Shown here one piece after another: positions 1-64,000 of a stretch of 64,000 bases of DNA. The DNA is taken from IMG/VR virus record IMGVR_UViG_3300046314_000658, one strand, 5' to 3'. The notes under the pieces are model-generated. The model saw nothing but the letters and a program-made list of their open reading frames with translations. It ran no database searches and was not told the origin of the DNA. Numbering within the stretch: the first letter of the stretch is position 1; each line of letters starts with the position of its first letter. Origin of the DNA: a virus. The translations under genes were made by a program, and so were the position numbers.

Positions 1-80
1 CTTGGAATATCGGTAGGGTATTTGCGGTTTAACGATCTCAAACTAACAAACCTATATAATGAACTAACAGAAGCTGGACA

Positions 81-146
81 TCACATTCCACTAATTTGAA
101 CAGCAAGTTCAAACCATTCTTTGGTTCGGGCGATTTCATTTGTCAT
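81..146 (-). pseudogene. 21-codon ORF (MTNEIARTKEWFELAVQISGM*), possibly the truncated start of a MazG-like pyrophosphohydrolase gene
   Basis: AAGGA SD and ATG at 146; TGA at 83-81; N-terminus recalls phage MazG-like 'xxRTxxWFxxAVP' starts (from memory). Confidence 0.3.
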
Positions 147-234
147 TTTTTAGTTCCTTAATTACGTTAATTAGTGTGGCTAGGATTGTAGTAGATGCAA
201 CAACTGTTATCACAATTTCGAGTGTCATGTGCGG

Positions 235-486
235 TTAAATTGATAGTTCAGCAAGGGTAGCAAATTGAGCTTCAGTTAGTTGTGCACCAACGATTCGTGG
301 GGCGCATTCGGCGCCTGCATCATCTAAGAATAGAATCGTTGGTACACCGCGAATACCATACTTGACAGCAATTTCCGTGTTGTCGTCGATATCATTTGCT
401 TCAATATTGATGCCACGTTGTTCAAGTTGTTTTTTCAAACCGGAACATGGGGCACACCAACTTGCTGTCATACGAACTGCTTTCAT
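235..486 (-). CDS. Thioredoxin/glutaredoxin-like protein
   Basis: WCAPC redox motif and GIRGVPT cis-Pro motif; start taken at MKAVRMT (486). Confidence 0.9.
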   Translation of the reverse strand: MKAVRMTASWCAPCSGLKKQLEQRGINIEANDIDDNTEIAVKYGIRGVPTILFLDDAGAECAPRIVGAQLTEAQFATLAELSI

Positions 487-508
487 ATATTTCTCCAAAA
501 ATTCTATA

Positions 509-1438
509 TTACCACTTTGCTTCATTTGCAATCAACTGGCGAGCTTGGATCCAACCACGGAAATTTGCAGACCACAGTGAACCGTCGCGTCGCATGTGGG
601 TTACACCTGGCTCCCATTCATCTGTAGACCCCGATGACAATTCATTTAACATTACTTTACCTTGATGCTCAACAGGGCTAGCATGGGCCGGTTCACTCTC
701 AATTAAACGAGAGAAAATCCGCTTTGCGGCGGCGCGCGTGTCATCCAGACGACGGTAACTAACCTGAGCACAACATGCAGCAGAGATTTTTAATGCTTCA
801 TCTTCCGATAACATATCACCATCTCCTGTCGTATACGCAACAGAACCATCTGAATTAATATTAGTGTTTACATACGGTAGGTGCCACTGACCTGGTTGGA
901 GAATTTGTGGTTGACTCTGGTCATATGCGAGTTGCATAACACGAGCGAGTTCATGGAATTCCGGTTGTGCATCAGGATGGTTACGGAGGTGGAAAAAGTT
1001 TGCCCACTCAGTACCTGACATGACAGTTTTCATTCGCTGCCAGGGTTCGCAAATTCGGTTTGAAATTTGCTTATGTAACCCCAGTCCCAATAGCACTTTG
1101 GTGAAACTTACAGCATCTTTCATTGCGGCAATCCACGATGCTTTGACTCCCTCCAACGTAGACCCAGTAAGTTCTTCACGAGCTGACATCCCTGACTGGT
1201 TCTTACCCCAATGCACTGGCATCGCAGGGTTATTGAGAATCAAATCAAGCATCTTTTCAACAGGAATGGCACGAGACGATGCGCTATTCTTACTCAACAT
1301 TTTATGAGTCAGCACCTCGCCGTGTATGAACCTCGGATACTCCAATTCATATGTGAGAAGGCGGGTACCACACGTGCTAGCAACACTATCTGCAATTACG
1401 CGGGCTGTAATTCCTTCACTACCAATAATTTCAATCAT
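509..1438 (-). CDS. thyX: Phage-type flavin-dependent thymidylate synthase (ThyX/Thy1-like)
   Basis: YPRFIHGEVLTH..SKNSASSRAIP, LRNHPDAQPE and HASPVEHQ motifs. Confidence 0.8.
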   Translation of the reverse strand: MIEIIGSEGITARVIADSVASTCGTRLLTYELEYPRFIHGEVLTHKMLSKNSASSRAIPVEKMLDLILNNPAMPVHWGKNQSGMSAREELTGSTLEGVKASWIAAMKDAVSFTKVLLGLGLHKQISNRICEPWQRMKTVMSGTEWANFFHLRNHPDAQPEFHELARVMQLAYDQSQPQILQPGQWHLPYVNTNINSDGSVAYTTGDGDMLSEDEALKISAACCAQVSYRRLDDTRAAAKRIFSRLIESEPAHASPVEHQGKVMLNELSSGSTDEWEPGVTHMRRDGSLWSANFRGWIQARQLIANEAKW

Positions 1439-1456
1439 TCAATTTTTTCCTTTATA

Positions 1457-1654
1457 TTAAAATGGACGGCGTTTACGCGACATCATCGATCGAAATTGGA
1501 TTTTTTCACTATATTTCCAAGATCCGTACACTAGTACAACAAATAGAAATATCAGTGTATATACCGGAATTCCAATTGCCCACCAAGGCCACGTCACATA
1601 TCCCATTACTTTCGCAATAATCAAAAGTAGTGTCAACGCTAATAATGTTTTCAT
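1457..1654 (-). CDS. Small two-TM membrane protein
   Basis: Two hydrophobic segments, TWPWW motif, basic tail. Confidence 0.6.
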   Translation of the reverse strand: MKTLLALTLLLIIAKVMGYVTWPWWAIGIPVYTLIFLFVVLVYGSWKYSEKIQFRSMMSRKRRPF

Positions 1655-1714
1655 GTTTGTCTCATCATAAAAATAGCCCACAACGTGAGCTACTGTGCAG
1701 GTGTTATTTACTGC

Positions 1715-2655
1715 TTACTTTTTGGTGGCTTTGAAGGGGGTCATACCACCCGTCGCTGCGTTAACATTAACTTCGTTCCACCCTGGCTGATATTGGCCTT
1801 CTTTCAACTCGCTCATATTTTGCATGATGCAAGTTTGTAGTGCACTAATGTTTGCTGCGCGCTGACCAGAGAATTGTCGAGTGACGAATACGTTTTGCAC
1901 AGCCAGGCTGTTGTTGTTATATACCGCAATGTTTTTGTAGTTCAGTGCTTTCACTTTATACGGCTCGCTGATTGGGGCGTCAAACGGAACCATTGTTAGG
2001 CCAGATGATTGAGTGAGTGTTTTCACTGTACCAGAAGGCCATCCACTTACCGTAAATGCGGCTGCAACCTGACCTTTTTTAACCATTTCAAATGCTGCGC
2101 CATCATCCTTGGCATCAACGAACTGCATACCATAACCAAACTGTTTGTCAAGACGTCGACCAAGCAACTGTGCAGAACCTACTAGAGCAACTGGTTTACC
2201 ACGTAGTTCAGAGAAGCGGTTAATTACAACTGTTTGTGCTTTGCCTTCCATAAAGCCACCAAACTTCTTTTCACCTTGAATGATAAAGCCTGCAGATGAC
2301 GTGATGACGTGCAGATAGTTGTTATTGACCGGAAGGATCGATTGCAGCGCAGCGATATTGTCATCACCAGTCTTCATATCTGTCCACGTATCCACTTGGA
2401 CAAACCCTACATCAGCTTCCTTAGTGGAAAGTGAGGTGAGATTGTCTAGACCACCTGCTGTGGTTACCTCACATAGATTTACTTTAGCGCCACAGACTTT
2501 GGCAACATCGGCAAACAGCAGTGAAAATCCCTTGCCTTTAGGGCCAGTAGCTACCTTGATGCCTTCACATTCAGCAGCAGGTGCACCATCAGCTGGAGCA
2601 GCCGATGCATTAACAGCAAACGCTACTAGGGCGGCAAGTACGATTGATTTTTCAT
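1715..2655 (-). CDS. TAXI/TRAP-type periplasmic solute-binding-like protein; ATG is out of frame by one base in an A5 run
   Basis: Frame continues upstream of the ORF-track start as KSIVLAALVAFAVNASA (signal peptide)...IKVATGPKGKGFS...TTAGGLDNL...ADVGFVQVD; ATG at 2655 is followed by only 5 A. Confidence 0.7.
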
Positions 2656-2667
2656 ATAGATTCTTTC

Positions 2668-2805
2668 TTAGAGATTAAACTTGGTTTGATGTTGATTGGG
2701 AATAGGTTGAATAATAGGACCATCATCCTTCGCGAATACAGCATATAGAATGACTGCAACAAACATTGCAGATGCTACATATTTGAATAGTTTGTAAAAA
2801 TCCAT
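2668..2805 (-). CDS. 45-aa single-TM membrane protein (MDFYKLFKYVASAMFVAVILYAVFAKDDG...)
   Basis: Translated by hand; CAGGA SD; below ORF-track cutoff. Confidence 0.55.
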   Translation of the reverse strand: MDFYKLFKYVASAMFVAVILYAVFAKDDGPIIQPIPNQHQTKFNL

Positions 2806-2865
2806 TTGGATCCTGGTGTTGTTAAGGTAAGTTGATTATGACTGAAGTTGAAATTGGGTTCAACC

Positions 2866-3291
2866 CTAACAGAGAGCGAAGTCATTTCGAGCGAGGTCTT
2901 TCAACCTCCAATCAATCGCGTTCCACAGAACATTATCACCCCAGTTGTAGTTGTCCTCGATGTTCCACACAATTTGCTTTCGCACGATATCATCTTTATA
3001 ACCAACTGCTTCAAACTCTCTATGCGCTTGGAGTGCATTTTCAGCATTCATAAAAATAATGTGATCAGCCCAATTGATTAAGTTGCAACTCAATGGGATC
3101 AACGCAATGTTAACTGCACTCCCACAAGCACGTGCATTGTATCCGTGACTAGATGCAACCATTTGTGCAGTTGGGCTACGAAGCATTCCGACTGAGCAGA
3201 CAAACAGGAGCCTCTTAGCTGATGTTTGACTGCTGTTATCGTACGGACACCGATCACTAAAGATCTGCTGTGTTTTGGTTTGCTTCACCAT
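2866..3291 (-). CDS. Low-molecular-weight protein tyrosine phosphatase-like protein
   Basis: LLFVCSVGMLRSPTA (CX5RS P-loop), WADHIIFM, IED. Confidence 0.85.
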   Translation of the reverse strand: MVKQTKTQQIFSDRCPYDNSSQTSAKRLLFVCSVGMLRSPTAQMVASSHGYNARACGSAVNIALIPLSCNLINWADHIIFMNAENALQAHREFEAVGYKDDIVRKQIVWNIEDNYNWGDNVLWNAIDWRLKDLARNDFALC

Positions 3292-3295
3292 CAGA

Positions 3296-4426
3296 CTAGT
3301 CTTTCATTTTCGACAAATATAAATTTGAGATTGCTTTCCAGGTGAACCGCTTGCGAGAGTTGGCCTTGAATACAAGTCCTTCACGGTTTACGGTTGGGTT
3401 GATCAGAGACTTGCCATCAGCCATTTTGATAACATCGTCGATCGTCTTGTCACCAAACGTCCAGTTAGCATCGACGAGCGGAGCTTGTGTGAAACCATAC
3501 TTTGCTGCAAATTCTGCACGCTCAGTGGGATCCATATAGCGCCCCCCTTCATTAGGCAACTGCACATCAAATAGACGGAACTCGTGCTTATTCAACTTAT
3601 AATGATTTTGCTGGACGCCTGGCCCAATTAATTCAAATTGTACAGCGATGTCTTGACCAAATTCACGTAGTTTTTGCTCTACGCCCAAAGCACGAGCAGT
3701 ATCCCAAAAGGTATTTCCTTCTGTTTCCTTTAGATCAAGATTTCGCGAGCACGTACCAAATTCTCCATCCAAAATATAACAGGTAGTGGACGACCCTTCA
3801 CACTTCTCTTGCACTTCGTATGTTTCCGCTTGAAGCACGCCGTTGGCAAACGCACGGGTCAGATTTTGGATGCGTTCCTGATCAGTTTTCACAATTCGAG
3901 ACGGAAAGTTACCACGAGCCATACCAGCGAGTTGGGCGGAGACTGGTGCTTCCCACTTTTGAATGCCAAGCACGTCTGTCACGTCATCACCTTCAATAAC
4001 AAATCCACCCATAGGGTTGCCACAAAGTTCAACCATCTTGTCAGTTACCACTTTTACAGGAAGCAGCAAACCCTGGGAGATTTGCCCCTTCAACCTGATA
4101 GTTCGCAGCTTTTCACCATCAACACCGTTGTACGTCTTCGGAAAGTGACCGGGCTTCGTCAAGAACGGAGCAAGAGTATTTGGGATGAAGCTGTCAATTT
4201 CAAAATATGCCGCAAGCGAGCCGACAGAAAATTCCCCTTTTTTCACCACTACGTCCCAGTTGAGAACCCGTGCAACCTCGATGTTATCTGCACCTTCAAT
4301 AGGTGAGATGGAGACGATTTTTTGAATTGTGGCGAGCTTGCGGAAGCGCACTGCTTCGGCGATCGTTTGGCCTTCTGCATTGAGCAGTTCTGCAGCGGGG
4401 GTAGATGTAATATTGATTTCTGTCAT
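3296..4426 (-). CDS. RNA ligase, DRB0094 family
   Basis: RKLATIQKI..ISPIEGADNIE N-terminal domain; KTDQERIQN; motif I EKCEGSS; REGLVFK; WKAISN. Confidence 0.9.
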   Translation of the reverse strand: MTEINITSTPAAELLNAEGQTIAEAVRFRKLATIQKIVSISPIEGADNIEVARVLNWDVVVKKGEFSVGSLAAYFEIDSFIPNTLAPFLTKPGHFPKTYNGVDGEKLRTIRLKGQISQGLLLPVKVVTDKMVELCGNPMGGFVIEGDDVTDVLGIQKWEAPVSAQLAGMARGNFPSRIVKTDQERIQNLTRAFANGVLQAETYEVQEKCEGSSTTCYILDGEFGTCSRNLDLKETEGNTFWDTARALGVEQKLREFGQDIAVQFELIGPGVQQNHYKLNKHEFRLFDVQLPNEGGRYMDPTERAEFAAKYGFTQAPLVDANWTFGDKTIDDVIKMADGKSLINPTVNREGLVFKANSRKRFTWKAISNLYLSKMKD

Positions 4427-4540
4427 ATAAAACCTTATTGATAATTGTTGTGGTGATATAATATAGCCACTATTGGATTTTGATATAGTAAGTAATTATT
4501 ATCAATGTTAGTAATGTTGGGTTCAAGCGCGTTGGGGGTT

Positions 4541-4702
4541 CTACTCAACAACCCATTCTTGATATTCACGCCACTCGAAGGCAGTAGATTTAAATTCGTC
4601 CTTCCAAACAAGTGCTTCTACCTCATCCGCAAAAACTTTCCATACTTCCTTAAAAATGTCGCAGGAGTCGTAGTAACAAGTATACCCAATATAGACTATC
4701 AT
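4541..4702 (-). CDS. 53-aa hypothetical protein (MIVYIGYTCYYDSCDIF...)
   Basis: Translated by hand; ATGA overlap with the upstream gene's stop. Confidence 0.55.
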   Translation of the reverse strand: MIVYIGYTCYYDSCDIFKEVWKVFADEVEALVWKDEFKSTAFEWREYQEWVVE

Positions 4703-4914
4703 TTAAAATATCCCTCTGTTGGATGAGCTTTTACAATACCAGGGTTCGGAAACCCGCCAAAACCTTCACACGGACTGTCAACGTTGACACTCTTGGGAGT
4801 AAATCCATAGTTTACTTCAACGTATTTGACAATTTCAACTAACGTAGGATCAACACCATCGAATACGAGCGTGACCCAACCATCGAGGTAATTTTTACTA
4901 CTATCGTAAATCAT
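4699..4914 (-). CDS. Hypothetical protein
   Basis: ORF in a tight operon; AAGGA SD before MIYDSS. Confidence 0.6.
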   Translation of the reverse strand: MIYDSSKNYLDGWVTLVFDGVDPTLVEIVKYVEVNYGFTPKSVNVDSPCEGFGGFPNPGIVKAHPTEGYFK

Positions 4915-4918
4915 GGTG

Positions 4919-5128
4919 TTATCCTTTGATTCCAAATTCGATCATAATATCGTCAGCAATGTCTTCATAGTCATCTTCACTAACACCAGGGTTGCTACTG
5001 AAATAGCTGTACCCCTCCATCTCCCGCGTGTGCTTTGCAATCACTGCAACAATACGCTGGCGAACAGCAAACTCTTCTGGTGTCATCTGAGCACTTTCAG
5101 GGCACCCTGGGTTAAACCATCTTGCCAT
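4919..5128 (-). CDS. Hypothetical protein
   Basis: AGGAG SD; downstream of a consensus sigma70 promoter. Confidence 0.65.
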   Translation of the reverse strand: MARWFNPGCPESAQMTPEEFAVRQRIVAVIAKHTREMEGYSYFSSNPGVSEDDYEDIADDIMIEFGIKG

Positions 5129-5159
5129 TTCTCACTCCTGTAATCGTGTTGGTGAGGTA

Positions 5160-5188
5160 ATTATATACCCCTTTTCTCGCAATGTCAA
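5160..5188 (-). promoter_or_regulatory. Sigma70-type early promoter
   Basis: TTGACA-17 nt-TATAAT, perfect consensus. Confidence 0.85.
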
Positions 5189-5192
5189 CCTA

Positions 5193-5603
5193 TTAATTCT
5201 TGTACAAAATAGCTTGCTGAGGATACGTTTGACCGAGTTGAGTGGGAAGCAAAATTCGCTGACCGCTAACTTCATACTCAACGTACGTATTGTGGACGTC
5301 TACAACGGTTGTTGTTTTACCACTTGAACGCGACTCCCGATGACCTTCAGCAACAAACCCGGCAAGTGTACCAACTACCTGTGTATTCGAATATACCTTT
5401 GGTTCTTGATTCGTCCACACATACGAAACACAATAAACAAACCCAAGGATAGCTGCAAGGATCAGTGTAATTCCGAACACACTCAATTCTTCCTCTTTCG
5501 CACGATATAGTGCAGATAACCAAACTAACACAGCAGGAATCGCTATCAAAAAGAAACCGAGGTGGTTAATTTGTTCTGTAGGGATCGGTGCAAAAGTATA
5601 CAT
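5193..5603 (-). CDS. Two-TM membrane protein with C-terminal beta domain
   Basis: Two hydrophobic helices followed by a soluble beta-rich region. Confidence 0.65.
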   Translation of the reverse strand: MYTFAPIPTEQINHLGFFLIAIPAVLVWLSALYRAKEEELSVFGITLILAAILGFVYCVSYVWTNQEPKVYSNTQVVGTLAGFVAEGHRESRSSGKTTTVVDVHNTYVEYEVSGQRILLPTQLGQTYPQQAILYKN

Positions 5604-5659
5604 TTCTCGTGTCCTATTTGTTTGTCAATAGGATTATTATACCCCACTAACTCAAAAGG

Positions 5660-5950
5660 TCAACGACGCATCTTTGCTGTATCAGTTGCTGCTTCTTTGC
5701 TAAAGACAGGCACAAGATTGCTTTTATGCATTGTTGCAATGCCTACGATAGCAGACCCGCTGTATTGTGGCGATGGTTTCAGTGCAGTCGAGCCACCTGG
5801 CGTGGATACACTCCGGTAAGTCTGCGTGACACGCACACCTGTACTGGTATCAACTGTTGTCCACGGCTTTATTCCAGACGGAACAGGCCCCTTTCCATAG
5901 CGCTGGACTTTTACTGGCTTGACTTTTGGTGTGTAGTCAATCTTTTTCAT
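5660..5950 (-). CDS. Conserved hypothetical phage protein
   Basis: GIATMHKSNLVPVF motif, recalled from T4-like phage hypotheticals. Confidence 0.7.
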   Translation of the reverse strand: MKKIDYTPKVKPVKVQRYGKGPVPSGIKPWTTVDTSTGVRVTQTYRSVSTPGGSTALKPSPQYSGSAIVGIATMHKSNLVPVFSKEAATDTAKMRR

Positions 5951-5971
5951 GTAAACAATTCTAATAGCAAA

Positions 5972-6601
5972 TTACAGTAAAATATTATCAGTGCGGCTGG
6001 GGAACGGATCTCTGGATGGAGGGCGATACACAGGATTAAAATTAGATTGCAATTGATATCCTTTACGCGTCCAATTAGACAAGTAGAAGGTGTTGGGCGT
6101 AGTAGTGGAAGCTATGTCACCTAACCAGATGTGTTGCTTACCCATACCTTCCCAAGGGTTGATGGTGAAGCTATTTGCATCACTGCCACCAGCATCTTTG
6201 TAATGTTGATACATTGTTAACAATACAGACCGTTTGAACGCTCGCACCTTACCAATGGCACCACCAGTTGCATTGGAGAATTCGTTACTAACAAATATCC
6301 AATAGTCTGCTGTTGATAGTTCGATGCCAGATGGACGATGTACGCCTGCACGATCCGCTTTGCTTTGGCGATACTCAACCTGTAGTAACTTACGGAACTG
6401 GCATTTAACTTCGAAAGTCAACCCAGCATCCAAGTCTTTGAAGTCATATTCTGGGTGGTACCCATTACGTCCAATAGGTTGATCAATATTTGTCATACCC
6501 AGCAGCCCAGCCAAGGCAGCCTCAACTTGATTACTATACCGATAGTGGGCAAGTGGATCTGCAGGATTTTCCGTATACAAGAGAGAGTGTTCGACAATCA
6601 T
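5972..6601 (-). CDS. PD-(D/E)XK nuclease-like protein
   Basis: YDF...FEVK core plus SGIELSTADYWIFV motif. Confidence 0.6.
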   Translation of the reverse strand: MIVEHSLLYTENPADPLAHYRYSNQVEAALAGLLGMTNIDQPIGRNGYHPEYDFKDLDAGLTFEVKCQFRKLLQVEYRQSKADRAGVHRPSGIELSTADYWIFVSNEFSNATGGAIGKVRAFKRSVLLTMYQHYKDAGGSDANSFTINPWEGMGKQHIWLGDIASTTTPNTFYLSNWTRKGYQLQSNFNPVYRPPSRDPFPSRTDNILL

Positions 6602-6619
6602 ATTATGACAATAAACAAA

Positions 6620-7150
6620 TTAAAAACGCTGTGATGGATGGTCAGGACCTTGATACTGCTGACGGCTTCCACTTTGTTGTTGAGTATCAGGAGATACGGA
6701 AATTACGACAGGAATTGTGGGACCAGGTTGGTAATTCAATACAGTCGAACTGGTGTAACCTTGAAATGTGTATGTAACCCGATATCCCCTAATCCGCTCG
6801 GCAACGCTATCTGGCTCGCACTGCTGTTGGTACTGGTTGCTGGTCGTTGGCTGACCCGAACCCCACACTGCTCCAATTCCTGCACCTAGAGCAGTTGCGG
6901 CAAGTTTACCATCACCTTGACCAACTTGACTCCCAACTGCACCACCTACGATACCACCAAGAATCGACATTCCGGTATTATTCTGCGGTTGCGGCTGACC
7001 AGGTACTTGATAGCAACGACCAGGCTGGCGAATTTGCTCCATCATTGGTTGAACATTCATAACCTGTGCAACATCGCGAGTGACGATCTGTTGAGCAAGT
7101 GCTGATGTAGCTAACACACTAACAACTAAGGCGGTGGCAATTCGTTTCAT
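6620..7150 (-). CDS. Glycine-zipper 2TM (YcfJ-like) exported protein
   Basis: Signal peptide; GGIVGGAVGSQVGQGDGK..ATALGAGIGA; GYRVTYTFQG. Confidence 0.85.
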   Translation of the reverse strand: MKRIATALVVSVLATSALAQQIVTRDVAQVMNVQPMMEQIRQPGRCYQVPGQPQPQNNTGMSILGGIVGGAVGSQVGQGDGKLAATALGAGIGAVWGSGQPTTSNQYQQQCEPDSVAERIRGYRVTYTFQGYTSSTVLNYQPGPTIPVVISVSPDTQQQSGSRQQYQGPDHPSQRF

Positions 7151-7221
7151 TCAAACTCCAGTTTGTAAAGTAATGTGGTAATTGTAACCCCATTTTAACA
7201 TAAAGACAACAGTAAGCATAC

Positions 7222-7247
7222 GAAAAAAGCCCACAAAGGGCTTTTTC
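7222..7247. terminator. Rho-independent terminator
   Basis: AAAAAAGCCC-acaaa-GGGCTTTTT hairpin with tails on both sides. Confidence 0.7.
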
Positions 7248-7264
7248 ACGTCGCACAGATGTTG

Positions 7265-7573
7265 TTAGTTAGATCGAGTGGGAATGCCAAGTGCAGCCAT
7301 GCGACGAGCAACGGTAGAGGGGGATACTCCCACGCGTGCACTAATTTGTCGAAGAGATTCATTGCGTGCCCAATAGGCGGTTACCAATTTAGGTGCAGAT
7401 AACTGTTCACTCGGGCGACCCGGTGCTTGCACCGATTTACCAGCAGATTTTAGTACACGAATTACAGTAGATCCTGAAATTCCAAGCATTTTACCGGTGA
7501 TTTCACGAGAGCCAGTTACTCGATAAACAGCGTTGATTGCATTAATAGCAATAGATGATTTAGAAATAGACAT
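7265..7573 (-). CDS. Double helix-turn-helix DNA-binding protein
   Basis: SREITGKMLGISGSTVIRVL and SLRQISARVGVSPSTVARRM. Confidence 0.75.
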   Translation of the reverse strand: MSISKSSIAINAINAVYRVTGSREITGKMLGISGSTVIRVLKSAGKSVQAPGRPSEQLSAPKLVTAYWARNESLRQISARVGVSPSTVARRMAALGIPTRSN

Positions 7574-7667
7574 TGAGTTTCCTTTGAAGATAAATGTAGA
7601 AATGCAGATGCAAGTCATACTGCAAGGTTGACTATCACACATTCGATAAATGTGCTCAACCGCAGTT

Positions 7668-8174
7668 TTACGCAGTTAATGCGAATGCTGCAAACTGAGC
7701 AGGAGACAAAGCTGCTAGTTTATCGAGTACCAATGCTTTACCTAATTTCTTGACCAGAGCTGTAATTTCTTGATATGAAAACGCACCATTCTGATACGCT
7801 TCCAATGCGGTTTCGTATTGGCGCACACGTCCCCATTTTTCCACACGTTGCGGCGCTTCTCGTTTAGCGCGAGTGAATGCTGTTGTGGGAAACATAGTAG
7901 GACCGGTGATTGAGCGAAGGTCTGTTGCACGCAAATCATTGCGAGTACACCACGCATCAAACTCATCACCAAACTCGTCAACAATTTCACACACAATCGA
8001 ATCAATATCATGCTTGTTATCAACGAGCAACCTGTAGTCACCTCGATTGGTGTCTTCTGCATCTGTGCGCTGCGTACCTGCGAGGAAGCTGGATTTTACA
8101 TCAGTAGTAGCTGCATAACCGTAATACACTTGGACAGTGTGTGCACCAGAAACGCGATACAGGAATGTAGTCAT
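7668..8174 (-). CDS. Hypothetical protein
   Basis: 168-aa ORF downstream of a TTGACT-17-TAAAAT promoter (about 8206-8234). Confidence 0.65.
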   Translation of the reverse strand: MTTFLYRVSGAHTVQVYYGYAATTDVKSSFLAGTQRTDAEDTNRGDYRLLVDNKHDIDSIVCEIVDEFGDEFDAWCTRNDLRATDLRSITGPTMFPTTAFTRAKREAPQRVEKWGRVRQYETALEAYQNGAFSYQEITALVKKLGKALVLDKLAALSPAQFAAFALTA

Positions 8175-8238
8175 AAAAAGGACCCTTCTCAATTAAGATA
8201 GGGTCATTTTATACAAACACGAAACAAAAGTCAACAGG

Positions 8239-9351
8239 TTAACTAGTTTGTTGAACAACAACTGTAATTTTGTAAGTAATTTTCCAAGAACGTGATGCAT
8301 CCTTTTGAAGTGGTGAGAATACTAAATGAGTAAGCATTCGTTCACGCTCGTTCTGTGGGTAGGTAGGATTATCTTCTTCACCCTGTGGTTGGCCAGTGAC
8401 CGAGGAACTAAGACCAAGGTATGCGGTAGCACCTGCTGGTACAGATGTAGATAGCCCAAGGTGGTTGAACAACCAGGGACGCCCATTAGTCAGTCCAGTT
8501 CCATTAGACATATCGCTAATTGCAACAGATGATCCAGTTCCAGCAATTATCGAACGCAATCTTAAATTACCAAGCGTGTTCACACCAGGTTGAGTGACTT
8601 GAGCAACAACACCAAGTTGCAATGCATCTATTGCTTGTTTTAAATCTGTATATGTTACCACCCCACCTGTGCCTGTACCAATTGGAGTGACGCTAGCACT
8701 CTTGAATGTTCCATCAACTGTCAAGTCAAATTGATACGTCAGCCCAGATACCAAAAACGTATTATCAAGATATGTTTTACCAGCAACTAATACAACATCT
8801 TGGTATCCTTGTGTTGCAACAGGTGGAAGACCTGCAGTGAATAATCCCAATTCATCAAACGTATATACCCCATTCGTCGAGCTAATCAAACTATTCGACA
8901 ACTGGGCAGTGGGTTCCTGACTGTTGATAACACAAGTAACAATAACCTGACTCTCACCTGTTGGTAGTTTGACACTGCGTACGCCCGCAATGCCCAATCC
9001 ATCACCGCCTGGGAATGCGCCAACACCTTGACCAAGCTGAGATGAACCCTCATCAACAACCTCATTATAAGTCTCGTTGTATAGCCGACTCTGCCAGCCT
9101 GCTAGATCTGGTGATACCCCATCATTTGGGCGGCGGAATGATGTAGCACCTGTTGCATCAATATACGTTCCACCGTTACCCAATGCAAGTTTAAATATGG
9201 TACTATTGAGCTCACCAGCAAGAGCACGGGCGATAATACGAGAGAGATTTTGTGGATGAACGCTGTTTTGCTTTGATAGAATAACTTGTCCCAAATCATC
9301 CTCAATCATCACATCACCTCGGACGCCAATATTAAATAACTCATTGCTCAT
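8239..9351 (-). CDS. Putative virion structural (tail/baseplate-associated) protein
   Basis: LALGNGGT, FDELGLF and LTHLVFSP motifs; G/T/S-rich; late TAAATA upstream. Confidence 0.55.
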   Translation of the reverse strand: MSNELFNIGVRGDVMIEDDLGQVILSKQNSVHPQNLSRIIARALAGELNSTIFKLALGNGGTYIDATGATSFRRPNDGVSPDLAGWQSRLYNETYNEVVDEGSSQLGQGVGAFPGGDGLGIAGVRSVKLPTGESQVIVTCVINSQEPTAQLSNSLISSTNGVYTFDELGLFTAGLPPVATQGYQDVVLVAGKTYLDNTFLVSGLTYQFDLTVDGTFKSASVTPIGTGTGGVVTYTDLKQAIDALQLGVVAQVTQPGVNTLGNLRLRSIIAGTGSSVAISDMSNGTGLTNGRPWLFNHLGLSTSVPAGATAYLGLSSSVTGQPQGEEDNPTYPQNERERMLTHLVFSPLQKDASRSWKITYKITVVVQQTS

Positions 9352-9402
9352 ATTTTTCCTTGTCTAGTAGAGTTTATTTATGCGATATTTTACGGACCAA
9401 CA

Positions 9403-9428
9403 AAAAAGCCACCGCAACGGGTGGCTTA
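9403..9428 (-). terminator. Rho-independent terminator
   Basis: AAGCCACC-loop-GGTGGCTT with U-tract on the minus strand. Confidence 0.7.
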
Positions 9429-9447
9429 TACTCACAGCAGATTAGGA

Positions 9448-9837
9448 TTAACCAGCTTGTTGAGCCATCGGAGCAGGAGCAGCAGCAGAGCCGCCAATTT
9501 GACCTGTGCGCGGTGTCAAGATTTGGAATGTTGGAGTCAACACTTTCACGAGTTGTTGGAAGTATGTAAGAGCATTGACGCCATTACCAAGTGTAGTCTG
9601 CGAGCACAGCTCAAACAATGGGAACTGGCCTGCATTGCGGTTGCTAATAATGTTAAAGAAACGCTGGCGATCAATGCGATCGAGGGCGGTTAGTGGAAAG
9701 AAGTGGACGTTGCCGTTATTATCAACGGTCATAATAGCAACTTCAGTCCAGACGCCTTTACCAGAAAGGTCGATCCAACCAGTGTGTGGAAACTTACCAG
9801 GACGGATTTCGATAGGGGTTGCGTTATACTTAATCAT
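9448..9837 (-). CDS. Conserved hypothetical protein
   Basis: Clean ORF with CTAAATA late motif upstream. Confidence 0.7.
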   Translation of the reverse strand: MIKYNATPIEIRPGKFPHTGWIDLSGKGVWTEVAIMTVDNNGNVHFFPLTALDRIDRQRFFNIISNRNAGQFPLFELCSQTTLGNGVNALTYFQQLVKVLTPTFQILTPRTGQIGGSAAAPAPMAQQAG

Positions 9838-9913
9838 GTGAAAAACCTTTGTGCAGCAGTCTGCAGTGTTCGGTGTTATTTAGACTGCAAAAAATGCGGG
9901 TATTTTAGGGAAC

Positions 9914-9936
9914 AAAAAAGGGCCCTTGCGGGCCCT
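9914..9936 (-). terminator. Terminator of the tmRNA transcript
   Basis: AGGGCCC-gcaa-GGGCCCTTTTTT on the minus strand. Confidence 0.8.
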
Positions 9937-9944
9937 AATTTAGC

Positions 9945-10226
9945 GGTTATTGGGAGATAAGGTCACCGTGACCTCATCATCACGCTACCAAAAGGAAGCG
10001 ATCAGAGTTCGAAGCGTTAGCTGCGTTTAGTTTTTCGCTGGTTTTACGAGGACTGCATCTCGATTCCTAATCGTATCTACTCATTGCGCAGGCAATCTCC
10101 ACGTCGGGCCCATCAAAAACAGTCTTGTATACGAATGCACTATGGACTTACAACATATGACCCAAACTGTTTATGGTGGACCCGGGGGTTTCGAAACCCC
10201 TTCTTGCACACCTTTTGATACAACTT
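9945..10226 (-). ncRNA. ssrA: Circularly permuted (two-piece) tmRNA
   Basis: Acceptor piece 10226-10174 ends GGGGTTTCGAAACCCC-CGGGTCC-A-CCA; 62-nt intervening stem; coding piece starts GGGCCCG at 10111 (G3:U70); resume codon GCA at 10024; tag AANASNSDRFLLVA followed by TGA x3; outer ends approximate. Confidence 0.88.
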
Positions 10227-10846
10227 CAAACAGAATTTTTTACGACCCGTCCTTTGCGCCAACCTTCTGGCACAGTCGAGTCTTTACTAATCTTTATATT
10301 ATTTATACCATTTGTTATCCACATCGTTCCATATTGAGAATTTTTAGATCCTTGAGCGTGAGCTGATGCTTGAAAACTGGCAATTCTATTAGCTCTAGCT
10401 TCTGTTGTCAATGCGGCCACTCGACCCAATGCTTGTATTTCAGGGTTGGTAAATAATGATACATAACTAGCACTATAAATCCACATACTTCGCTGTTTTT
10501 GAGCAGCAATTGCCGCTTTACCGCCTCGTACACGCGATTCCACTGTGGTTGGCATGCTGTTAATATAATCAAAACCACCTGTACCACCGCGGCGCAAGTT
10601 ATACACATCATCGCGGGCCAAAAACTGCTCATTTACAACTTCTGCTTCTCGAGCAAACATCTGCTCTGCATCTTCAAATTTTTCTAATATAGTTTTGGTA
10701 AAATTTTCAAGACTATATTTTGCAATGGCTGCCTTGATAACCTTTCCGCTTCCCATGTAACCATCATCAATATCAGCGGTTTTGTGGACACCCACATATA
10801 TTTTACCATTGACTAGGTTCTTAATCTCATACAAGTAATAGTGCAT
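10226..10846 (-). CDS. Free-standing GIY-YIG (Seg-like) homing endonuclease
   Basis: YYLYEIKNLVNGKIYVGVH...GYMGSG...E...YN; C-terminal MWITNG..PEGWRKGR; TATAAATA and AGGAGG upstream. Confidence 0.9.
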   Translation of the reverse strand: MHYYLYEIKNLVNGKIYVGVHKTADIDDGYMGSGKVIKAAIAKYSLENFTKTILEKFEDAEQMFAREAEVVNEQFLARDDVYNLRRGGTGGFDYINSMPTTVESRVRGGKAAIAAQKQRSMWIYSASYVSLFTNPEIQALGRVAALTTEARANRIASFQASAHAQGSKNSQYGTMWITNGINNIKISKDSTVPEGWRKGRVVKNSV

Positions 10847-10959
10847 ATCTGCCTCCTACTTGTATTTATAAGAAAATGTGAGGCGGGCGGATTTGAACCC
10901 CCTTGTTGCCAGCTTTACTGAAATGAAACGTGCAAGATAACTCTTGCTACAACCATTCT

Positions 10960-11124
10960 TTAATTATTTATGCTTTCGTCTTTGTTCTCAACATCAACTA
11001 ACCATTTGGGAATGTATGGGCAGTAAAACATACCAGTTACATTCCCATCTACATCGAGCGTGGCGATTGGTTTACAATCCTCAATCTCGTAGTACGTACC
11101 TCTATCAATCAATCCGGTAGCCAT
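10960..11124 (-). CDS. 54-aa protein with a gp23-like GMFYCPYIP motif
   Basis: Translated by hand: MATGLIDRGTYYEIEDCKPIATLDVDGNVTGMFYCPYIPKWLVDVENKDESINN. Confidence 0.55.
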   Translation of the reverse strand: MATGLIDRGTYYEIEDCKPIATLDVDGNVTGMFYCPYIPKWLVDVENKDESINN

Positions 11125-11699
11125 AATGGATTGTGTGAAGTTAAGATTGCCATACGATCGTCAAAATTTGGTGTATCGATTACACACTGCTTTGTGGGTT
11201 GCGTCATTTGGCTAAAATAATCAATCATCGTCAAATCAACCATTCGACTATAATGACGATTGCTACCACGCGTGCCGTCGTGTTCAGGTTTGAAGTGTCC
11301 GGCACGGAGGTAATATACCTTGTCGTAAATCTGTTGCGCAGCCATACACTTGCGGTAATACTCATCCAACCAGTCACTGTATGAATTGTTATGCCCCATT
11401 GCTACTAAAGCATAGGTCCACAAATCAGAAAAGCTTCTTTCTGTAAAGATAACTTGCTTAGCGCCACTAGGAGTAGTCGCAAGGATAAATTGATCATCTG
11501 CCAACTTTCGCTTCAAAATTTCATCTTGGAACTTGCAAGTGAGTGCGTTATTCTCATTCACTTCATCAAGAGTATACCCCCAGTCAGCCAAAATGGATCG
11601 CGACGTCTTGCGGGCGATGACTTGATATCCTATTTTGGAAAGTTCCGCAAGAATGCTCGACTTGCCAGCACCTTGCGATCCTGAGACTGATATTAGCAT
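11109..11699 (-). CDS. P-loop nucleotide kinase (AAA_28/NadR-like)
   Basis: GSQGAGKS Walker A; ERSFSD; DGTR. Confidence 0.75.
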   Translation of the reverse strand: MLISVSGSQGAGKSSILAELSKIGYQVIARKTSRSILADWGYTLDEVNENNALTCKFQDEILKRKLADDQFILATTPSGAKQVIFTERSFSDLWTYALVAMGHNNSYSDWLDEYYRKCMAAQQIYDKVYYLRAGHFKPEHDGTRGSNRHYSRMVDLTMIDYFSQMTQPTKQCVIDTPNFDDRMAILTSHNPLWLPD

Positions 11700-11711
11700 A
11701 GGTTGGTTTCC

Positions 11712-11924
11712 TTATTTAACGGAAGTATCAGTTGCCGCTGCTTTTGCTGTTGCAGTATCCATCGAAGTGCGATTCAATGTCATAATTTGCTCATTGTGTG
11801 CACTCAACTTCGATGCCATCTTTGCGGCAAGAATGCTCGATAGAACAGCTTTTGCTTGCTCCGTGCTGTCTGTGACAACATTATTAATCATAGCACTATA
11901 TTGTTGACGTAGTTCTGGTTCCAT
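11712..11924 (-). CDS. Hypothetical protein
   Basis: In-operon helical ORF. Confidence 0.6.
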   Translation of the reverse strand: MEPELRQQYSAMINNVVTDSTEQAKAVLSSILAAKMASKLSAHNEQIMTLNRTSMDTATAKAAATDTSVK

Positions 11925-11928
11925 TTGG

Positions 11929-12189
11929 TTACCCTATAAAGTAAAGTTTGTACGGCTTATTACGAAAGTCTGGTAGGGTGCCGATTTGATAACCCATTAC
12001 CTTCTGCTCAACTATTATTGATGATCTGCTAGTTGCAAGTAAGTTGGCAACTTCAATCGCCAACTGCTCATCAATTGGATCACCAACAGCTTCCACGATG
12101 CAGATGTTTGACCCAACCGGTGCAAGTCGGATCAACTGCGAGTTTACATTTTGCAGAGTCGCGCCTTGACGGAGGTGAAATACGTTCAC
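11929..12189 (-). CDS. Hypothetical protein
   Basis: GTGA overlap with the upstream gene. Confidence 0.6.
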   Translation of the reverse strand: MNVFHLRQGATLQNVNSQLIRLAPVGSNICIVEAVGDPIDEQLAIEVANLLATSRSSIIVEQKVMGYQIGTLPDFRNKPYKLYFIG

Positions 12190-12488
12190 GACTTATCCTC
12201 TGCATCACCAGATTGATCACCGTATAACGTCGTATACAACTCATTCGTAGCTTCTAGCTTTGCATTAGCAGTACCGAATGATTGCTTGTGACGCATTGCA
12301 ATTACCTTATTCAAAATAGATGCGTCAATCTTGAATTGTTCACGAATTGCTGCAATGATCTCTTTCTTGTGGTCCTTTTCACCATCTGCTCGTATTAAGC
12401 AACCGCAAGCTTCCTCTATCATAATTTTCAACTGTTTTCGCTCGACATCACTAGATGGAGGGACGAAATCAAATCCTTCTACTGCCAT
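12186..12488 (-). CDS. T4 DsbA-like double-stranded DNA-binding protein
   Basis: KIMIEEA..LIRAD.EKDHKKEI...FKID..ILNKVIAMRHKQSF pattern. Confidence 0.6.
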   Translation of the reverse strand: MAVEGFDFVPPSSDVERKQLKIMIEEACGCLIRADGEKDHKKEIIAAIREQFKIDASILNKVIAMRHKQSFGTANAKLEATNELYTTLYGDQSGDAEDKS

Positions 12489-12500
12489 AATAATTCCTTT

Positions 12501-13124
12501 TTATATAACTTGCTCTAACCATTGTGTCCATGTACCCGGAAAGTTCTTCGGTGAATATATCAACGGAGATTCGAGTTGAATAAATGTCTTTGATATGAAC
12601 AACTCACCCATTCCAATTTTCGAAAATACGTGCGTAAAATGTGGATCGCTCGGATAGATGATCATCGTTCCGCGCACTGGATTGAATCCAAATCCGTGGG
12701 ATGGTAACTCAAACTTGCCACCGTACACTTCAAACTCAGTATCAAACGGTGGCTTATCATTATAATCACTCAAAAACACAAGTGCTGTCAAGTCTCTATT
12801 ATGTACCCGCAACCACTTGTCTTTAATTCGAGTCGAATTGTCGCAAGTTGCAACAGGGTTGACAGTACTATCCGCCCATTGGACACGAGTTGGCTCCAGA
12901 TTGGTGATTTTTCCTTGGTAGTGCTCTTCTATCGATTCTCTATTTGCAGCAATTGCACCAGCAACCATCTCATGAGCCAACTCAGTGTGCTTGATTGTCA
13001 TTACTGGCTGACCAGATTTGTTTACATCAAGTGATATGAACTCAGCACTGTCGGCGATTTGCTCACACTGCATTGGTGATACAGCTTCGTGGATAATGAA
13101 AAATGGGGAGTGAACTTGGGTCAT
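12501..13124 (-). CDS. 2OG-Fe(II) oxygenase-like protein
   Basis: RDLTALVFLSDY, EVYGGKFEL, PVRGTMIIYPS..FTH double-stranded beta-helix motifs. Confidence 0.7.
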   Translation of the reverse strand: MTQVHSPFFIIHEAVSPMQCEQIADSAEFISLDVNKSGQPVMTIKHTELAHEMVAGAIAANRESIEEHYQGKITNLEPTRVQWADSTVNPVATCDNSTRIKDKWLRVHNRDLTALVFLSDYNDKPPFDTEFEVYGGKFELPSHGFGFNPVRGTMIIYPSDPHFTHVFSKIGMGELFISKTFIQLESPLIYSPKNFPGTWTQWLEQVI

Positions 13125-13810
13125 TTTTTTAATTTTGATGTGTGATAATCTGTGAAGACTTTATTTACTTGTCCAACATACGGATAAATCGACTTTTCAA
13201 ATACTTGAGGTTTAAAAAGCGTCTCGTTCCCGATGATTGTTACAATGTTCTCAATAAGGATGCCGGTCATTTCATAAAACATCAGGGCGTACGTCGTTTC
13301 TTGTAGAAAATAGTCCTTGATGTAGTCTTCTGTTTTCTTCTTGCTTGCAGTCTTGAAATCGATGATAGCAGGTTTACCCTTCCACACACCAATCAAGTCT
13401 ACACGACCAGCTGTTTTAAGTTCGTGGGATACCAAGCACTGCTCATTGACCCATATTTCCGTTAGGTTGGTGACCAATTGTTTTTTAATCTGTCTGTACG
13501 GAACTGCAATCTCTTTAGGGGAATCTTCTGCCAATGTTTTAGTTTGATCATTGAGCCAATCGTCAAGTGGATTGTGTACACCCGTACCACGATCGGTTGC
13601 AGCTTTTGTTTTAGCTGCTGCTTTATCGAAGCCAATGTTCTTGCGCCAAGCGTTTAGTGCTTCTTGTTTTTCTGGATCGGCTTGTCCGATAACAGTCGTT
13701 ACACTTGGGTACCACAAGTCGTCTGCAACTTTGTACATTCGCTTGCCATAGACGTTAGTTTTCGATTCGAGCTCGATGGCCCATTCAGGATGAGAGTTGC
13801 GTGGTATCAA
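13121..13810 (-). CDS. PD-(D/E)XK (Cas4/RecB-like) exonuclease
   Basis: YPSVTTV, RGTGVH, AGRVDLIG, IIDFKT, YFLQETTYA. Confidence 0.85.
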   Translation of the reverse strand: MIPRNSHPEWAIELESKTNVYGKRMYKVADDLWYPSVTTVIGQADPEKQEALNAWRKNIGFDKAAAKTKAATDRGTGVHNPLDDWLNDQTKTLAEDSPKEIAVPYRQIKKQLVTNLTEIWVNEQCLVSHELKTAGRVDLIGVWKGKPAIIDFKTASKKKTEDYIKDYFLQETTYALMFYEMTGILIENIVTIIGNETLFKPQVFEKSIYPYVGQVNKVFTDYHTSKLKK

Positions 13811-13868
13811 AATAGGTAAAGGGAACTAATGCTCCCTTATCTATGTTTGGTAAAAAGGGGGCAACTAC

Positions 13869-14138
13869 TCACCACCCCTTGTCTATGATTACCCTAGGCA
13901 TTGCATCCTCTTCGACACCATCTTTCATTAGTTTAGCAAGACGAGGTTTAAATAGAGATTGATTTCCTTTTGTGGTATACAGGATTGGCTGGCCGTGTGT
14001 GTCTTTACCAAATCCTGTCACAGTTGCTTTACGATTCTTGAATTTTCCAATTCGGATTTCGTCTCCTACTTCAATAGCAGGTAGTTCTAGCCGTGGTTGT
14101 TCAGCAGCTTCACATAGATAATCCAAGAATTTGCCCAC
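13869..14138 (-). CDS. Small SH3/KOW-like putative internal head protein
   Basis: GTG start; GKFLDYLCE|A N-terminus; IEVGDEIRIGKFKNRKATV. Confidence 0.55.
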   Translation of the reverse strand: MGKFLDYLCEAAEQPRLELPAIEVGDEIRIGKFKNRKATVTGFGKDTHGQPILYTTKGNQSLFKPRLAKLMKDGVEEDAMPRVIIDKGW

Positions 14139-14139
14139 T

Positions 14140-15390
14140 CTACAACCTCTTATCAATGTAGTTTTTAGCAGCTAGTAGTGTACCAAAACGATTAACAGTT
14201 GCGCCCACGATGGCCCATTGTTTTGGGCCTTCTTGGCGTACAGTGTACTGCTTGTATTTGATAGATTTGTACTCAGGCGATGTTGATTGTTCGTTGACAG
14301 CTTTACTGAAATTTCTCCAGTCGGATCTGATATGAGAACCTGGGAATTTAATCATTGTAACTTCCAACATTTCAAACCCACGGTCAACACTTAGGACTTT
14401 ACATTTCTCACCCTTGTACTTACTATCAGCAGTAATAGTAACAGTATCACCTTTTCTGAACGGAGAAGCTGCTTCTGTTACACCTCGTAAATCTTTTGCG
14501 CACATCCCACGCATTAGTACATTACCGTTTGGCAGCTTAATCGGTTGACCGAGCATTGTTGGACGATAGTCCGCGTGGCCACCAGCGTGACGAAGTACCG
14601 TGTTAGTTTTTGGATCGACTTCATACCAGTCATCATCATTGAAGTGACCGGTGTATGCTTCGTTAACTGCTTTAGACGCATATTTTACATTCTGCGCTGC
14701 GCGTGCTCGTTTATTAGCAGTGTCAGCAATGCTTTTCATCTGATCCAAGATTGGATCCTTAACTGGTGCGGTCAGCTTTTTAACACTACGCTTGATTGTA
14801 TCACTAAGACCTTCCACCACAGTTGGTTCATTGAATGATTCAGATACTGCTGAACGCGATTGTGCAGCTTCCCAACCCAAGTTCCATTCGCGATTGTCGT
14901 CACTACCAGCTGGGTGTGGATTTTTAACAACATCAGCGAGAAATGCATCGTACCCGGCAGCGTAAGCAGTGCTGTTTTTACTTTCTTTGACGCTTGCGTG
15001 CTTCTTTTTGATTTCGAAGTGATTCACGAACTTGCCATTCACAGTGTAATGATCGCCTGCTTTTGAGACGCTTGTGATTTTACCTTTGCCTCGGCCACCT
15101 TCTTGTGGCGGATCCATTTCGTACGACACGTCGTCACCAACTTTATATTTGTGCGTTAGTGCTTGTCCCATTACTTTACCAGCAATTTTGTTGAGTATAC
15201 CTTCTGTCAACGAGCCTTTGCTAGTTGGAGCATTGAAACGACCTTTGTGAGACGTTTTATCCCAAGCGTGGTACGTACCAGTCTTGTTATCTTTTGTAAC
15301 AGTGTAGCCAAGTTTTTTAGCAGCGGTTTCCCATTCGGCAAGTTTGGAGTAAGCGCTTTCATTGAGTGCGATGATAGATGTTAGTTTCAC
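14140..15390 (-). CDS. Putative protease-processed internal head polyprotein
   Basis: Eight [LV]-x-E|[SGAQ] sites separate 48-73 aa modules. Confidence 0.6.
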   Translation of the reverse strand: MKLTSIIALNESAYSKLAEWETAAKKLGYTVTKDNKTGTYHAWDKTSHKGRFNAPTSKGSLTEGILNKIAGKVMGQALTHKYKVGDDVSYEMDPPQEGGRGKGKITSVSKAGDHYTVNGKFVNHFEIKKKHASVKESKNSTAYAAGYDAFLADVVKNPHPAGSDDNREWNLGWEAAQSRSAVSESFNEPTVVEGLSDTIKRSVKKLTAPVKDPILDQMKSIADTANKRARAAQNVKYASKAVNEAYTGHFNDDDWYEVDPKTNTVLRHAGGHADYRPTMLGQPIKLPNGNVLMRGMCAKDLRGVTEAASPFRKGDTVTITADSKYKGEKCKVLSVDRGFEMLEVTMIKFPGSHIRSDWRNFSKAVNEQSTSPEYKSIKYKQYTVRQEGPKQWAIVGATVNRFGTLLAAKNYIDKRL

Positions 15391-16316
15391 TGTGCGTGTC
15401 CTTTTGATGTACGATATTTAGCCAAGCGTTGAACAAGTCGTTCATTTTTCTTGCGCTCTTTTTCTTCTTCTTCAAATTCTTCCATGTCTGCAACTTCTTG
15501 CTCGCGACTGATCTCAGCATCTTGTTTTTGAGTTTCAATGTCTTGTAACTCGGTTTCAGCTTTTGCTTTTGCAACATCAGCATTCGCAGTACGAACGCCA
15601 GTTTCAGATTTTAGTAGGTCGATCACCTGTTGCAATAACTGAACTGTGCTTTGCTGCATATCTGGAGATGTCTCATCTTCACTACCAAGTTCACCACCTT
15701 CTTCGCCATCAAGGTCCAGTTCATTATCACCAGCATCTTCCTCACCGTCAAGCGCGAGATCGTCTTCACCACCTTCTTCACTCTCTGGTTCCTCATCCTC
15801 TGTAATTGCTTCATCCCATTCAACGTCGACGATATCGTAGTCCTGCTTTAGCATGTACAGCACTTCTGCGATTTCTTTTGGATTGTCTGCATCACTCAAG
15901 ATAGCATTGAGACGAGTTTCAAAATCTTCCGCTTGATCGCGCTTAACGGTGACCTTGATCACTTTACCGTCACCATCTTGCAAACCAAAAGTAGATGTTT
16001 GTGTTTTATCATCAACCTGTGCACGCTTGGTAGCGTTTGACACCTTATCATTTACATCAGCAACGATCTTCGCATTTTTATCTGCACTGAGGCCATTCCC
16101 TCCGTTAGAGCCCACTGCTCCATCGAATTCAAATAGGATGGCTGTACTCACATCAAAAGTTGAGATTACACTTTCGCTAATCTTCAACTTTTGCACTTTA
16201 TTCTTTAGTATCGGACGTCGTTTAATAGAACCAGAGTGCGTAAATGGGTTACCAGCAATCGATGCTGCCCCTATCGAGCCAGCGGCTGCGTCTTCTAAAA
16301 TGGTAGAGAGTTTCAT
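15387..16316 (-). CDS. Acidic, coiled-coil putative prohead core/internal protein
   Basis: MKLSTILE|D start; long D/E-rich tract; C-terminal coiled coil. Confidence 0.55.
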   Translation of the reverse strand: MKLSTILEDAAAGSIGAASIAGNPFTHSGSIKRRPILKNKVQKLKISESVISTFDVSTAILFEFDGAVGSNGGNGLSADKNAKIVADVNDKVSNATKRAQVDDKTQTSTFGLQDGDGKVIKVTVKRDQAEDFETRLNAILSDADNPKEIAEVLYMLKQDYDIVDVEWDEAITEDEEPESEEGGEDDLALDGEEDAGDNELDLDGEEGGELGSEDETSPDMQQSTVQLLQQVIDLLKSETGVRTANADVAKAKAETELQDIETQKQDAEISREQEVADMEEFEEEEKERKKNERLVQRLAKYRTSKGHAQ

Positions 16317-16337
16317 AATATGTTGTGGCAGTATTGA

Positions 16338-17747
16338 TTATTTATCACCGAGGTAGCTCTTGTATAAGATTTCTACAGCTTGTTGAGTAGTTCTCGTGGA
16401 TTGTATTGCTTTTTCATTGCTACGAATGTCTGTAATGATATCAGCAAACAGCGACAACGTACGGCGAGTAATCTCAGGAGAGTACTTAAATTTGCGCCCC
16501 GTTGCTGAATCCATTTCAATTTTGTCGACCCGCTGCATAAATGTATCTTTTGCTTGGATCAGCGATTGTTCAGCAGTTTTTAGTGCTTGAATGAGTTGCG
16601 GACGAACTTTATTAATATCAACAGACCAGTCACCTTCACGAGAAGCAAGGAATGCACGGATTGTGCGAGGCGTTTTCAATTTCGGCTCTTGCAGGATTAC
16701 AGACAAATCCTCTAGCAAATCACCGTAGATAGAGCCACTACGTGTTTCAGCAACTTTTAACATTCCCTCAACGGGACGAGGTACAGTAGCTTTGATTTGA
16801 TTGCGAATAGCAAAGTTGAATTGATTGAAAGCGGAGAACACATCCTTATCAACAATCTTGATTTGACGGTTTGTTTTTGGATCGAACATAACGACGCCCT
16901 CGATACCCGGATCATGCTCAGCATCAACATCACTCACGTCACGCAAACTCGGTACCAGCGTACGGACAAACTGTTTGAGCAATTTCTCTTTAATTGGTAG
17001 TTTGAAATCGGTTAATAACTTCTCTGCAACTTGCTTGCGAAGTGCAACCATCTCCCGAGTCTTGGAGGTTGAACGAGTAATATCAGCAATTGACATCGCC
17101 CCCTGCGACGTCTCCACCTGCTGACTGATGTACAGCTTCAATTGCTCCAACTCATCCTCAAAATCAATCTGTTTTAACTTCTGTGCATCTATTTGTTGTG
17201 GAGTGGTGAAACGCCAAGTAATCATTGTTGGCTTCTTGATCAAATCTACCCCATTTTCAGTTGTAATCTCGACCGTCTCTACCTGTACTGGTGCTAGTTT
17301 CAATGATTGAAGTTTTTTGATGATTTGTGGAGATTGTTCGCTGATAGCGCGAAGAAATGCGATTGCTGAACTACCATAAATGATAGCATTTGGTTGTCGA
17401 CCATAAAGAACCTCACACTCAACTAATATATTAGCAGGAACCACTCTTGCTAGACTAGCCTCAACCTGTTGTAGTGCTTGATGAGCAGATTTAAACCCAA
17501 CATACGCAGGGGAGTCTCCCCACTGAGCTGGATCGTATACAGGCGTATCATTCCCTTTTTGCTGTCGGTTGGTATACAACTTACCGTGCTCGTCAATTCC
17601 GAAAGTTAGTGCAGATCCATCTAATTTTTCTGTTGCTGCATACCGAGTAAGGTTGGTAATTGTATCGACGAACTCATCTATCGACAGATCTTCGATGTGT
17701 TCAATCCCTTCTTTTAGGGATTGTTTTAAATATTCACTAAATCGCAT
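16338..17747 (-). CDS. Covalent nucleotidyltransferase/RNA-ligase-like protein (DUF6267-like)
   Basis: IEHIEDL, motif I TEKLDG, EGVV, IKIVDK. Confidence 0.6.
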   Translation of the reverse strand: MRFSEYLKQSLKEGIEHIEDLSIDEFVDTITNLTRYAATEKLDGSALTFGIDEHGKLYTNRQQKGNDTPVYDPAQWGDSPAYVGFKSAHQALQQVEASLARVVPANILVECEVLYGRQPNAIIYGSSAIAFLRAISEQSPQIIKKLQSLKLAPVQVETVEITTENGVDLIKKPTMITWRFTTPQQIDAQKLKQIDFEDELEQLKLYISQQVETSQGAMSIADITRSTSKTREMVALRKQVAEKLLTDFKLPIKEKLLKQFVRTLVPSLRDVSDVDAEHDPGIEGVVMFDPKTNRQIKIVDKDVFSAFNQFNFAIRNQIKATVPRPVEGMLKVAETRSGSIYGDLLEDLSVILQEPKLKTPRTIRAFLASREGDWSVDINKVRPQLIQALKTAEQSLIQAKDTFMQRVDKIEMDSATGRKFKYSPEITRRTLSLFADIITDIRSNEKAIQSTRTTQQAVEILYKSYLGDK

Positions 17748-17770
17748 ACGCACCTTCAACAAAAGTGTAT

Positions 17771-19081
17771 TTAGGTTAAACCAAGTAGATCCATCATCGA
17801 TGCTTTCACAGGTGTGGCATCTCTTTGTGGTCTATCAAATGCGCCTTTTTCTTGTGGATTGAAAATCCTCAAGGATTTCGCATCCCAGCCAACATTGACG
17901 ATACTACCAACACCACCCGAACTTCGGGTTTTCAGAAACTGAAAACCGATTTGACCAGCAGCACGCATCGCATCTGTTAAGTGAATGGCAAGTGTCCAGT
18001 CACTAGAACGAATCTTTTCTGCACCACCAGCTTGGTGACTTTGATCATACACTTCAACAGATGCAGCTGCTTTCGTCAGCTGGCTTGCAGTCAGTCCAAT
18101 CATATCATATTCACCAAGCAAGTCGTAAAACTCTTCTGTAATGAACTTGTCGCGTGTACCGATGTTCTCCGAAGACACTTTTTGGATTGGATACAGTTTG
18201 TCGAGATAGTCGAGGACGATGATGTCTGGTATCCAACCTTTTTGAATTTCAATTTCCTTGATTAGTGCACGGATATCATTTGCAGTAGAACCAAGCCGAA
18301 TCTTCTTGATGACCATTTCTCCAGAGACGCCAACCAATCCATTGACAGCGGCTTGACCGAGTTCAGGATGACGACTAAGTTCTACTGAACTTTTCTTCGA
18401 TACAATCATCTGCGCGCGCTTATCAATCATTGGCTCATTCAATTCCAGTGACACATACAGGCAGTTGAGAAACTTACCGTTTAACCCCCGTTGTTTCATC
18501 ATATTGAGAGCGAAGTTGAGAATCGATACGGATTTACCACCACCAGAAATAGCGAGCACAAGCAGCATTTCACCACGTGCCACACCACCATCCATTTTTT
18601 TATCAATCTCCGGATAACCGAGTGAATAACGGATAGCATTTTCCTGCACCTCTTGACGAGATTCGATGTCTTGCAAGAATGAGATGCCGATGTTGCTATC
18701 TACCTTAATCGAGATCGCACTTCGAACCAAGTGTTCCAACTGGTCATACTGCTCCGACATAATCAATGTTGGAGATTGCTCTAAAATTATGTTGCGTAAA
18801 GCACTCTGACGACAAAAAGTTTGGATTTGGTCTTGTGTGTACTTAACCTCATCCCCTAGCAGTGCTTTCACTTTTTTGAGTTTAAGCTTTGTATCAGATT
18901 CAATGATATCAATCGACGGGATTCCGTTATATTTCTCGTGATACTCTTTGATGAAGGTAACAGCTTTGCGAAATTCTGGATCAAAGTATTCTGGTTGAAT
19001 GATTGGCAAAGTTTTGGTGAATAGCTTAGCATCTGCTACCCACAATGAGATTAGCATTTCTTGTTGTTTATTGTCAAGCAT
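17771..19081 (-). CDS. Replicative DnaB-like helicase (T4 gp41-like)
   Basis: AISGGGKS Walker A, SLEL, IVLDYLD, TASQL, KTR. Confidence 0.9.
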   Translation of the reverse strand: MLDNKQQEMLISLWVADAKLFTKTLPIIQPEYFDPEFRKAVTFIKEYHEKYNGIPSIDIIESDTKLKLKKVKALLGDEVKYTQDQIQTFCRQSALRNIILEQSPTLIMSEQYDQLEHLVRSAISIKVDSNIGISFLQDIESRQEVQENAIRYSLGYPEIDKKMDGGVARGEMLLVLAISGGGKSVSILNFALNMMKQRGLNGKFLNCLYVSLELNEPMIDKRAQMIVSKKSSVELSRHPELGQAAVNGLVGVSGEMVIKKIRLGSTANDIRALIKEIEIQKGWIPDIIVLDYLDKLYPIQKVSSENIGTRDKFITEEFYDLLGEYDMIGLTASQLTKAAASVEVYDQSHQAGGAEKIRSSDWTLAIHLTDAMRAAGQIGFQFLKTRSSGGVGSIVNVGWDAKSLRIFNPQEKGAFDRPQRDATPVKASMMDLLGLT

Positions 19082-20026
19082 TTAGTATATTACGAATGGT
19101 TTTCGAAGTTCTTCTACAATAGTAGAGTTTGCAACAACCAGTTGGTTGTTGTCAACAACGAGGTCCCCTAAACGAATAGTCGAATTGCGAATAATGCGAT
19201 CTTGCACAACGTCTGCTGCAGCTGACTTGTCTGAGGTAGCTAGCGGCAACACAACCGTTGGTAGCGTCGACCCTGTTAATAACAGCGAATTGCCTTTTTG
19301 CAATAGGTACGTCGGAATCACAGCTGAGTACAGGAAATATGGTTTCTCCAGTGCAATCACCTTATAGTGTGTCCACAGTGTACCCCCAATCGGCACATTA
19401 GATGTAGTCCATCCTGTGGATTGAAAGTGGTTAATGAAGTCTAATTGTGTATACAACGTATCAAGCGATGTTAGTGATTTATAAGACAATGTTGCTGTAA
19501 AGGACGATGCTTCAATGTCAGCAGCAATTGTCAAAATATTTGACGTTAGTAAGCTCGGTGCTGTCCACGACGTAGACGGTACCACAAGTGTGGGTGGATT
19601 AAACTGATTATCAGTAACAACTGCAACACCTGTTTGTGGAGTTAGAAGATCGATTATAACAGTATCAGCTGTTTGAGATACAACGGTAAAAGCAGTGGTT
19701 TTAACACGACTGATTCCACCGCTTGTGTTGGCCTCTACAAAAATCTCAACAATCAGCGAACCAATGTGGCCAAAATTGTGAGTAAGCACAATTGTTCGAA
19801 CAGAAGTGAATGAGGTTTTATAGACCTTAGGTGTTTGTCGCCAGGTGATATGACTGCGTGCCGTAACATCAGCATTCGGATCAACAGACAGTACTCCAAC
19901 GCACCCTGGTGTAAGCGTGCAACGATTGAAGAATGTAATAGCTCCAGGAACAACGGATCTGTAATCCGCCTTTGCACATATACTACACTTAAAAATCTTT
20001 TTTATGTTTGCGCGCTTGTTACTCAT
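19082..20026 (-). CDS. Hypothetical, probably structural protein
   Basis: N-terminal CxxC...C..GC cluster; T/V-rich beta content. Confidence 0.55.
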   Translation of the reverse strand: MSNKRANIKKIFKCSICAKADYRSVVPGAITFFNRCTLTPGCVGVLSVDPNADVTARSHITWRQTPKVYKTSFTSVRTIVLTHNFGHIGSLIVEIFVEANTSGGISRVKTTAFTVVSQTADTVIIDLLTPQTGVAVVTDNQFNPPTLVVPSTSWTAPSLLTSNILTIAADIEASSFTATLSYKSLTSLDTLYTQLDFINHFQSTGWTTSNVPIGGTLWTHYKVIALEKPYFLYSAVIPTYLLQKGNSLLLTGSTLPTVVLPLATSDKSAAADVVQDRIIRNSTIRLGDLVVDNNQLVVANSTIVEELRKPFVIY

Positions 20027-20508
20027 TGCAGTTCTTTCAATAGGTCACCAAATCGAGGGTATGCGGCGGTGCGTATCGCAACATACTTCTGCACCCCAAA
20101 TATGTGAACTGGAATCTTTTTCTCCGCCACATATTTTATATCAACCACTTGACTAAATCGATCTGTAATAATTTGCTCAAGTAGTAGTGGTTGAAGTGCG
20201 TTTGCAACAACATCACCACGCTCAAATACCATAGGTCGCCAATCAAACTTATTGAATGGTAGAACATATACACTAGATTGTGACTGCACCCAATCAATCT
20301 CAATTGATCGAGCCAGAACATCCTTTATTCCAACAATTTTCTCGATGATAACCTCTGTCGGAGAATGAATGTAATCACGATGACGGACCTTGACTACTGA
20401 CATTACTTTTGCACAAGGTGGACGGCTTTTGATTAAGCAAGTGCCTTCGCCAATTACTTGGCTACAGTGTTGTTTGATGAATTCGCGCTGAGTAGTAGTT
20501 AGATACAC
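20023..20508 (-). CDS. Hypothetical protein
   Basis: ATGA-coupled to the next gene; late motif upstream. Confidence 0.55.
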   Translation of the reverse strand: MYLTTTQREFIKQHCSQVIGEGTCLIKSRPPCAKVMSVVKVRHRDYIHSPTEVIIEKIVGIKDVLARSIEIDWVQSQSSVYVLPFNKFDWRPMVFERGDVVANALQPLLLEQIITDRFSQVVDIKYVAEKKIPVHIFGVQKYVAIRTAAYPRFGDLLKELQ

Positions 20509-20532
20509 TATGTGTTAACGTGATGCGTGAAC

Positions 20533-20550
20533 TATTTAGTCACATAAATA
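20533..20550. promoter_or_regulatory. Back-to-back divergent late promoters
   Basis: tatttag (CTAAATA on minus) and cataaata (plus) at the strand switch. Confidence 0.65.
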
Positions 20551-20574
20551 ACGCATACACTATTTTATGACACT

Positions 20575-21528
20575 ATGAAATTCTCACAATATTTATCTGA
20601 AGGCATTCGAGCAGCAGATTTCGAAAAGGCTGTTGGCACGATTGTTCAATATCTGCAAAAACAACTGGGTACAATGTATCGGTATCCACAGATTGAGCAC
20701 TACAGTGGTTCACAGGGTCAAGGGATTGGGTTGCGATATTTTCTGCAAGATGGCACTAGCTTGCGTTTCAATTGGACTTCAACGTCTGCATCTTCCAAGC
20801 TAGATTCGATCTCAATTTGGGATGGTTCGTCTCGTCACCCTAATTTCCAGATTCGTGGTATTGGGGATGTGCCACTTGGTCAACTGTCACTCGCAAAGAT
20901 CCTCCCAACACTTGCTCAAACTATCAAAAATCCAAAAGTTGGTGAAGTTGAGTTGTCTACACAAGAGTCAATCAGCGTACTGGCTGATTTGGATACCCAA
21001 CTATCCGAGAGCGTGTTGAACGAAGATGCATTCGATGATGTCGTCGGGGCGCTTGAACAAGGTGCTGTATCTGGCTACACATTCTCAAAGATGGGCCGTA
21101 ACCAAGAGCGTATCTTCAAAGAGATTCTAGCTGCTCATAAAGACGAGTTTGAAACCAAGGTCGATGGTGCTGGACGTCAACGGTACACATTCACAGGCGA
21201 GCTCGGCGAAATTAGCCGGGATGATATCGTGGGCAATGTAGTTGGCAACCAACAAAAGAGTGGTCGTCTTGGACTATCCGTTTCAGTCGGCGGTAACGAG
21301 AGCACAACAACAGATGGTGAAGATGCTGCAGCAAAGCAGTTCCCAGGTGCGCCAGCTCGGGTACCGTACGAAGAGCAGTTGGATGATATGAAGTCAATCA
21401 TCAATGCTGTTGTGAAAGGTGCGAGTAACTTCTCTGTGATATTAGGAGCTGGTGGACTTGGTAAATGTGCAAGTTCTGCGGTGTTATTGAATGGATCATT
21501 TAAAAACTGGGAAAAATCCCTCGCCTAA
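20575..21528 (+). CDS. AAA+ ATPase N-extein plus 20-aa split intein IntN
   Basis: Ends VILGAGGLGK|CASSAVLLNGSFKNWEKSLA*; Cys1 codon at 21466. Confidence 0.8.
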   Translation: MKFSQYLSEGIRAADFEKAVGTIVQYLQKQLGTMYRYPQIEHYSGSQGQGIGLRYFLQDGTSLRFNWTSTSASSKLDSISIWDGSSRHPNFQIRGIGDVPLGQLSLAKILPTLAQTIKNPKVGEVELSTQESISVLADLDTQLSESVLNEDAFDDVVGALEQGAVSGYTFSKMGRNQERIFKEILAAHKDEFETKVDGAGRQRYTFTGELGEISRDDIVGNVVGNQQKSGRLGLSVSVGGNESTTTDGEDAAAKQFPGAPARVPYEEQLDDMKSIINAVVKGASNFSVILGAGGLGKCASSAVLLNGSFKNWEKSLA

Positions 21529-21608
21529 AATACTTGCAGCCATTATCCATAAATAGTACTATTAATATACAGCAGCTAGTTCGCTGCATATATTTTTAGG
21601 GACTAACA

Positions 21609-22925
21609 ATGAATGTTACCAACACCAAGCGCAAGAGCAAACACGAGCAACACACTACCGTCATACAGACGATCAACACTCCCGATCAGTTACTCGAATA
21701 CGCATTTGCAAAAGAGTTTCTCAATAGGGGAGATTGGAAGGGTTGGCACCCAGATGTAAAACAGCGTGCATTGCAGCTACTTGAGCTACCAGAGTGTAGT
21801 ATTACGAATTTTAATCTCAAAGTTCGGTTTGATGTACTAAATCCGAATCGCACTGCAAAACCAAATAACGTCGAACATTGGATCAATCGAGGTTGGACCG
21901 AAGCAGATGCAATGCTGCACATCAAAGCTATGCAAAAAGCTCGCAACAATAAAAAACAAGAAATGTTAACCCCCGAATACTGGGTACGAACTGGGTTGAC
22001 TCTACAGGAGGCGCAACAGAAAGCTGATGATTGTAGATTCGGTAATACAGCCAGGCGACCAGAATATTGGATTAAACAAGGTATGTCTGTAGACGAAGCA
22101 AAGACGAAAGTATCTCAACACCAAAGCGCACACTCTCCTAAAACAGTTGGATATTGGACTGCGCAAGGGTTAACAGATGAACAAGCTACTAATAAAGTGT
22201 CAGAAGTGCAAACCAGTGCAGCAGCAATTGCAAAGCAGAAATGGAAGGATGGATTAATCGACAAAGCCACTCGTAACACCAATCTTGAATATTGGATCAA
22301 GAAAGCAAATGGTGATAAATTGCGAGCAAGAAAGTTGCTACGAGAGCGGCAGAGTACGTTTTCATTAGAAAAGTGTATAGCTACGCATGGAGAATTGAGG
22401 GGGACCCAAATGTGGGAACAACGACAAGAGAAATGGCAGACTACGATGCAGTCAAAGCCCCCCGAGGAGTTGTTGCGGATATCTAGAGCAAAGCAGGTGC
22501 GTGGGAATGGGTTGCGATATGGTGTGGTATCACAACAGCTGTTCTGGGAGGTATTTAATATCACCCAACCTCTGGGGTATGCTATTTATTTTGCTGAACT
22601 TGATCAAAAAACGAAAGTAAAAGCCATTCAAGGTAATCATGAATTTGTAATGTTCTGCGATGATGTGGTATATCGTCCGGATTTTTACATACCAGACATT
22701 GGCGTGTGGGTAGAGTTTGATGAGAAACATCACTGGGGGTGTACAGCAGCAAAAGCAAGCGACGTAATTAGAGAGACTAATATTAAACGAGTATTGAAAG
22801 ATGTCACATTCATTCGCATCAAAGAAACAGAATTTGCAGACAATCCAGAAGATTGTGTGACGAAAATAGTTGATGTGATCTTAGCAAAACATCTCCAATA
22901 CGAAGCAGCTCTCCAACAAGACTAA
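21609..22925 (+). CDS. Free-standing Vsr/DUF559-like homing endonuclease inside the fractured ATPase gene
   Basis: Repeated (E)YW..G.T..EA helical repeats; YRPDFY...VEFDEKHHW...D..R...FIRIKE nuclease domain. Confidence 0.75.
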   Translation: MNVTNTKRKSKHEQHTTVIQTINTPDQLLEYAFAKEFLNRGDWKGWHPDVKQRALQLLELPECSITNFNLKVRFDVLNPNRTAKPNNVEHWINRGWTEADAMLHIKAMQKARNNKKQEMLTPEYWVRTGLTLQEAQQKADDCRFGNTARRPEYWIKQGMSVDEAKTKVSQHQSAHSPKTVGYWTAQGLTDEQATNKVSEVQTSAAAIAKQKWKDGLIDKATRNTNLEYWIKKANGDKLRARKLLRERQSTFSLEKCIATHGELRGTQMWEQRQEKWQTTMQSKPPEELLRISRAKQVRGNGLRYGVVSQQLFWEVFNITQPLGYAIYFAELDQKTKVKAIQGNHEFVMFCDDVVYRPDFYIPDIGVWVEFDEKHHWGCTAAKASDVIRETNIKRVLKDVTFIRIKETEFADNPEDCVTKIVDVILAKHLQYEAALQQD

Positions 22926-22954
22926 ATACACGATACTACACTTCTACTACCACT

Positions 22955-24037
22955 ATGGATACTACTGCATTGAAACTTGAGACCAAATCGTTTGGTGAAC
23001 TGGCCGACCTAATTAAGCAACATCTCAATATTACAGAGTTAGAACTGAATAGACTATACGACATTCGCAAGTTCGAGTGGACTGTTCAGGATCATAACGA
23101 TACTCCTATTCCAATTATTGGACTAATTCGCAAGCATAGTAAAGCAATTGCTTTTGAATTCAGCGATGGTAGTGAAATTATTACTTCCACCCACCACCTA
23201 TTTGCCACTGACGATAGGTGCGATGTTACATTTGCTGCAGAGCTAGCGGTTGGTGATAGTATTACCAAAATTAGTGGTGAAAAAGTTACAGTAGTATCAG
23301 CAACTGCGCTACCAGAGCAAGATGTGTACGACATCCAAGTTAAGTCTCACAAGATGTTGTATCGCGATGCAGCTGGTTTTGTGCACCACAATACTCATAC
23401 TGTTGAAGAAACACTTGGAGAACTTGGCTTAGAAGACGGGAATGGATACTTCAAAAACACATCGAGCGGCTCTGCAGCTGGATTGTACAAGACTCTATTC
23501 ATGAACCGTACTGGCATTGTGGTGTTAGATGACTGTGATACGATTGTTGCCACACAAGAAGGTCGCAATCTATTGAAGGCTGCACTAGACACCAAAAAGA
23601 AACGGAAACTCGTCTGGGCAAAAATGGGTTCTTGGTTGTTTGACCCAGCTGATGAAGAGGAGATGGCAAAGGCACAAGACTCCATCGCGGTTGGTGAAGA
23701 ACCAGAGATGTTCCCACGATACTTCGACTTTGAAGGTCGTGTGATTATGATTAGCAACTTACCAGCAGAAACACTTGATCCAGATGGTGCACTAGCCACG
23801 CGCGGATTCATCATCACATTAAATCCAACGAAGGATGAAGTGTTTGCATTCATGCGTAAAATTGCACCGAAAATCCCCGTTGAAGGTCGTCAACTAACTG
23901 ATGCTGAGCGTAATGAAGTTGTTGATATGCTTGAGAAGCAATCTGGTACCGCCAATATTCGAAAATTAGTTCGAGGTCTCAATATGTGTGCCAGTGGGAC
24001 CCCTAATTGGCAAAGAATTGTCGAGCGTTATTGCTAA
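22955..24037 (+). CDS. Split intein IntC (146 aa) plus AAA+ ATPase C-extein
   Basis: STHHLF (block B), VYDIQV (block F), HHN|T junction at 23392; then VVLDDCD Walker B, FEGRVIMISN sensor I, ALATR arginine finger. Confidence 0.85.
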   Translation: MDTTALKLETKSFGELADLIKQHLNITELELNRLYDIRKFEWTVQDHNDTPIPIIGLIRKHSKAIAFEFSDGSEIITSTHHLFATDDRCDVTFAAELAVGDSITKISGEKVTVVSATALPEQDVYDIQVKSHKMLYRDAAGFVHHNTHTVEETLGELGLEDGNGYFKNTSSGSAAGLYKTLFMNRTGIVVLDDCDTIVATQEGRNLLKAALDTKKKRKLVWAKMGSWLFDPADEEEMAKAQDSIAVGEEPEMFPRYFDFEGRVIMISNLPAETLDPDGALATRGFIITLNPTKDEVFAFMRKIAPKIPVEGRQLTDAERNEVVDMLEKQSGTANIRKLVRGLNMCASGTPNWQRIVERYC

Positions 24038-24040
24038 AAT

Positions 24041-24066
24041 AAAGGACCAAATGCTGGTCCTTTTTT
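24041..24066 (+). terminator. Rho-independent terminator
   Basis: AAAGGACCA-loop-TGGTCCTTTTTT. Confidence 0.75.
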
Positions 24067-24156
24067 GTTGCACTAGTATGCAACTATCATAAATAGAAGT
24101 GCGAGCCACGATGTACCACCATCCGCTCGCTCTAATGCTAACAAGGAGCAATCAGC

Positions 24157-24392
24157 ATGACTATTTATACAATATATTTGGTGATGAATGTTGTTATGTA
24201 GATAGCTCAACAATTGCTACCGACAACATAGTTAAGGGTTCTCGCGCAATTATTACACCGTTAGGAAGAGTTGGCAGTGTTGCTATTGCGTCAAAGGCTG
24301 CTAGCTTAAATCCATCAACAATCAACAGGCGTCTTAACAGTCCTAATTATCCCGATTGGTGTTTTGCTAATGAAGAGTTGATACACACCTAA
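24157..24392 (+). pseudogene. Internally deleted homing endonuclease remnant
   Basis: AAGGAG SD then MTIYTIYLVMNVVM* (GIY-like start); NUMOD1/HTH-like C-terminus (IITPLG..SVAIASKA..LNPSTINRRLNS.NYPDW) in another frame. Confidence 0.6.
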
Positions 24393-24417
24393 ATATGTCA
24401 ACACATACGCTCAATAT

Positions 24418-25023
24418 ATGAAAGTCACCACTGTTTTATCACTACTAGAAGCAAAGGTAGCACCACTGTATCACGGTACAACTGCTGACAGTGCTGAAAA
24501 AATACTAGCAACCAACAACCTTACAGCTAGGGCTGAGATTGAACCAAATGCACTCAGGTACATGCGCGGTGCTCGAACTGGTGATAAGTCAGTTAGTTTT
24601 AGCAGAAGCATTAGTGCTGCGCGAGCATTCGCATCAGGAGCGCCACGCAGAACCGGAATTTCCGGTGTTGTATTTGTGATTGATCAAGCTCTACTAAGCA
24701 GAGACATTGGAAGACGACTCAACCCATATAATGACCTAACTGCATCTAGTAGTACTGCATCCAGAGGAGCAGGTTCGACAGAATATGAGGAGACTGTGGT
24801 TGGCGATGTGCGGAATTTTAACAAATATGTTAGTAAAATTATCGTGTTTGTGCACCCGCAATATAAAGATATGTTAGATCCTGAAATGTTCCCAACACTA
24901 CTGAATAACCCAAAAACAATCCTAACAACAAATACTACCATCAAAGACTTGCCAAATGTGTATGATAGATTCGCATCAGCAAAGGAATTGGAATTCCAAC
25001 AGCAGCATGACACTGCTAAATAA
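24418..25023 (+). CDS. ADP-ribosyltransferase-fold putative internal head protein
   Basis: LYHGT, SVSFSRS, VVFVID and EYEE motifs; MKVTTVLSLLE|A start. Confidence 0.6.
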   Translation: MKVTTVLSLLEAKVAPLYHGTTADSAEKILATNNLTARAEIEPNALRYMRGARTGDKSVSFSRSISAARAFASGAPRRTGISGVVFVIDQALLSRDIGRRLNPYNDLTASSSTASRGAGSTEYEETVVGDVRNFNKYVSKIIVFVHPQYKDMLDPEMFPTLLNNPKTILTTNTTIKDLPNVYDRFASAKELEFQQQHDTAK

Positions 25024-25041
25024 ATCATCAATGGACTTTAT

Positions 25042-26667
25042 ATGCTAGTAAATTTTAGGCACGGTATAGTATCTGCCACGCAAAATGCAACACAACAACC
25101 TCGATTCTTGCAAATGCAAGGTCAGGTGGTTAAAATAATTGCAACCAACACTCCAGTTGTATTGACAATTGCACACAGGCAATCAAACTACCTAGTTACA
25201 ATCGAGCAAGATGTTGATACAGCTTGGGTGGGTGTTAGTGCAGCACTAACTTATCTATATGTAGATATTAACCTAAAGACGGGTGTAGTATCGTACGGGC
25301 ACACAACAACTCCACCTTTGATACAATCAACACTACCAACTAATGCAATTAACGGTCAACACTGGTTTGATCCGAGTATCGACACAATGCGCATCAGAGG
25401 GATTGGTGCATGGCAAGAGTGTGCTAGATTGTTCGTTGGGACAGTCGTGGGTGGAATTGCAACCTGCTCTCCATTTGGTTCTCAAATCGGAAAAACCGGT
25501 AACTTTCCAACTGGGAAACTTGCGTTTGATGGTAGTGGAAAGCCAATTTCAAAAAGCACGGGAGAGTTTTGGACAACGGATGATGTGTTTTATGTAAACG
25601 GCACAATATCTGCACCATATGCATTTGGCACGCAACTACAAGTCGCGTCAACAGCAGAAGTAGTAACTCCAATGTCAGTGGTAGCGTATAGTGGCAATAC
25701 ATTCAACACAGTGCGACTAGCACAACCTAGCGATACTGGATACGCAACACTTGCTATAGCAATGGCCGGCGTTAGCGCAGGTGAAAAAGTTAGTGTCGTG
25801 TGCAACGGAGTCATTGTTAACCCAGCGTGGGCGTTTGTAAATCCGAATAGCTTAGTTTGGGTAGGCCAAAATGGAGTAATATCAACCACTCCCGACCCTG
25901 TTAACACATCTCAGCCGATTGGGCGTGTAATAGATGCAAACACTATCGTATTTAACCCTCCGATTAGTGTTAGTGCTGGTACAGGTAGCGGTAGTGGACA
26001 GATGGGACCAAGAGGACCAGAAGGTGCACAAGGGCCTGCCGGAGCTACTGGATTACCAGGGGCGCAAGGTCCTGCCGGTCCTGCAGGAGCAGATTCTACA
26101 GTAGCAGGTCCTGTGGGACCAACCGGCGCCAATGGTACTGGTGGAGTACGGCGGCAAATCATGTATGTAACGTCAGGGTTGGTCGGGTTCGGATCGATAA
26201 CAACTAGTTGGCCAGAAGTTGATGAATTGTATACTCCTGCTGATAGATTAGTTACATACGACGCATATAGTGGTATGTTTACCTTTTTAAAGGCAGGGTC
26301 GTGGAAAATTACTATGGCAGTTAACTACGGATTTCCGGTTGGTGGAAATCTTCCAATGGGAGCATCTACGTATATTAGCAGGATTGACTACGTTAGTGGC
26401 GGCGCTTACTGGCGGCGCAATGAACATCGGTGTCGATTGATGCTCGACAACACTGCATATTTAAGTAGTGACGTATTAATTGGAGGAATAGATGGGTATG
26501 CAGACTTCTTTGTCAAAGAGGTTGGGGAAAATTCTCAGTTCCTAATCGAGATGAGGTCTGAAACTGACGTCAATTCAACCACATACAGTAGCAATCCAGT
26601 TGGGTTAACATACTCTGCGCTTGTTGCTTTCGAACTCGTCGATGAATACGCCCCAAACAACGTATAA
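25042..26667 (+). CDS. Fibre/structural protein with a short collagen-like repeat
   Basis: G-x-y repeat [28 protein letters not shown]; GQHWFD motif; beta-rich C-terminus. Confidence 0.7.
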
Positions 26668-27328
26668 TTTAACAGTTGTTACTCACACTAGACTGCATAA
26701 TCCGTATCCTAATTTATTGGAGCGGTGTAAGCAGTCTGTTGCAATAGCATTACCACCAAACTCACAGCATCTAATATTAGTCAACAACCCAACAGATGGT
26801 GTGAAGTTTTCAGAGTTCTTTGCGCACTTACGGTATAGTGCCCTACAATACAGTCGGTATATCGCGTTTGTAGATGATGATGATTACATTCATCCCGACT
26901 CATTAACACTGTGTATGGATGCACTATCACAAACTGGAGCAGGTGCTGCCGTGACAAACGAAGTTATGGTAGATGTTGACGGAAAGCATCTGTCAGCAAA
27001 CCGATATCCTCGGTACTACTGTGGCGTGGGGATGCACCCACGGAACATCCACCACTTAACGGTGTTCAAAAGAGACTTTGTGCAACCAGTTGCGTTAGAG
27101 TTAGCGCTACAGTTTGGCGCTGGTATTGAATGGACGATGAAGGCGTCAGCTTGTCTGACTGGTGGGGCTGTTCACGTTCCGATTGATGGATATTACTGGA
27201 CACAACACGAGAGCAGACCAGGAGCACAACCAAACCTTCGTCAGCAACACGCAAATAAAATTTTACCACTCGGAAACGCTATTAAAAATGCATTCCCGAG
27301 TAGATTTGGACGAATTCCAACTGTTTAA
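26642..27328 (+). CDS. Glycosyltransferase family 2 (GT-A)
   Basis: LLERCKQSV, YIAFVDDDDYIHPDSL, VHVP..GYYW.QH. Confidence 0.8.
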   Translation: MNTPQTTYNLTVVTHTRLHNPYPNLLERCKQSVAIALPPNSQHLILVNNPTDGVKFSEFFAHLRYSALQYSRYIAFVDDDDYIHPDSLTLCMDALSQTGAGAAVTNEVMVDVDGKHLSANRYPRYYCGVGMHPRNIHHLTVFKRDFVQPVALELALQFGAGIEWTMKASACLTGGAVHVPIDGYYWTQHESRPGAQPNLRQQHANKILPLGNAIKNAFPSRFGRIPTV

Positions 27329-27840
27329 ATCGGCTTGGTAAAATAGGCGTGCGCTTCTAGATCACTATTTGGTACACCAAATATCCTCAGTGCTTCGCAC
27401 AAATTTACCAATGTAAACCCCGTTGCACCCGACGTATTCACAAAGTGTGGTAACTGATGGGGAAGCATGTCACTATCATCATCGATAATAACATAGTTAG
27501 AAACCTCAGGATGAGCATTCAGCCAGTCCTCAATTTCATCACCACGTACAGTACCAATTCCACCTCGTCCAGTTTTTCCAGTAAATGGAGCATCTACCCA
27601 ACCATATGATGTGAAGATATCTACGAACTCTTGCAGCGAGTAGTTCATTCTCCAAGTGCTTGATACGACGATTTTTGCATCAGTTGCATCAATGAGGTAC
27701 TTTAGCAATCCAATGGCGACAGGGTCAAGACGGTCGGCCTCGCTGTAAATCGTTTTTGATGGACCACGTAGGTGGTGGTACGCAACCATCGATGAGACGG
27801 AGTTTAGTACACCGTCTATGTCCAACACAACGCAGTTCAT
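27325..27840 (-). CDS. HAD phosphatase (Swiss-Army-Knife RNA-repair-like HAD)
   Basis: LDIDGVLN, IVVSSTWR, RGDEI..WL, YVIIDDDSD. Confidence 0.85.
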   Translation of the reverse strand: MNCVVLDIDGVLNSVSSMVAYHHLRGPSKTIYSEADRLDPVAIGLLKYLIDATDAKIVVSSTWRMNYSLQEFVDIFTSYGWVDAPFTGKTGRGGIGTVRGDEIEDWLNAHPEVSNYVIIDDDSDMLPHQLPHFVNTSGATGFTLVNLCEALRIFGVPNSDLEAHAYFTKPI

Positions 27841-28418
27841 TTTCCTGCTTTCAACATGCGCTTCACATTATAAAGGTATGTGGCGGCACCGTTTGGAGTC
27901 AGTTTCAACTGCTCAATAAACATTGCTTGAAGCTCGCGCGAGGTTGCAGTTGGGTTAGCTTTCACGATATCAATAGCACGAGCTTGCTTTGACACTGGAC
28001 GTGTATACTCTTCTTTGTGCTTCGCAACCATCGCTTTAACTTCATCACGACTCCCCATTTTCCACTCAATGCGTTTACCCACTGGTACGCGAGATGAGAA
28101 CACGTCGAAATAACTTTCAGTACCCTTTTGAGCAGTACGAATTGCTTGTTGCAATGCAATGTCGTCAGTTTTTGCGTACTGAGTTACAGCATCCCGCACG
28201 AAGTTGATAAAATACATTTTTGCTTGTAGCTCGAATCCTGTGCGAGTAAGGTCACCAGTGATTTCAAACAACGCGCGTTCGTAACCAGCTTGGTCTGTTT
28301 CAAAATCTTCAGCAGCAGTTACAGCACGTGTCACGTTATTGACGTCAATACCTTTATCACGCATTTTCTGAATTACGTTGAACAAATTAGCGTTGGTTTG
28401 AGTTGCTGCTGTAGTCAT
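27837..28418 (-). CDS. Hypothetical protein with C-terminal HTH-like domain
   Basis: SKQARAIDIV...SRELQAMF..QLKLTPNGAATYLY. Confidence 0.65.
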   Translation of the reverse strand: MTTAATQTNANLFNVIQKMRDKGIDVNNVTRAVTAAEDFETDQAGYERALFEITGDLTRTGFELQAKMYFINFVRDAVTQYAKTDDIALQQAIRTAQKGTESYFDVFSSRVPVGKRIEWKMGSRDEVKAMVAKHKEEYTRPVSKQARAIDIVKANPTATSRELQAMFIEQLKLTPNGAATYLYNVKRMLKAGK

Positions 28419-28504
28419 ATTTTCCTTAATTATCTCAGTTGCGATAGGGTCTATTATCCTCTGTTTTTACAGATTGACAACAGTTTTTAGATTTATTTTC
28501 AAAT

Positions 28505-29323
28505 TTACTTAAACGCAACGCGTTGCACTACAGTTTGCTTCGTACCATTGTAACTGGTGTGGTCTTTCACAGTGAAAGCAGCAGTAGCAAACTCTTCGAA
28601 TGGAGTTTCGTGACGACTTGTCCACCAGGTTAGTTGATTACCAGTAGAATCTTCCAGTGTAACCAACACGCGTGGGGTATTGGGATACGCAAAAGTGTTC
28701 CAACCCACCTGCAAGCTACGCAGCACGCGCACTTTAGCAGCTTTCACACGCTCACCCACAGTACCGATATGTTTGCTATTAGCAGCAGCTTCAACTTGAC
28801 GGCGTTGCACAACGAGTGCATTTTCAGTCGACTCGACTTGGCGAGCAGTGAGTGAACCCCACTGATTTAATTGCTGCTGCATAGACGACAGAAAACTATT
28901 CACACCAGCGTAGTCAGTTAGTGCTGCGACCAGTGCAGCGTGCTCATTCTTCCAAGCGGCGGCAAATTCTGCACGCTCCGCTTGACGAGCTTGGCGTTCA
29001 GCTTCCCACGCAGCTTGGCGAGTTGCACGACGTTCTGTTGCTTTTACAGCACGACGATCGCGAGCGTGTTGTAGACGAACTTTACGAAAGTCTTCAACCT
29101 GTTGACCAGTTTTCTCAACACAGTCGCATCCGACCACAAATGTCTTGTCGTTCTTGTCTTTAATTACATACTCATACAAAATACCCGTACCGCAGTAGTT
29201 GCAAGAACCACCAGGCTTGCGACCAAAACCTGGCATCTCAAACCAGTTTTCGCGGCAACCAACACACCGAAAGGGAGCATAACCGAGACCAGCTTTTTCA
29301 AATGGGTGTGTGAATGTAGTCAT
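28505..29323 (-). CDS. Hypothetical protein (Zn-binding N-terminus, OB-fold-like C-terminus)
   Basis: CNYCG...VGCDCV; HIGTVGERV...VKDHTSYNGTKQTVVQR. Confidence 0.7.
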   Translation of the reverse strand: MTTFTHPFEKAGLGYAPFRCVGCRENWFEMPGFGRKPGGSCNYCGTGILYEYVIKDKNDKTFVVGCDCVEKTGQQVEDFRKVRLQHARDRRAVKATERRATRQAAWEAERQARQAERAEFAAAWKNEHAALVAALTDYAGVNSFLSSMQQQLNQWGSLTARQVESTENALVVQRRQVEAAANSKHIGTVGERVKAAKVRVLRSLQVGWNTFAYPNTPRVLVTLEDSTGNQLTWWTSRHETPFEEFATAAFTVKDHTSYNGTKQTVVQRVAFK

Positions 29324-29348
29324 TTCGGTTCCTTTGGTTGTTGAGATA

Positions 29349-29377
29349 ATTATCTACCCTAATTAAATAAATGTCAA
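29349..29377 (-). promoter_or_regulatory. Sigma70-type early promoter
   Basis: TTGACA-17 nt-GATAAT. Confidence 0.75.
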
Positions 29378-29381
29378 CAGG

Positions 29382-29954
29382 TTAACGCTTACCAGTGAAG
29401 ATGCTCACGTAATATTGCGCATTTGCAACTGTAATGTTCCATTCTTCTGCAATTCTCTTCGCAATTTGGTAGGGAGTGTGGGTACCATATGCATTCAATC
29501 GATCGAAAGTCGCGCGAGCATTAGCACGCTTGGTTGCAGCAGATGTAGTGTTTACAGGCTTCTCATCGATTGGAGTAGGAGCAGATGCAACAGAATCAGT
29601 CCAGTAGAACGTGATCCGCGATTTCCCACCAACTTTCCAAGAATCATGCAGGACTCCATTGATGATAGCAAATGCGTGACCACGCTTCAGACCATACACC
29701 TTTCCAGTGGGATTGGCAGCAATTAATTGGTTCAGCGTCATCCCGGCACCGTCTTTACGAGAATTGCGACCAATTAGATCATAGATTATGTGATTCTTAG
29801 TCCCGCGACCGTCGCGTCGACCAAGCTTCTTGAAAATGCAATGAGCTTCGTTATATGGGATGTCTTTGAACAGTGCATATGCACGCACTGCACAGTCGTT
29901 ATGCTCTGCAAAACCTGAACTACGCATTCCACCATCAGTCTTAACGAATTGCAT
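29382..29954 (-). CDS. Hypothetical protein (DCAVRA family, possibly papain-like fold)
   Basis: NDCAVRA...GHAFAIING..HDSW; TTGACT-16-TATAAT promoter at about 29989-30016. Confidence 0.6.
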   Translation of the reverse strand: MQFVKTDGGMRSSGFAEHNDCAVRAYALFKDIPYNEAHCIFKKLGRRDGRGTKNHIIYDLIGRNSRKDGAGMTLNQLIAANPTGKVYGLKRGHAFAIINGVLHDSWKVGGKSRITFYWTDSVASAPTPIDEKPVNTTSAATKRANARATFDRLNAYGTHTPYQIAKRIAEEWNITVANAQYYVSIFTGKR

Positions 29955-30054
29955 ATTAACTCCGTCTGTACAATTAAACAATGTGTGTATTATACAATCG
30001 TTTATAGAAAAGTCAACGGACAAATAAAAACCCGGACTATGCCGGGTGATTGTG

Positions 30055-30339
30055 TTAGGTGATTAGCCTGATGTAAGCTACTGTATCAATGCTGACCAGT
30101 AGCGCGTAGTTACCGACCATCCCAAAGCTACGTCGCGTCCATGCTGCCCAACCAAACACAACACACTGAGATATGAACAGTGGATACAGGATGATGAACG
30201 GTGGATTAGGAATCGTTAGTGCCATTGTGACAGCGCACCCAATACTAGTGGCCCAAGCCAACACTTCCATGATAAACCGAGTGGGTCGATCCTGAAAGTC
30301 TTGCCTCGCCCAAGCAAATATGCCAAGGACTATGTCCAT
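30055..30339 (-). CDS. Three-TM membrane protein
   Basis: Three hydrophobic segments. Confidence 0.65.
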   Translation of the reverse strand: MDIVLGIFAWARQDFQDRPTRFIMEVLAWATSIGCAVTMALTIPNPPFIILYPLFISQCVVFGWAAWTRRSFGMVGNYALLVSIDTVAYIRLIT

Positions 30340-30344
30340 CTGTA

Positions 30345-31577
30345 TTATAGTCCAGCCAGACGTTCTAATGTCGCACGGTCAGTCAGGTCAGTCAATGCTA
30401 ACAAACGCTTGATGCCAGTAGCCTTATCACGGAAGTGGTCAATCTGGTGGATACCCATTTGGTTCCAGATCGCAGTAAGTTGTGCGTTCGAGAGTGAAGC
30501 AAGGTGAGCAGTCAATACCGAGACAGATAGTTTACCAATTGTAGGCACCATGTCAACTAAGTCGTTAGTAATCGAGACTGGTGTAGGTGCAATTGGAACA
30601 GGTTGAGTTATTGATTGAGATCCTGGACCAGTGACAACTGGATAAGGCCACACAGCACTGGGGATCACGGGAGTACGAGCGGCAGCAGCGTCGACAGCAG
30701 TGTATGGTTGTGTATGCATAGACGGTGTCAGCACCGATTTGACCGAGTCGTTGACTTCGATAGTGCGGTAGGCACTTGCAGCCACAATAGACGGACCTTG
30801 TGACAGTATCGGACCAGTCTTTGCTTCTAACGTGATCTCGCTCAACACTTCATACTTACAGGTGCGACCCTTTGTGTCGTTGTAGTCAGTGGGGATTGAT
30901 ACGACATCCGCTGGGTTAATTTTCAACACAACCACGCGGTCGGTACTGCTATCTTTTGACCTGAATTGGTCCAAATACGCATATGAACAAAAGTGTAAGC
31001 CAGTGGAGCATGTTTCTGTGTCTTTGTCGTTGACCAGTACACGAGGCATTTCCAGGATCTTGCCAACACTATTATCCATTGTACCAGAATGGATATCCTT
31101 CCAGTCGCCACGGACCTTTTTATAGGCAAGAAAGTAACCATCGTCAGTCAAAGGCATATTACCAACCTCGAGGAAGCGGTACAGACGCTCTGCAATCGAG
31201 CTGCGAGGATTCTGGTACAGATTTTCCAAAAATGCGAGGAACTTCAACAAAGGCTTTGGTGCACCAGTGCGGTGAAGTTCAAGAGCTTTTGTAGCGACGT
31301 ATCCACTCAGCGGATACCCACGATACTTCAACGTACCTGAGGCTACATCAAACGTGACGTCATGCTTACCACGAGAGGTGACCTCAGGTTCAGTGCGCTG
31401 GGCACCCAAACTTTTAACAAGATCGATGAGATTCATAAATTCATCTGGATTATCGTCGCCGTTTTCCAACTTGGAGATAATTTTCTTGAAATTGATGTGG
31501 TCAGAGGCAACAGTGATACCACGACCTTTGATAAACAGTGTTACCGAATCTGACTTGGCAATGTACGGAATAGACAT
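30345..31577 (-). CDS. rIIB: rIIB-like protein
   Basis: FLENLYQNP, LTDDGYFLAYKKV, CSTGLH, INPADVVSIP.DY..KGR.C.YEV. Confidence 0.92.
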   Translation of the reverse strand: MSIPYIAKSDSVTLFIKGRGITVASDHINFKKIISKLENGDDNPDEFMNLIDLVKSLGAQRTEPEVTSRGKHDVTFDVASGTLKYRGYPLSGYVATKALELHRTGAPKPLLKFLAFLENLYQNPRSSIAERLYRFLEVGNMPLTDDGYFLAYKKVRGDWKDIHSGTMDNSVGKILEMPRVLVNDKDTETCSTGLHFCSYAYLDQFRSKDSSTDRVVVLKINPADVVSIPTDYNDTKGRTCKYEVLSEITLEAKTGPILSQGPSIVAASAYRTIEVNDSVKSVLTPSMHTQPYTAVDAAAARTPVIPSAVWPYPVVTGPGSQSITQPVPIAPTPVSITNDLVDMVPTIGKLSVSVLTAHLASLSNAQLTAIWNQMGIHQIDHFRDKATGIKRLLALTDLTDRATLERLAGL

Positions 31578-31598
31578 GAGGGTTCCTTTTAAAAGATT

Positions 31599-34046
31599 TT
31601 AGACTGAAGTTAGTTTAATGTAATTTTGAATTTGTTCACAAGCTGCCACATAATCTCGTGTACCATATGAGCTGTGGCGAAGTGCTGTATTAACATATGG
31701 CAATAGTGGAAATTCCAATACCAGCTGTTTATTAAGGTCTGCAACTTCACGATACGCTGTTGCTGCTACAACACTCGCTTCATTGACCTGCTTTGCAATA
31801 TCGTGAAGTTGAGCATCAAGAGGAGCGTGAGAAGAGCGGTCAATTGCATTGAGGGTGTTCACCATCAATTTAATCGCGCTATGGTTAGCGGTCGCGTTAG
31901 ACTGTGCGGTCGCGTTACAGACGAATGAGCTTACCAAGCGCTTTAACTCATTAACTGTCTTACTCTTCACAGTATCAATTGTTGAGACGGCACATAGTGC
32001 AACATTTTGGTTTCCGTAGTTTGAATGCCACTGCAAATGGTACGCTCCAGCAGTGGCAACCCTTACGGCATTTGCATATACCCACGAGCGGATGAGGGTT
32101 TCAAGATTCTGAGCTTGTTGAATAAAGGTTTTCACTTTTTTTACCCCCATTGCGGATGACTTGATCCCAACTAACAGGATTTTATCCGGACCAACTACTT
32201 TGGTTAGGTAGTTCCACAGTTCGGCAAAGTCGTCGGTAATCTCGTTAAACACAACATCTTTAGCACTATTAGTGTATGTAAACTGAGGCACGCCACGAAT
32301 TTGTGGAACAAATACTACGTGTTTATACTTGAGACTTTTAATGTACACATCTAGCTGAGCTTCGTCTACTGTGGTCCACTCATTAAGTGCATACCTGTCT
32401 GGGCACTTTGTACTAGTGATACTAGGATTAAAAACTTTGAATGTATCATCAGCACGTGTGATCGTTGAAGGATTGGTACCCTTCTTCGGAGCGGCAGCTA
32501 AGGTAGAGGCATATACAACAGAAACAAAGCTACCTGGAACATTGAATGCTTCCAACAATTCTGTAACAGCGGTGTTGAATCGAACTGTATCAGCAATCTT
32601 AACTCCACGTGGGGCTGAGATTGAAAACACCTCACCTTTGTGTGTCGCAGATGCGTTGTTGAGATAGTGAAACTTCAACTTTGACGTTCCGCCTTTCGCT
32701 TCATCAAGCACAACAAAAGTAATCCTTTCACCTGGAATAGAAAACGACAGATTTGTGTTAATACTCTCGGTAACACTTACAGTTACTGTACCATCTGCAG
32801 CCACGACACGTCTGGGAGTTGAGATGCGCAGTGGGACTGGCTCCATTTTACGACGCAGATTCGATTGTAGTGACAAATCATGCTTCGCAAGTGCTGATTC
32901 TAGTTTGACAGCATCGGTTGGTACGTATGTACCATCGATCGAGATTTCCTTTCCCTTCCACATCAACTTACCACCAGTCGTGTAGGTAATAATACTGCGC
33001 AGACGATCACCACGCAGAACACGGCAAAATTTAACCACATCCCACATAGTAGGCAACTCGCTAAACTGGTCCTGAATGTGTTTGCCGATACCTTCACCAA
33101 TCTTGACCAACTTATCCAGAATAACAGCGACTGTTTGTTCTGTATACTGCAACTCTTCACGAGACGCGCTGAAATCCAATGACCCGATTGGGAAGGTAAT
33201 GATGATTGGCAGTTCCAACAATTTGGTTATCAGGTTAACCTCTTGTAAGCCTGAGAAGCCTGAGAAACGCTCGCGGAACGCATTAGAAGCAAGTACTGTA
33301 GATTTTGCGAGTGGGTACGGTACGTTACCTTGGATAGCAAGCGCAGTCGACAGAGGACCCCCTGACTTTGCAACAAACCAGTCAGTTCCACCAAACTCAC
33401 GCTCAACATGACGTAGTGTGGTACGACCTTGCAAGCCACCCAATATTTTAGGTGGAGTTGAACCCCAAGTTGTGAAGAATGATTGCACTTTGGAGGTGAA
33501 CTTTTCAAAGTCGACCTGTTTTACAGCGAAGTTCACCTCCAGACCAGACGGCTCATCAGAGTCTGAGACATCAAGCAGAGCAATCGATGGGATGCCATCT
33601 GCAGTTTTAAAGGCAGAATACACCAACTTCAGACCAGTGTGCCAGCTCGTAATCGTGTAGTTGCTTGTATATGAGAATGGTGACTTTGAACCAAGCCCCA
33701 ATGCACCAACTACATCATTCGATTTAGTTTTCGTACTCTCGAAGAATTTAGTATAGATGCTGTCAATTTGTTCGGCAGACATGCCAGTACCATAATCGCG
33801 AATCGCAAAAAACGGTTCGAGTTGGTTGGGTAGATGAATGTCGAATGGTTTGTCTGGGTTACCATTAGTGACATGAGAATCTGACGCATTGCACGCCAGT
33901 TCACGCACCACAGCGAGAATGGGGTCCTTGTACAACATTGATGATAAAATATCAAATGTCTTACCTGTCAACGCAATCGAGTATTGCTTGGATTGCAATC
34001 CACTACTCATAGTGGTAGCCGTACCTGAGGATGAGAGAGGAATCAT
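31599..34046 (-). CDS. rIIA: rIIA-like protein (GHKL ATPase N-terminus)
   Basis: LYKDPILAVVREL.CNA.DSH, IRDYGTGMS, GALGLGSKSPFSY; directly upstream of rIIB. Confidence 0.92.
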   Translation of the reverse strand: MIPLSSSGTATTMSSGLQSKQYSIALTGKTFDILSSMLYKDPILAVVRELACNASDSHVTNGNPDKPFDIHLPNQLEPFFAIRDYGTGMSAEQIDSIYTKFFESTKTKSNDVVGALGLGSKSPFSYTSNYTITSWHTGLKLVYSAFKTADGIPSIALLDVSDSDEPSGLEVNFAVKQVDFEKFTSKVQSFFTTWGSTPPKILGGLQGRTTLRHVEREFGGTDWFVAKSGGPLSTALAIQGNVPYPLAKSTVLASNAFRERFSGFSGLQEVNLITKLLELPIIITFPIGSLDFSASREELQYTEQTVAVILDKLVKIGEGIGKHIQDQFSELPTMWDVVKFCRVLRGDRLRSIITYTTGGKLMWKGKEISIDGTYVPTDAVKLESALAKHDLSLQSNLRRKMEPVPLRISTPRRVVAADGTVTVSVTESINTNLSFSIPGERITFVVLDEAKGGTSKLKFHYLNNASATHKGEVFSISAPRGVKIADTVRFNTAVTELLEAFNVPGSFVSVVYASTLAAAPKKGTNPSTITRADDTFKVFNPSITSTKCPDRYALNEWTTVDEAQLDVYIKSLKYKHVVFVPQIRGVPQFTYTNSAKDVVFNEITDDFAELWNYLTKVVGPDKILLVGIKSSAMGVKKVKTFIQQAQNLETLIRSWVYANAVRVATAGAYHLQWHSNYGNQNVALCAVSTIDTVKSKTVNELKRLVSSFVCNATAQSNATANHSAIKLMVNTLNAIDRSSHAPLDAQLHDIAKQVNEASVVAATAYREVADLNKQLVLEFPLLPYVNTALRHSSYGTRDYVAACEQIQNYIKLTSV

Positions 34047-34052
34047 TTTGTA

Positions 34053-34562
34053 TTACAAGTTTAAAAGATTGAGAAGAGTCTGTCGCGTTGTTGCAGCCGA
34101 TGTATGGAGAATTCCTACTCCACCAGCCTCAATCCAATTGTGAATATTGGGTTGTCGGTCATCGATTAGGATTTCAATTACTCCAGCCTCGATATATTTT
34201 TGTTTATCTCGAGACAAGCACACAACCACATCAACAATCTCAGGAACATACCGACTAACCCACGCAATCTTATCACAAGTTGCAGTAGGCATACTATCCT
34301 TACGAGGACGGCCTGTGATAACACGCTGTTTGAAGCCAAGTGCATGCAGCATGTGAACTAGACTTACTACATCATCGTACGGGCAGAGATCAGCGAAAAG
34401 GTTTGAATGCCTTTCCAACGTTGGCCACAGCAACTTCTGTGCATCAAGCACGTGTGGTAATTGTCCCGTAAGTTCGAGCACACGCTCGTCAAATTGAGCA
34501 AGGACGCCGTCACAGTCCCAATTCACCCTAACTAACTCTTTTGTATATGGTGGTGTATTCAT
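34053..34562 (-). CDS. 5'(3')-deoxyribonucleotidase (HAD)
   Basis: DCDGVLAQF, ILIDDR.PNI..W.EAGG.GILH. Confidence 0.85.
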   Translation of the reverse strand: MNTPPYTKELVRVNWDCDGVLAQFDERVLELTGQLPHVLDAQKLLWPTLERHSNLFADLCPYDDVVSLVHMLHALGFKQRVITGRPRKDSMPTATCDKIAWVSRYVPEIVDVVVCLSRDKQKYIEAGVIEILIDDRQPNIHNWIEAGGVGILHTSAATTRQTLLNLLNL

Positions 34563-34846
34563 TATAGTAATCCGTATGTTCTTGCTCGTGTAGCACTAAT
34601 GTAGTCACGGGTGGTATTGATAAAATCATCTTCGGTCTCAAATCTGGCGACATCGTGGAGGTCGGGTGGACCCAATAACTCCATTACTGCTTCTAACAAG
34701 ACAGCTTCGTAACCTCGTCCCATAGAAATGCCAGCTGCATCATACCGTTGCCACAAAATAGTTAATAAAGTACGTGCACGAACACCAGGAGATACTGGAA
34801 GCGCATCCATTCGCTGTTGTGGAGATAGTAGAGACATTTGCTTCAT
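34562..34846 (-). CDS. Hypothetical protein
   Basis: ORF downstream of TTGACC-17-TAAGAT; start uncertain. Confidence 0.55.
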   Translation of the reverse strand: MKQMSLLSPQQRMDALPVSPGVRARTLLTILWQRYDAAGISMGRGYEAVLLEAVMELLGPPDLHDVARFETEDDFINTTRDYISATRARTYGLL

Positions 34847-34945
34847 GATCACCATCTTACTGAAATGGAAAAAAGGGGTCAACACTACTGCTGACCCCCC
34901 AATACTAGCTTTGGACTAGTGATCTATTTTAAGAAAATAACCTTA

Positions 34946-35173
34946 CTACAACCACAATGGAGTAGCAGATTGGGTAAGTGTACCTTCTACTAACTGCTTA
35001 ATCGTAGCACTACCATCAGTGTGTTCGATCAAACGAGCTTTGCGGCCAGTTGATGCAAATCGGCGGACTATCCAGTTGATCGGAGCATCAGTGTGTGCAA
35101 CACAATCGAGACGATATGTTGTATAAATTGTCTCTAACTCACGAATTTCAGATTCACGTAGCTCAACTAACAT
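34946..35173 (-). CDS. Hypothetical protein
   Basis: GGAG SD; starts MLVELRES immediately after the queD stop. Confidence 0.55.
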   Translation of the reverse strand: MLVELRESEIRELETIYTTYRLDCVAHTDAPINWIVRRFASTGRKARLIEHTDGSATIKQLVEGTLTQSATPLWL

Positions 35174-35174
35174 A

Positions 35175-35699
35175 TCAGTCTCCCAGCAAATCTTCATTCC
35201 ATTCGCGGTGACCAATTCTGTATGCCATATTACTTTCAGTTTCTCTGACAGAAACTTTATAGCACCAAATTCGAGCAGCTTCTCCACTGCCCCAGTAGTC
35301 TGGAATGAACACTCCGTTGATATATTTGTACAACATATCAGCAATTCCTTCACACCCAAGACGTGGAAGCTCAATTACCTTTGCAATCCCTCGCTTATTT
35401 GCTTCTCGATACCAATCAATTTCAGGATCACTAGAACTAACCAATAGAGTATGATCGAAGTTATTTTGGAGAAACTCCTTCAGGGGGCGCAAAGAGCCGT
35501 AGTCGACGCTCCAGTTCCTACAATCGAGATCATTTGTTCCGAAGTAAAACTTCATCGAGAAGGCATATCCGTGAATCTTATTGCAACCTGGAATGTTACC
35601 TGGTTTATCATCAGCGAGATACTGACGATATGCTACTGGAAACGCGTCAACATATTCTTTGGTTGAGGTGAAGCGATACGTAATTGGTGGATAATCCAT
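35175..35699 (-). CDS. queD: 6-carboxytetrahydropterin synthase (QueD/PTPS-like)
   Basis: CNKIHGY, WSVDYGSL, FDHTLLV, VRETESN. Confidence 0.85.
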   Translation of the reverse strand: MDYPPITYRFTSTKEYVDAFPVAYRQYLADDKPGNIPGCNKIHGYAFSMKFYFGTNDLDCRNWSVDYGSLRPLKEFLQNNFDHTLLVSSSDPEIDWYREANKRGIAKVIELPRLGCEGIADMLYKYINGVFIPDYWGSGEAARIWCYKVSVRETESNMAYRIGHREWNEDLLGD

Positions 35700-35704
35700 A
35701 ATTT

Positions 35705-35782
35705 TCCTAAGTTCAGCAGCGGAATATTTTACGAGGGAACGATGCTGGTACAGTCCTCAATGTTTTACAATAGTGTATTTAG
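35705..35782 (-). promoter_or_regulatory. Late promoter and candidate pseudoknot leader of queD
   Basis: CTAAATA; GAGG/CCTC stem, CAGCA/TGCTG pseudoknot, A-rich linker, next to the AGGA SD. Confidence 0.45.
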
Positions 35783-35858
35783 ATAGTGGTATCAACAGGT
35801 CGAGTTGATTGGTACTATTGGTACTGATCTACGTTGCCATTTAATTTTTAGTATGCGA

Positions 35859-37553
35859 TCAACAATCTGGCAACCATTCATATACACTTGTACCACAGTC
35901 CCAGAATCTATCAAACTTATTCTCTAACATATTCTCGTATAGTGTTTTTTGCTCGTCGAACTTTGGAACAACATCTGCTATATTTGCTTTTGTAAATTTA
36001 TTAGGAGAACACAAAAATGGTGTCTTAGATGCTGTGCTAAAATAGTAACCAACTGGTGGAGTAGTGCGAACTAGTTCAAACCCACTTTCCCTCGCATACT
36101 GTTCAGGTAGTCGTCTATCAGTCTGGTGAATAACTTTCACAATGCTATGTTGCTTACAGAAAGATGATATTAACTGTCGCAATAAGCCTGGAACATAAGT
36201 GTCTGTTGCATATGAAAAATTATCAATTCTGACTATATTATTATCAATACCACTCAACGCGAGTGCAGCGATTAACTGCCGATTAACTCGAACTCCATAG
36301 AAATATTTAGATTGATTAGAAATTCCAGTTATAGCGTTCTCTGTAAAAAACCAATCAGCATCTCTTCTGGATATTGGATATGCAGCACAGTCATTTACGT
36401 CATACTTGATTGGAGATAACTCCAATGCACGCTTAATTAAACTCTCAGTTGCAGAACGGTGGTAATACCAATCTGGTTCTAATATTTGGAGCAGTGTGTA
36501 CCCACTTTTCTCACACAATTGGGTTTTTAGTAGATGTTTATTTCTACCAACGTGAGATTCCCGATGCCAATATAACCCGTTGTATTCAATTGCTATGTGT
36601 TTAGTTGGTATTACTATGTCCAATTCATATGGATGTATAAGTGATCGATTGGATACTTCACACGGAACAAGCGAGTTTACAAAATTGGCAATTTCAATTT
36701 CAGCAGATGAGCGGAATTGATCCTTGCGAATTGAGATCCTGTGCTGATTCAAATACTTTAAAACTGTTGTATCCGATACCTCTCCGTGTAACAAGTATGT
36801 AGCGATGTGAGTGGAAGATAATGTTTGATTTGTATACGCATTTGTCATCCACTCAACATTTTCCAATTTCGCCATAACTTCAAGTGATATGTGTCTCTGA
36901 GACAGCGTTCTACCACCATTTTCTAATCTAGTGTTAGCTTCAATTGCATCCTGTATGTCAACACTTTGAAATGGAAAATCATGACCGTAACGAGATTGTC
37001 TTGTTGCAAGCTGTTTTGCTTTAACATCGGGTAATAATGCAGTAGATGTTACACCGTACTTTTCAAAAGTATTGTCTCGTACTTTCTGTTGAATTTTATC
37101 ACTTTGAAATGGAGTTGCAGACCCGTATCGTTCTATACAGGTTGCGTGTTGCTTTGCACGAATAGTAGGAGATAGCCCAGCAGATTTTACCCCATACTTT
37201 TTAATCATAGTCGCTTCTTTACGCGACTGCGTTTCAGGAGAGGCTTGTGCACACTTACGACCACAAAATGGTTTATACCCCTGCATTCTGCTAGTGAATT
37301 TAACTGAAAGTTGATTGCAATGCTTACATTTTACAAGTTCGGTGACACCGTGTTCTAATGCATGTATGCGTTGGTCATTGCGTGCATGCGGGCCGAGGAA
37401 TGCTGTTCTATCAATGTACGCGACCCACCAATCTGGCAACACTGGATGGTGTCGAGTCCAATGCTCTACAAGTTTTCCATTTATACGCCCGTCTGGTTTA
37501 AGAATTCCAGAAAGTTTTAAGTGATCCATAAGCTGCTGGTCAGTGAATATCAT
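35859..37553 (-). CDS. Putative homing endonuclease (KYGV repeats, PD-(D/E)XK domain, degenerate GNAT-like C-terminus)
   Basis: CKHC..FCGRKC; KYGV/RYG repeats; ELDIVIP..IAIEYNGLYWH; RFWDCG. Confidence 0.75.
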   Translation of the reverse strand: MIFTDQQLMDHLKLSGILKPDGRINGKLVEHWTRHHPVLPDWWVAYIDRTAFLGPHARNDQRIHALEHGVTELVKCKHCNQLSVKFTSRMQGYKPFCGRKCAQASPETQSRKEATMIKKYGVKSAGLSPTIRAKQHATCIERYGSATPFQSDKIQQKVRDNTFEKYGVTSTALLPDVKAKQLATRQSRYGHDFPFQSVDIQDAIEANTRLENGGRTLSQRHISLEVMAKLENVEWMTNAYTNQTLSSTHIATYLLHGEVSDTTVLKYLNQHRISIRKDQFRSSAEIEIANFVNSLVPCEVSNRSLIHPYELDIVIPTKHIAIEYNGLYWHRESHVGRNKHLLKTQLCEKSGYTLLQILEPDWYYHRSATESLIKRALELSPIKYDVNDCAAYPISRRDADWFFTENAITGISNQSKYFYGVRVNRQLIAALALSGIDNNIVRIDNFSYATDTYVPGLLRQLISSFCKQHSIVKVIHQTDRRLPEQYARESGFELVRTTPPVGYYFSTASKTPFLCSPNKFTKANIADVVPKFDEQKTLYENMLENKFDRFWDCGTSVYEWLPDC

Positions 37554-37622
37554 GGTTGAGTTACATTACTTTGTAATATTTACATGTATTTATCGACCAG
37601 CCCTAAATTTTTAGGATACTAG

Positions 37623-38321
37623 TCAACTTGCTAGTTTATCTCGAGCAATTGCCAGAAATTCTTGTCGAACGTACGGATTATTGACAAACTTGCCACTCAT
37701 CGCGCACGTAACAGTATCAGCTGCAGTGTCTTTTGCACCACGTGTTGACATACACAAGTGAGCCATTGAAGCAAACACTGCAACATCATCGGACTTGGTG
37801 ATAAACTTTATTGCTTCTAAGATCTGGTGTGTCAATCGTTCCTGCACTTGAGGTCGGGCGGAAAAGAAACTAACAACCCGACTAACTTTTGATAATCCTA
37901 ACACACGCTCGTTGGGAATATAAGCTACTACTACTGCGGGTTTGTTTAAACCACCTGCAGGAATTATACTTAAAAGGTGATGTTCGCACTGAGACACCGC
38001 AGAACATGCGATGTTTACAAACTCATCAGGCGCCGACATTTTGTTATCTACAGTGGTGCACTTTGGGAAATTATTGTAATCCAAGCCCCACATAAAGTCA
38101 TTGACCCACATTTTACCAACACGATTAGGGGTATCAATCAAACTGTCATCAGTCAAATCTAACCCCAACGCCTCAAGCATTGTTCTTGTAGATGCGGCGA
38201 TAATATCAATTTGCTCTTGTTTAGACAGTTTTTGCTCAATCATTGGAGTCTCGAGCCCTAGTGAAATTAAGTGTTCGTGGACTTGTTTGCCGAGTTCGGG
38301 ATTTGCTTTGCTCATTTTCAT
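37623..38321 (-). CDS. folE: GTP cyclohydrolase I
   Basis: DTPNRVGKM, CEHHL, GLSK..R, RPQVQERLT, HLCM..RG, RQEFL. Confidence 0.95.
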   Translation of the reverse strand: MKMSKANPELGKQVHEHLISLGLETPMIEQKLSKQEQIDIIAASTRTMLEALGLDLTDDSLIDTPNRVGKMWVNDFMWGLDYNNFPKCTTVDNKMSAPDEFVNIACSAVSQCEHHLLSIIPAGGLNKPAVVVAYIPNERVLGLSKVSRVVSFFSARPQVQERLTHQILEAIKFITKSDDVAVFASMAHLCMSTRGAKDTAADTVTCAMSGKFVNNPYVRQEFLAIARDKLAS

Positions 38322-38349
38322 TATTTCCTTCTATTAATAAGAGTTCTAT

Positions 38350-38637
38350 TTACACTAGTTGAATGCCAGATACTTCTTGCAAGTACTGCTTTTCAAAGTC
38401 ATTATCTACTGCGATTGTAGCAACTACGTGCGCTACCGGAACGGTGATTGCCGACAAGTCGACTGCTGCCATAAAGATTGGTGTTAGTGCCAACCCCATT
38501 CCACCTTTACCGTTTGGTACAAGTTGGAGGCGGCGTGGATCTTTCAGTGTGATGGTTCCATCATCACTAAGTTGTTGAGTGTGTTTACCAATCCACTCTT
38601 CACCGTTTGTTACCTTGATTGCGATTACTGTTGTCAA
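38350..38637 (-). CDS. Conserved Sm-like-fold phage protein
   Basis: IKVTNGEEWIG..ITLKDP...YLQEVSGI pattern. Confidence 0.6.
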   Translation of the reverse strand: MTTVIAIKVTNGEEWIGKHTQQLSDDGTITLKDPRRLQLVPNGKGGMGLALTPIFMAAVDLSAITVPVAHVVATIAVDNDFEKQYLQEVSGIQLV

Positions 38638-39194
38638 TTTGAGTCCTTATTTAAAATAGCATTTTGCACATATACAGATAGAATGTCCACTGATTCGAAG
38701 TTGTTATCAACTTCGTGATGGATTTCAGAGTGCTGCTCTACAAAGTTGCGAATTTTATCATCCATCACAATCGATTGTTCAAGTGTTTGCACTCGTCCCT
38801 CTTGTTTGAAGATTGATGGATCGCGCTTGATCCACAGGTTCAGATTTTGATACTTACTATTCAGTGCAAGTGATAATTTTTCAAACTCATCGTGTGGATA
38901 TTCCGGAATGTACTCTCGTGCGTATGGAGCAAATAGTAGTAGCGGGCAATCGCTAACTACGACTCTGACCTTACCATCTAGTGCCCATAATTTTTGGTGC
39001 TGATTAGCAAGCATCACCTCAGGGTGTTCGAGGACATTACCGTGATTGAGCCAAACTGACATCTTATGCCACTCATCAACATACTCACAATCAACACCAG
39101 ATTGCTTTAATAGACCAGCAAGTAGTAGTGCTACGGTAGTTTTACCGACACCCGCACCTGAGAAACAATTAATTACCAACAGTTTAGATTTCAT
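38634..39194 (-). CDS. P-loop kinase (AAA_28/NadR-like)
   Basis: GAGVGKTT, VSDCPLLL, EGRVQT. Confidence 0.75.
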   Translation of the reverse strand: MKSKLLVINCFSGAGVGKTTVALLLAGLLKQSGVDCEYVDEWHKMSVWLNHGNVLEHPEVMLANQHQKLWALDGKVRVVVSDCPLLLFAPYAREYIPEYPHDEFEKLSLALNSKYQNLNLWIKRDPSIFKQEGRVQTLEQSIVMDDKIRNFVEQHSEIHHEVDNNFESVDILSVYVQNAILNKDSN

Positions 39195-39807
39195 TTTTAA
39201 TTCCACTTACGGTGAATAGTTTATCGTGACCAGTAGCAAGCGTGCAGATTTGTGTTACTGTGATTTTATCTACAACTGCATCATAGGCATCAAAAGATGT
39301 AACGATATCTTTCGTTTGCTCCACTGGAGTGAGGATTTCAATTTGATTAGGAAGAGTATTGATAGGAAAGGACTTGATTTCACACGTGTCCGTGAATACT
39401 ACAACGTCATATTGGTCAAATACTGCAAACTCGGTGTTATCTAGGATTGGACCAAAGAAATAGCTCTTGAATAAGTTCGGAGAATTGATGTATGTGTTTG
39501 CAGAGTCTTGCTCAGCTTGCGATTTAACGATTGTATCCACAACATAACTTGTGGAAAGATTTAATAGAATTTTTGCAAACAAGACTCCGTGATTCCCAAT
39601 TGTGATAATGCGCTTCGGAGTTTCGTGTACTGTTCGATTAAGATGGGAGGCGAGTGCAAATATAGTAAGGAGTTGTCTACCAGATGCTGAAATGCCAGGA
39701 CTGTACGATAGTGATAAGCTATCTGTAAGAATACTAATTGGAATTAGTGTTTGTGTTGAAAATGTTGGTTGGAAAAGTTCAGAAAAAGAAACAGAGGGAG
39801 TAGTCAT
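39184..39807 (-). CDS. Hypothetical protein
   Basis: 207-aa ORF overlapping the next gene. Confidence 0.55.
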   Translation of the reverse strand: MTTPSVSFSELFQPTFSTQTLIPISILTDSLSLSYSPGISASGRQLLTIFALASHLNRTVHETPKRIITIGNHGVLFAKILLNLSTSYVVDTIVKSQAEQDSANTYINSPNLFKSYFFGPILDNTEFAVFDQYDVVVFTDTCEIKSFPINTLPNQIEILTPVEQTKDIVTSFDAYDAVVDKITVTQICTLATGHDKLFTVSGIKNEI

Positions 39808-39869
39808 TAAACAATCATCGTTGGTGATAACTGAATATTACCCCCTCTGTGCAGGTGGTTACAACAAAA

Positions 39870-40226
39870 TTATGGTGTAGGTGCAGTGATTGGTACACCA
39901 TATTTTGCTAGCACAGCAAGCACTCGATCTTCAAATGGTGGCAAAGGTGTAGGAGTTGGGGCAGGTGTGGGGGGAGTAATAACTTGTGGAGCATAACTCA
40001 CAATCCCGGATGTTCCGACCGGGACTGAAACTACAGTGGCAGTTGATTCAATCCAACGATGAATTGGTGCATATTGTTCAACAATTGTACCAACATCCCC
40101 ATCATTAACAGGTAGTGGCATGCCAACAAGCATAGTTGGGTAACCTGCTGCCGTATATTCGACTTCCATCGTCTTCGACTCAGGTGATGATGTAATCACT
40201 TTATACGTATATGTAATAGTTGACAT
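39870..40226 (-). CDS. Hypothetical protein downstream of fibre genes
   Basis: AAGGA SD; Pro/Thr linker. Confidence 0.6.
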   Translation of the reverse strand: MSTITYTYKVITSSPESKTMEVEYTAAGYPTMLVGMPLPVNDGDVGTIVEQYAPIHRWIESTATVVSVPVGTSGIVSYAPQVITPPTPAPTPTPLPPFEDRVLAVLAKYGVPITAPTP

Positions 40227-40327
40227 TTAATTTCCTTTTTAATACGAGGAGTACTCGATGCACGCCTCGTGATTCGTAATATACTTATGGTTAAATAAGC
40301 AGAGTGCCACGTCACACAGTTGGGTGA

Positions 40328-43243
40328 TTAAATAATGACTCCCAAGCGCGTACCTGTTGCACCCCACACAACAGGGTGTCCATTCGTCAAGACAGCTGCA
40401 CCACCTGCACCACCTGCACCTGGATATTGCGCAGCACCAAACCTACCTCCCTCACTACCAGCTGCACCAAGATTACCACCACCACCACCTGCCGTTCCGT
40501 ACCCATCACCACCAATACCACCTGACCATGATCCAGCACCACCAGCGCCTCCAGTAGTTGTTCCACCCCACGAACCATCACTACCATATATTGTCGTTGA
40601 CAGTGTACCATACTTATCAACGACAATTGATAGATGCGCCCCCAAACCGCCAGCGCCGGCGGCATAACCAGCACCACCACCACCACCACCACCACCGTCT
40701 TGTCTATCCCCTGTCGAGCCTTTACCACCACCACCACCACCACCACCAATTGTACCGTAGTTAAAAATAGTAAATGGTACATTAGAACCAACATTAATTG
40801 CGGTACCACCTGCATAGCCGTTAGTACCTTCTGTACCGTACCCCCCTCCAGCACCACCTGCACCTAACACGTATCCATAATTCAATACCCGAAGTTCCAC
40901 ATAATCACCCATTGTCCACCCTGCACCCACATCGAATGCTGGATATGCCGTAGAGATGGAGCCGATCACGCTGTTCGCATTAACAGTAACAATAACATCT
41001 GATTGTCCAGGTAAATACCCAGCGCCACTTACATTAACTCCAGTGCCGTGTTGAGATGTATACACATTATTAATTACAGTAAAGTTATGTATACCTGCAG
41101 ATGTGACTGTAATATACACCGTCCGACGATCGACTGTTGTGTCAACTGAATTCGAATTACCTCCAGCAAAATTTACTGCTGTTAGCGTTGTTGTGTACGT
41201 ACCTGAAGTTGTATAAGTGTGTGTTGGATTCTGTTGAGTTGAAGTAGTACCATCACCAAAGTTCCACAGCCACGAAGTTGGTGAATTACTAGACGTATCA
41301 GTATAGGTAACAGTGACCGGCACCGTACTACCACTTGTTGTGTGACTAAAACTCGTAACAACCGCAGGGGGAGTTATCGTCACAGCTTGAGATGATGTTT
41401 GTGTTCCAATGGTATTATATGTAGTTAGAGTAATTGTACGAGTACCGTACGTGGTGTACACGTGAGCTGTATTTTGCGATGTGGCCCCCGTACCATCACC
41501 AAAATCCCACTGCCACGATGTTGGACTATTAGCCGAGGTGTCAGTAGCAACTATTGTTATTGGTAAGGTTCCAACACCTGATGAAAGAGTGAAAGAGGAT
41601 GCTGGTGCTAGTCCAACACTCACTAGATCGACCATCGTTTTTACTGATGTATTACCCACATCCAATGCAGTGTTGGATAGTACATTCGTGGCAGTTAGAC
41701 TAACCGTATATCGTCCCCAATTTGCATACGAATGTGTTGGATTCTGTTGAGTTGAAGTAGTACCATCACCAAAGTTCCACAGCCACGAAGTTGGTGAGTT
41801 ACTAGACGTATCGGTAAACGTGACTGAAAATGGGGATGTATCAGCTGTATTGCGCGTTGGGGTGGTGTAAGAGAAATTGGCAATCGTTGGTTCACCAACC
41901 TGAACCGCGTGTGTAACAGTAGCTGTATTACTTCCAGCAGCATTCGTAACAAGTAGAGATACAGTGAAATCCCCCATTGTCGTGTACGTATGAGCAGGAT
42001 TGCGATCAGATGATGTTGTGCCGTCACCAAAGTTCCACAGCCACGATGTTGGTGAACCAGTTGACTGATCTGTGAAAGCAAGTGTAAAAGGCGTAGTCGC
42101 ACTCACATCAGGGTTGGAGTCGGGACCAACTAGAAATTGTGCTACTGGCAACCCTGCAGCACTAATTCCACCTTGTGCAGATGTAGTACCAACAGAATTT
42201 ACAAGTGTTAGTGTAACAACCCTGGAACCTGCTGTTGTGTACGTGTGAGATACATTGCCGGGAGTGGTTGATGTAGTACCATCGCCGAAGTCCCAAGTGT
42301 ATCGTGTTGGTCCAAATGCGTCACGCGAACTGACAGTCGTTTGAGTGGATGTATCAGTGAAATTAACAACCATTGGTAGTGTACCTGTAGTAGCAGATAC
42401 AATAAATCCCGCTAGCGGCAGTTGAGTGGGTGGATATAGTGCAGCATTTATTGCATCAATGGATGCTTGGATTTGTAAAAATGTTGATTTGATGGTTGCA
42501 ACTCCATACATGCCAGCATTACAAATCGTAAAATTGTCAGCAGCTAATACATCAACTATTGAAGATGGTGCAAATACTCCATTAGCTTGTGCCAGTACTC
42601 GTACATTGGTAATAAGCGCTAACCAATGTGTTGGAGTTGGTTTAGTAGCTCCTGTTAAAATAGGCAGCGTACCAGGGATCGTTGTTAATGCATTAGTGGC
42701 TGCTGTAAGAGTATTATATTCTCGTTGAGATGCATATGGAATACAACTGATGTCGCTCCAGCTCGCGTCATACGAACGGAACGTATACGTAGACGTATCG
42801 AACCACAACTCACCTGGCACTGCTTGTGAAGCAGTTGCAGCAATGTTAACAGATGCACCCAACTTGTAGAAAGTATTATTGCGACCGTACCAACGTGGTA
42901 CAGCTGGTTCAAACGAGGTATCTACCCAAATTTGACCTGGTATCGCATTTTTGGTGTATTTTGGAAAAATGTAAGTTGATTCACTTGGTTGAGAAAAGTT
43001 TTCTAGCAAATAAAATAGATTATTCCAAAGTGGAGCACCATATCCCCTACTACGATGACCATACAACACAACATCCAACGGAACTCGCTTCACTGGATTC
43101 GAGTGATTGAGGTTAGTAGTGTTTACACCAGGTCGATTAGTTTGGTCAGTGACCTCAATCTCGATAAAACGACCATTGTCTGTACCATCGAGATTAAGGA
43201 CGTAATCACTGTATTTTATTTTGTAGGTATCGCCAATCATCAA
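40328..43243 (-). CDS. Fibre/adhesin with about five PKD domains and a Gly-rich gp38-like C-terminus
   Basis: Five W.FGDG PKD motifs; NYG.(I/V).GGGGGGG glycine-rich head; LLENF..P..GQIW N-terminal module. Confidence 0.8.
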   Translation of the reverse strand: MMIGDTYKIKYSDYVLNLDGTDNGRFIEIEVTDQTNRPGVNTTNLNHSNPVKRVPLDVVLYGHRSRGYGAPLWNNLFYLLENFSQPSESTYIFPKYTKNAIPGQIWVDTSFEPAVPRWYGRNNTFYKLGASVNIAATASQAVPGELWFDTSTYTFRSYDASWSDISCIPYASQREYNTLTAATNALTTIPGTLPILTGATKPTPTHWLALITNVRVLAQANGVFAPSSIVDVLAADNFTICNAGMYGVATIKSTFLQIQASIDAINAALYPPTQLPLAGFIVSATTGTLPMVVNFTDTSTQTTVSSRDAFGPTRYTWDFGDGTTSTTPGNVSHTYTTAGSRVVTLTLVNSVGTTSAQGGISAAGLPVAQFLVGPDSNPDVSATTPFTLAFTDQSTGSPTSWLWNFGDGTTSSDRNPAHTYTTMGDFTVSLLVTNAAGSNTATVTHAVQVGEPTIANFSYTTPTRNTADTSPFSVTFTDTSSNSPTSWLWNFGDGTTSTQQNPTHSYANWGRYTVSLTATNVLSNTALDVGNTSVKTMVDLVSVGLAPASSFTLSSGVGTLPITIVATDTSANSPTSWQWDFGDGTGATSQNTAHVYTTYGTRTITLTTYNTIGTQTSSQAVTITPPAVVTSFSHTTSGSTVPVTVTYTDTSSNSPTSWLWNFGDGTTSTQQNPTHTYTTSGTYTTTLTAVNFAGGNSNSVDTTVDRRTVYITVTSAGIHNFTVINNVYTSQHGTGVNVSGAGYLPGQSDVIVTVNANSVIGSISTAYPAFDVGAGWTMGDYVELRVLNYGYVLGAGGAGGGYGTEGTNGYAGGTAINVGSNVPFTIFNYGTIGGGGGGGGKGSTGDRQDGGGGGGGGAGYAAGAGGLGAHLSIVVDKYGTLSTTIYGSDGSWGGTTTGGAGGAGSWSGGIGGDGYGTAGGGGGNLGAAGSEGGRFGAAQYPGAGGAGGAAVLTNGHPVVWGATGTRLGVII
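41220..41812. repeat. 80-bp direct repeat (41220-41299 and 41733-41812) within PKD domains
   Basis: 79/80 identical by eye. Confidence 0.85.
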
Positions 43244-43321
43244 CTGTATCCTTGCAATAGTAACTATTTAGGCGTCAATTGAATTGGTTATCCTATTACT
43301 TCCCGATTACCGACTAGATCG

Positions 43322-44476
43322 CTACGCTACAGTGATTATCTGTGTAGTAGATGCAGTGCCAACTGTATTTGTAACTGTTAGAGTTATTGTATACGTACCC
43401 ACAACAGTAAATGTATGATTTGGGTTGATGTCTGTCGATGCTGTGCCGTCGCCAAAATTCCACAAGTGAGTTGCACCAGACGCATGTACGCTATTATTAG
43501 TAAAATTAACCAACATTGGTGCAACACCCTGTGTGAGAGATGGTGCAAAAGCTGCAACCGGAACAGGTGTTTGATTGGTGGCGAGGCGTGTAAAAATGGC
43601 ATTACACACTACAATTAAAGCATCATAATACTGTTGGAGCAATTGGAACCCAAATCGATCAGTTGAGTAATATCTAAATGTAGTAGGTACCAGTGTAGAC
43701 GTGTCTACGGGTGGAGTTAGTGCATCGCCGAATTGCTTTACGTATGTGAATAGTGCCAGCCACTCGACGTCTGTAGGTTGATGGTTTATTGGCAATACGC
43801 TTGGACGACCAACCATATTCCATGCAGCAAACTGCGTGGCTAAGGAATTATATTCTGCAACTGCAGCATATCGATGATATAATACATTAACCCACTTTGC
43901 TCCAATTGCGAGACCCACTTGAGAATGTAGTGTTGGGTGACCTGCACTATCAACAGGACCAGTCGGGTCAATTGTTGTATATGGAGAGACTACAGCAGCA
44001 GAGGTTGTAGCCAACGTAGTATCCCAAAAGAACAACCCACGATTATCAGGATTGTACCATAACGTCGGACCATTAACGACGGGTGGGGTTGAACTGACAA
44101 AAATACGAGAATTTACATTATTCCAAACAGAATTAATTGGATCAGTACACACTTGCAATGCACCAAGTGTGCTACTCTTATTAAACCACAACTGTCCGAG
44201 TACTGGGTGCTGTGGTTTAGTAGAGCTTGCAAAATTTTCAAGAAGTTGCAACATATTAGTCCACAACACTTGACCATATTCGGGATTACGGTACCCAGTG
44301 AATACCAACGATAATGGGGTAGGAGCAATCTGGTTATTAGCACTATCGTATAGTACTGGTTGGTCTACGTTTGTTCCGAGAGGAGCAATAGTAAAGAAAT
44401 TGTCAACACTCCCTGCGTATCCTGTACGACCTTGGTTGCTGTAGTTGATCTGGTACGCAATATTTGAGGTTGCCAT
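43322..44476 (-). CDS. Fibre-associated protein with one PKD domain
   Basis: GYR.PEYGQ.LWTNMLQLLENFA..P..GQLWF module; C-terminal WNFGDG. Confidence 0.75.
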   Translation of the reverse strand: MATSNIAYQINYSNQGRTGYAGSVDNFFTIAPLGTNVDQPVLYDSANNQIAPTPLSLVFTGYRNPEYGQVLWTNMLQLLENFASSTKPQHPVLGQLWFNKSSTLGALQVCTDPINSVWNNVNSRIFVSSTPPVVNGPTLWYNPDNRGLFFWDTTLATTSAAVVSPYTTIDPTGPVDSAGHPTLHSQVGLAIGAKWVNVLYHRYAAVAEYNSLATQFAAWNMVGRPSVLPINHQPTDVEWLALFTYVKQFGDALTPPVDTSTLVPTTFRYYSTDRFGFQLLQQYYDALIVVCNAIFTRLATNQTPVPVAAFAPSLTQGVAPMLVNFTNNSVHASGATHLWNFGDGTASTDINPNHTFTVVGTYTITLTVTNTVGTASTTQIITVA

Positions 44477-44508
44477 CTGGTATAACGAAGTATGAGTGTG
44501 GTAAGTAT

Positions 44509-47079
44509 TTAGGCAATTGTTCCGTAACAAGTGCCCCATGTACCAAGCGGAAGCGCAAACCCGCCAGATCCAACAACAGCTGTACCACCCCCACCGCCGT
44601 TTGAAGCGACGTAGTCACCAGGCCAAGCAGAACCCTGCGCGCCTCCTGCACCCCAAGATCCGCCTGCACCAGAGTTGCCATGTCCTGATGGTACAATAGC
44701 TCCACCAGGGCCACTAAATGTGCCTGGATAACTCCAGCCGTATCCACCTGCAGAATTGGTCCGACCCGATTGGCCACCACCTCCACCTGGACTAGATACT
44801 TGATATGGAGAATAAGATCCACCACCTCCTCCGCCACCACCAGCAATTACTCCGTAGTTACGTACTTTATATAATACATATGGAGTTCCATCATGTCCCA
44901 GAGCCGGACCACCAACACCTCCACTTGATGTAGGAATATCAACCACCCAATTTACAGCTTTGCCACCACCGCCACCATCATGTTGCCAGTTACCATTGCC
45001 ACCAGCACCACCCATACCCACAATATAGCCGTAGTTGATGATAGTAAAATCACTGCCGACTGGCAACGATCCTCCTGTGCGCAATGCATACTGTGCCGTT
45101 GAATTGGCACTAATTACCACACCAGTATTGATTGTTAGTGAACCGAAGACAGGTGAAATACCGTTCCAGCCCGCTGCAATTAACTTAGATCGGACGTCAA
45201 TGTTCTGTTCATCACTTGAGAGTACGATGCTAGTAGTGAATTGTGTACTAACGATGTTTGATGAAATCTTGGTTGAAGATCCTGCTGCATTGGTAGCAAT
45301 TAACGTGACTGTGAATACACCATTCGTAGTATATGTGTGCGACGGAGATTGTAACGATGAAGTGGTGCCATCGCCAAAATCCCATAGCCACGAAGTTGGT
45401 GAATTAGCTGAGGTATCTGCAAATGCCAATGTAAGTGGTGTGGCTCCACTTGTAGCGCCACTATATGTAAAGTTAGCGATTGGTGCGACAACTGTTTGTA
45501 CACACGCAGGTACAGTAACAGTATTAGATGCAACCGTGTTCGTTACTGTAAGACTAACTGTGAACAACCCCACTGTTGTATAGATGTGAGAAGGTGATTG
45601 CACAGTTGAGGTAGCGCCATCGCCAAAATCCCACAGCCACGAAGTTGGTGAATTCGAAGACGTGTCTGTGAAGTTTACCGTAAGAGGAGGTTGCGCAACT
45701 GCTGCCGTTGGGGTGCGGGTGAAGCTTGCAATTGGTGATGTAGTTGTGATCACCTGTGTAGTTGCTGTGTTAATAGATGCGCCAGCTTGATTAGAAGCTA
45801 CCAGTGAAATATCATACACTCCATTAGTTGTCGCACTGTATTGAAAGTTTTGTGTTGTTGCAGTAGTTACAACGGCACCAGTATCATGATTTGTCACTGT
45901 CCAACCCCAATTGGTCGGATTATTCGTTGAGGTATCAATAAATGTTGTTGACAGTGGTGGAATGCCAACTACTGGACCGATTGTATTAAAGCTAGAAACA
46001 GGCTTTGCATATGATGTGAGTACATCCGTAGCTGTGCCTACACTGGTTGAATTAGATGCAGTTAGAGTGATTGTGTATGTCCCAGGATTTGGATACGATA
46101 ATACGTGTGGACCTTCTAGATTACTAGAAACCCCATTGCCGAAATTCCACAACCACGAAGTTGCACCAAAAGTTGTTGAAGTGCACGTGATAGTTTGACC
46201 AGGTACGGCTGTAGCAGACGACAGTACAAAATCGACTGCGTTTGGTAGTGCTAAATTGGAAGAGGTTGCCCAACTCTTAGCGTGGGTGGACGTTGCATAC
46301 ACAAAATCAAATATCTCAAAGTATGTAGACATTCCGTGTAAACTTGAGGTTCCAGTAGGGCACCACTTGAAATCCTCACCAGAAGCAACTATCGCTGCAA
46401 TCGTGTTATATGCTTCAATCCAGTATGCAGCATTGATAGCAGGTGTTCCTGATTGGGCATTAGTGTCACGAATGTGAGCTATAATCGTTTGTACCCCAAT
46501 AAACAACAACTGCCACTGTGAAGTCGTTGGTGGGGTATTCGGTGAACCAGCAGTCGTAATTATCTTGTTAGTGGGAACAGCCAACCCCAGTGCTGCTCCA
46601 ACAATCACCAACTCATCTACCAGTGCATTATATTCCAACTGCGATGCGAATACTGTACAATTAATGCCAACCCAACTATTTAAAGCTCGATCCCAATACT
46701 TTAGTGAGTTTGTACTATCATCGAACCACAAATCGGGTGGATATAGTGGATCAATTGTTGCAGGAATAGTAGGTGGAGTTGATCCAATTGTTAGACCAGC
46801 ACCGATAACTTCCCACACACCTTGCTTATTATATACTTTTGGAACACCAGGTGATGTGGTCATATCCATCCAAATTTGCCCAGTGATTGGACTTCTTGGT
46901 GGGGACGGAGCAGCAAAATTCTCCAACATACGCAATACATTGGTCCACAGTGCCTCACCGTATACTGGGAACCGATAGCCAACAAATGTTAGTGATGTTG
47001 ACGTATCTTGTGTAGCTGGTAGAATCTCGATGGGCGCTAGCGCAGGATCACTGCGCTTAACTATATACTTACCTGGCAT
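44509..47079 (-). CDS. Fibre/adhesin with about four PKD domains and a Gly-rich gp38-like C-terminus
   Basis: Same N-terminal module; W.FG(D/N)G repeats; NYGYIVGMGGAGG and NYGVIAGGGGGGG. Confidence 0.8.
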   Translation of the reverse strand: MPGKYIVKRSDPALAPIEILPATQDTSTSLTFVGYRFPVYGEALWTNVLRMLENFAAPSPPRSPITGQIWMDMTTSPGVPKVYNKQGVWEVIGAGLTIGSTPPTIPATIDPLYPPDLWFDDSTNSLKYWDRALNSWVGINCTVFASQLEYNALVDELVIVGAALGLAVPTNKIITTAGSPNTPPTTSQWQLLFIGVQTIIAHIRDTNAQSGTPAINAAYWIEAYNTIAAIVASGEDFKWCPTGTSSLHGMSTYFEIFDFVYATSTHAKSWATSSNLALPNAVDFVLSSATAVPGQTITCTSTTFGATSWLWNFGNGVSSNLEGPHVLSYPNPGTYTITLTASNSTSVGTATDVLTSYAKPVSSFNTIGPVVGIPPLSTTFIDTSTNNPTNWGWTVTNHDTGAVVTTATTQNFQYSATTNGVYDISLVASNQAGASINTATTQVITTTSPIASFTRTPTAAVAQPPLTVNFTDTSSNSPTSWLWDFGDGATSTVQSPSHIYTTVGLFTVSLTVTNTVASNTVTVPACVQTVVAPIANFTYSGATSGATPLTLAFADTSANSPTSWLWDFGDGTTSSLQSPSHTYTTNGVFTVTLIATNAAGSSTKISSNIVSTQFTTSIVLSSDEQNIDVRSKLIAAGWNGISPVFGSLTINTGVVISANSTAQYALRTGGSLPVGSDFTIINYGYIVGMGGAGGNGNWQHDGGGGGKAVNWVVDIPTSSGGVGGPALGHDGTPYVLYKVRNYGVIAGGGGGGGGSYSPYQVSSPGGGGGQSGRTNSAGGYGWSYPGTFSGPGGAIVPSGHGNSGAGGSWGAGGAQGSAWPGDYVASNGGGGGTAVVGSGGFALPLGTWGTCYGTIA

Positions 47080-47138
47080 GTTGAATAATCCGTGGCGACA
47101 TTAGCGTGTATTTAGCTCCATTCGCCACGCGATCTATA

Positions 47139-47711
47139 TTATGTAGCCCAAACATCATCCCAAGAGCCCGACAATGCACCTTTGGCATAGTCAGTAACTT
47201 TACTCTCGAAGAAGTTTCCGTGTGTGGGAGCGCCAACCATTTCTTCTACCCAGGGTAATGGATTTTTCTTGACTTTGAAAATACCCTTCATACCAGCAGA
47301 AATCAATCGTCGGTCAGCGATGTAGCGAATGTACTGCTTGACTTCTGCTGCTGTAAGATTGCGCATTGTGCCACCACAAACACCAAACGCTAAATCAATG
47401 AATGCGTCTTCCAATTTAACCATTGTTTCACAGATCGAGTAGATCTCACTCTTCAACTCATCATCCCACACATCCTTATGCTCTGAGAGAAATGTCTTGA
47501 ACAGTTTGGTCATTGAAGAGCAGTGACAATTACCTGTTACAGACACTTTGTCGTTGTGCTTAATAACAAACGCACCAGTCGGCACTGTCAAACAATACAC
47601 ATCCGTTGCCGGAGATTCTATGTTAGTTATTGTAACGTTGTTGACCGATTCCACCGCAGGAGTGCGGCCGGCAAACATTTGTAAAATATTTAAAATATCT
47701 TCATTATTCAT
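47139..47711 (-). CDS. nrdB: Split intein IntC (61 aa) plus NrdB C-extein
   Basis: DVYCLTVPTG..VTGN|CH; YIRYIADRRL; NFFE..VTDY. Confidence 0.9.
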   Translation of the reverse strand: MNNEDILNILQMFAGRTPAVESVNNVTITNIESPATDVYCLTVPTGAFVIKHNDKVSVTGNCHCSSMTKLFKTFLSEHKDVWDDELKSEIYSICETMVKLEDAFIDLAFGVCGGTMRNLTAAEVKQYIRYIADRRLISAGMKGIFKVKKNPLPWVEEMVGAPTHGNFFESKVTDYAKGALSGSWDDVWAT

Positions 47712-48594
47712 TTTTTGGGTTTCCTTTTTTCCAATTAATTATCCGTCCGGGTTTCCACCCTTCAGGGATTTGCTCATCTTTTGTTATACATTTTGATACG
47801 CTACCGTCTGTGATCCACCGTTTACTATGCTTTTGAGTCATACCCAACCTAAATCCATCGGGAGGAGTCTCTCCGGGTTGTAGTTTAAGATTGACAATTC
47901 CGTCTGTATAGCACACGACTCCGCGTATATTTTTATTGTTAGCGATTTTCTGTTTTGATTCCTCGGAGTGAGCAACGAATCGAGGTATATCTGAACCTAC
48001 ACCTCGTTCCCATCCTGGCGGAATTGGTCGAATAGCGTTGTGTGTCACAGTTATCCGACCATCGGTAATACGAATATATTTTCCACGCCTGGTTCTACCT
48101 GCTTGTTTGATATTTTCTAACACATTTCCTACGTGGACCCGTCCGACATTGTTCGGAATATGTCCCTTTGCGGCTCTGATTTTTGCTGCAGTCGATATAT
48201 TTTGTTTGTGCTCATCGGTGAAATTTAAAGAACCGTTTAATCGCTTGGTTGCCACTGATTTCAGGGCAATTGCACTTCTTTCCCCTCTGGAGTACTTTGC
48301 AGTGGTAAACCCGCCAGTTCCCCCCAGTGCAATATTGAACGTATTTTCATCGAGGATAAAGTTAATATCGACCAGTTCTTGTTCCTTTGCATATGCTTCT
48401 TCTGCAGTAAGAAATATAAACAACGTCTCTCGTTTAAACATATGCTCGCTGTATTTCTCGATTGCTCGGTTCAATAACAATCCCGACCCCAAATACCCAT
48501 CGAATTCAAAAGGGGGGAGGCGTTGGCTATGTACTCCGATGTAAACTTTACCTGTCGGAATACATGTAGTTTGATATACAATATGATAATTCAT
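47704..48594 (-). CDS. GIY-YIG (Seg-like) homing endonuclease between the nrdB halves
   Basis: HIVYQTT..GKVYIG.H..DGYLGSG; several (W/R)ITDG..P.GW repeats; TATAAATA at 48620-48627. Confidence 0.9.
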   Translation of the reverse strand: MNYHIVYQTTCIPTGKVYIGVHSQRLPPFEFDGYLGSGLLLNRAIEKYSEHMFKRETLFIFLTAEEAYAKEQELVDINFILDENTFNIALGGTGGFTTAKYSRGERSAIALKSVATKRLNGSLNFTDEHKQNISTAAKIRAAKGHIPNNVGRVHVGNVLENIKQAGRTRRGKYIRITDGRITVTHNAIRPIPPGWERGVGSDIPRFVAHSEESKQKIANNKNIRGVVCYTDGIVNLKLQPGETPPDGFRLGMTQKHSKRWITDGSVSKCITKDEQIPEGWKPGRIINWKKGNPKNE

Positions 48595-48640
48595 ATAGTT
48601 AGTTGGATTGTTACAAACCTATTTATACTAATCCAAGTAA

Positions 48641-49735
48641 CTATCGTAATGAAAGTCGTGTCGCTTCATATAGCTGTAGAAATTCCTCAGCCCAATTGCT
48701 ATCGATTGCATCAAAAAGCGGGACTATCCAAGATAGATCCGCTTCTCCTCGAGCAGACAATTCGCATAATTCTTTTTGCTTTTCTGTTAGGTGCTTTAGT
48801 GGGCCTTGTTTTTTACCAGATAGTATCAGACCGAAATCAATATCATTGGAATGAACATCTTTTGCTAATTTTTCAACAGGTTCTCCGTGCTGTTGACCAA
48901 TCATCCGATGATTAGGAGATGTTACCTGAGAAATTGCTGGACCGTCAAATTGAATTAAATTATCTACTTGTTTGTGTACCAACCCAGTTGGGGAAGCAAA
49001 TTGAGTACGTTGCGTTATCGGATCATATGTTAGCACAGAATCAATCAGCTGCACTGCTTCGATTGGTTTCCAACCAGCTGCAGTTAAAACTTCTGTCCCT
49101 GGTACCAGGCATTCCTCATCGATAATGCTCCAAGAAATAATTTGACCAAGTGACTTCATCAAGCCGTTGCGAGGTAAGTTTAACAACATCACAAATGAGC
49201 TGAACAACTGCAAACCTTCAGTGAATAAGCTGAATACTGCAATCTTTTTAGCGATAGCGCGCGGTGTTGGTACAGTATCTGATTTAAAATCGTCAAAGTC
49301 GAAGATGTAGTTGTGTTTATCAACCATCTCTTTGTACTGCATAAATTCATTATACGTCGTCTCAGGTAGACCAATTGTCTCAATCAAATGAGAGTAAGCA
49401 GCGACGTGCAGTGATTCGCGGGCTGCAAACGATGTAAGCATCATTCGCACTTCAGGTGTCTTGAAAACTGGAAGGTAATGATCAACATACCCTTCACTAA
49501 CATCCAAGTCACCTTGCGTGAAAAACCGAAGAATGTGAGTCAGGAAGTTTTTTTCTTCCTTTGTCAACTTTTTCTTCCAATCTTTGACATCCTCTTGCAT
49601 AGGTAATTCAAGGTGGAGCCAATGAGACTGCTCACTCAGCAACCAGGATTCGTAACACCATGGATAATCGAATGGCCGAAATGTTTTACGAGTTGAGTGT
49701 AGTAATGATTTCTTTTTTGTTGTTTGCGCGTTCAT
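48641..49735 (-). CDS. nrdB: NrdB N-extein plus split intein IntN (156 aa)
   Basis: FFTQGD, RESLHVAAY, TEGLQLFSSF, WSIIDEE|CLVPGTEVLT..GWK; SPNH block B. Confidence 0.9.
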   Translation of the reverse strand: MNAQTTKKKSLLHSTRKTFRPFDYPWCYESWLLSEQSHWLHLELPMQEDVKDWKKKLTKEEKNFLTHILRFFTQGDLDVSEGYVDHYLPVFKTPEVRMMLTSFAARESLHVAAYSHLIETIGLPETTYNEFMQYKEMVDKHNYIFDFDDFKSDTVPTPRAIAKKIAVFSLFTEGLQLFSSFVMLLNLPRNGLMKSLGQIISWSIIDEECLVPGTEVLTAAGWKPIEAVQLIDSVLTYDPITQRTQFASPTGLVHKQVDNLIQFDGPAISQVTSPNHRMIGQQHGEPVEKLAKDVHSNDIDFGLILSGKKQGPLKHLTEKQKELCELSARGEADLSWIVPLFDAIDSNWAEEFLQLYEATRLSLR

Positions 49736-49739
49736 TGAG

Positions 49740-50384
49740 TTAGTCCTTTTTATATTTTGTCGTGCCAAGGTAAAAATCAATACCTGGCTGCTCGAGCGAG
49801 CGTTTGTTTATAGTGCCGTTGGTCCACCACTTTTTACCACGGACATTTGTATTTCCCATAGAGCCAAGTGCTTGCTGTTGGCGATATTCATCAGTTATGT
49901 TACGCAGCGTCCCATACGTATTACCTTGCATTTTTCTCGATCGAAGTTGCCTAACGTGAGGTAAATCATTTGCTGGAGATGTTTGGAAGTTGTGTCGCCC
50001 TTCGTCATACAACCGTCGGGCAGCCTTTGACAGTGCAGGCTTGCGTTTTTCACAAATCTGTTGAACATCAACTGCTGTCAACAGAATTCCCTTCGCTACA
50101 TTGCGATTGAGCAACATTTCTGTAAATTGAACAAAACCATACTTTCGAAGGAGACGCTTCAACAACCTCGCTTCATACTCCCGAGCGTCAACTCGACATT
50201 TGATTCGTATTATTTTGAAACTATCAACACCATCCTGCTCAATGAGTTGCTTCACTCGTTTAGATGATGTGAAATAACTCACCCAAAAATTTGCAGGCGA
50301 GCTACTAGCACCATACTGCGACCCAATGTAGTACGCTCCGGATGGAATATGTTTGATCTTGTAAAAATACGGTTCCAATGTCAA
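49740..50384 (-). CDS. GIY-YIG-like homing endonuclease between nrdA and nrdB
   Basis: PYFYKI.H..GAYYIGSQY..YFTSS..E..LN; WWTNG C-terminal motif. Confidence 0.8.
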   Translation of the reverse strand: MTLEPYFYKIKHIPSGAYYIGSQYGASSSPANFWVSYFTSSKRVKQLIEQDGVDSFKIIRIKCRVDAREYEARLLKRLLRKYGFVQFTEMLLNRNVAKGILLTAVDVQQICEKRKPALSKAARRLYDEGRHNFQTSPANDLPHVRQLRSRKMQGNTYGTLRNITDEYRQQQALGSMGNTNVRGKKWWTNGTINKRSLEQPGIDFYLGTTKYKKD

Positions 50385-51463
50385 CCTTCACAGCTCGAAC
50401 AACTATTATCAATCAGTGATATCATATTCATATCTTCAATCTTCTCCCGCTGTACCTTTGTTGACAACTTTGATGCCTTACCAAGTTTTTCACTGCGGCA
50501 GTAGTACAACCCCTTGAGGCCTTGCTTCCAAGCCATGAAGTGGACAGCATGTAGGTACTTCACATTAACGTCAGGCGCAAAGAATGTGTTAACTGATTGT
50601 CCTTGATCAATAAATTCCTGGCGTTTTGCAGCATGATCGATGATCCACATTTGGTCAATTTCAAGAGCTGTTTTGAATACATCCTTTGTATTCTGATCCA
50701 TCCACTTAATATGCTGAACTGAGCCTTCATTCGCAAGAATGTCGCGCCACACATCATCGTAATCATCACCAGTTTGCTCACAATGTGCCTTAATAATTTT
50801 ATCAAGATAGCGATTGCGGTTCGTGTATGCACCAGACAGAGTATCTTGACGATACACATTAGCTTTATACGGCTCAATAGATGGTGAACAGTTTCCCATT
50901 AAAATTGAAGAGCTAGCATTGGGCGCGCAGGCCATTACGTGTGTAAAACGACGTTGAGGCGCATTCAACCCATTCGCCTCAATATAATCAAGATTGCTAC
51001 CACGCTCGGCACCAAGTTCAGCATTAGCGATATCAAGCTGCGTACGAATGTGCTTAAAGATGCGGATATTTGCACCAGTTGCCATTGCGCTCTCGAATGG
51101 AATCATATGTTTTTGGAAGTATGAGTGCAATCCAAGTAAGCCAACACCAATTGAGCGTTCACGCATTGCAGAGAATCTCGCACGAGAGATCGTATCAGGT
51201 GCGTCATCAATGAACTTTTGCAGAACATTATCAAGCATTTCTGCGACGTCTTTTAGGAATAGCTTATCATTCTTCCATTCGTCAAAATACTCTGCATTAA
51301 CTGAACTCAAACAACACACAGCAGTACGGTTTTCATCAGTGACCAAGTGAATTTCATTACAGTTGTGAACAAGCACGTTGTTTGCAAAAAATGATTCCGT
51401 GTCAGGTACCGAGATATCATACACAACTGTTGTTGGTACTTGAATTTTTCTTATCTTTAACAT
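50381..51463 (-). CDS. nrdA: Split intein IntC (34 aa) plus NrdA C-extein
   Basis: VYDISV..SFFANNVLVHN|CNEI; APNASSS; IDQGQSVN; LYY; C-terminal CSSCEG. Confidence 0.93.
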   Translation of the reverse strand: MLKIRKIQVPTTVVYDISVPDTESFFANNVLVHNCNEIHLVTDENRTAVCCLSSVNAEYFDEWKNDKLFLKDVAEMLDNVLQKFIDDAPDTISRARFSAMRERSIGVGLLGLHSYFQKHMIPFESAMATGANIRIFKHIRTQLDIANAELGAERGSNLDYIEANGLNAPQRRFTHVMACAPNASSSILMGNCSPSIEPYKANVYRQDTLSGAYTNRNRYLDKIIKAHCEQTGDDYDDVWRDILANEGSVQHIKWMDQNTKDVFKTALEIDQMWIIDHAAKRQEFIDQGQSVNTFFAPDVNVKYLHAVHFMAWKQGLKGLYYCRSEKLGKASKLSTKVQREKIEDMNMISLIDNSCSSCEG

Positions 51464-51509
51464 TTTGGTTTTCCTAATTTAAGCGTTGAGATTGATGAAC
51501 TCTATAGTA

Positions 51510-52664
51510 TCAAATTTCCAATAATTCGTCAGTATCGGTTAAATGCTGAGCTTGAACAAAACCTCTGTTTCGAGTATAAATTTGGTGTTCAGGTGTACAC
51601 TTAATTACGTTGCCGGTTGGAGTTTCAATCTCATACAGCTCAGTAGCAGTTCCAGTTGCAGCTGCTGCTGTTACATCAGACCAGCCTTGCTGATCATTTA
51701 CAGAGGTTTTAACCTTGACTCCCGGTAGATAACCTAGTTGAAAATTATTAACAAATTCTTCAAGATTGCATTTTGATACTTTGCCATCCATCGTCATTAT
51801 TTCAATTTCTGTATCCCCAACCAAGCACAAGTTCGACCCTTTTACAGTCAGTCCGAGCTTCTTTTGATGTTCTGGAAGTGCGTTATTAACTGTATCGATG
51901 AAATTGAGGTACGGTTCACCTGTTTCCATGCGAAGAATCAATAACTTTTGCCACAGAGCCTTTGCAGATACTACTTCACGAACTTCTTTTGACGCTGGAT
52001 CAATCAATTCCCACGAATCATCAACAGTTGGATCAGCCATCGATTTCTCGATCAACTCCATAAACTTATCGCTAATATTAATAGCATTATGTAAGTTAAG
52101 GCAGCGCGTATTTTGATCACCAGTTGGTTTACGCATCTCCAAGAATTCGATTACATCTGGGTGACTAATATCCAAGTACATCGCATATGACCCACGTCGC
52201 GTATGTCCTTGTTTATACGCCATAGATGATGCGTCGTATGTTTTCATATGAGGCATGATGCCAACTGACTTATCATCAACAGCACGAATACCAACGTGAA
52301 CACCAACGCCACCACCCATCATCGAAAGCCAATTTACCTCAGATAGTGTATCTACCAAACCTGTAGATGAATCAGGCAAAAAGCTAAGGAAGCAGCTTAC
52401 ACCAAGTCCACGCTTGTTTCGACCATATGCTAATATAGGGGTTGAGTAGCTCAACCAATGCTTGCTGGAGTAGTCATACAAACGTTGAGCATGTGTTGGA
52501 TTAGATGCGAATGCGTTACTAACGTACGCAAACCGTTCCTGGGGTGAAACTTCATGTTCCATCATATACGAATCTTTAAGTCGCTCGAGGCCGAGACTAT
52601 CAAACAAACTATCCCTCGAATAGTCAACTGTAATGCCGTGTAGTGTGGTTGGGAGATCTATCAC
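51510..52664 (-). CDS. nrdA: NrdA N-extein plus split intein IntN (105 aa)
   Basis: STP, SCF, GGGVG, RRGS, TGEPY, GSNL|CLVGDT; CTPEH block B; no ATP cone. Confidence 0.93.
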   Translation of the reverse strand: MIDLPTTLHGITVDYSRDSLFDSLGLERLKDSYMMEHEVSPQERFAYVSNAFASNPTHAQRLYDYSSKHWLSYSTPILAYGRNKRGLGVSCFLSFLPDSSTGLVDTLSEVNWLSMMGGGVGVHVGIRAVDDKSVGIMPHMKTYDASSMAYKQGHTRRGSYAMYLDISHPDVIEFLEMRKPTGDQNTRCLNLHNAINISDKFMELIEKSMADPTVDDSWELIDPASKEVREVVSAKALWQKLLILRMETGEPYLNFIDTVNNALPEHQKKLGLTVKGSNLCLVGDTEIEIMTMDGKVSKCNLEEFVNNFQLGYLPGVKVKTSVNDQQGWSDVTAAAATGTATELYEIETPTGNVIKCTPEHQIYTRNRGFVQAQHLTDTDELLEI

Positions 52665-52864
52665 TTATTGTCCTTTTGAATAGTGTCGACAGAGCGTTAA
52701 GCTCAGTTTAAATGTCGAAAATGTCGGTTGTTTATTTAGTAGCTCAACTGTCGAAGATAGAGTAAAAAATCAATGTTTACAACAAAATATATTTCCGCTA
52801 AATTCAGATGGTAGTCGAACAATATCGACTATATCTAATCAACAATTACTCAAAAAGGTGCTAT

Positions 52865-53200
52865 ATGGCAACAGAAGTACAAACTCAGCAAGCATCGTAC
52901 GATCCAGTTACTGCGATGACGAACAAACTCTCCGCAACATTTCGTGGTGTTACGAAACAAATTCCGTTTACACACCCAATGCTCAAGCGATTGCAAACAC
53001 ACTTTACGTATTTCATCGATGAAATTCAACGTGGGCCAGAATACGACCAGAATAAATTGGGGTTTTTCGTTTTGAAGTGGGTCCAAAAGGTTGGTGAAGC
53101 ACTACAATTGGACGCCGCAGATGCAGAGATTGATATTGAACTAGAACGTTTATTGAAAGCGACATATGTACACAATAATTTCTACATAAGTGCTGCGTAA
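52865..53200 (+). CDS. Hypothetical protein
   Basis: AAGGT SD; ends before a bidirectional terminator. Confidence 0.6.
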   Translation: MATEVQTQQASYDPVTAMTNKLSATFRGVTKQIPFTHPMLKRLQTHFTYFIDEIQRGPEYDQNKLGFFVLKWVQKVGEALQLDAADAEIDIELERLLKATYVHNNFYISAA

Positions 53201-53218
53201 ATTACTCAACCACTATCT

Positions 53219-53244
53219 AAAAAGCCACCTTGAGTGGCTTTTTT
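53219..53244. terminator. Bidirectional terminator between convergent genes
   Basis: AAAAAGCCAC-loop-GTGGCTTTTTT. Confidence 0.8.
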
Positions 53245-53254
53245 CACATTAATA

Positions 53255-54361
53255 CTATGTACTGAGGGTGCGTAATGTTCCAGCAGCGTAATTCAAATAA
53301 CTCGATTGTTCTGCGGTAAGTGTTGATTGTGCAGCCTGCGCAAGTGCTGCTGCTACATTGGTAGCACCTTGTTTCAGTTGTTCTGTTGTCTTACGCGTCG
53401 AATCAGATGCAGATGCACCCGCGTTTGCTACGGCTGTCGTTTGAGTATTTTGGTTACCAGGTCCACCACTTGTAGCAGATAAATCACGACGCAGATAGTA
53501 CGACGGGGCACCAGCATTTGAATTATTCGAGGTAACCAATTGAGATATTTCTGTGGTCATCTTTCCTGTATCTGATGTCAAGTAGTCGTACCCGAAACTT
53601 AGTTTAAGCATGGTAACATCTTCACCAGCTGTCATATCCAAATCATCCAAATCCATAGACAACAACCTCGGATTCATAAATGTGAACGTGTTCACAGCCT
53701 CACCATACAAGTGTACGTGGTGAATCTTAATTGATTTAAAAATAGAGACTGCACTGCCAACAGCAACTTGAGATCTTGCTAGTTTTTCTCCAGGATATCC
53801 AGACGATTGTGCGTACACATTAGGTCGGTATTCACTGGTACCATTCTCTTGAACTGATATGCCTCTTGAAGTGGTATTAATATTAGTGATAGTGCCCTGT
53901 CCCGTTCTAAAATCATATTGACGCTGATCGACGGTAGCACTATTACTAATATTTGTGATCGGACTCATCAATCTTAGTACGTTTGTAAAAAATTGCATTG
54001 CACTATTATCATTGTCGTCAATGAATGATAAATTGATTGGCTCGAAGCTAGTTTTCGTTAAAACTCCCTTGCGGATGCCGTACTCATTAAACTCTTGGTG
54101 CTCAAATTTTAGTTTTGGTCGTGATGCTGTTTGGGTTAATAAAGCAAATCGTGCCATGTCAGCAATTCCGACGTAAAACGGGTGAATATCAATCTCAGTA
54201 ATGAATAAGAACTTGTGTTTAGGACTATTCTCCCAACGCGCGAGATCTTTTGCATATGCAGAGACGTCACGAACCATTGGCCCTGAAAAATTACCTGGAG
54301 CATGTGTTGATATATCCCGCTGTGTAACAGGAGGTGGTTGGTAGTTGCGTGGATCAGACAT
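53255..54361 (-). CDS. Tail tube-like / tube initiator protein
   Basis: PKHKFLF, SRPKLKF, FEPINLSFIDD, NP.L.S.DLDDLD, LSFGYD. Confidence 0.65.
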   Translation of the reverse strand: MSDPRNYQPPPVTQRDISTHAPGNFSGPMVRDVSAYAKDLARWENSPKHKFLFITEIDIHPFYVGIADMARFALLTQTASRPKLKFEHQEFNEYGIRKGVLTKTSFEPINLSFIDDNDNSAMQFFTNVLRLMSPITNISNSATVDQRQYDFRTGQGTITNINTTSRGISVQENGTSEYRPNVYAQSSGYPGEKLARSQVAVGSAVSIFKSIKIHHVHLYGEAVNTFTFMNPRLLSMDLDDLDMTAGEDVTMLKLSFGYDYLTSDTGKMTTEISQLVTSNNSNAGAPSYYLRRDLSATSGGPGNQNTQTTAVANAGASASDSTRKTTEQLKQGATNVAAALAQAAQSTLTAEQSSYLNYAAGTLRTLST

Positions 54362-54369
54362 AATTCTAT

Positions 54370-55923
54370 TTATCGGCGCCAGTTGGGTCCGCGTGTTTTA
54401 TGCTCACGACCAACATCTGGATCGTTATATGGATATCTTGGTTCGTGAGTGTTATCAGACTTCGTACCAGTACGAGCCCACGGCTCGTGGAGTGGGTACC
54501 GATTGGTGAAGAATGCAGGATCTGGTGATGCAGAGGTTGCATCTGCTGCTGATGTAGCTGAGGCAGCACTTGGGCCATTCATATGAATTTGCGCACCAGT
54601 TTCAATGATGTTGCCGCCAGCTAGTGTGTTGTTTGCACCGCCTGATTGCTCGTTGAGATCTCCAGATGCTTTTGTCTCATGATTACCACCCGCTGTTTCC
54701 AGAATATTACCTGCTGCCTTTATTTCAATGTTACTAGCTGATTGTTGGTGTATATTGCCTCCCACGTTCGTATGGTGATCGCCAATGGTAGTTTCAAAAA
54801 TATGTCCCCCAGCTTTAGTGTCAATGTCGCTACCGGCTGTAGTTTGGATTTTAGTACCCGCCTGAATGCAAACATCTCGATCACTCTTGATGTGCACTCC
54901 TGTTTTACCATACAATCGAATCGTTTCTTCTGCAGTTAGATTGATATGTCTTGCAGTTGCAGATATCTTTTCACTGCTGTATATGTCAATACACCCATCT
55001 TCATCAATCTCAATCCAGTTATTACCTTTTGCCGTGTTGATGTAAATGCGTTCGTTTGTGTCATCCATTATAATTTGATGGCCTGCACTAGTACGGAGTT
55101 TAATTCGACAGTTCACCTTACGATCATCTAGAGATATTGAGTGAAATCCAGGTGTCGTCCACGAGTATGTTTGGTTATCATTCGCACCTTCATTGTCGCG
55201 ACTCTGTACCATACCCTGAACAATGTGAATCGTAGTTCCATCTTCTTGAGTGAAATCTACATTACTATCGTCTTCAACATAGCAGGGACTTGGTTGGTAA
55301 CTTGCATCACCGATAATTGCTGTATTTTGAAAATCTGCGCCACGGGTACGCCATTCAAAATTACCAAATCGAGTCTTGAAAGCAGATGTTTGATTATCAA
55401 ATAGAGGTTGAATCGGATTTTCAGTTGCTGTAACTGGACCATAAGGTGCACCACCTGGATGTGGAATTGTCCCGTCCTGATCTTGGTAGAAGTACCTACC
55501 GTGTGGAAGCGTATTAACAACATACTGTTCATACACAGTACCGATCCACACGCGTTGAGCGGGATTACCATTAATGCACATTACACCAACAATTGCACCA
55601 CGTTTGGGAATAGCCCACATACCATACGTGACGGGGCCATGTGAGTATGTATCATCAGGGCCACGAGATTGATCACTTTCAGTAATTCCACCAAATGGTG
55701 CCATGTATGTGCATGGTGGCAAGTTAGTAAAATCTGAGGGGTTTAAGTCAGGTGGATCACCAAGGTCGGGACACAACACAAATAGTCGCCCCATTTGTTG
55801 TGGATCATCAGTACTAACTACTCTACCGAGTGTTACACCATAAAACGAAGCACCACGAAGTCCTGCGGTTTCATTAAATGATCGAGCACGTTCACGAAGA
55901 ACATCATCATGTAGATTACTCAT
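54370..55923 (-). CDS. Baseplate central spike (gp5/VgrG-like)
   Basis: GRVVSTDDPQQMGRLFV OB fold; GHQIIMDD; beta-helix repeats; HEPW. Confidence 0.8.
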   Translation of the reverse strand: MSNLHDDVLRERARSFNETAGLRGASFYGVTLGRVVSTDDPQQMGRLFVLCPDLGDPPDLNPSDFTNLPPCTYMAPFGGITESDQSRGPDDTYSHGPVTYGMWAIPKRGAIVGVMCINGNPAQRVWIGTVYEQYVVNTLPHGRYFYQDQDGTIPHPGGAPYGPVTATENPIQPLFDNQTSAFKTRFGNFEWRTRGADFQNTAIIGDASYQPSPCYVEDDSNVDFTQEDGTTIHIVQGMVQSRDNEGANDNQTYSWTTPGFHSISLDDRKVNCRIKLRTSAGHQIIMDDTNERIYINTAKGNNWIEIDEDGCIDIYSSEKISATARHINLTAEETIRLYGKTGVHIKSDRDVCIQAGTKIQTTAGSDIDTKAGGHIFETTIGDHHTNVGGNIHQQSASNIEIKAAGNILETAGGNHETKASGDLNEQSGGANNTLAGGNIIETGAQIHMNGPSAASATSAADATSASPDPAFFTNRYPLHEPWARTGTKSDNTHEPRYPYNDPDVGREHKTRGPNWRR

Positions 55924-55925
55924 GG

Positions 55926-58325
55926 TTATCCTTTATAGGGTAAGTATTGACCCTTGACACCACGCCAATGCAATGCTGTGCGTACATTGGCTGATGCTGT
56001 ACGAGATACGGAGAGATGCACCCATGGGTTACCATTCGACGGCTCCTCTAAAATCAATCGCTTAAACGGAACTTTCATCGCAATGATTGCATCTACAAGT
56101 TGTTTTGGTGTGAATTTTGACGAGGTAAAGTCAACAGCTTCACCTAACATATGATCACTATTTGCAGCACCTCCAACCACACGGTTGACCGCAGCACTAC
56201 GATATCCACTAGAAACAATAACGGAAATATTCAGAGCATCTTGAATACCTTGTAACACAGCTGCAAGATTAGTTACATTATCCAGAATAGTCTGTGTTGG
56301 TGGTTGGTTTTGACCAGGCGTGGCGTATCGAGATGCGGTGAATGTGCCAAGTGTGAAACTTCGCGTCAACTGCGTTGCATTAGATACCGTAGATATAGTG
56401 GGTTGTGTATTAGTTGAGCCAACAACAAAAGGTTTACTTGATACAGGTACTGGCGTCACCGACTGTGCACCACGACCCTCTGGTGGAATGCTACCAGATG
56501 TAGACTCAGTAACCGATTGAGCGTTAATTTGAGCATAGTTAGTAATCAACAAATCAAGTGTAGTTGTAAATCCACCACTATTGTCGAACGAATTCGATAC
56601 CTTTTGCACGCGCCACAAACCTTGGTACCAGAATTTTTCATACTTTTGTGGACCCGCATTTTGATATACGGTAGATGAAGAAGATGGCATTTTAATATTG
56701 AGGTACACATCCGGAATTTCATCAACAAACGTGAGGGACGCTGTTGTGGCAACGCTGTATGGATTTTTTGCAAACATTGATAACCATCCAGAGTGACCAC
56801 GGGTGCGTACCACAGCTCCCATCTTAGCCGAACCTTGTGACCACACTCTAGCATACATCGCATCATTTTGCTCTTTGAGTACGGACAACTCTTGGCCACC
56901 CGATCTAGTTTGATTTGAGCTTGCACCTGGACCCACTGCAGCCCTAGCTCCAGCTGTATCACCACCAGTTGGTGTAGCTACTGTAGCTGACGGAGTTGCA
57001 CCTGTAGTAACAGTAGTACCCACTCGATACCGATCACTTATAGTTTGTATATTCGTTATCGTTTGAAAGTAAGACATACCTTCATCAATCTGCATATCGA
57101 ATGATTCTATATCTACATTTTTCCCCGTGAAAGTGTAATCATAAATCACAACACCAGGTGTATCTATCAATGCATTTTCAGCATCAGTGGCAGCCACCAT
57201 ATCATCAACAACATCTCTACGAATATTAAAGTAGTGTGGGACAATACGATACACAATGTCAGTACTATCACCACTTGATGCAAACGATGTTACGACACGA
57301 TAGTAAAAAGAATCAACAGTATTTGCTGTAGCTTGCTTTAAGTATTCGGCACACGAATCGAAAATGTATTGAATGGCACCATCGAGTGCAACATTAGGTG
57401 GAACCAACGTTGGTTGATTACCACCAGCTGCGCTTTGTCGCGCATTTCTCATCGAATCAGTAGACCACCCACGTACCTGTTGGATTGATTCATCAATAAT
57501 GATTCTATACTTGATCGGATGTTTATTTGTTGCGATATCTGACGAGAGTCGGTTGAAATTTGCAACAGCATCTTCCGTATATCGATTTGCCACCAAGTCT
57601 AACATATCTTGTATACTGCCACCACCTTGCACCAAGATGCCACTAGACGATGAAGATAGTGCAGGCATGTGAGCAATTCCACCAACACAGTTACTGAATA
57701 TTGCGGTGTATGTAGAACCTAACTCTGTAACCCCAATCTTGAAGTTAGTTATAGTACCATACACAGGGGGAATATCAAGGATGGTGTCAATACGCGCAGG
57801 TTGTCCACCAATTGAATGTGTTTCACCAACAAATACGGTCTTGATAATCGTCAACAACCCTTCAGCTGTCGTATTTAATTCTGTACAAATGGCGCGATAT
57901 ACATTGAGAAATTTAACTCCGTGAGGTTCCTTGATTACAATCTCACCATTTAAACCAATTAATGCTTGTGATCCTGTTGAAATTGGAGTACCTTGCACGA
58001 CAGTTTCTAGTACCAATGAATCTACAACAAAATCAACATCTTGCATACCATTACACAAAACGAAGTAGCTGTCTAGTGTATCACCTGAATCACTAACTGC
58101 AAGCGCCACTCGATACCCATCTTCATTCTTTGGAGTTGGAGTATTGATTAGTTTTAATACTTCTGCATTATTTTCAAATATTGGTGCGACATTTTGAAGT
58201 CCATTTGTAGCACATACAGCCAATATGTGATAATACGAGTATGAACGAAACTTATCCAGCTGGTTTCCGTACAGAGCACGCAACCGCAGCGCGTCGCGCT
58301 CTGTCGTTTGTTTTGGTATACGCAT
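55926..58325 (-). CDS. Baseplate hub-like protein with C-terminal M15 peptidase
   Basis: YTFTGKN.DI; WYQGLWRV..V...F..GGFTT.L; SGYRS..N..VGGA.NSDH..GEAVD..WVH. Confidence 0.75.
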   Translation of the reverse strand: MRIPKQTTERDALRLRALYGNQLDKFRSYSYYHILAVCATNGLQNVAPIFENNAEVLKLINTPTPKNEDGYRVALAVSDSGDTLDSYFVLCNGMQDVDFVVDSLVLETVVQGTPISTGSQALIGLNGEIVIKEPHGVKFLNVYRAICTELNTTAEGLLTIIKTVFVGETHSIGGQPARIDTILDIPPVYGTITNFKIGVTELGSTYTAIFSNCVGGIAHMPALSSSSSGILVQGGGSIQDMLDLVANRYTEDAVANFNRLSSDIATNKHPIKYRIIIDESIQQVRGWSTDSMRNARQSAAGGNQPTLVPPNVALDGAIQYIFDSCAEYLKQATANTVDSFYYRVVTSFASSGDSTDIVYRIVPHYFNIRRDVVDDMVAATDAENALIDTPGVVIYDYTFTGKNVDIESFDMQIDEGMSYFQTITNIQTISDRYRVGTTVTTGATPSATVATPTGGDTAGARAAVGPGASSNQTRSGGQELSVLKEQNDAMYARVWSQGSAKMGAVVRTRGHSGWLSMFAKNPYSVATTASLTFVDEIPDVYLNIKMPSSSSTVYQNAGPQKYEKFWYQGLWRVQKVSNSFDNSGGFTTTLDLLITNYAQINAQSVTESTSGSIPPEGRGAQSVTPVPVSSKPFVVGSTNTQPTISTVSNATQLTRSFTLGTFTASRYATPGQNQPPTQTILDNVTNLAAVLQGIQDALNISVIVSSGYRSAAVNRVVGGAANSDHMLGEAVDFTSSKFTPKQLVDAIIAMKVPFKRLILEEPSNGNPWVHLSVSRTASANVRTALHWRGVKGQYLPYKG

Positions 58326-58328
58326 TGG

Positions 58329-58604
58329 TTATGTTACTCTTGATGGGTGTGGCATTACAAGAACTTTACCTGGATACAACTCTGCAACAGGATCAATGAT
58401 ATTATTATATTGTAGTACCAACCAACCAAGTGAATCATCACCATACAACTGATAGGTAATAATATTCAATCGAGTGCGAGTTTGCTCAGTTAGCTTGATT
58501 GTAATATCATCTGAGCGATGATCGAATTGCTTGCGAGTCCATACTCCTACCCCAACAGCGTTTGAGGTAGTAGTGCCACCGAATGTATAACGAGTCTTTG
58601 TCAT
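58329..58604 (-). CDS. Baseplate wedge protein (gp53/LysM-like)
   Basis: RLNIITYQLYGD..LGWLVLQYNNIIDP..L.PG..L..P. Confidence 0.8.
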   Translation of the reverse strand: MTKTRYTFGGTTTSNAVGVGVWTRKQFDHRSDDITIKLTEQTRTRLNIITYQLYGDDSLGWLVLQYNNIIDPVAELYPGKVLVMPHPSRVT

Positions 58605-58608
58605 GTTG

Positions 58609-60414
58609 TTACCAGCCTATTAACTTACCAGCTTTAAAATCAGCCAGAGAGAATTGCTCAATTTCATACGGAGCTTTTGTTTCTTTTAGTTCTAGTGCGA
58701 TCGTCATAACCGTTGGGAATGGCACACCATCGAGTGTTGGTATATAGTCAACATCATTTGGGTAGTTAAATCCTACTGAGGCAACACATACCGGAACTCG
58801 ACGGATATTTTGAACTGTATTTGTTGCTGTAATACCATCTTCACTATATCCATAAAAATACAACACCGGTGGAGGTGAACCGATACTGCTATTCAACACT
58901 TCATTACTTGGAGTATTCGCATTTGCAGCAGATGGTGTAATCGGAGTAGTCTGCGTCGCAATTGTGGTAGAATCCAACAGTCGCGTAGTAGCTGCACCTA
59001 ATTGCTTGCCATCAATTTTGGATATATTAGTTGCAGTTTTGGATAGGATAGGATTGACAACTGCTGCTGTTACAGACGCAGCGGTGCAGACAGAGGCTGC
59101 AGCAGTTGTAGGTAGATTAGAAACAGACAATAAAGTACCATTCATCGGATCGAAAGTGTTGAGAGCGTAATCAATGTACTCAACAGGTACAGGAGCTGGG
59201 TGGCGACGAAGAAGTTTAGATATTTCTGAAGCGTTCGCAACAGCACTTGCTGCATCTATAGCTCTTTGTTCACGCGCAAGTATGCGTTTTGCTGCAATTT
59301 GCGCAGATTCAGATGTTGGTTCACTACCAAAATCAGATTGGTTTGGACCTTGGGTATGTGATCGACCAAAATACGGCTTAGTCCACGAGCGCAATAGAGT
59401 CAACATCTGTAAGTTGTGTTGAGCTTCTGATGCATTGCGAGAGATTAGTTTAATATCGCTAACCGAGAATGTTCTAGCCGGACTATTCTTATATGCTAGT
59501 ATATGTCCCGGAGCATGTAGTGGTGAAAATTCCGAATACTGTGCTGATTCCGATATGTTGATAATCGGTTGTGTCTTAAACACAAACAACTCACTTGCAT
59601 TAATTGACGATTCTAAATATACCTTGTACGTATGTGGTTGTGGCAGTCCTTCATTCCCAATAGAGTTGTTAGTTACTGTTGTTGGTGTATTGGGAGGTTG
59701 TAGCCGAATTCCTTGTTGTATAGCTTGAGTCGCTCGTTGAACCGACTCGGGAGATGTTGAAGATGTTGATCCACCAATTAAGTCGATTACTGATTTAATA
59801 GTACCTGCTTGTTTAACTTCTGGAAGATTGTCAAACGTTGAGTGAAAACTATTAAGTACTGCTGTCCCAAACACAGCGTATTGCTGTGCATTTAGAATTG
59901 CGGTACCATATTTTTGTACCACAGAATTCTTGCCGAGATTAATGGCTGAGTTTGCAAGCACTGCTAACCCCGACGATAGAGGACCAGAATTTGCACTGAC
60001 CCCAAATGTAGGGGATGTTGATGCAATAAACCCACGAATGCCAGAAAATAAACGAGTTGCTACATTACCTCGATATTGATTGGATCCGATATCAGTATCC
60101 CCCGTTTGAGTTCGAGATGTCTGCAAGACTGTAGCAATTGTCCCACTAACTGCACTACGGACTGCCGCCTGGTATCCGCTTGGCATTCCAAGCGTTTGTG
60201 AACCAGATGCTATTGCATCAACCACACCAGATGGTGGTAGCACAGCAGCATTGCGCTGCTGTGGTTGGTTATATGATGAACGATTATCGTATGCAGTTGA
60301 CGCAGGAGTTGGTTGCCTACGCGGTGCTTGCACACCGTCTACAGAGGTTTGGGCATTGGGGTTGTTGAGGATGGTCTCGAGCAACGAGCCTGACGGAAGT
60401 AATTTAATACCCAT
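58609..60414 (-). CDS. Baseplate/tube-initiator-like protein with large insertions
   Basis: P.I..SESAQY; LRSWTKPYFG; GSPPPVL; VPV..SV.F.YP.DVDYIP; LKET. Confidence 0.6.
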   Translation of the reverse strand: MGIKLLPSGSLLETILNNPNAQTSVDGVQAPRRQPTPASTAYDNRSSYNQPQQRNAAVLPPSGVVDAIASGSQTLGMPSGYQAAVRSAVSGTIATVLQTSRTQTGDTDIGSNQYRGNVATRLFSGIRGFIASTSPTFGVSANSGPLSSGLAVLANSAINLGKNSVVQKYGTAILNAQQYAVFGTAVLNSFHSTFDNLPEVKQAGTIKSVIDLIGGSTSSTSPESVQRATQAIQQGIRLQPPNTPTTVTNNSIGNEGLPQPHTYKVYLESSINASELFVFKTQPIINISESAQYSEFSPLHAPGHILAYKNSPARTFSVSDIKLISRNASEAQHNLQMLTLLRSWTKPYFGRSHTQGPNQSDFGSEPTSESAQIAAKRILAREQRAIDAASAVANASEISKLLRRHPAPVPVEYIDYALNTFDPMNGTLLSVSNLPTTAAASVCTAASVTAAVVNPILSKTATNISKIDGKQLGAATTRLLDSTTIATQTTPITPSAANANTPSNEVLNSSIGSPPPVLYFYGYSEDGITATNTVQNIRRVPVCVASVGFNYPNDVDYIPTLDGVPFPTVMTIALELKETKAPYEIEQFSLADFKAGKLIGW

Positions 60415-60416
60415 GG

Positions 60417-61040
60417 TTATTCCAACCCCATTCGATTACGCAACAATTCAAATAATGAAGCTGCTTGTCGTTGTGGTTGTCCAGTAATTACCGTGAACGA
60501 CTTGATGTCGTTATCTGCAACAGCTTGTCGTGCTTTGGTACTCGATGCGAGTGAAGCTGGATCATCAGCATCTGTACGGGATAAAGATCTCACATCAGGG
60601 GGAGTTTTTTGGTAATCAACATCAAATATTTTAGAAGATAAATCACGATACTTATCAACGCGATCCTCACCACAGACGAGCAGGTCAAGATCTCCACCCG
60701 TCTCCTTGACATTAACTAGTGCTTGAAAAGCATTTGCCGTAACCATCACTTCGACAGTTGGGTACACTGATTCTATTAGTTGCTTGCGTTCAGCTCCTGT
60801 TAACAATCTGTCGGTGGTGTTCAATCCACCTACATCGACAACTGCCACAACTGGAACTAGGTCACGTTGCTTACACGCAATCAACAGTTGATTGATCATT
60901 TTTTTATGACCTATTGTCAATGGTGAAAATTTACCAATCACCATCCCGATAGCTGGCGGTGTGGGGTCATCAATGCTCCCACGCTCCTCTCGGAGTGACT
61001 CCTGTATCGCTTGCTTTGATAAGTAAAATGCTTTAAACAT
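60417..61040 (-). CDS. Cytidylyltransferase-like (HIGH-motif) protein
   Basis: GKFSPLTIGH, GEDR, SSTKARQ. Confidence 0.75.
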   Translation of the reverse strand: MFKAFYLSKQAIQESLREERGSIDDPTPPAIGMVIGKFSPLTIGHKKMINQLLIACKQRDLVPVVAVVDVGGLNTTDRLLTGAERKQLIESVYPTVEVMVTANAFQALVNVKETGGDLDLLVCGEDRVDKYRDLSSKIFDVDYQKTPPDVRSLSRTDADDPASLASSTKARQAVADNDIKSFTVITGQPQRQAASLFELLRNRMGLE

Positions 61041-61136
61041 TGGAGGGTAGATAGGTACTCGATTGTGTATTTATCTGTGCAACGTTGTCAACAACGTTGC
61101 AAACTGGTAACTTTAATTGGTACTGTTCAAACAAAT

Positions 61137-61709
61137 ATGGCAAAAAAATCTACAAAAGCACCAGCAATTGCATCAATTGAAACGATCATTGACGACATTC
61201 CCGATGAAGTTATTGCAGAGATCATCGATGCACCAGTTGTCGAAGAGGTAGTTCAAGTTGTAGACATCGGAGCTCTCGAAAAGCCTGGTGTATACGTAAC
61301 CAACAAAGCTCTACTAGCAGAATTCAAACGTAGTCGGGAAAAGGGCGAAATGACCACTGAACTTGCTAAGATGGTCATGTTAATATGCGAGCGGTATGCT
61401 CGACGTGGTAGTTATGCTAGTTATACATACAACGAAGACCTACAAAGTTTTGCATTAATGAATCTTGTGAAGTCGTGGAAGAGCTTCAATCCTGAAAAAT
61501 CACAAAATCCTTTTGCTTATTTCACTAGTTGCATTCACAACTCGTTCTTGCAATATCTCAATCAAGAGCGCAAACATCGCAATATTCGCGACGCTCTGCT
61601 CGTAGAAAATGGACTTGACCCTTCGTATACCTACACAGGCTCATACAAATACGATGGTGACAAGACTGATAGCTCTACAGAATCCACAACCGATGAAAAA
61701 GCCGAATAA
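61137..61709 (+). CDS. Late-transcription sigma factor (gp55-like)
   Basis: YVTNKALL, YTYNEDL, FNPEKSQNPFAYFT..HNSF. Confidence 0.9.
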   Translation: MAKKSTKAPAIASIETIIDDIPDEVIAEIIDAPVVEEVVQVVDIGALEKPGVYVTNKALLAEFKRSREKGEMTTELAKMVMLICERYARRGSYASYTYNEDLQSFALMNLVKSWKSFNPEKSQNPFAYFTSCIHNSFLQYLNQERKHRNIRDALLVENGLDPSYTYTGSYKYDGDKTDSSTESTTDEKAE

Positions 61710-62763
61710 ACAACTCAATAAGATGCTGATTTTTACCGACTATCACGTCGGTAAATCTCGCGACCTGTTTTACACTTCCGTTACCAATGATTATATGGAT
61801 TGGTTCTGCGACCTTGCACAGAATACTCCAGGCATTGACAGTATTGGATTTTTAGGAGACTGGCACGAGTCTCGTAGTCACCTGCATGTCGACACGATGA
61901 ACCTAACATACCGTCTAACCAAACGTCTCAACGACCTTGGTTTGCCAGTGTATTTTGTCGTTGGTAATCACGACCTGTTCAATAAACACAATCGGGACTT
62001 ACACAGTTGCGTGTTTCTAAACCTGCTTGATAACTTCATCGTCATCGACCAGCCCATGATTCGACCAGAATTTGATGGTGGTGCGTTGTTTTCACCTTTT
62101 TTGTTCCATGAAGAATATGATACACAGTTGTTGAATCAGAAATCCCAACACTTACTTGGCCACTTCGAGTTTAAAGACTTTGTCATAACTGGGTATAACA
62201 CAAAAATGGAGTCTGGTCCCGATTGCACACAACTATCAGACTACAAAAAGATTTTATCTGGACACTTCCACAAGCGACAGAAGACGCGTAATGTTGAATA
62301 TATTGGTAACACATTTAGTACATCGTTTGCAGATGCGAATGATACTCAACGTGGTGCTTGCGTATACGAGTTTGATAAGGCAAAAACTACTTACATCAAT
62401 TGGACTGATGGACCACAGTACATCAAAACAACTCTATCAGACCTATCCGACGGCAAGGTAAATGCAACACTAACTCCAAAAACATTCGTACGATGCATTG
62501 CAGATACGAAGATCACATACGAAGAGCATTCTATGTTGAAGGACACCTTCCTGAAACAGTACGGGGTTCGATCCATATCAATCGAAGAGGATAAGGTGGC
62601 TGCAAAAGCGATTCTGTCAGAAACACTACCAGGCATTACACAGGATGAGTTGGCAAAATCCACCACCGATGAACTTGTACACAAAATGTTGAGCCAACTT
62701 TCTGTAGATGGTATAAACAGTAAGACGCTTGTCGAACTGTATAAGGCTTTGGGTAAATCGTAA
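61693..62763 (+). CDS. Recombination nuclease subunit (gp47/Mre11/SbcD-like)
   Basis: TDYH.G, LGDW, VGNHD, GHFE, SGHFHKRQ. Confidence 0.92.
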   Translation: MKKPNKQLNKMLIFTDYHVGKSRDLFYTSVTNDYMDWFCDLAQNTPGIDSIGFLGDWHESRSHLHVDTMNLTYRLTKRLNDLGLPVYFVVGNHDLFNKHNRDLHSCVFLNLLDNFIVIDQPMIRPEFDGGALFSPFLFHEEYDTQLLNQKSQHLLGHFEFKDFVITGYNTKMESGPDCTQLSDYKKILSGHFHKRQKTRNVEYIGNTFSTSFADANDTQRGACVYEFDKAKTTYINWTDGPQYIKTTLSDLSDGKVNATLTPKTFVRCIADTKITYEEHSMLKDTFLKQYGVRSISIEEDKVAAKAILSETLPGITQDELAKSTTDELVHKMLSQLSVDGINSKTLVELYKALGKS

Positions 62764-62766
62764 AAC

Positions 62767-64000
62767 ATGCTTAAAATAAAACAAATCTCATTTCGTAATT
62801 TTCGCTCGTACGGTAAAGTCGACACTGTAGTAAATTTTGAAACCCCTGGCACTACGCTACTAACAGGAAAAAATGATGATGGTGGAACGACGAATGGGCA
62901 CGGTAAAACTTCCATTTTATTTGCACTCACGTGGTTGCTGTATGATAAGGTTATTGACTCCATCAACAAAGATGAATTGATAAACAACACAAATAAAGTT
63001 GACATGCATGGTGAGGTTTCGTTTTCAGTCAAGAATGATGAAGTCGTTGTAAAGCGGTGGCGCAAAAGTGGCAAAGGCAATCGCGACAATGGTGCAGCAT
63101 TGTTTATCAATGGTATTGATGTTACTCCAGCTGGGAATGATAAAATTAATCTAAAAATTCAGGAGTTGATTGGAATTGACTTTGAGTTATTTTCACGAAT
63201 TGTTGTGTACAGCGCATCAAACAAGAGTTTCTTCGACTTACCATCAACATCTCATTACGAATCTAACCAAACTGACATGGTTGAGCAGTTATTTAATTTG
63301 CAAATGTTATCCGAGCGGGCAGTTGCACTCAAAGCACAAATAAAAACTACTGAAACAGATCTAATTACTCAAAAAAAGCTAATTGAACAAGCAGAGAAAC
63401 AATTAGAGTCGCATTCTACGCTCGTCAATAAGACAGAACAGCGAAAGGGCATCTGGGAACAGAATCGCTTGAATGAAATGAGTGCGATTGAAGCTGACTT
63501 AGATTTGATTACTCACGTCAATTTTGATGAGGAAAAGAAGTATCACGATACAATAACTGAGTGTGTAGCTACACGGAAGGAGTTGCTTGGTGAGAAGCGA
63601 GTACATGAAAATGTACACAACACACTAACTCGTCAAGTGAAAGAGTTGAAAAGTGAAGTGGCGAGTCTTTCTGATTCAACCTGCCCATATTGCGAGCAAG
63701 AGTTTGCGGGCGCAGCAGATAAACGCAAACAGGTACAAGAGCAACTGGTTAAATTTACCGCTCAGTTAGAATCCATTACAACCGAGATTGCAGAATGTAA
63801 CACTCAGATTGCAACACTAGATCGACTAACGAAAAACACACTTGCAAAAACTACTGTCAATGATTTTGATCACCTCGTTGAATTAAAAGCAACCCACAAT
63901 GATCTGGTAGCAAAACTAACTCAACTTAAAGAGCAATTTAATCCACACACCGAGACTCTACAAGAATTGATTGATGCAAAACCAATTGTTCCAGATTTTA
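62767..64000 (+). CDS. Recombination ATPase subunit (gp46/Rad50/SbcC-like), runs off the window
   Basis: MLKIKQISFRNFRSYG; NGHGKTS Walker A; CPYC zinc hook; coiled coil. Confidence 0.9.
   Translation, partial: MLKIKQISFRNFRSYGKVDTVVNFETPGTTLLTGKNDDGGTTNGHGKTSILFALTWLLYDKVIDSINKDELINNTNKVDMHGEVSFSVKNDEVVVKRWRKSGKGNRDNGAALFINGIDVTPAGNDKINLKIQELIGIDFELFSRIVVYSASNKSFFDLPSTSHYESNQTDMVEQLFNLQMLSERAVALKAQIKTTETDLITQKKLIEQAEKQLESHSTLVNKTEQRKGIWEQNRLNEMSAIEADLDLITHVNFDEEKKYHDTITECVATRKELLGEKRVHENVHNTLTRQVKELKSEVASLSDSTCPYCEQEFAGAADKRKQVQEQLVKFTAQLESITTEIAECNTQIATLDRLTKNTLAKTTVNDFDHLVELKATHNDLVAKLTQLKEQFNPHTETLQELIDAKPIVPDF

Follow-up and report, generated by a model that had tools for sequence, protein, structure and literature searches.

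[quoted passage not shown] They are single products that are cut once at the leader, with the exception of Alt, which is cut at both ends, and their packaging and cleavage have been demonstrated. A second group, the polyvalent proteins, consists of large mosaic chains of 2-15 domains with fast domain turnover, which are thought to enter the host with the DNA and usually contain their own peptidase domain (MPTase etc.) for a proposed self-processing (Iyer et al. 2017, PMC5512222). A third precedent is provided by T4 gp22 and the inner-body/ejection propeptides of phiKZ and SPN3US, where many Glu-ending sites are cut by a gp21-type protease (PMC9026906, PMC10052503); in these cases one mature C-terminal product survives while the scaffold or propeptide is broken down.

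In this study, we analysed a gene for a polyprotein in a window of 64,000 nucleotides, by which we mean the whole stretch of viral DNA considered here (IMG/VR record IMGVR_UViG_3300046314_000658); the contig that carries it is a 139-kb fragment and about 52% complete. The polyprotein resembles the T4 internal proteins in its short leader ending in hydrophobic-x-Glu before a small residue, in its small, basic and non-essential predicted products, in a variable locus outside the head gene cluster and in the presence of a gp21-family protease in the clade. However, it differs from them in that one chain holds seven or more unrelated domains, with sites at the joints and combinatorial shuffling between phages, and in that its packaging and cleavage are predictions. 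Like the polyvalent proteins it is a mosaic multi-domain chain with fast domain turnover; in contrast to them, no cis peptidase was found, the motif suits a protease that acts in trans and the modules measure no more than 50-70 aa. None of the seven modules is a recognised polyvalent-protein domain, and Pfam and PHROGs gave no peptidase domain in the polyprotein or ten relatives, nor was one found in the neighbour genes. With gp22 and the phiKZ/SPN3US propeptides the polyprotein has many Glu-ending sites in common, at a comparable density (1.7 per 100 aa, and 3.7 in T4 gp22); unlike in those proteins, each segment between sites is predicted to fold on its own and has counterparts in other proteins. 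No paper describing such an architecture was found in the literature, and we rate the polyprotein as an apparently new variation on T4 internal-protein cargo. The phage is a member of the XacN1/PA5oct/Rak2-like group, whose heads are of the T4 type, and on balance we favour the reading that the polyprotein is capsid-addressed cargo of an uncultured freshwater jumbo myovirus, loaded by its leader and cut at its joints by the head protease. Sequencing runs X1-X13 place the phage in lakes. The gene, its segments (the arrow marks the candidate cleavage point) and its neighbours are as follows.

16338 to 17747, minus strand: second upstream gene, 469 aa from MRFSEYLKQSLKE↓G, leader-bearing.
15387 to 16316, minus strand: upstream gene, 309 aa, with a leader-like MKLSTILE↓D; very acidic and kept in all syntenic relatives.
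14140 to 15390, minus strand: polyprotein open reading frame, 416 aa, GTG start, stop codon at 14140-14142.
15358 to 15390, minus strand: leader, residues 1-11, MKLTSIIALNE↓S, a T4 CTS-like capsid-targeting candidate.
15202 to 15357, minus strand: module A, residues 12-63, small alpha+beta domain, pI 9.6, ending in LTE63↓G, pLDDT 94-96.
14983 to 15201, minus strand: module K, residues 64-136, helix plus SH3/Tudor/KOW-like barrel, pI 9.6, ending in VKE136↓S.
14839 to 14982, minus strand: module D, residues 137-184, RMF-like two-helix unit, acidic (pI 4.8), ending in VSE184↓S.
14812 to 14838, minus strand: spacer, residues 185-193, SFNEPTVVE↓G, nine residues between two sites, pLDDT below 50 at 186-195.
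14659 to 14811, minus strand: module E, residues 194-244, helical, basic (pI 10.1), ending in VNE244↓A.
14473 to 14658, minus strand: module B, residues 245-306, YTGHFNDDDWYEVDP..., beta-rich, ending in VTE306↓A.
14290 to 14472, minus strand: module L, residues 307-367, KOW/SH3-like barrel, ending in VNE367↓Q.
14143 to 14289, minus strand: module F, residues 368-416, beta3-alpha C-terminal unit, pI 10.0, also the C-terminus of the relatives P0004 and P0005.
13869 to 14138, minus strand: downstream gene, 89 aa, GTG start, with leader MGKFLDYLCE↓A and an SH3-like unit.

The GTG start of the polyprotein gene shares bases with the stop codon of the upstream gene (caGTGA), and AAGGA precedes it by 9 nt; homologues have an ATG start and the opening MKLTSIIALNE. 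The second upstream gene gives a weak RNA-ligase-like match, and its PA5oct homologue is EST35_0228. The polyprotein falls in no PHROGs family, has no match by tblastn among 50,697 phage records and no usable match in the ESM Atlas. The late-promoter word of T4 type, TATAAATA, is not enriched, with four matches compared with 2.9 expected and none near the gene.

The eight sites listed in the preliminary description are all present at the residues given there, namely LNE11↓S, LTE63↓G, VKE136↓S, VSE184↓S, VVE193↓G, VNE244↓A, VTE306↓A and VNE367↓Q, as are the two copies of SKAVNE (residues 239 and 362), and the sites divide the chain into pieces of 11, 52, 73, 48, 9, 51, 62, 61 and 49 aa. The last site, VNE367↓Q, is the weakest and least certain site, because its P1' residue is Gln and the model puts it at a helix end. 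The three remaining hydrophobic-x-E triplets either have a bulky residue or Pro at P1' (LAE19↓W, FNE188↓P, MLE343↓V) or are located within elements that are predicted to fold. Seven sites fit the strict pattern [VILM]xE[GSAT], which amounts to 1.68 per 100 aa compared with 0.315 per 100 aa contig-wide (170 ORFs), so that the protein has about five times the background density and ranks first of the 170. An origin of the sites by chance, in a multi-domain protein of the ordinary kind, would be in keeping with [LIV]xE being a common triplet and with the single-protein Poisson p of 4e-4 being uncorrected; taken alone, and after correction for 170 tests, the excess of seven sites in this one protein is borderline. 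However, across 93 family members the motif was observed 482 times against 160 expected (3.0-fold), and the same count with another residue in place of Glu gave 1.05-fold for D, 0.93-fold for K and 0.8-fold for S, that is, the enrichment is Glu-specific. These family-wide statistics, the breakpoints described below and the finding that QGVAE↓G flanks the same modules in unrelated proteins make chance very unlikely, to the point of being scarcely credible.

In an AlphaFold2 model of the polyprotein, which has a pTM of 0.30 and the look of beads on a string with the individual beads well folded, the sites lie between the predicted folded domains and not inside them, as the preliminary description had proposed. 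The pLDDT minima, at residues 59-64, 131-140, 186-195, 233-242, 301-310 and 361-370, coincide with sites. The modules are also, as claimed, unrelated to each other: two are predicted to be SH3/KOW-like beta-barrels, one is RMF-like and four are without a known fold family. The assignment of the two barrels is plausible at the level of the fold. Module K (pLDDT 91-96 across residues 81-130) matches KOW/Tudor folds over 50-53 residues (76-131) with a VIA Z of 6.0 and an rmsd of 1.8-2.8 Å, and module L matches the KOW domains of Spt5 and NusG over residues 307-362 with a Z of 5.6-6.0 and an rmsd of 1.8-2.8 Å, values which, being below 8, give only middling support for a KOW/SH3 barrel. At the level of the family, the Pfam KOW match of module L is real but weak (E 0.019), and its 15.2 bits are under the cut-off of 22.3. 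A Foldseek search of the PDB gave nothing at E ≤ 1e-3, and its best rows were weak KOW/SH3 matches, with Spt5 at E 9e-3. In the same way, the weak Pfam RMF match of module D is real (E 0.021), but its 15.3 bits are under the 27.9-bit cut-off (PF04957), and the module was missed when all six frames of the contig were searched for RMF. In relatives the corresponding module scores 27.7 (P0004), 27.4 (P0005), 23.4 and 19.1 bits compared with the same gathering cut-off, and module D is therefore called RMF-like here and not a certified member of the RMF family.

Among 1.84 billion representatives searched, 92 metagenomic relatives of the polyprotein were found, each of which matches single modules only; the matched ranges are residues 12-63, 64-136, 137-184, 194-244 and 245-306. 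Module A is present in 27 other proteins at varying positions, module K in 46 (with the upstream site in 30 and the downstream site in 26) and module B in 26 (upstream site in 18), and the chains of relatives also bear cytidylyltransferase and GNAT domains. The polyprotein has the order leader-A-K-D-E-B-L-F, whereas relatives in the same slot have leader-A-K-G-M-E-H-B-L, leader-A-C-D-N-..-E-H-..-B-F and leader-C-B-I-J. Of 2961 homology breakpoints, 738 are no more than 4 residues away from a site, compared with 293 ± 16 for random positions (2.5-fold); this enrichment is confined to [VILM]xE[GSAT] and absent from D, K and Q controls. The breakpoints and the recombined orders show that homologues shuffle their modules at the sites, which the preliminary description had named as a point to check.

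The junction consensus in the family is Q-G-V-A-E↓G. Elsewhere, canonical EQGVAEG joints are kept as the 21-nt word GAG CAA GGT GTG GCG GAA GGC, with, for example, GTG at 83% and GCG at 82%, whereas the flanks have 21% and 13%, respectively; some of the junction conservation in the wider family is therefore accounted for by a role at the level of the DNA. This synonymous fixation would be expected if the polyprotein were an uncleaved multi-domain protein, present as a single chain in the virion or the cytoplasm, whose joints are flexible linkers and, in the wider family, DNA microhomology words for module shuffling by recombination, and it also has to be said for this reading that our case for cleavage is deduced from the sequence. 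We nevertheless consider it unlikely. In the gene studied here the junction codons differ (Val is encoded by GTC, GTA, GTG and GTT) and the joints have no DNA-level conservation, yet V/L-x-E followed by a small residue is retained, so that the junction conservation in this gene is, as far as its codons indicate, a protein-level constraint. The preference for Glu over Asp points in the same direction, and a generic linker would require neither a P1 Glu nor a hydrophobic P3; in T4, a P1 Asp blocks processing. In addition, the same motif is found at the N-termini of scaffold and capsid proteins of the clade, and in T4 it ranks known gp21 substrates first.

The claim that the leader fits the T4 capsid-targeting pattern was upheld: it is short and ends in hydrophobic-x-E before a small residue, and it is conserved in P0003, P0004, P0005, P0011 and P0013. 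In a T4 control, the leader regex matched ipII, ipIII and one other among 227 ORFs, and a ranking by site density placed gp22, gp21 and inh on top. A gp21-family Peptidase_S77 is present in the cultured relatives XacN1, PA5oct and Xoo-sp13, and in four of the five largest IMG/VR contigs with EQGVAEG polyproteins. These contigs are from the same clade (their baseplate wedge protein is 31-34% identical); their capsid protein starts M..LLE↓G..ALLE↓G and their scaffold, with 12-14 such sites, is encoded by a separate 364-aa gene adjoining the protease. An S77 protease of one clade member is encoded at G006:34640-35272. The phage's own protease was not seen because the contig is without the head module; Peptidase_S77 was found neither in this contig (about 52% complete) nor in five syntenic IMG/VR fragments, from which its absence cannot be deduced because the fragments searched are 7-52% complete.

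The genes are arranged in the order helicase, 474 aa, 309 aa, polyprotein, 88 aa and exonuclease, where the polyprotein and 88-aa genes vary between phages. It could therefore be argued that the chain is a cytoplasmic polyprotein which is cut by another Glu-specific protease of the phage or host, apart from head maturation, as the gene stands among replication genes and outside the head module. We regard this as distinctly improbable: searches of the chain and the adjacent genes gave no protease domain, the leader fits the capsid-targeting pattern of T4, the same replication-flanked interval of PA5oct encodes virion proteins and the T4 ip genes are also located outside the head cluster.

PA5oct is of use here because 93 of its 461 proteins have been found in virions (PMC7318152), including the products of 11 of the 15 genes in the helicase-exonuclease interval. 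PA5oct belongs to the same clade and shares the helicase-exonuclease interval; its proteins EST35_0237, 0238, 0203 and 0150 (MK797984.1; PMC7318152) have similar leaders, are site-dense and were detected in purified virions by ESI-MS/MS. Such virion-detected, leader-bearing and site-dense proteins in the syntenic interval are an indirect hint at packaging, and the only experimental one. On the other hand, the four proteins have no detectable sequence similarity to the polyprotein, and their processing was not analysed in that paper. The leaders in PA5oct read MFLKDVKITE↓S, MKIKDILVE↓S and MKINDIITE↓G, and, next to the scaffold, the highest site densities among its ORFs are those of EST35_0237 (MFLKDVKITE↓S, seven sites) and EST35_0203, both virion-detected. 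Four of eight annotated genes positive for the leader regex were virion-detected compared with a base rate of 20% (p about 0.06), a weak test, and the regex used had been written after the data were seen. EST35_0228, the homologue of the neighbouring leader-bearing protein of 474 aa, was not detected in virions.

The preliminary description had also proposed a swappable cassette, and the slot is indeed variable: in relatives the polyprotein has 416, 393 or 586 aa or is missing. The gene is missing in L009 and L011-L015 and has a different module content in L007 and L010, and judging from this distribution it appears to be accessory and non-essential, in a variable locus. We also considered the polyprotein as a gp22-like prohead scaffold and rejected this, the gene being accessory and located between helicase and exonuclease, some of its modules beta-rich and the clade scaffold a separate gene. 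A related reading is that the chain is targeted to the head and cut, but that it serves as sacrificial core or filler or as a source of DNA-condensing peptides, whose fragments are expelled or kept and have no effector role in the host. T4 gp22, gp67 and gp68 are cut to many fragments that mostly leave the head (PMC9026906), the site-dense scaffold of PA5oct was not found in virions, and most modules are basic (pI 9.3-10.1), as in DNA-associated internal proteins. Against this, a gene that is missing from several syntenic relatives does not encode an essential core part, the modules are distinct predicted folded domains that recur in many contexts and beside cytidylyltransferase and GNAT domains, and the PA5oct analogues are retained in virions; on these grounds we think this reading improbable. 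Nevertheless, by analogy with the T4 scaffold fragments the pieces of 5-8 kDa might leave the head, and to call them effectors is a guess, as they could equally be DNA-associated internal proteins.

Returning to the cargo model, the sequence evidence suggests that the chain is probably taken up by the head and divided into its modules. The 11-residue leader MKLTSIIALNE↓S would act like the capsid targeting sequence of T4 internal proteins and bring the chain into the prohead core, where a gp21-family (Peptidase_S77) prohead protease would cut after the Glu of the V/L-x-E↓small motif at every inter-domain linker. This would release seven mostly basic domains of 5-8 kDa, two SH3/KOW-like, one RMF-like and four other, which may remain with the DNA and probably enter the host alongside it. 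The sequences themselves show the motif pattern, the predicted domain boundaries, the shuffling at the joints, the variable locus and the protease in relatives; packaging, cleavage, retention, injection and an effector role are steps that we infer. As the leader and the joints alone would govern targeting and release, modules could be freely added, lost and exchanged.

If the chain is loaded and cut in this way, one gene would deliver many small proteins at the time of DNA entry, and the set could be changed by cassette swaps. There would then be a large unexplored pool of first-minute host-takeover or anti-defence factors, considering that beside the 92 relatives of the polyprotein the canonical joint occurs in at least 120 stretches of IMG/VR. 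In uncultured phages, the leader and the V/L-x-E↓small joints could serve as a sequence rule for finding virion cargo and predicting where its mature products end. The dozens of virion proteins that lack an assignment in PA5oct-like phages would be explained, and the natural design might be usable for loading several foreign proteins into T4-type capsids. More tentatively, and as a possibility that we ourselves doubt, the joints may be a dual code, in which a protease mark coincides with a 21-nt microhomology word (GAGCAAGGTGTGGCGGAAGGC, encoding EQGVAEG) and which, together with the leader, forms a clade-wide plug-in grammar for host-directed kits. Any module could then be recombined behind any other in giant phages of freshwater and soil, and the RMF-like piece, possibly acting on hibernating ribosomes, would be one example of such a host-directed protein.

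Further variation is seen in and around the slot. Module B is the sole module that the polyprotein shares with the protein in the same slot of L007, where the version of the 89-aa downstream gene has an additional module inserted behind its leader and where a PF18760 ART-PolyVal-like gene with a similar leader is present in the slot. Homology of this ART-PolyVal-like ORF to a 201-aa leader-bearing ORF of the window was considered and is not established, with only P(L/V)YHG(T/S)T shared (E 0.047). A natural variant of the polyprotein gene itself was found in a DNA run.

14040 to 14494, minus strand: natural-variant segment, with 312 other bases instead in DNA run X16.

In the polyprotein, the replacement begins near residue 300, and it reaches into the next gene as far as residue 34 or so, by which modules L and F are swapped out. 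Contigs from the RNA-library run X24 cover parts of the gene at 90-95% identity; they were not counted as expression because they come from a relative and may reflect DNA carry-over. One contig from this run breaks at the same place as the variant segment, at position 14495.

The polyprotein reading frame of 416 codons (window 14140..15390, minus strand) begins with a GTG that shares bases with the stop of the preceding gene, and AAGGA lies 9 nt before it; close homologues have ATG at the same MKLTSIIALNE. All eight cleavage sites put forward in the preliminary description were found at the residues named (LNE11|S, LTE63|G, VKE136|S, VSE184|S, VVE193|G, VNE244|A, VTE306|A and VNE367|Q, the bar marking the proposed cut), as were the two copies of SKAVNE, and the piece sizes agreed on recount. 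Of three further hydrophobic-x-Glu triplets, two are followed by Trp or Pro (P1') and the third falls within a predicted beta-sheet. By site density the polyprotein ranks first among the 170 ORFs of the contig (1.68 versus 0.315 sites per 100 aa, p = 4e-4), and the family holds 482 [VILM]xE[GSAT] motifs versus 160 expected from composition, the observed/expected ratios of controls with Asp or Lys at P1 being 1.05 and 0.93. That the sites occur by chance is extremely improbable.

Sequence comparison shows the polyprotein to be a mosaic with its seams at the proposed sites. HMMER, run in full against 1.84 billion representative proteins, retrieved 92 relatives of 55 to 1321 aa, nearly all of which match a single query module that may sit anywhere along their length. 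When the relatives were compared all-against-all by BLAST, 738 of 2961 homology breakpoints fell within 4 residues of [VILM]xE[GSAT], compared with 293 +- 16 at random positions, and control motifs with Asp, Lys or Gln at P1 showed no enrichment. The extended joint consensus of the family is Q-G-V-A-E|G, and modules recurring in other proteins are again bordered by [VILM]xE[GSAT]-type sites: of 46 occurrences of module 64-136, 30 are preceded and 26 followed by one. One relative (P0003) is 91% identical to the polyprotein over residues 1-137 and 79% over 240-365, with a wholly different middle. When leader-bearing relatives were cut in silico at the motif and the pieces clustered, their architectures were recombined modules, which together with the breakpoints shows that homologues exchange modules at the sites.

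Architectures of the polyprotein and of leader-bearing relatives (one letter per module)
Polyprotein: leader-A-K-D-E-B-L-F
Relative: leader-A-K-G-M-E-H-B-L
Relative: leader-A-C-D-N-..-E-H-..-B-F
Relative: leader-A-C-D-N-G-M-F
Relative: leader-C-B-I-J
Relative: leader-A-I-J

The locus, between a DnaB-like helicase gene and a PD-(D/E)XK exonuclease gene, is an accessory slot. The gene order in syntenic IMG/VR loci is helicase, 474 aa, 309 aa, (polyprotein), (88 aa), exonuclease; the polyprotein has 416 aa in the window, 393 aa in locus L007 (one module in common) and 586 aa in L010, and its gene is missing from the slot in the syntenic loci L009 and L011-L015. Many freshwater metagenome runs contain DNA nearly identical to the window, and in a contig from one such DNA run (X16) position 14039 is joined to 14495, 312 other bases replacing 455 (14040-14494). 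This natural variant, also shown by a contig of an RNA-library run (X24), swaps out the two C-terminal modules together with the beginning of the gene that follows, its break lying 7 codons before VTE306|A. The small downstream gene encodes 89 aa in the window (13869-14138, minus strand) and 187 aa in L007 (10800-11363, plus strand), where the extra module sits exactly between the leader ..LVE|A and the ..TTE|G joint, before the common SH3-like unit.

AlphaFold2 run on the family alignment (mean pLDDT 77.5, pTM 0.30) predicts well-formed beads without fixed mutual positions. Model confidence reaches its lowest values at 59-64, 186-195 and 233-242, with further dips at 131-140, 301-310 and 361-370; these minima coincide with the proposed sites, which are thus placed at domain boundaries, as had been claimed, and not inside folded domains. 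VNE367|Q, at the end of a modelled helix, is the least convincing site. Two units had been called SH3/KOW-like, and residues 76-131 and 307-362 do align to KOW, Tudor and SH3-like barrels (Z 5.6-6.0, rmsd 1.8-2.8 A), although the Foldseek matches are weak. The unit described as RMF-like keeps its resemblance but stays below the Pfam RMF cut-off of 27.9 bits (15.3 in the polyprotein; 27.7 and 27.4 in relatives). The long terminal repeat of phage PA5oct encodes a free-standing 'hypothetical protein' of 68 aa (EST35_0072, MK797984.1 23200-23406) that matches Pfam RMF under the cut-off (E 1e-5, 24.3 bits), so RMF-like units may recur in the phage clade outside polyproteins.

It has been reported that T4 gp21 cleaves after L/I-x-E and removes a capsid targeting sequence of 10-19 residues from internal proteins (PMC9026906). 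As a control, the same motif ranking and leader regular expression were run on 227 T4 ORFs: the ranking placed gp22 (scaffold), gp21 and inh on top, all head-core proteins tied to gp21, and the expression retrieved ipII, ipIII and one other ORF. The IMG/VR virus record from which the window comes (139 kb, estimated 52% complete) encodes rIIA/rIIB, tail tube, baseplate hub and wedge, tRNA nucleotidyltransferase, split ribonucleotide reductase genes with homing endonucleases, and NadV/NatV-type NAD enzymes; neither a head module nor a Peptidase_S77 protease was found in this partial contig. Comparison of its baseplate wedge protein with the counterparts in Xanthomonas phages XacN1 and Xoo-sp13, Ralstonia RsoM2USA and Pseudomonas PA5oct gives 31-34% identity, and Peptidase_S77 is present in XacN1, Xoo-sp13 and PA5oct. 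A degenerate DNA search of IMG/VR for EQGVAEG gave at least 120 stretches, most of them in frame within long site-rich ORFs with N-termini like MRFNQIVE|N or MIIDDLFE|A. Of the five largest contigs bearing them, four carry Peptidase_S77 and belong to the same clade as the window phage; in these contigs a 364-aa scaffold with 12-14 sites adjoins the protease, and the capsid protein begins M..LLE|G..ALLE|G. In a 300-kb clade genome (G006) the scaffold is the top site-dense ORF (p = 7e-11), with polyprotein-like ORFs next in rank. Members of another family of long, site-rich proteins (660-1000 aa, 11-15 sites; G006:C1:85090-87072 (+), P0081, P0083, L057, L061, L065, L066, L078, L096) have N-termini of the type MA..E.FN.DLY.LL..RG. 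in place of the MK..[DE][IL]..E leader.

Where the joint has its canonical form EQGVAEG, synonymous positions hardly vary (GAG CAA GGT GTG GCG GAA GGC), with GTG at 83% versus 21% and GCG at 82% versus 13% in flanking codons of the same ORFs, and no conservation was seen in the flanks. Since this goes beyond local codon usage, the joint in the wider family is also a 21-nt word (GAGCAAGGTGTGGCGGAAGGC; carried by IMG/VR loci L027-L146 and G006:C1:213191, 213506 and 245964), which may serve as a linker in recombination or as an RNA-level signal. The word speaks for a modular protein that stays uncut, its joints being linkers or recombination words, a reading we consider unlikely: the polyprotein's own joints lack it, matching 7-15 of its 21 bases and using all four Val codons, yet keep V/L-x-E|small. 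No copy within 3 mismatches occurs in the window's contig, and the word is absent from PA5oct. In the polyprotein gene the constraint is at the peptide level, in favour of protease recognition.

The best reading, a fairly probable one that comparative evidence supports well, is that the leader would bring the chain into the prohead core, that the S77 protease would cleave every joint, and that the small, mostly basic domains (five of the seven modules, pI 9.3-10.1) would remain with the DNA and probably reach the host cell along with it. The polyprotein would then act in the manner of T4 IPI-III and Alt, except that repeated cutting would set free many unrelated domains. It is similar to the polyvalent proteins of Iyer et al. 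(PMC5512222), although it lacks its own peptidase domain and its modules are much smaller. A chain that is cleaved but has no effector role, being a sacrificial or DNA-packing part of the core, has in our judgement a small chance of being correct; unlike the products of scaffold or phiKZ/SPN3US propeptide dicing (PMC10052503), the pieces here are folded, reusable domains. Our literature search found no paper describing such chains.

Experimental support, of an indirect kind, comes from PA5oct, in which 93 of 461 proteins were detected in purified virions (PMC7318152). Its most site-dense ORF, the scaffold-like EST35_0153, is absent from this set, as expected for a degraded scaffold; the next, EST35_0237 (395 aa, MFLKDVKITE|S, 7 sites) and EST35_0203 (498 aa), are both annotated as virion proteins by ESI-MS/MS. 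The order helicase, 474-aa homologue, exonuclease is the same, and 11 of the 15 genes in the helicase-to-exonuclease interval are virion-detected. A cytoplasmic polyprotein cut by another protease is therefore not what we favour, and we rate it as very unlikely. Four of eight annotated genes matching the leader expression are virion-detected (p about 0.06), among them gp150 (MKINDIITE|G), between the portal and protease genes; the association is no more than suggestive. At MK797984.1 84079-85830, EST35_0152 (210 aa), annotated 'prohead assembly (scaffolding) protein', is the Peptidase_S77 match, and the site-dense 'hypothetical protein' after it, EST35_0153 (368 aa), looks like the true gp22-type scaffold.

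Six further window genes with N-termini like the T4 capsid targeting sequence are candidate head cargo:

16338-17747, minus strand: N-terminus MRFSEYLKQSLKE|G, weak RNA-ligase-like match
15387-16316, minus strand: N-terminus MKLSTILE|D, 309 aa, very acidic, conserved in all relatives
13869-14138, minus strand: leader-like N-terminus MGKFLDYLCE|A, SH3-like
24418-25023, plus strand: leader-like N-terminus MKVTTVLSLLE|A
20575-21528, plus strand: leader-like N-terminus MKFSQYLSE|G
60417-61040, minus strand: N-terminus MFKAFYLSKQAIQE|S, cytidylyltransferase-like (20.8 bits)

After the polyprotein slot of L007, a 136-aa ORF (11365-11775, plus strand) with the leader MRMTAIVE|A matches Pfam ART-PolyVal (27.9 bits, E 4.6e-6; cut-off 31.2), the ADP-ribosyltransferase of polyvalent proteins, and is a candidate Alt-like protein.

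Follow-up and report, generated by a model that had tools for sequence, protein, structure and literature searches.

A phage ATPase gene with an apparent S1-split intein in its Walker A loop and a putative free-standing homing-endonuclease gene between the halves

Analysis of a 64,000-nucleotide stretch of DNA (the window) from a T4-like phage identified a P-loop ATPase gene that is divided between two open reading frames, with the two parts of an intein at the break and a further open reading frame between them. We interpret the locus as a fractured gene, in which a class-1 intein in the Walker A loop was cut at the S1 site by a free-standing homing-endonuclease gene and the halves now splice in trans, and the probability of this reading is estimated to be roughly 0.8. 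The original prediction had likewise proposed a split intein that would restore GAGGLGK-T by trans-splicing, and every computational test that gave a result, on sequences or on structure models, was consistent with it.

Anatomy of the locus and the insertion site

Three open reading frames are arranged in a row on the + strand: ORF1 (20575-21528, 317 aa), ORF2 (21609-22925, 438 aa) and ORF3 (22955-24037, 360 aa). Each has a stop codon, the spacers are 80 nt (ORF1/ORF2) and 29 nt (ORF2/ORF3), and ORF1, starting at 20575, is in a different reading frame from ORF3, starting at 22955. The features of the region are as follows (a slash in a motif marks an intein junction or insertion point):

20545..20550, + strand: TAAATA, late-promoter-like, 24 nt 5' of the ORF1 start
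20575..21465, + strand: N-extein of the P-loop ATPase, 297 aa, with C-terminal Walker A GAGGLGK; collinear with the first 297 residues of L004 and L005, the intein-less alleles, and 94% identical to L009
21466..21528, + strand: IntN, Cys1 plus 19 residues (CASSAVLLNGSFKNWEKSLA), with the stop codon at 21526-21528; from the sequence and the IntN of relatives
21550..21555, + strand: TAAATA ahead of the nuclease gene, from the motif search
21572..21597, + strand: terminator-like hairpin with a 5-bp G+C stem, then ATATATTTTT, between the ORF1 stop and the ribosome-binding site of the nuclease gene
21609..22925, + strand: putative free-standing homing-endonuclease gene (ORF2), 438 aa, with YW-type repeats and a Vsr/DUF559-like domain
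22923..22928, + strand: TAAATA overlapping the nuclease-gene stop codon, 26 nt 5' of the IntC gene start
22955..23392, + strand: IntC, 146 aa, with helix alpha1, blocks B, F and G and terminal HHN; from the AlphaFold2 model and the Foldseek and VIA intein matches
23393..24037, + strand: C-extein, 214 aa plus stop, in which Thr+1 completes Walker A, followed by Walker B IVVLDDCD and a putative helical lid; from the sequence and the model
24041..24073, + strand: intrinsic-terminator-like hairpin with a 9-bp stem and a T run, directly 3' of ORF3

As had been predicted, ORF1 ends in VILGAGGLGK followed by Cys1 and 19 further residues, and ORF3 carries intein blocks B (T78-x-x-H81), F (D126) and G (ending H144-H145-N146), with T147 directly after N146 as the +1 residue and Walker B on the 3' side of the intein.

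The insertion point was defined by comparison with L004 and L005, in which a single uninterrupted gene of 511 or 513 aa, containing both the Walker A and the Walker B motif, reads ...GAGGLGKTHTVEETL... and has the unbroken Walker A region ...ILGAGGLGKTHTVEETL... These alleles have the same upstream neighbors as the split gene, and their C-extein regions are 87-90% identical to its C-extein. Because their gene is uninterrupted, the insert can be placed precisely at the boundary of K and T in Walker A. It measures 1927 bp (21466-23392) and is exactly in frame relative to the intein-less alleles, and Cys298 of ORF1, which is Cys1 of the intein, follows GAGGLGK where those alleles have Thr. Conceptual splicing restores GAGGLGK/T, with the junction GAGGLGK-THTVEETLGELGLEDGNGYFK. 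A megaphage homolog is likewise uninterrupted. Searches of phage GenBank with the 3.5-kb region as DNA, or with the ORF1 protein, gave no match.

The same three-gene layout was found in L009 (ENA, a 320-kb contig) and in L010 and L011 (Logan), and it recurs in L006-L008 (JGI), where two further genes, on the minus strand, separate the nuclease gene from that of IntC. A window taken from a metagenomic virus record that was judged about 52% complete might be suspected of misassembly, or of combining two phage variants into a chimera, but we regard this as extremely improbable: the same junctions are present in the independent ENA, Logan and JGI assemblies, an identical nuclease protein was recorded from 6 contigs, and the insertion is exactly in frame. 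[quoted passage not shown] This too is judged very improbable, as an Rfam scan of positions 21300-23500 gave no intron or other RNA family at E<=1, group I included, and the flanks of the nuclease gene encode bona fide intein blocks. The different frames of ORF1 and ORF3 and the two opposite-strand genes that lie between the halves in L006 also argue against it.

Catalytic residues, fold and position of the split

The class-1 catalytic set is complete in the proposed split intein, with Cys1 in ORF1 and block B His81, block F Asp126 and His145-Asn146/Thr147 in ORF3. K60, H81, D126, G141, H144, H145 and N146 were invariant in 20 relatives, and the set of H81, D126 and H145-N146/T147 was invariant or nearly so. 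The AlphaFold2 model of IntC (pLDDT 86.9) has the HINT fold and matched about 28 inteins in VIA at Z 13-15. Foldseek with the same model found gp41-1 at E 1.7e-7, and among inteins of solved structure the family profile matched gp41-1 at E 8.9e-9 and VidaL at E 1.8e-7. Taken with the unbroken intein-less alleles and the IntC relatives described below, these matches far exceed a chance resemblance.

Compared with a complete intein, the modeled IntC fold appears to lack no more than the initial 12-17 residues, which correspond to the first two strands; the alignment to inteins starts at IntC residues 5-7 and at intein residues 12-17. Against VidaL (Z 14.1), IntC residue 3 falls opposite residue 17, which comes directly after the 16-aa IntN of that intein. 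The alignment thus begins where VidaL's own IntC begins, and the split is therefore of the S1 type. Helix alpha1 is formed by ORF3 residues 13-24 in the model and so belongs to IntC, which places the modeled split past strand beta2 and before helix alpha1. The original prediction of an atypical split with a short IntN and a long IntC therefore stands, while its likeness to AceL-TerL, which is split at S2, does not; the site is S1, as in VidaL and PolB16 OarG. A reading in which the start of ORF3 (ALKLETKSFGELADLI) is a duplicated block A, and the tail of ORF1 is irrelevant, was considered and rejected, as contiguous relatives carry both segments in series and this same segment is helix alpha1 in the model.

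The IntN piece is less regular. Cys1, L8 and F12, the latter two being hydrophobic positions, are common to the IntN of relatives and to the N-termini of contiguous family members, and position 10 is hydrophobic in most relatives and Gly in the window and L006. Only about the first 12-14 of the 20 residues align with relatives, and the tail past about residue 14, which is missing from L006 and L012, looks unconstrained from the alignment. Close natural variants have an IntN of 20, 16, 14 (L006) or 12 (L012) residues. When the 12-aa IntN of L012 was read through into its IntC, the model matched from intein residue 3 and Z against VidaL rose to 17.5, with an rmsd of 1.8 A over 133 residues; the low confidence of the IntN region in this model (pLDDT about 35-50) counts against the trans-splicing reading. 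Completion of the fold was seen only for L012, as a single chain, and the agreement of the window's own IntN/IntC pair is in sequence pattern only.

These irregularities bear on a further explanation, that the intein halves do not splice and instead form a non-covalent docking pair that holds the ATPase pieces together, or that the ATPase is dead in these phages. The IntN sequence is atypical and poorly conserved: it is 19-29% identical to that of L011 and L006, compared with 55-66% for IntC, and it has A5-V6 where the usual start is C-x-x-x-[DN]-[TS], both of which count against splicing. A precedent is also described in PMC3045599, where intein-derived interaction domains assemble a fragmented enzyme without splicing. 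However, Cys1, His81, Asp126, His145, Asn146 and Thr+1 are kept in every relative, and a domain that served only for docking would not need catalytic residues, so their retention argues against such a role. In an unspliced complex about 166 residues would lie between GK and T of the P-loop, which should block nucleotide binding. Between the window and L009, dN/dS was 0.034 in the N-extein, 0.035 in IntC and 0.037 in the C-extein, and it was higher, at 0.126, in the nuclease gene. The strong purifying selection on the exteins indicates that the ATPase gene is not dead, and the selection on IntC is equal to that on the exteins. We therefore consider a non-splicing pair or a dead ATPase to be unlikely.

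If the locus is a trans-splicing fractured gene, a mobile class-1 intein would have come to occupy the Walker A loop (GK/T) of a phage P-loop ATPase, and the insertion of a homing-endonuclease gene would have split it just past the second beta-strand. The N-piece (297-aa N-extein and 20-aa IntN) would then associate with the C-piece (146-aa IntC and 214-aa C-extein), with the first 12-14 or so IntN residues supplying beta1-beta2, the strands that are missing from the IntC fold. The standard four steps, which are the N-S acyl shift at Cys1, trans-esterification to Thr+1, cyclization of Asn146 and the O-N shift, would yield a 511-residue ATPase in which the GAGGLGKT loop is intact, as it is in the uninterrupted alleles of related phages.

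Nuclease gene, expression signals and host ATPase

The N-terminal part of the ORF2 protein consists of five YW-type helical repeats, 'xEYWxxxGxxxxEA', which matched no Pfam family, and is followed by the putative nuclease domain. ORF2 matched Pfam MTES_1575 at E 1.1e-3, a marginal value below the curated cut-off; DUF559 or MTES_1575 was found in 11-12 of the 16 aligned family sequences, ORF2 included, with a best value of 9e-9. A PDB search with the single sequence found nothing, and I-Bth0305I, a Vsr-like (EDxHD) homing endonuclease (PDB 3r3p; PMC3239194), was reached by the family profile only, which matched its catalytic domain at a marginal E of 1.1e-3. That both values are marginal is a point against the nuclease reading. 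The two proteins are alike in having the DNA-binding part N-terminal and the nuclease C-terminal, but ORF2 is free-standing whereas I-Bth0305I is intron-encoded. The family-invariant residues D358, E369 and E406 are all present in ORF2. The nuclease would most likely cleave intein-less alleles at or near GGACTGGGTAAG/ACTCAC, which would lead to homing of the whole 1.9-kb cassette.

Each piece had been predicted to have its own TAAATA motif, and the + strand between 20400 and 24100 contains just four of them: those at 20545, 21550 and 22923 each precede one of the three genes, and the fourth, at 24090, precedes the next ORF. Across the window the motif occurs within 70 nt upstream of 20 of the 51 long ORFs, at about 28 times the rate inside ORFs, and it clusters 19-29 nt 5' of their start codons. 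We take this motif to resemble the T4 late promoter TATAAATA, and each of the three genes may be expressed from its own late-promoter-like copy. ORF3 has no obvious Shine-Dalgarno sequence, which is a point against the trans-splicing reading. L009, L010 and L011 all conserve the context of the motif at 21550, CCATAAATAGTA(C/T)TATTAATATA, which suggests that the motif probably moves together with the nuclease gene. At the position of 21572..21597, L011 has a hairpin whose sequence differs, and L006 has TATAAATAG at the equivalent place 5' of its IntC gene.

The host ATPase is uncharacterized, as had been supposed. The C-extein matched phrog_1250 at E 2.3e-18, and PHROG 1250 is annotated as 'unknown function'. 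The C-extein model (residues 148-360) compared with the AAA+ ATPases MCM, RFC, RuvB and MoxR at Z 6-7.5 only, and the uninterrupted allele matched only AAA_16 in Pfam, at an E of 1.9e-3 that is below the cut-off.

Related inteins and known split inteins

A search of 1.84 billion representative proteins with the IntC sequence alone gave 72 relatives at E<1e-3. IntC lies at the protein's own N-terminus in 59 of 69 related inteins (about 59 clusters, defined at 50% identity), and all 69 end in [HNS]HN/[TSC], the +1 residue being Thr in 59, Ser in 9 and Cys in 1. The family members examined all sit in the Walker A loops of varied P-loop NTPases. It is possible, although we would not call it probable, that these inteins form an S1-split clade of at least 59 clusters, undescribed as such in the literature found. 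The clade would be specialized on Walker A loops and spread over Clp-type AAA, RecA, DnaB, SF2 helicases, PhoH and ABC, with two sites three residues apart in one orthologous loop (GK/T and G/TGKT). Its mobilization would depend on modular free-standing nucleases whose entry site is S1 instead of the canonical endonuclease site, and its natural IntN would go down to 12-14 residues, shorter than in any characterized natural split intein.

Only four natural split inteins with a short IntN have been characterized, namely AceL-TerL, GOS-TerL, VidaL and PolB16, and the IntN of natural atypically split inteins ranges from 15 to 37 aa (PMC13014065). VidaL is naturally split at S1 after beta2 and has a 16-aa Cys1 IntN (PDB 6vgv/6vgw; Neugebauer 2017 and Burton 2020, as cited in PMC13014065). 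The window intein resembles it in the S1 split, the short Cys1 IntN (20 aa) and the long IntC (146 aa), but the structure-based identity is about 16-21% only, and the window intein ends HHN/T whereas VidaL ends ...SH- in the HMMER alignment. Splicing of VidaL has been measured, while the window intein is known here from sequence and models. PolB16 OarG (15-aa IntN, PDB 8cpo; PMC10189870) is also an S1-type natural split with a very short IntN and compared at Z 10.6-12.4; it is a more distant relative that is cysteine-less (Ser1/Ser+1) and has a PolB polymerase, not a P-loop protein, as its host. AceL-TerL and GOS-TerL, with IntN of 25 and 37 aa (PMC11766414, PMC13014065), are natural and phage-derived like the window intein and also lie in an ATPase, in their case the large terminase. 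However, their split site is S2, which follows helix alpha1 (PMC13014065), whereas alpha1 is within IntC in the window, and their +1 residue is Cys instead of Thr.

The arrangement of a Vsr-like nuclease gene between intein halves matches the fractured genes described by Dassa, London, Stoddard, Schueler-Furman and Pietrokovski in 2009 (PMC2677866), and, as in those genes, the control elements seem to accompany the nuclease gene. In contrast to the window intein, nearly all of the inteins in that study have the canonical split site (IntN 88-105 aa, IntC 33-54 aa), with a terminase locus as the sole unusual one (PMC2677866). The phrog_1250 ATPase is absent from the eight DNA synthesis and repair enzyme types named in the abstract of that study.

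In summary, the locus is a well-supported member of a known split-intein type and is notable mainly for the 12-14-residue IntN of its relatives. Its own 20-aa IntN is not a record, since that of VidaL has 16 residues and that of PolB16 has 15. The Cys1/Thr+1 pair is already known in inteins, lopsided split inteins of the VidaL type are already known and are common in phage metagenomes, and the known splicing mechanism is unchanged by the locus. Split inteins with a short IntN are sought for protein ligation and labeling because the short piece is accessible by peptide synthesis, and to these the locus adds a Cys1/Thr+1 intein with an exactly known native junction. The intein-less sister alleles define the spliced product and the likely homing site, and the IntN variants of 20, 16, 14 and 12 residues are open to direct comparison. 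For the biology of these phages, the locus offers a clean example of a putative free-standing nuclease gene that breaks an intein, and hence an ATPase gene, and it points to the ATP-binding loop as the shared target of a whole intein family.

Three genes and their intein-less sister alleles

The window derives from a 139-kb IMG/VR virus record that is estimated to be about half complete, and its gene content (rIIA, a DnaB-like helicase, a baseplate hub with lysozyme, and tail fibres) assigns it to a T4-like phage. The locus consists of three genes in succession on the plus strand:

20575-21528, plus strand: ORF1, 317 aa, with the C-terminal end ...VILGAGGLGK, then CASSAVLLNGSFKNWEKSLA and a stop codon
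21609-22925, plus strand: ORF2, the probable nuclease gene, 438 aa, after a gap of 80 nt
22955-24037, plus strand: ORF3, 360 aa, after a gap of 29 nt

The original prediction was borne out in the sequence in that ORF1 ends in GAGGLGK|C plus 19 aa, and that the first 146 residues of ORF3 contain intein blocks B (T78-x-x-H81), F (D126) and G (H144-H145-N146). The residue after block G is Thr, as had been proposed for the +1 position, and the sequence continues as THTVEETLGELGLEDGNGYFK... on through the Walker B motif IVVLDDCD. The Cys1/Thr+1 pair is known among inteins, and Mxe GyrA has the same pair (table in PMC11766414).

When IMG/VR was scanned with ORF3, two relatives (L004 and L005) matched residues 147-360 only, with 87-90% identity. 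Each has one ORF (511 or 513 aa) that reads without a break from an ORF1-like N-terminus through ...ILGAGGLGKTHTVEETL... to an ORF3-like C-terminus, and each shares its two upstream neighbour genes with the window. An uncultured phage of 642 kb encodes a more divergent homologue, likewise uninterrupted. Because these homologues are uninterrupted, the insert in the window can be placed exactly between the Walker A Lys and Thr codons (1927 bp, 21466-23392). If 20 + 146 residues were excised from the protein, the result would be the sequence encoded without interruption by the sister alleles; the GAGGLGK-T junction expected from trans-splicing is read uninterrupted in both. The split-intein interpretation is supported in silico, and the probability that the halves trans-splice is put at about 0.8.

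Directly downstream of the L004 allele is a GIY-YIG-like ORF (L004:5771-6280; Pfam E 5.7e-4, slightly under the cut-off); where the intein is missing, another type of free-standing nuclease may be present nearby. The window itself has a second mobile nuclease gene, encoding a 564-aa HNH-type homing endonuclease (35859-37553, minus strand; phrog_3339, E 4e-68). The N-terminus of the ATPase, MKFSQYLSEGIR... (window 20575-20610), is kept in the homologues L001, L004, L005 and L006 and presumably resembles the capsid-targeting leaders of T4.

Split site and length of IntN

A profile built from ORF3 plus 19 related proteins matched inteins of known structure, namely gp41-1 (E 8.9e-9) and VidaL (E 1.8e-7). 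ORF3 was modelled with AlphaFold2 (mean pLDDT 86.9), and the model matched gp41-1 with Foldseek (E 1.7e-7) and about 28 inteins with VIA-align (Z 13-15). With complete inteins, the alignment starts at model residues 5-7 and intein residues 12-17; model residue 3 pairs with residue 17 of VidaL, directly past the 16-aa IntN of VidaL, and helix alpha1 (ORF3 residues 13-24) belongs to IntC. The alignments therefore indicate an IntC that lacks exactly strands beta1-beta2 and retains helix alpha1. On this model the split site is S1 in the nomenclature of PMC13014065, where S1 (after strand beta2) includes VidaL and PolB16 OarG, and S2 (after helix alpha1) includes AceL-TerL and GOS-TerL. The predicted atypical split near the intein N-terminus (IntN 20 aa, IntC 146 aa) was retained, but its likeness to AceL-TerL was not, as that split is S2. 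The locus shares the S1 kind with VidaL, in a host gene that is new here.

IntN is 15-37 aa long in the four natural atypical split inteins that have been characterised (PMC13014065, PMC10189870, PMC11766414), so the 20-aa IntN is not a record. The natural lengths found here form a graded series of 20, 16, 14 and 12 aa. The 14-aa IntN (CLDPNSELAGVFGE) is that of L006:2350-7071 (JGI Ga0456305_000001, 221 kb), the closest intein relative (IntC identity 55%). The shortest is that of L012:4065-6080 (Logan SRR32162517 contig), where an ATPase of the same family, with an intein 36% identical to that of the window, is split three residues earlier in the orthologous P-loop (GGAGG|TGKT). There a 12-residue IntN (CFCLDTELDIIE), shorter than any characterised natural IntN (15 aa), is followed by a TAA stop codon, a 12-nt gap from which the nuclease gene is absent, and the IntC gene, all in one frame. 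With the stop codon replaced by Gln, solely to allow the two parts to be folded together, the one-chain model aligned with inteins from their residue 3, and the best match was VidaL (Z 17.5, rmsd 1.8 A over 133/145 residues). Completion of the intein fold by 12 residues is support and not proof, because local confidence over the IntN is low (pLDDT about 35-50).

The IntN of the window, those of its relatives and the N-termini of contiguous members have in common Cys1 and hydrophobic residues at positions 8 and 12; position 10 is usually hydrophobic, but is Gly in the window and L006. The last six to eight residues of the window IntN have no counterpart in L006 or L012 and are probably an unconstrained tail.

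Recurrence, constraint and expression

The three-gene layout is also present in independent assemblies: L009 (a 320-kb ENA contig), L010 and L011 (Logan), and L006-L008 (JGI). In L006-L008, two opposite-strand genes separate the nuclease gene from the IntC gene; in L006 these have no assigned function:

L006 4761-5363, minus strand: first gene between nuclease and IntC genes
L006 5376-5924, minus strand: second gene between nuclease and IntC genes

Joining of the halves through a single transcript or read-through is therefore excluded in those assemblies. An Rfam search of window positions 21300-23500 matched neither a group I intron nor any other RNA family.

Between the window and L009, the N-extein, IntC and the C-extein had dN/dS values of 0.034, 0.035 and 0.037, respectively, and the nuclease gene had 0.126. 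Constraint on IntC thus equals that on the enzyme around it, which is what a need for splicing would predict. Together with the recurrent layout, these rates indicate that the split intein is maintained and not decaying. The window IntN is 85% identical to that of L009, but only 19-29% identical to those of L011 and L006, where IntC identity is 55-66%. This low conservation is the main weakness of the case.

Of the 51 long ORFs in the window, 20 have the motif TAAATA in the 70 nt before them, mostly 19-29 nt from the start codon, and only 11 copies are inside ORFs (53.6 kb). Its strand bias across the window (35 minus, 16 plus) tracks gene orientation. The plus strand of 20400-24100 has four copies, one each before ORF1, ORF2, ORF3 and the next ORF, in agreement with the motif noted for each piece. 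TAAATA is probably the late-promoter core of this phage; it resembles the T4 late promoter TATAAATA, and TATAAATAG lies ahead of the IntC gene in L006. From these motifs we infer that both halves would be co-expressed late in infection. Downstream of ORF3 is a strong hairpin resembling a terminator, and the gap between the first two genes contains a weak one:

21572-21597: small G+C hairpin, then a T-rich run, between the ORF1 stop codon and the ribosome-binding site of the nuclease gene

A hairpin of different sequence occupies the same intergenic place in L011, and the one in the window may terminate transcription or control translation of the nuclease gene.

Probable nuclease gene and the wider intein family

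ORF2 is 41% identical to its L006 counterpart over the full length. Most aligned sequences of its family match Pfam DUF559 and/or MTES_1575, both Vsr-like PD-(D/E)xK nucleases, and the family profile also hits I-Bth0305I (3r3p), in its catalytic domain, at E 1.1e-3. Membership of ORF2 in this nuclease family is graded as probable, since ORF2 on its own scores under the Pfam cut-off. Five repeats of the form xEYWxxxGxxxxEA occupy its N-terminal two-thirds. In another member, the halves are separated by a nuclease gene (L013:3731-4990) with these YW repeats and a different C-terminal domain, which had no Pfam match. The putative DNA-binding and cutting parts therefore look modular in homing nucleases of this kind. 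Split halves that flank a nuclease gene are the same layout as the "fractured genes" of Dassa et al. 2009, which include the Vsr-like nuclease family (PMC2677866).

With IntC alone as the query, 72 representatives were found at E<1e-3. Block G ends in [HNS]HN in 69 of them, followed by Thr (59), Ser (9) or Cys (1). The intein part is at the protein's own N-terminus in 59/69, so these are split in the same way as in the window, and is internal in 10/69. In the members inspected, the junction falls within a Walker A loop; it usually follows GK, and in seven it precedes [ST]GK. The hosts include Clp-type AAA, RecA, DnaB, SF2 helicase, PhoH and ABC ATPase proteins; P-loops are a known intein hotspot (PMC4760082). 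Another protein of the window's ATPase family, P0004 (305 aa), runs on after the Walker B sequence DDSDS as CDGDTIIDTVEYGKIKISELY..., suggestive of the N-terminal portion of a second intein inserted at Walker B.

In terms of what the locus adds, the intein-less sister alleles define what splicing should yield and where homing probably occurs, the IntN pieces provide a natural length series, and orthologous P-loops have two insertion points three residues apart.
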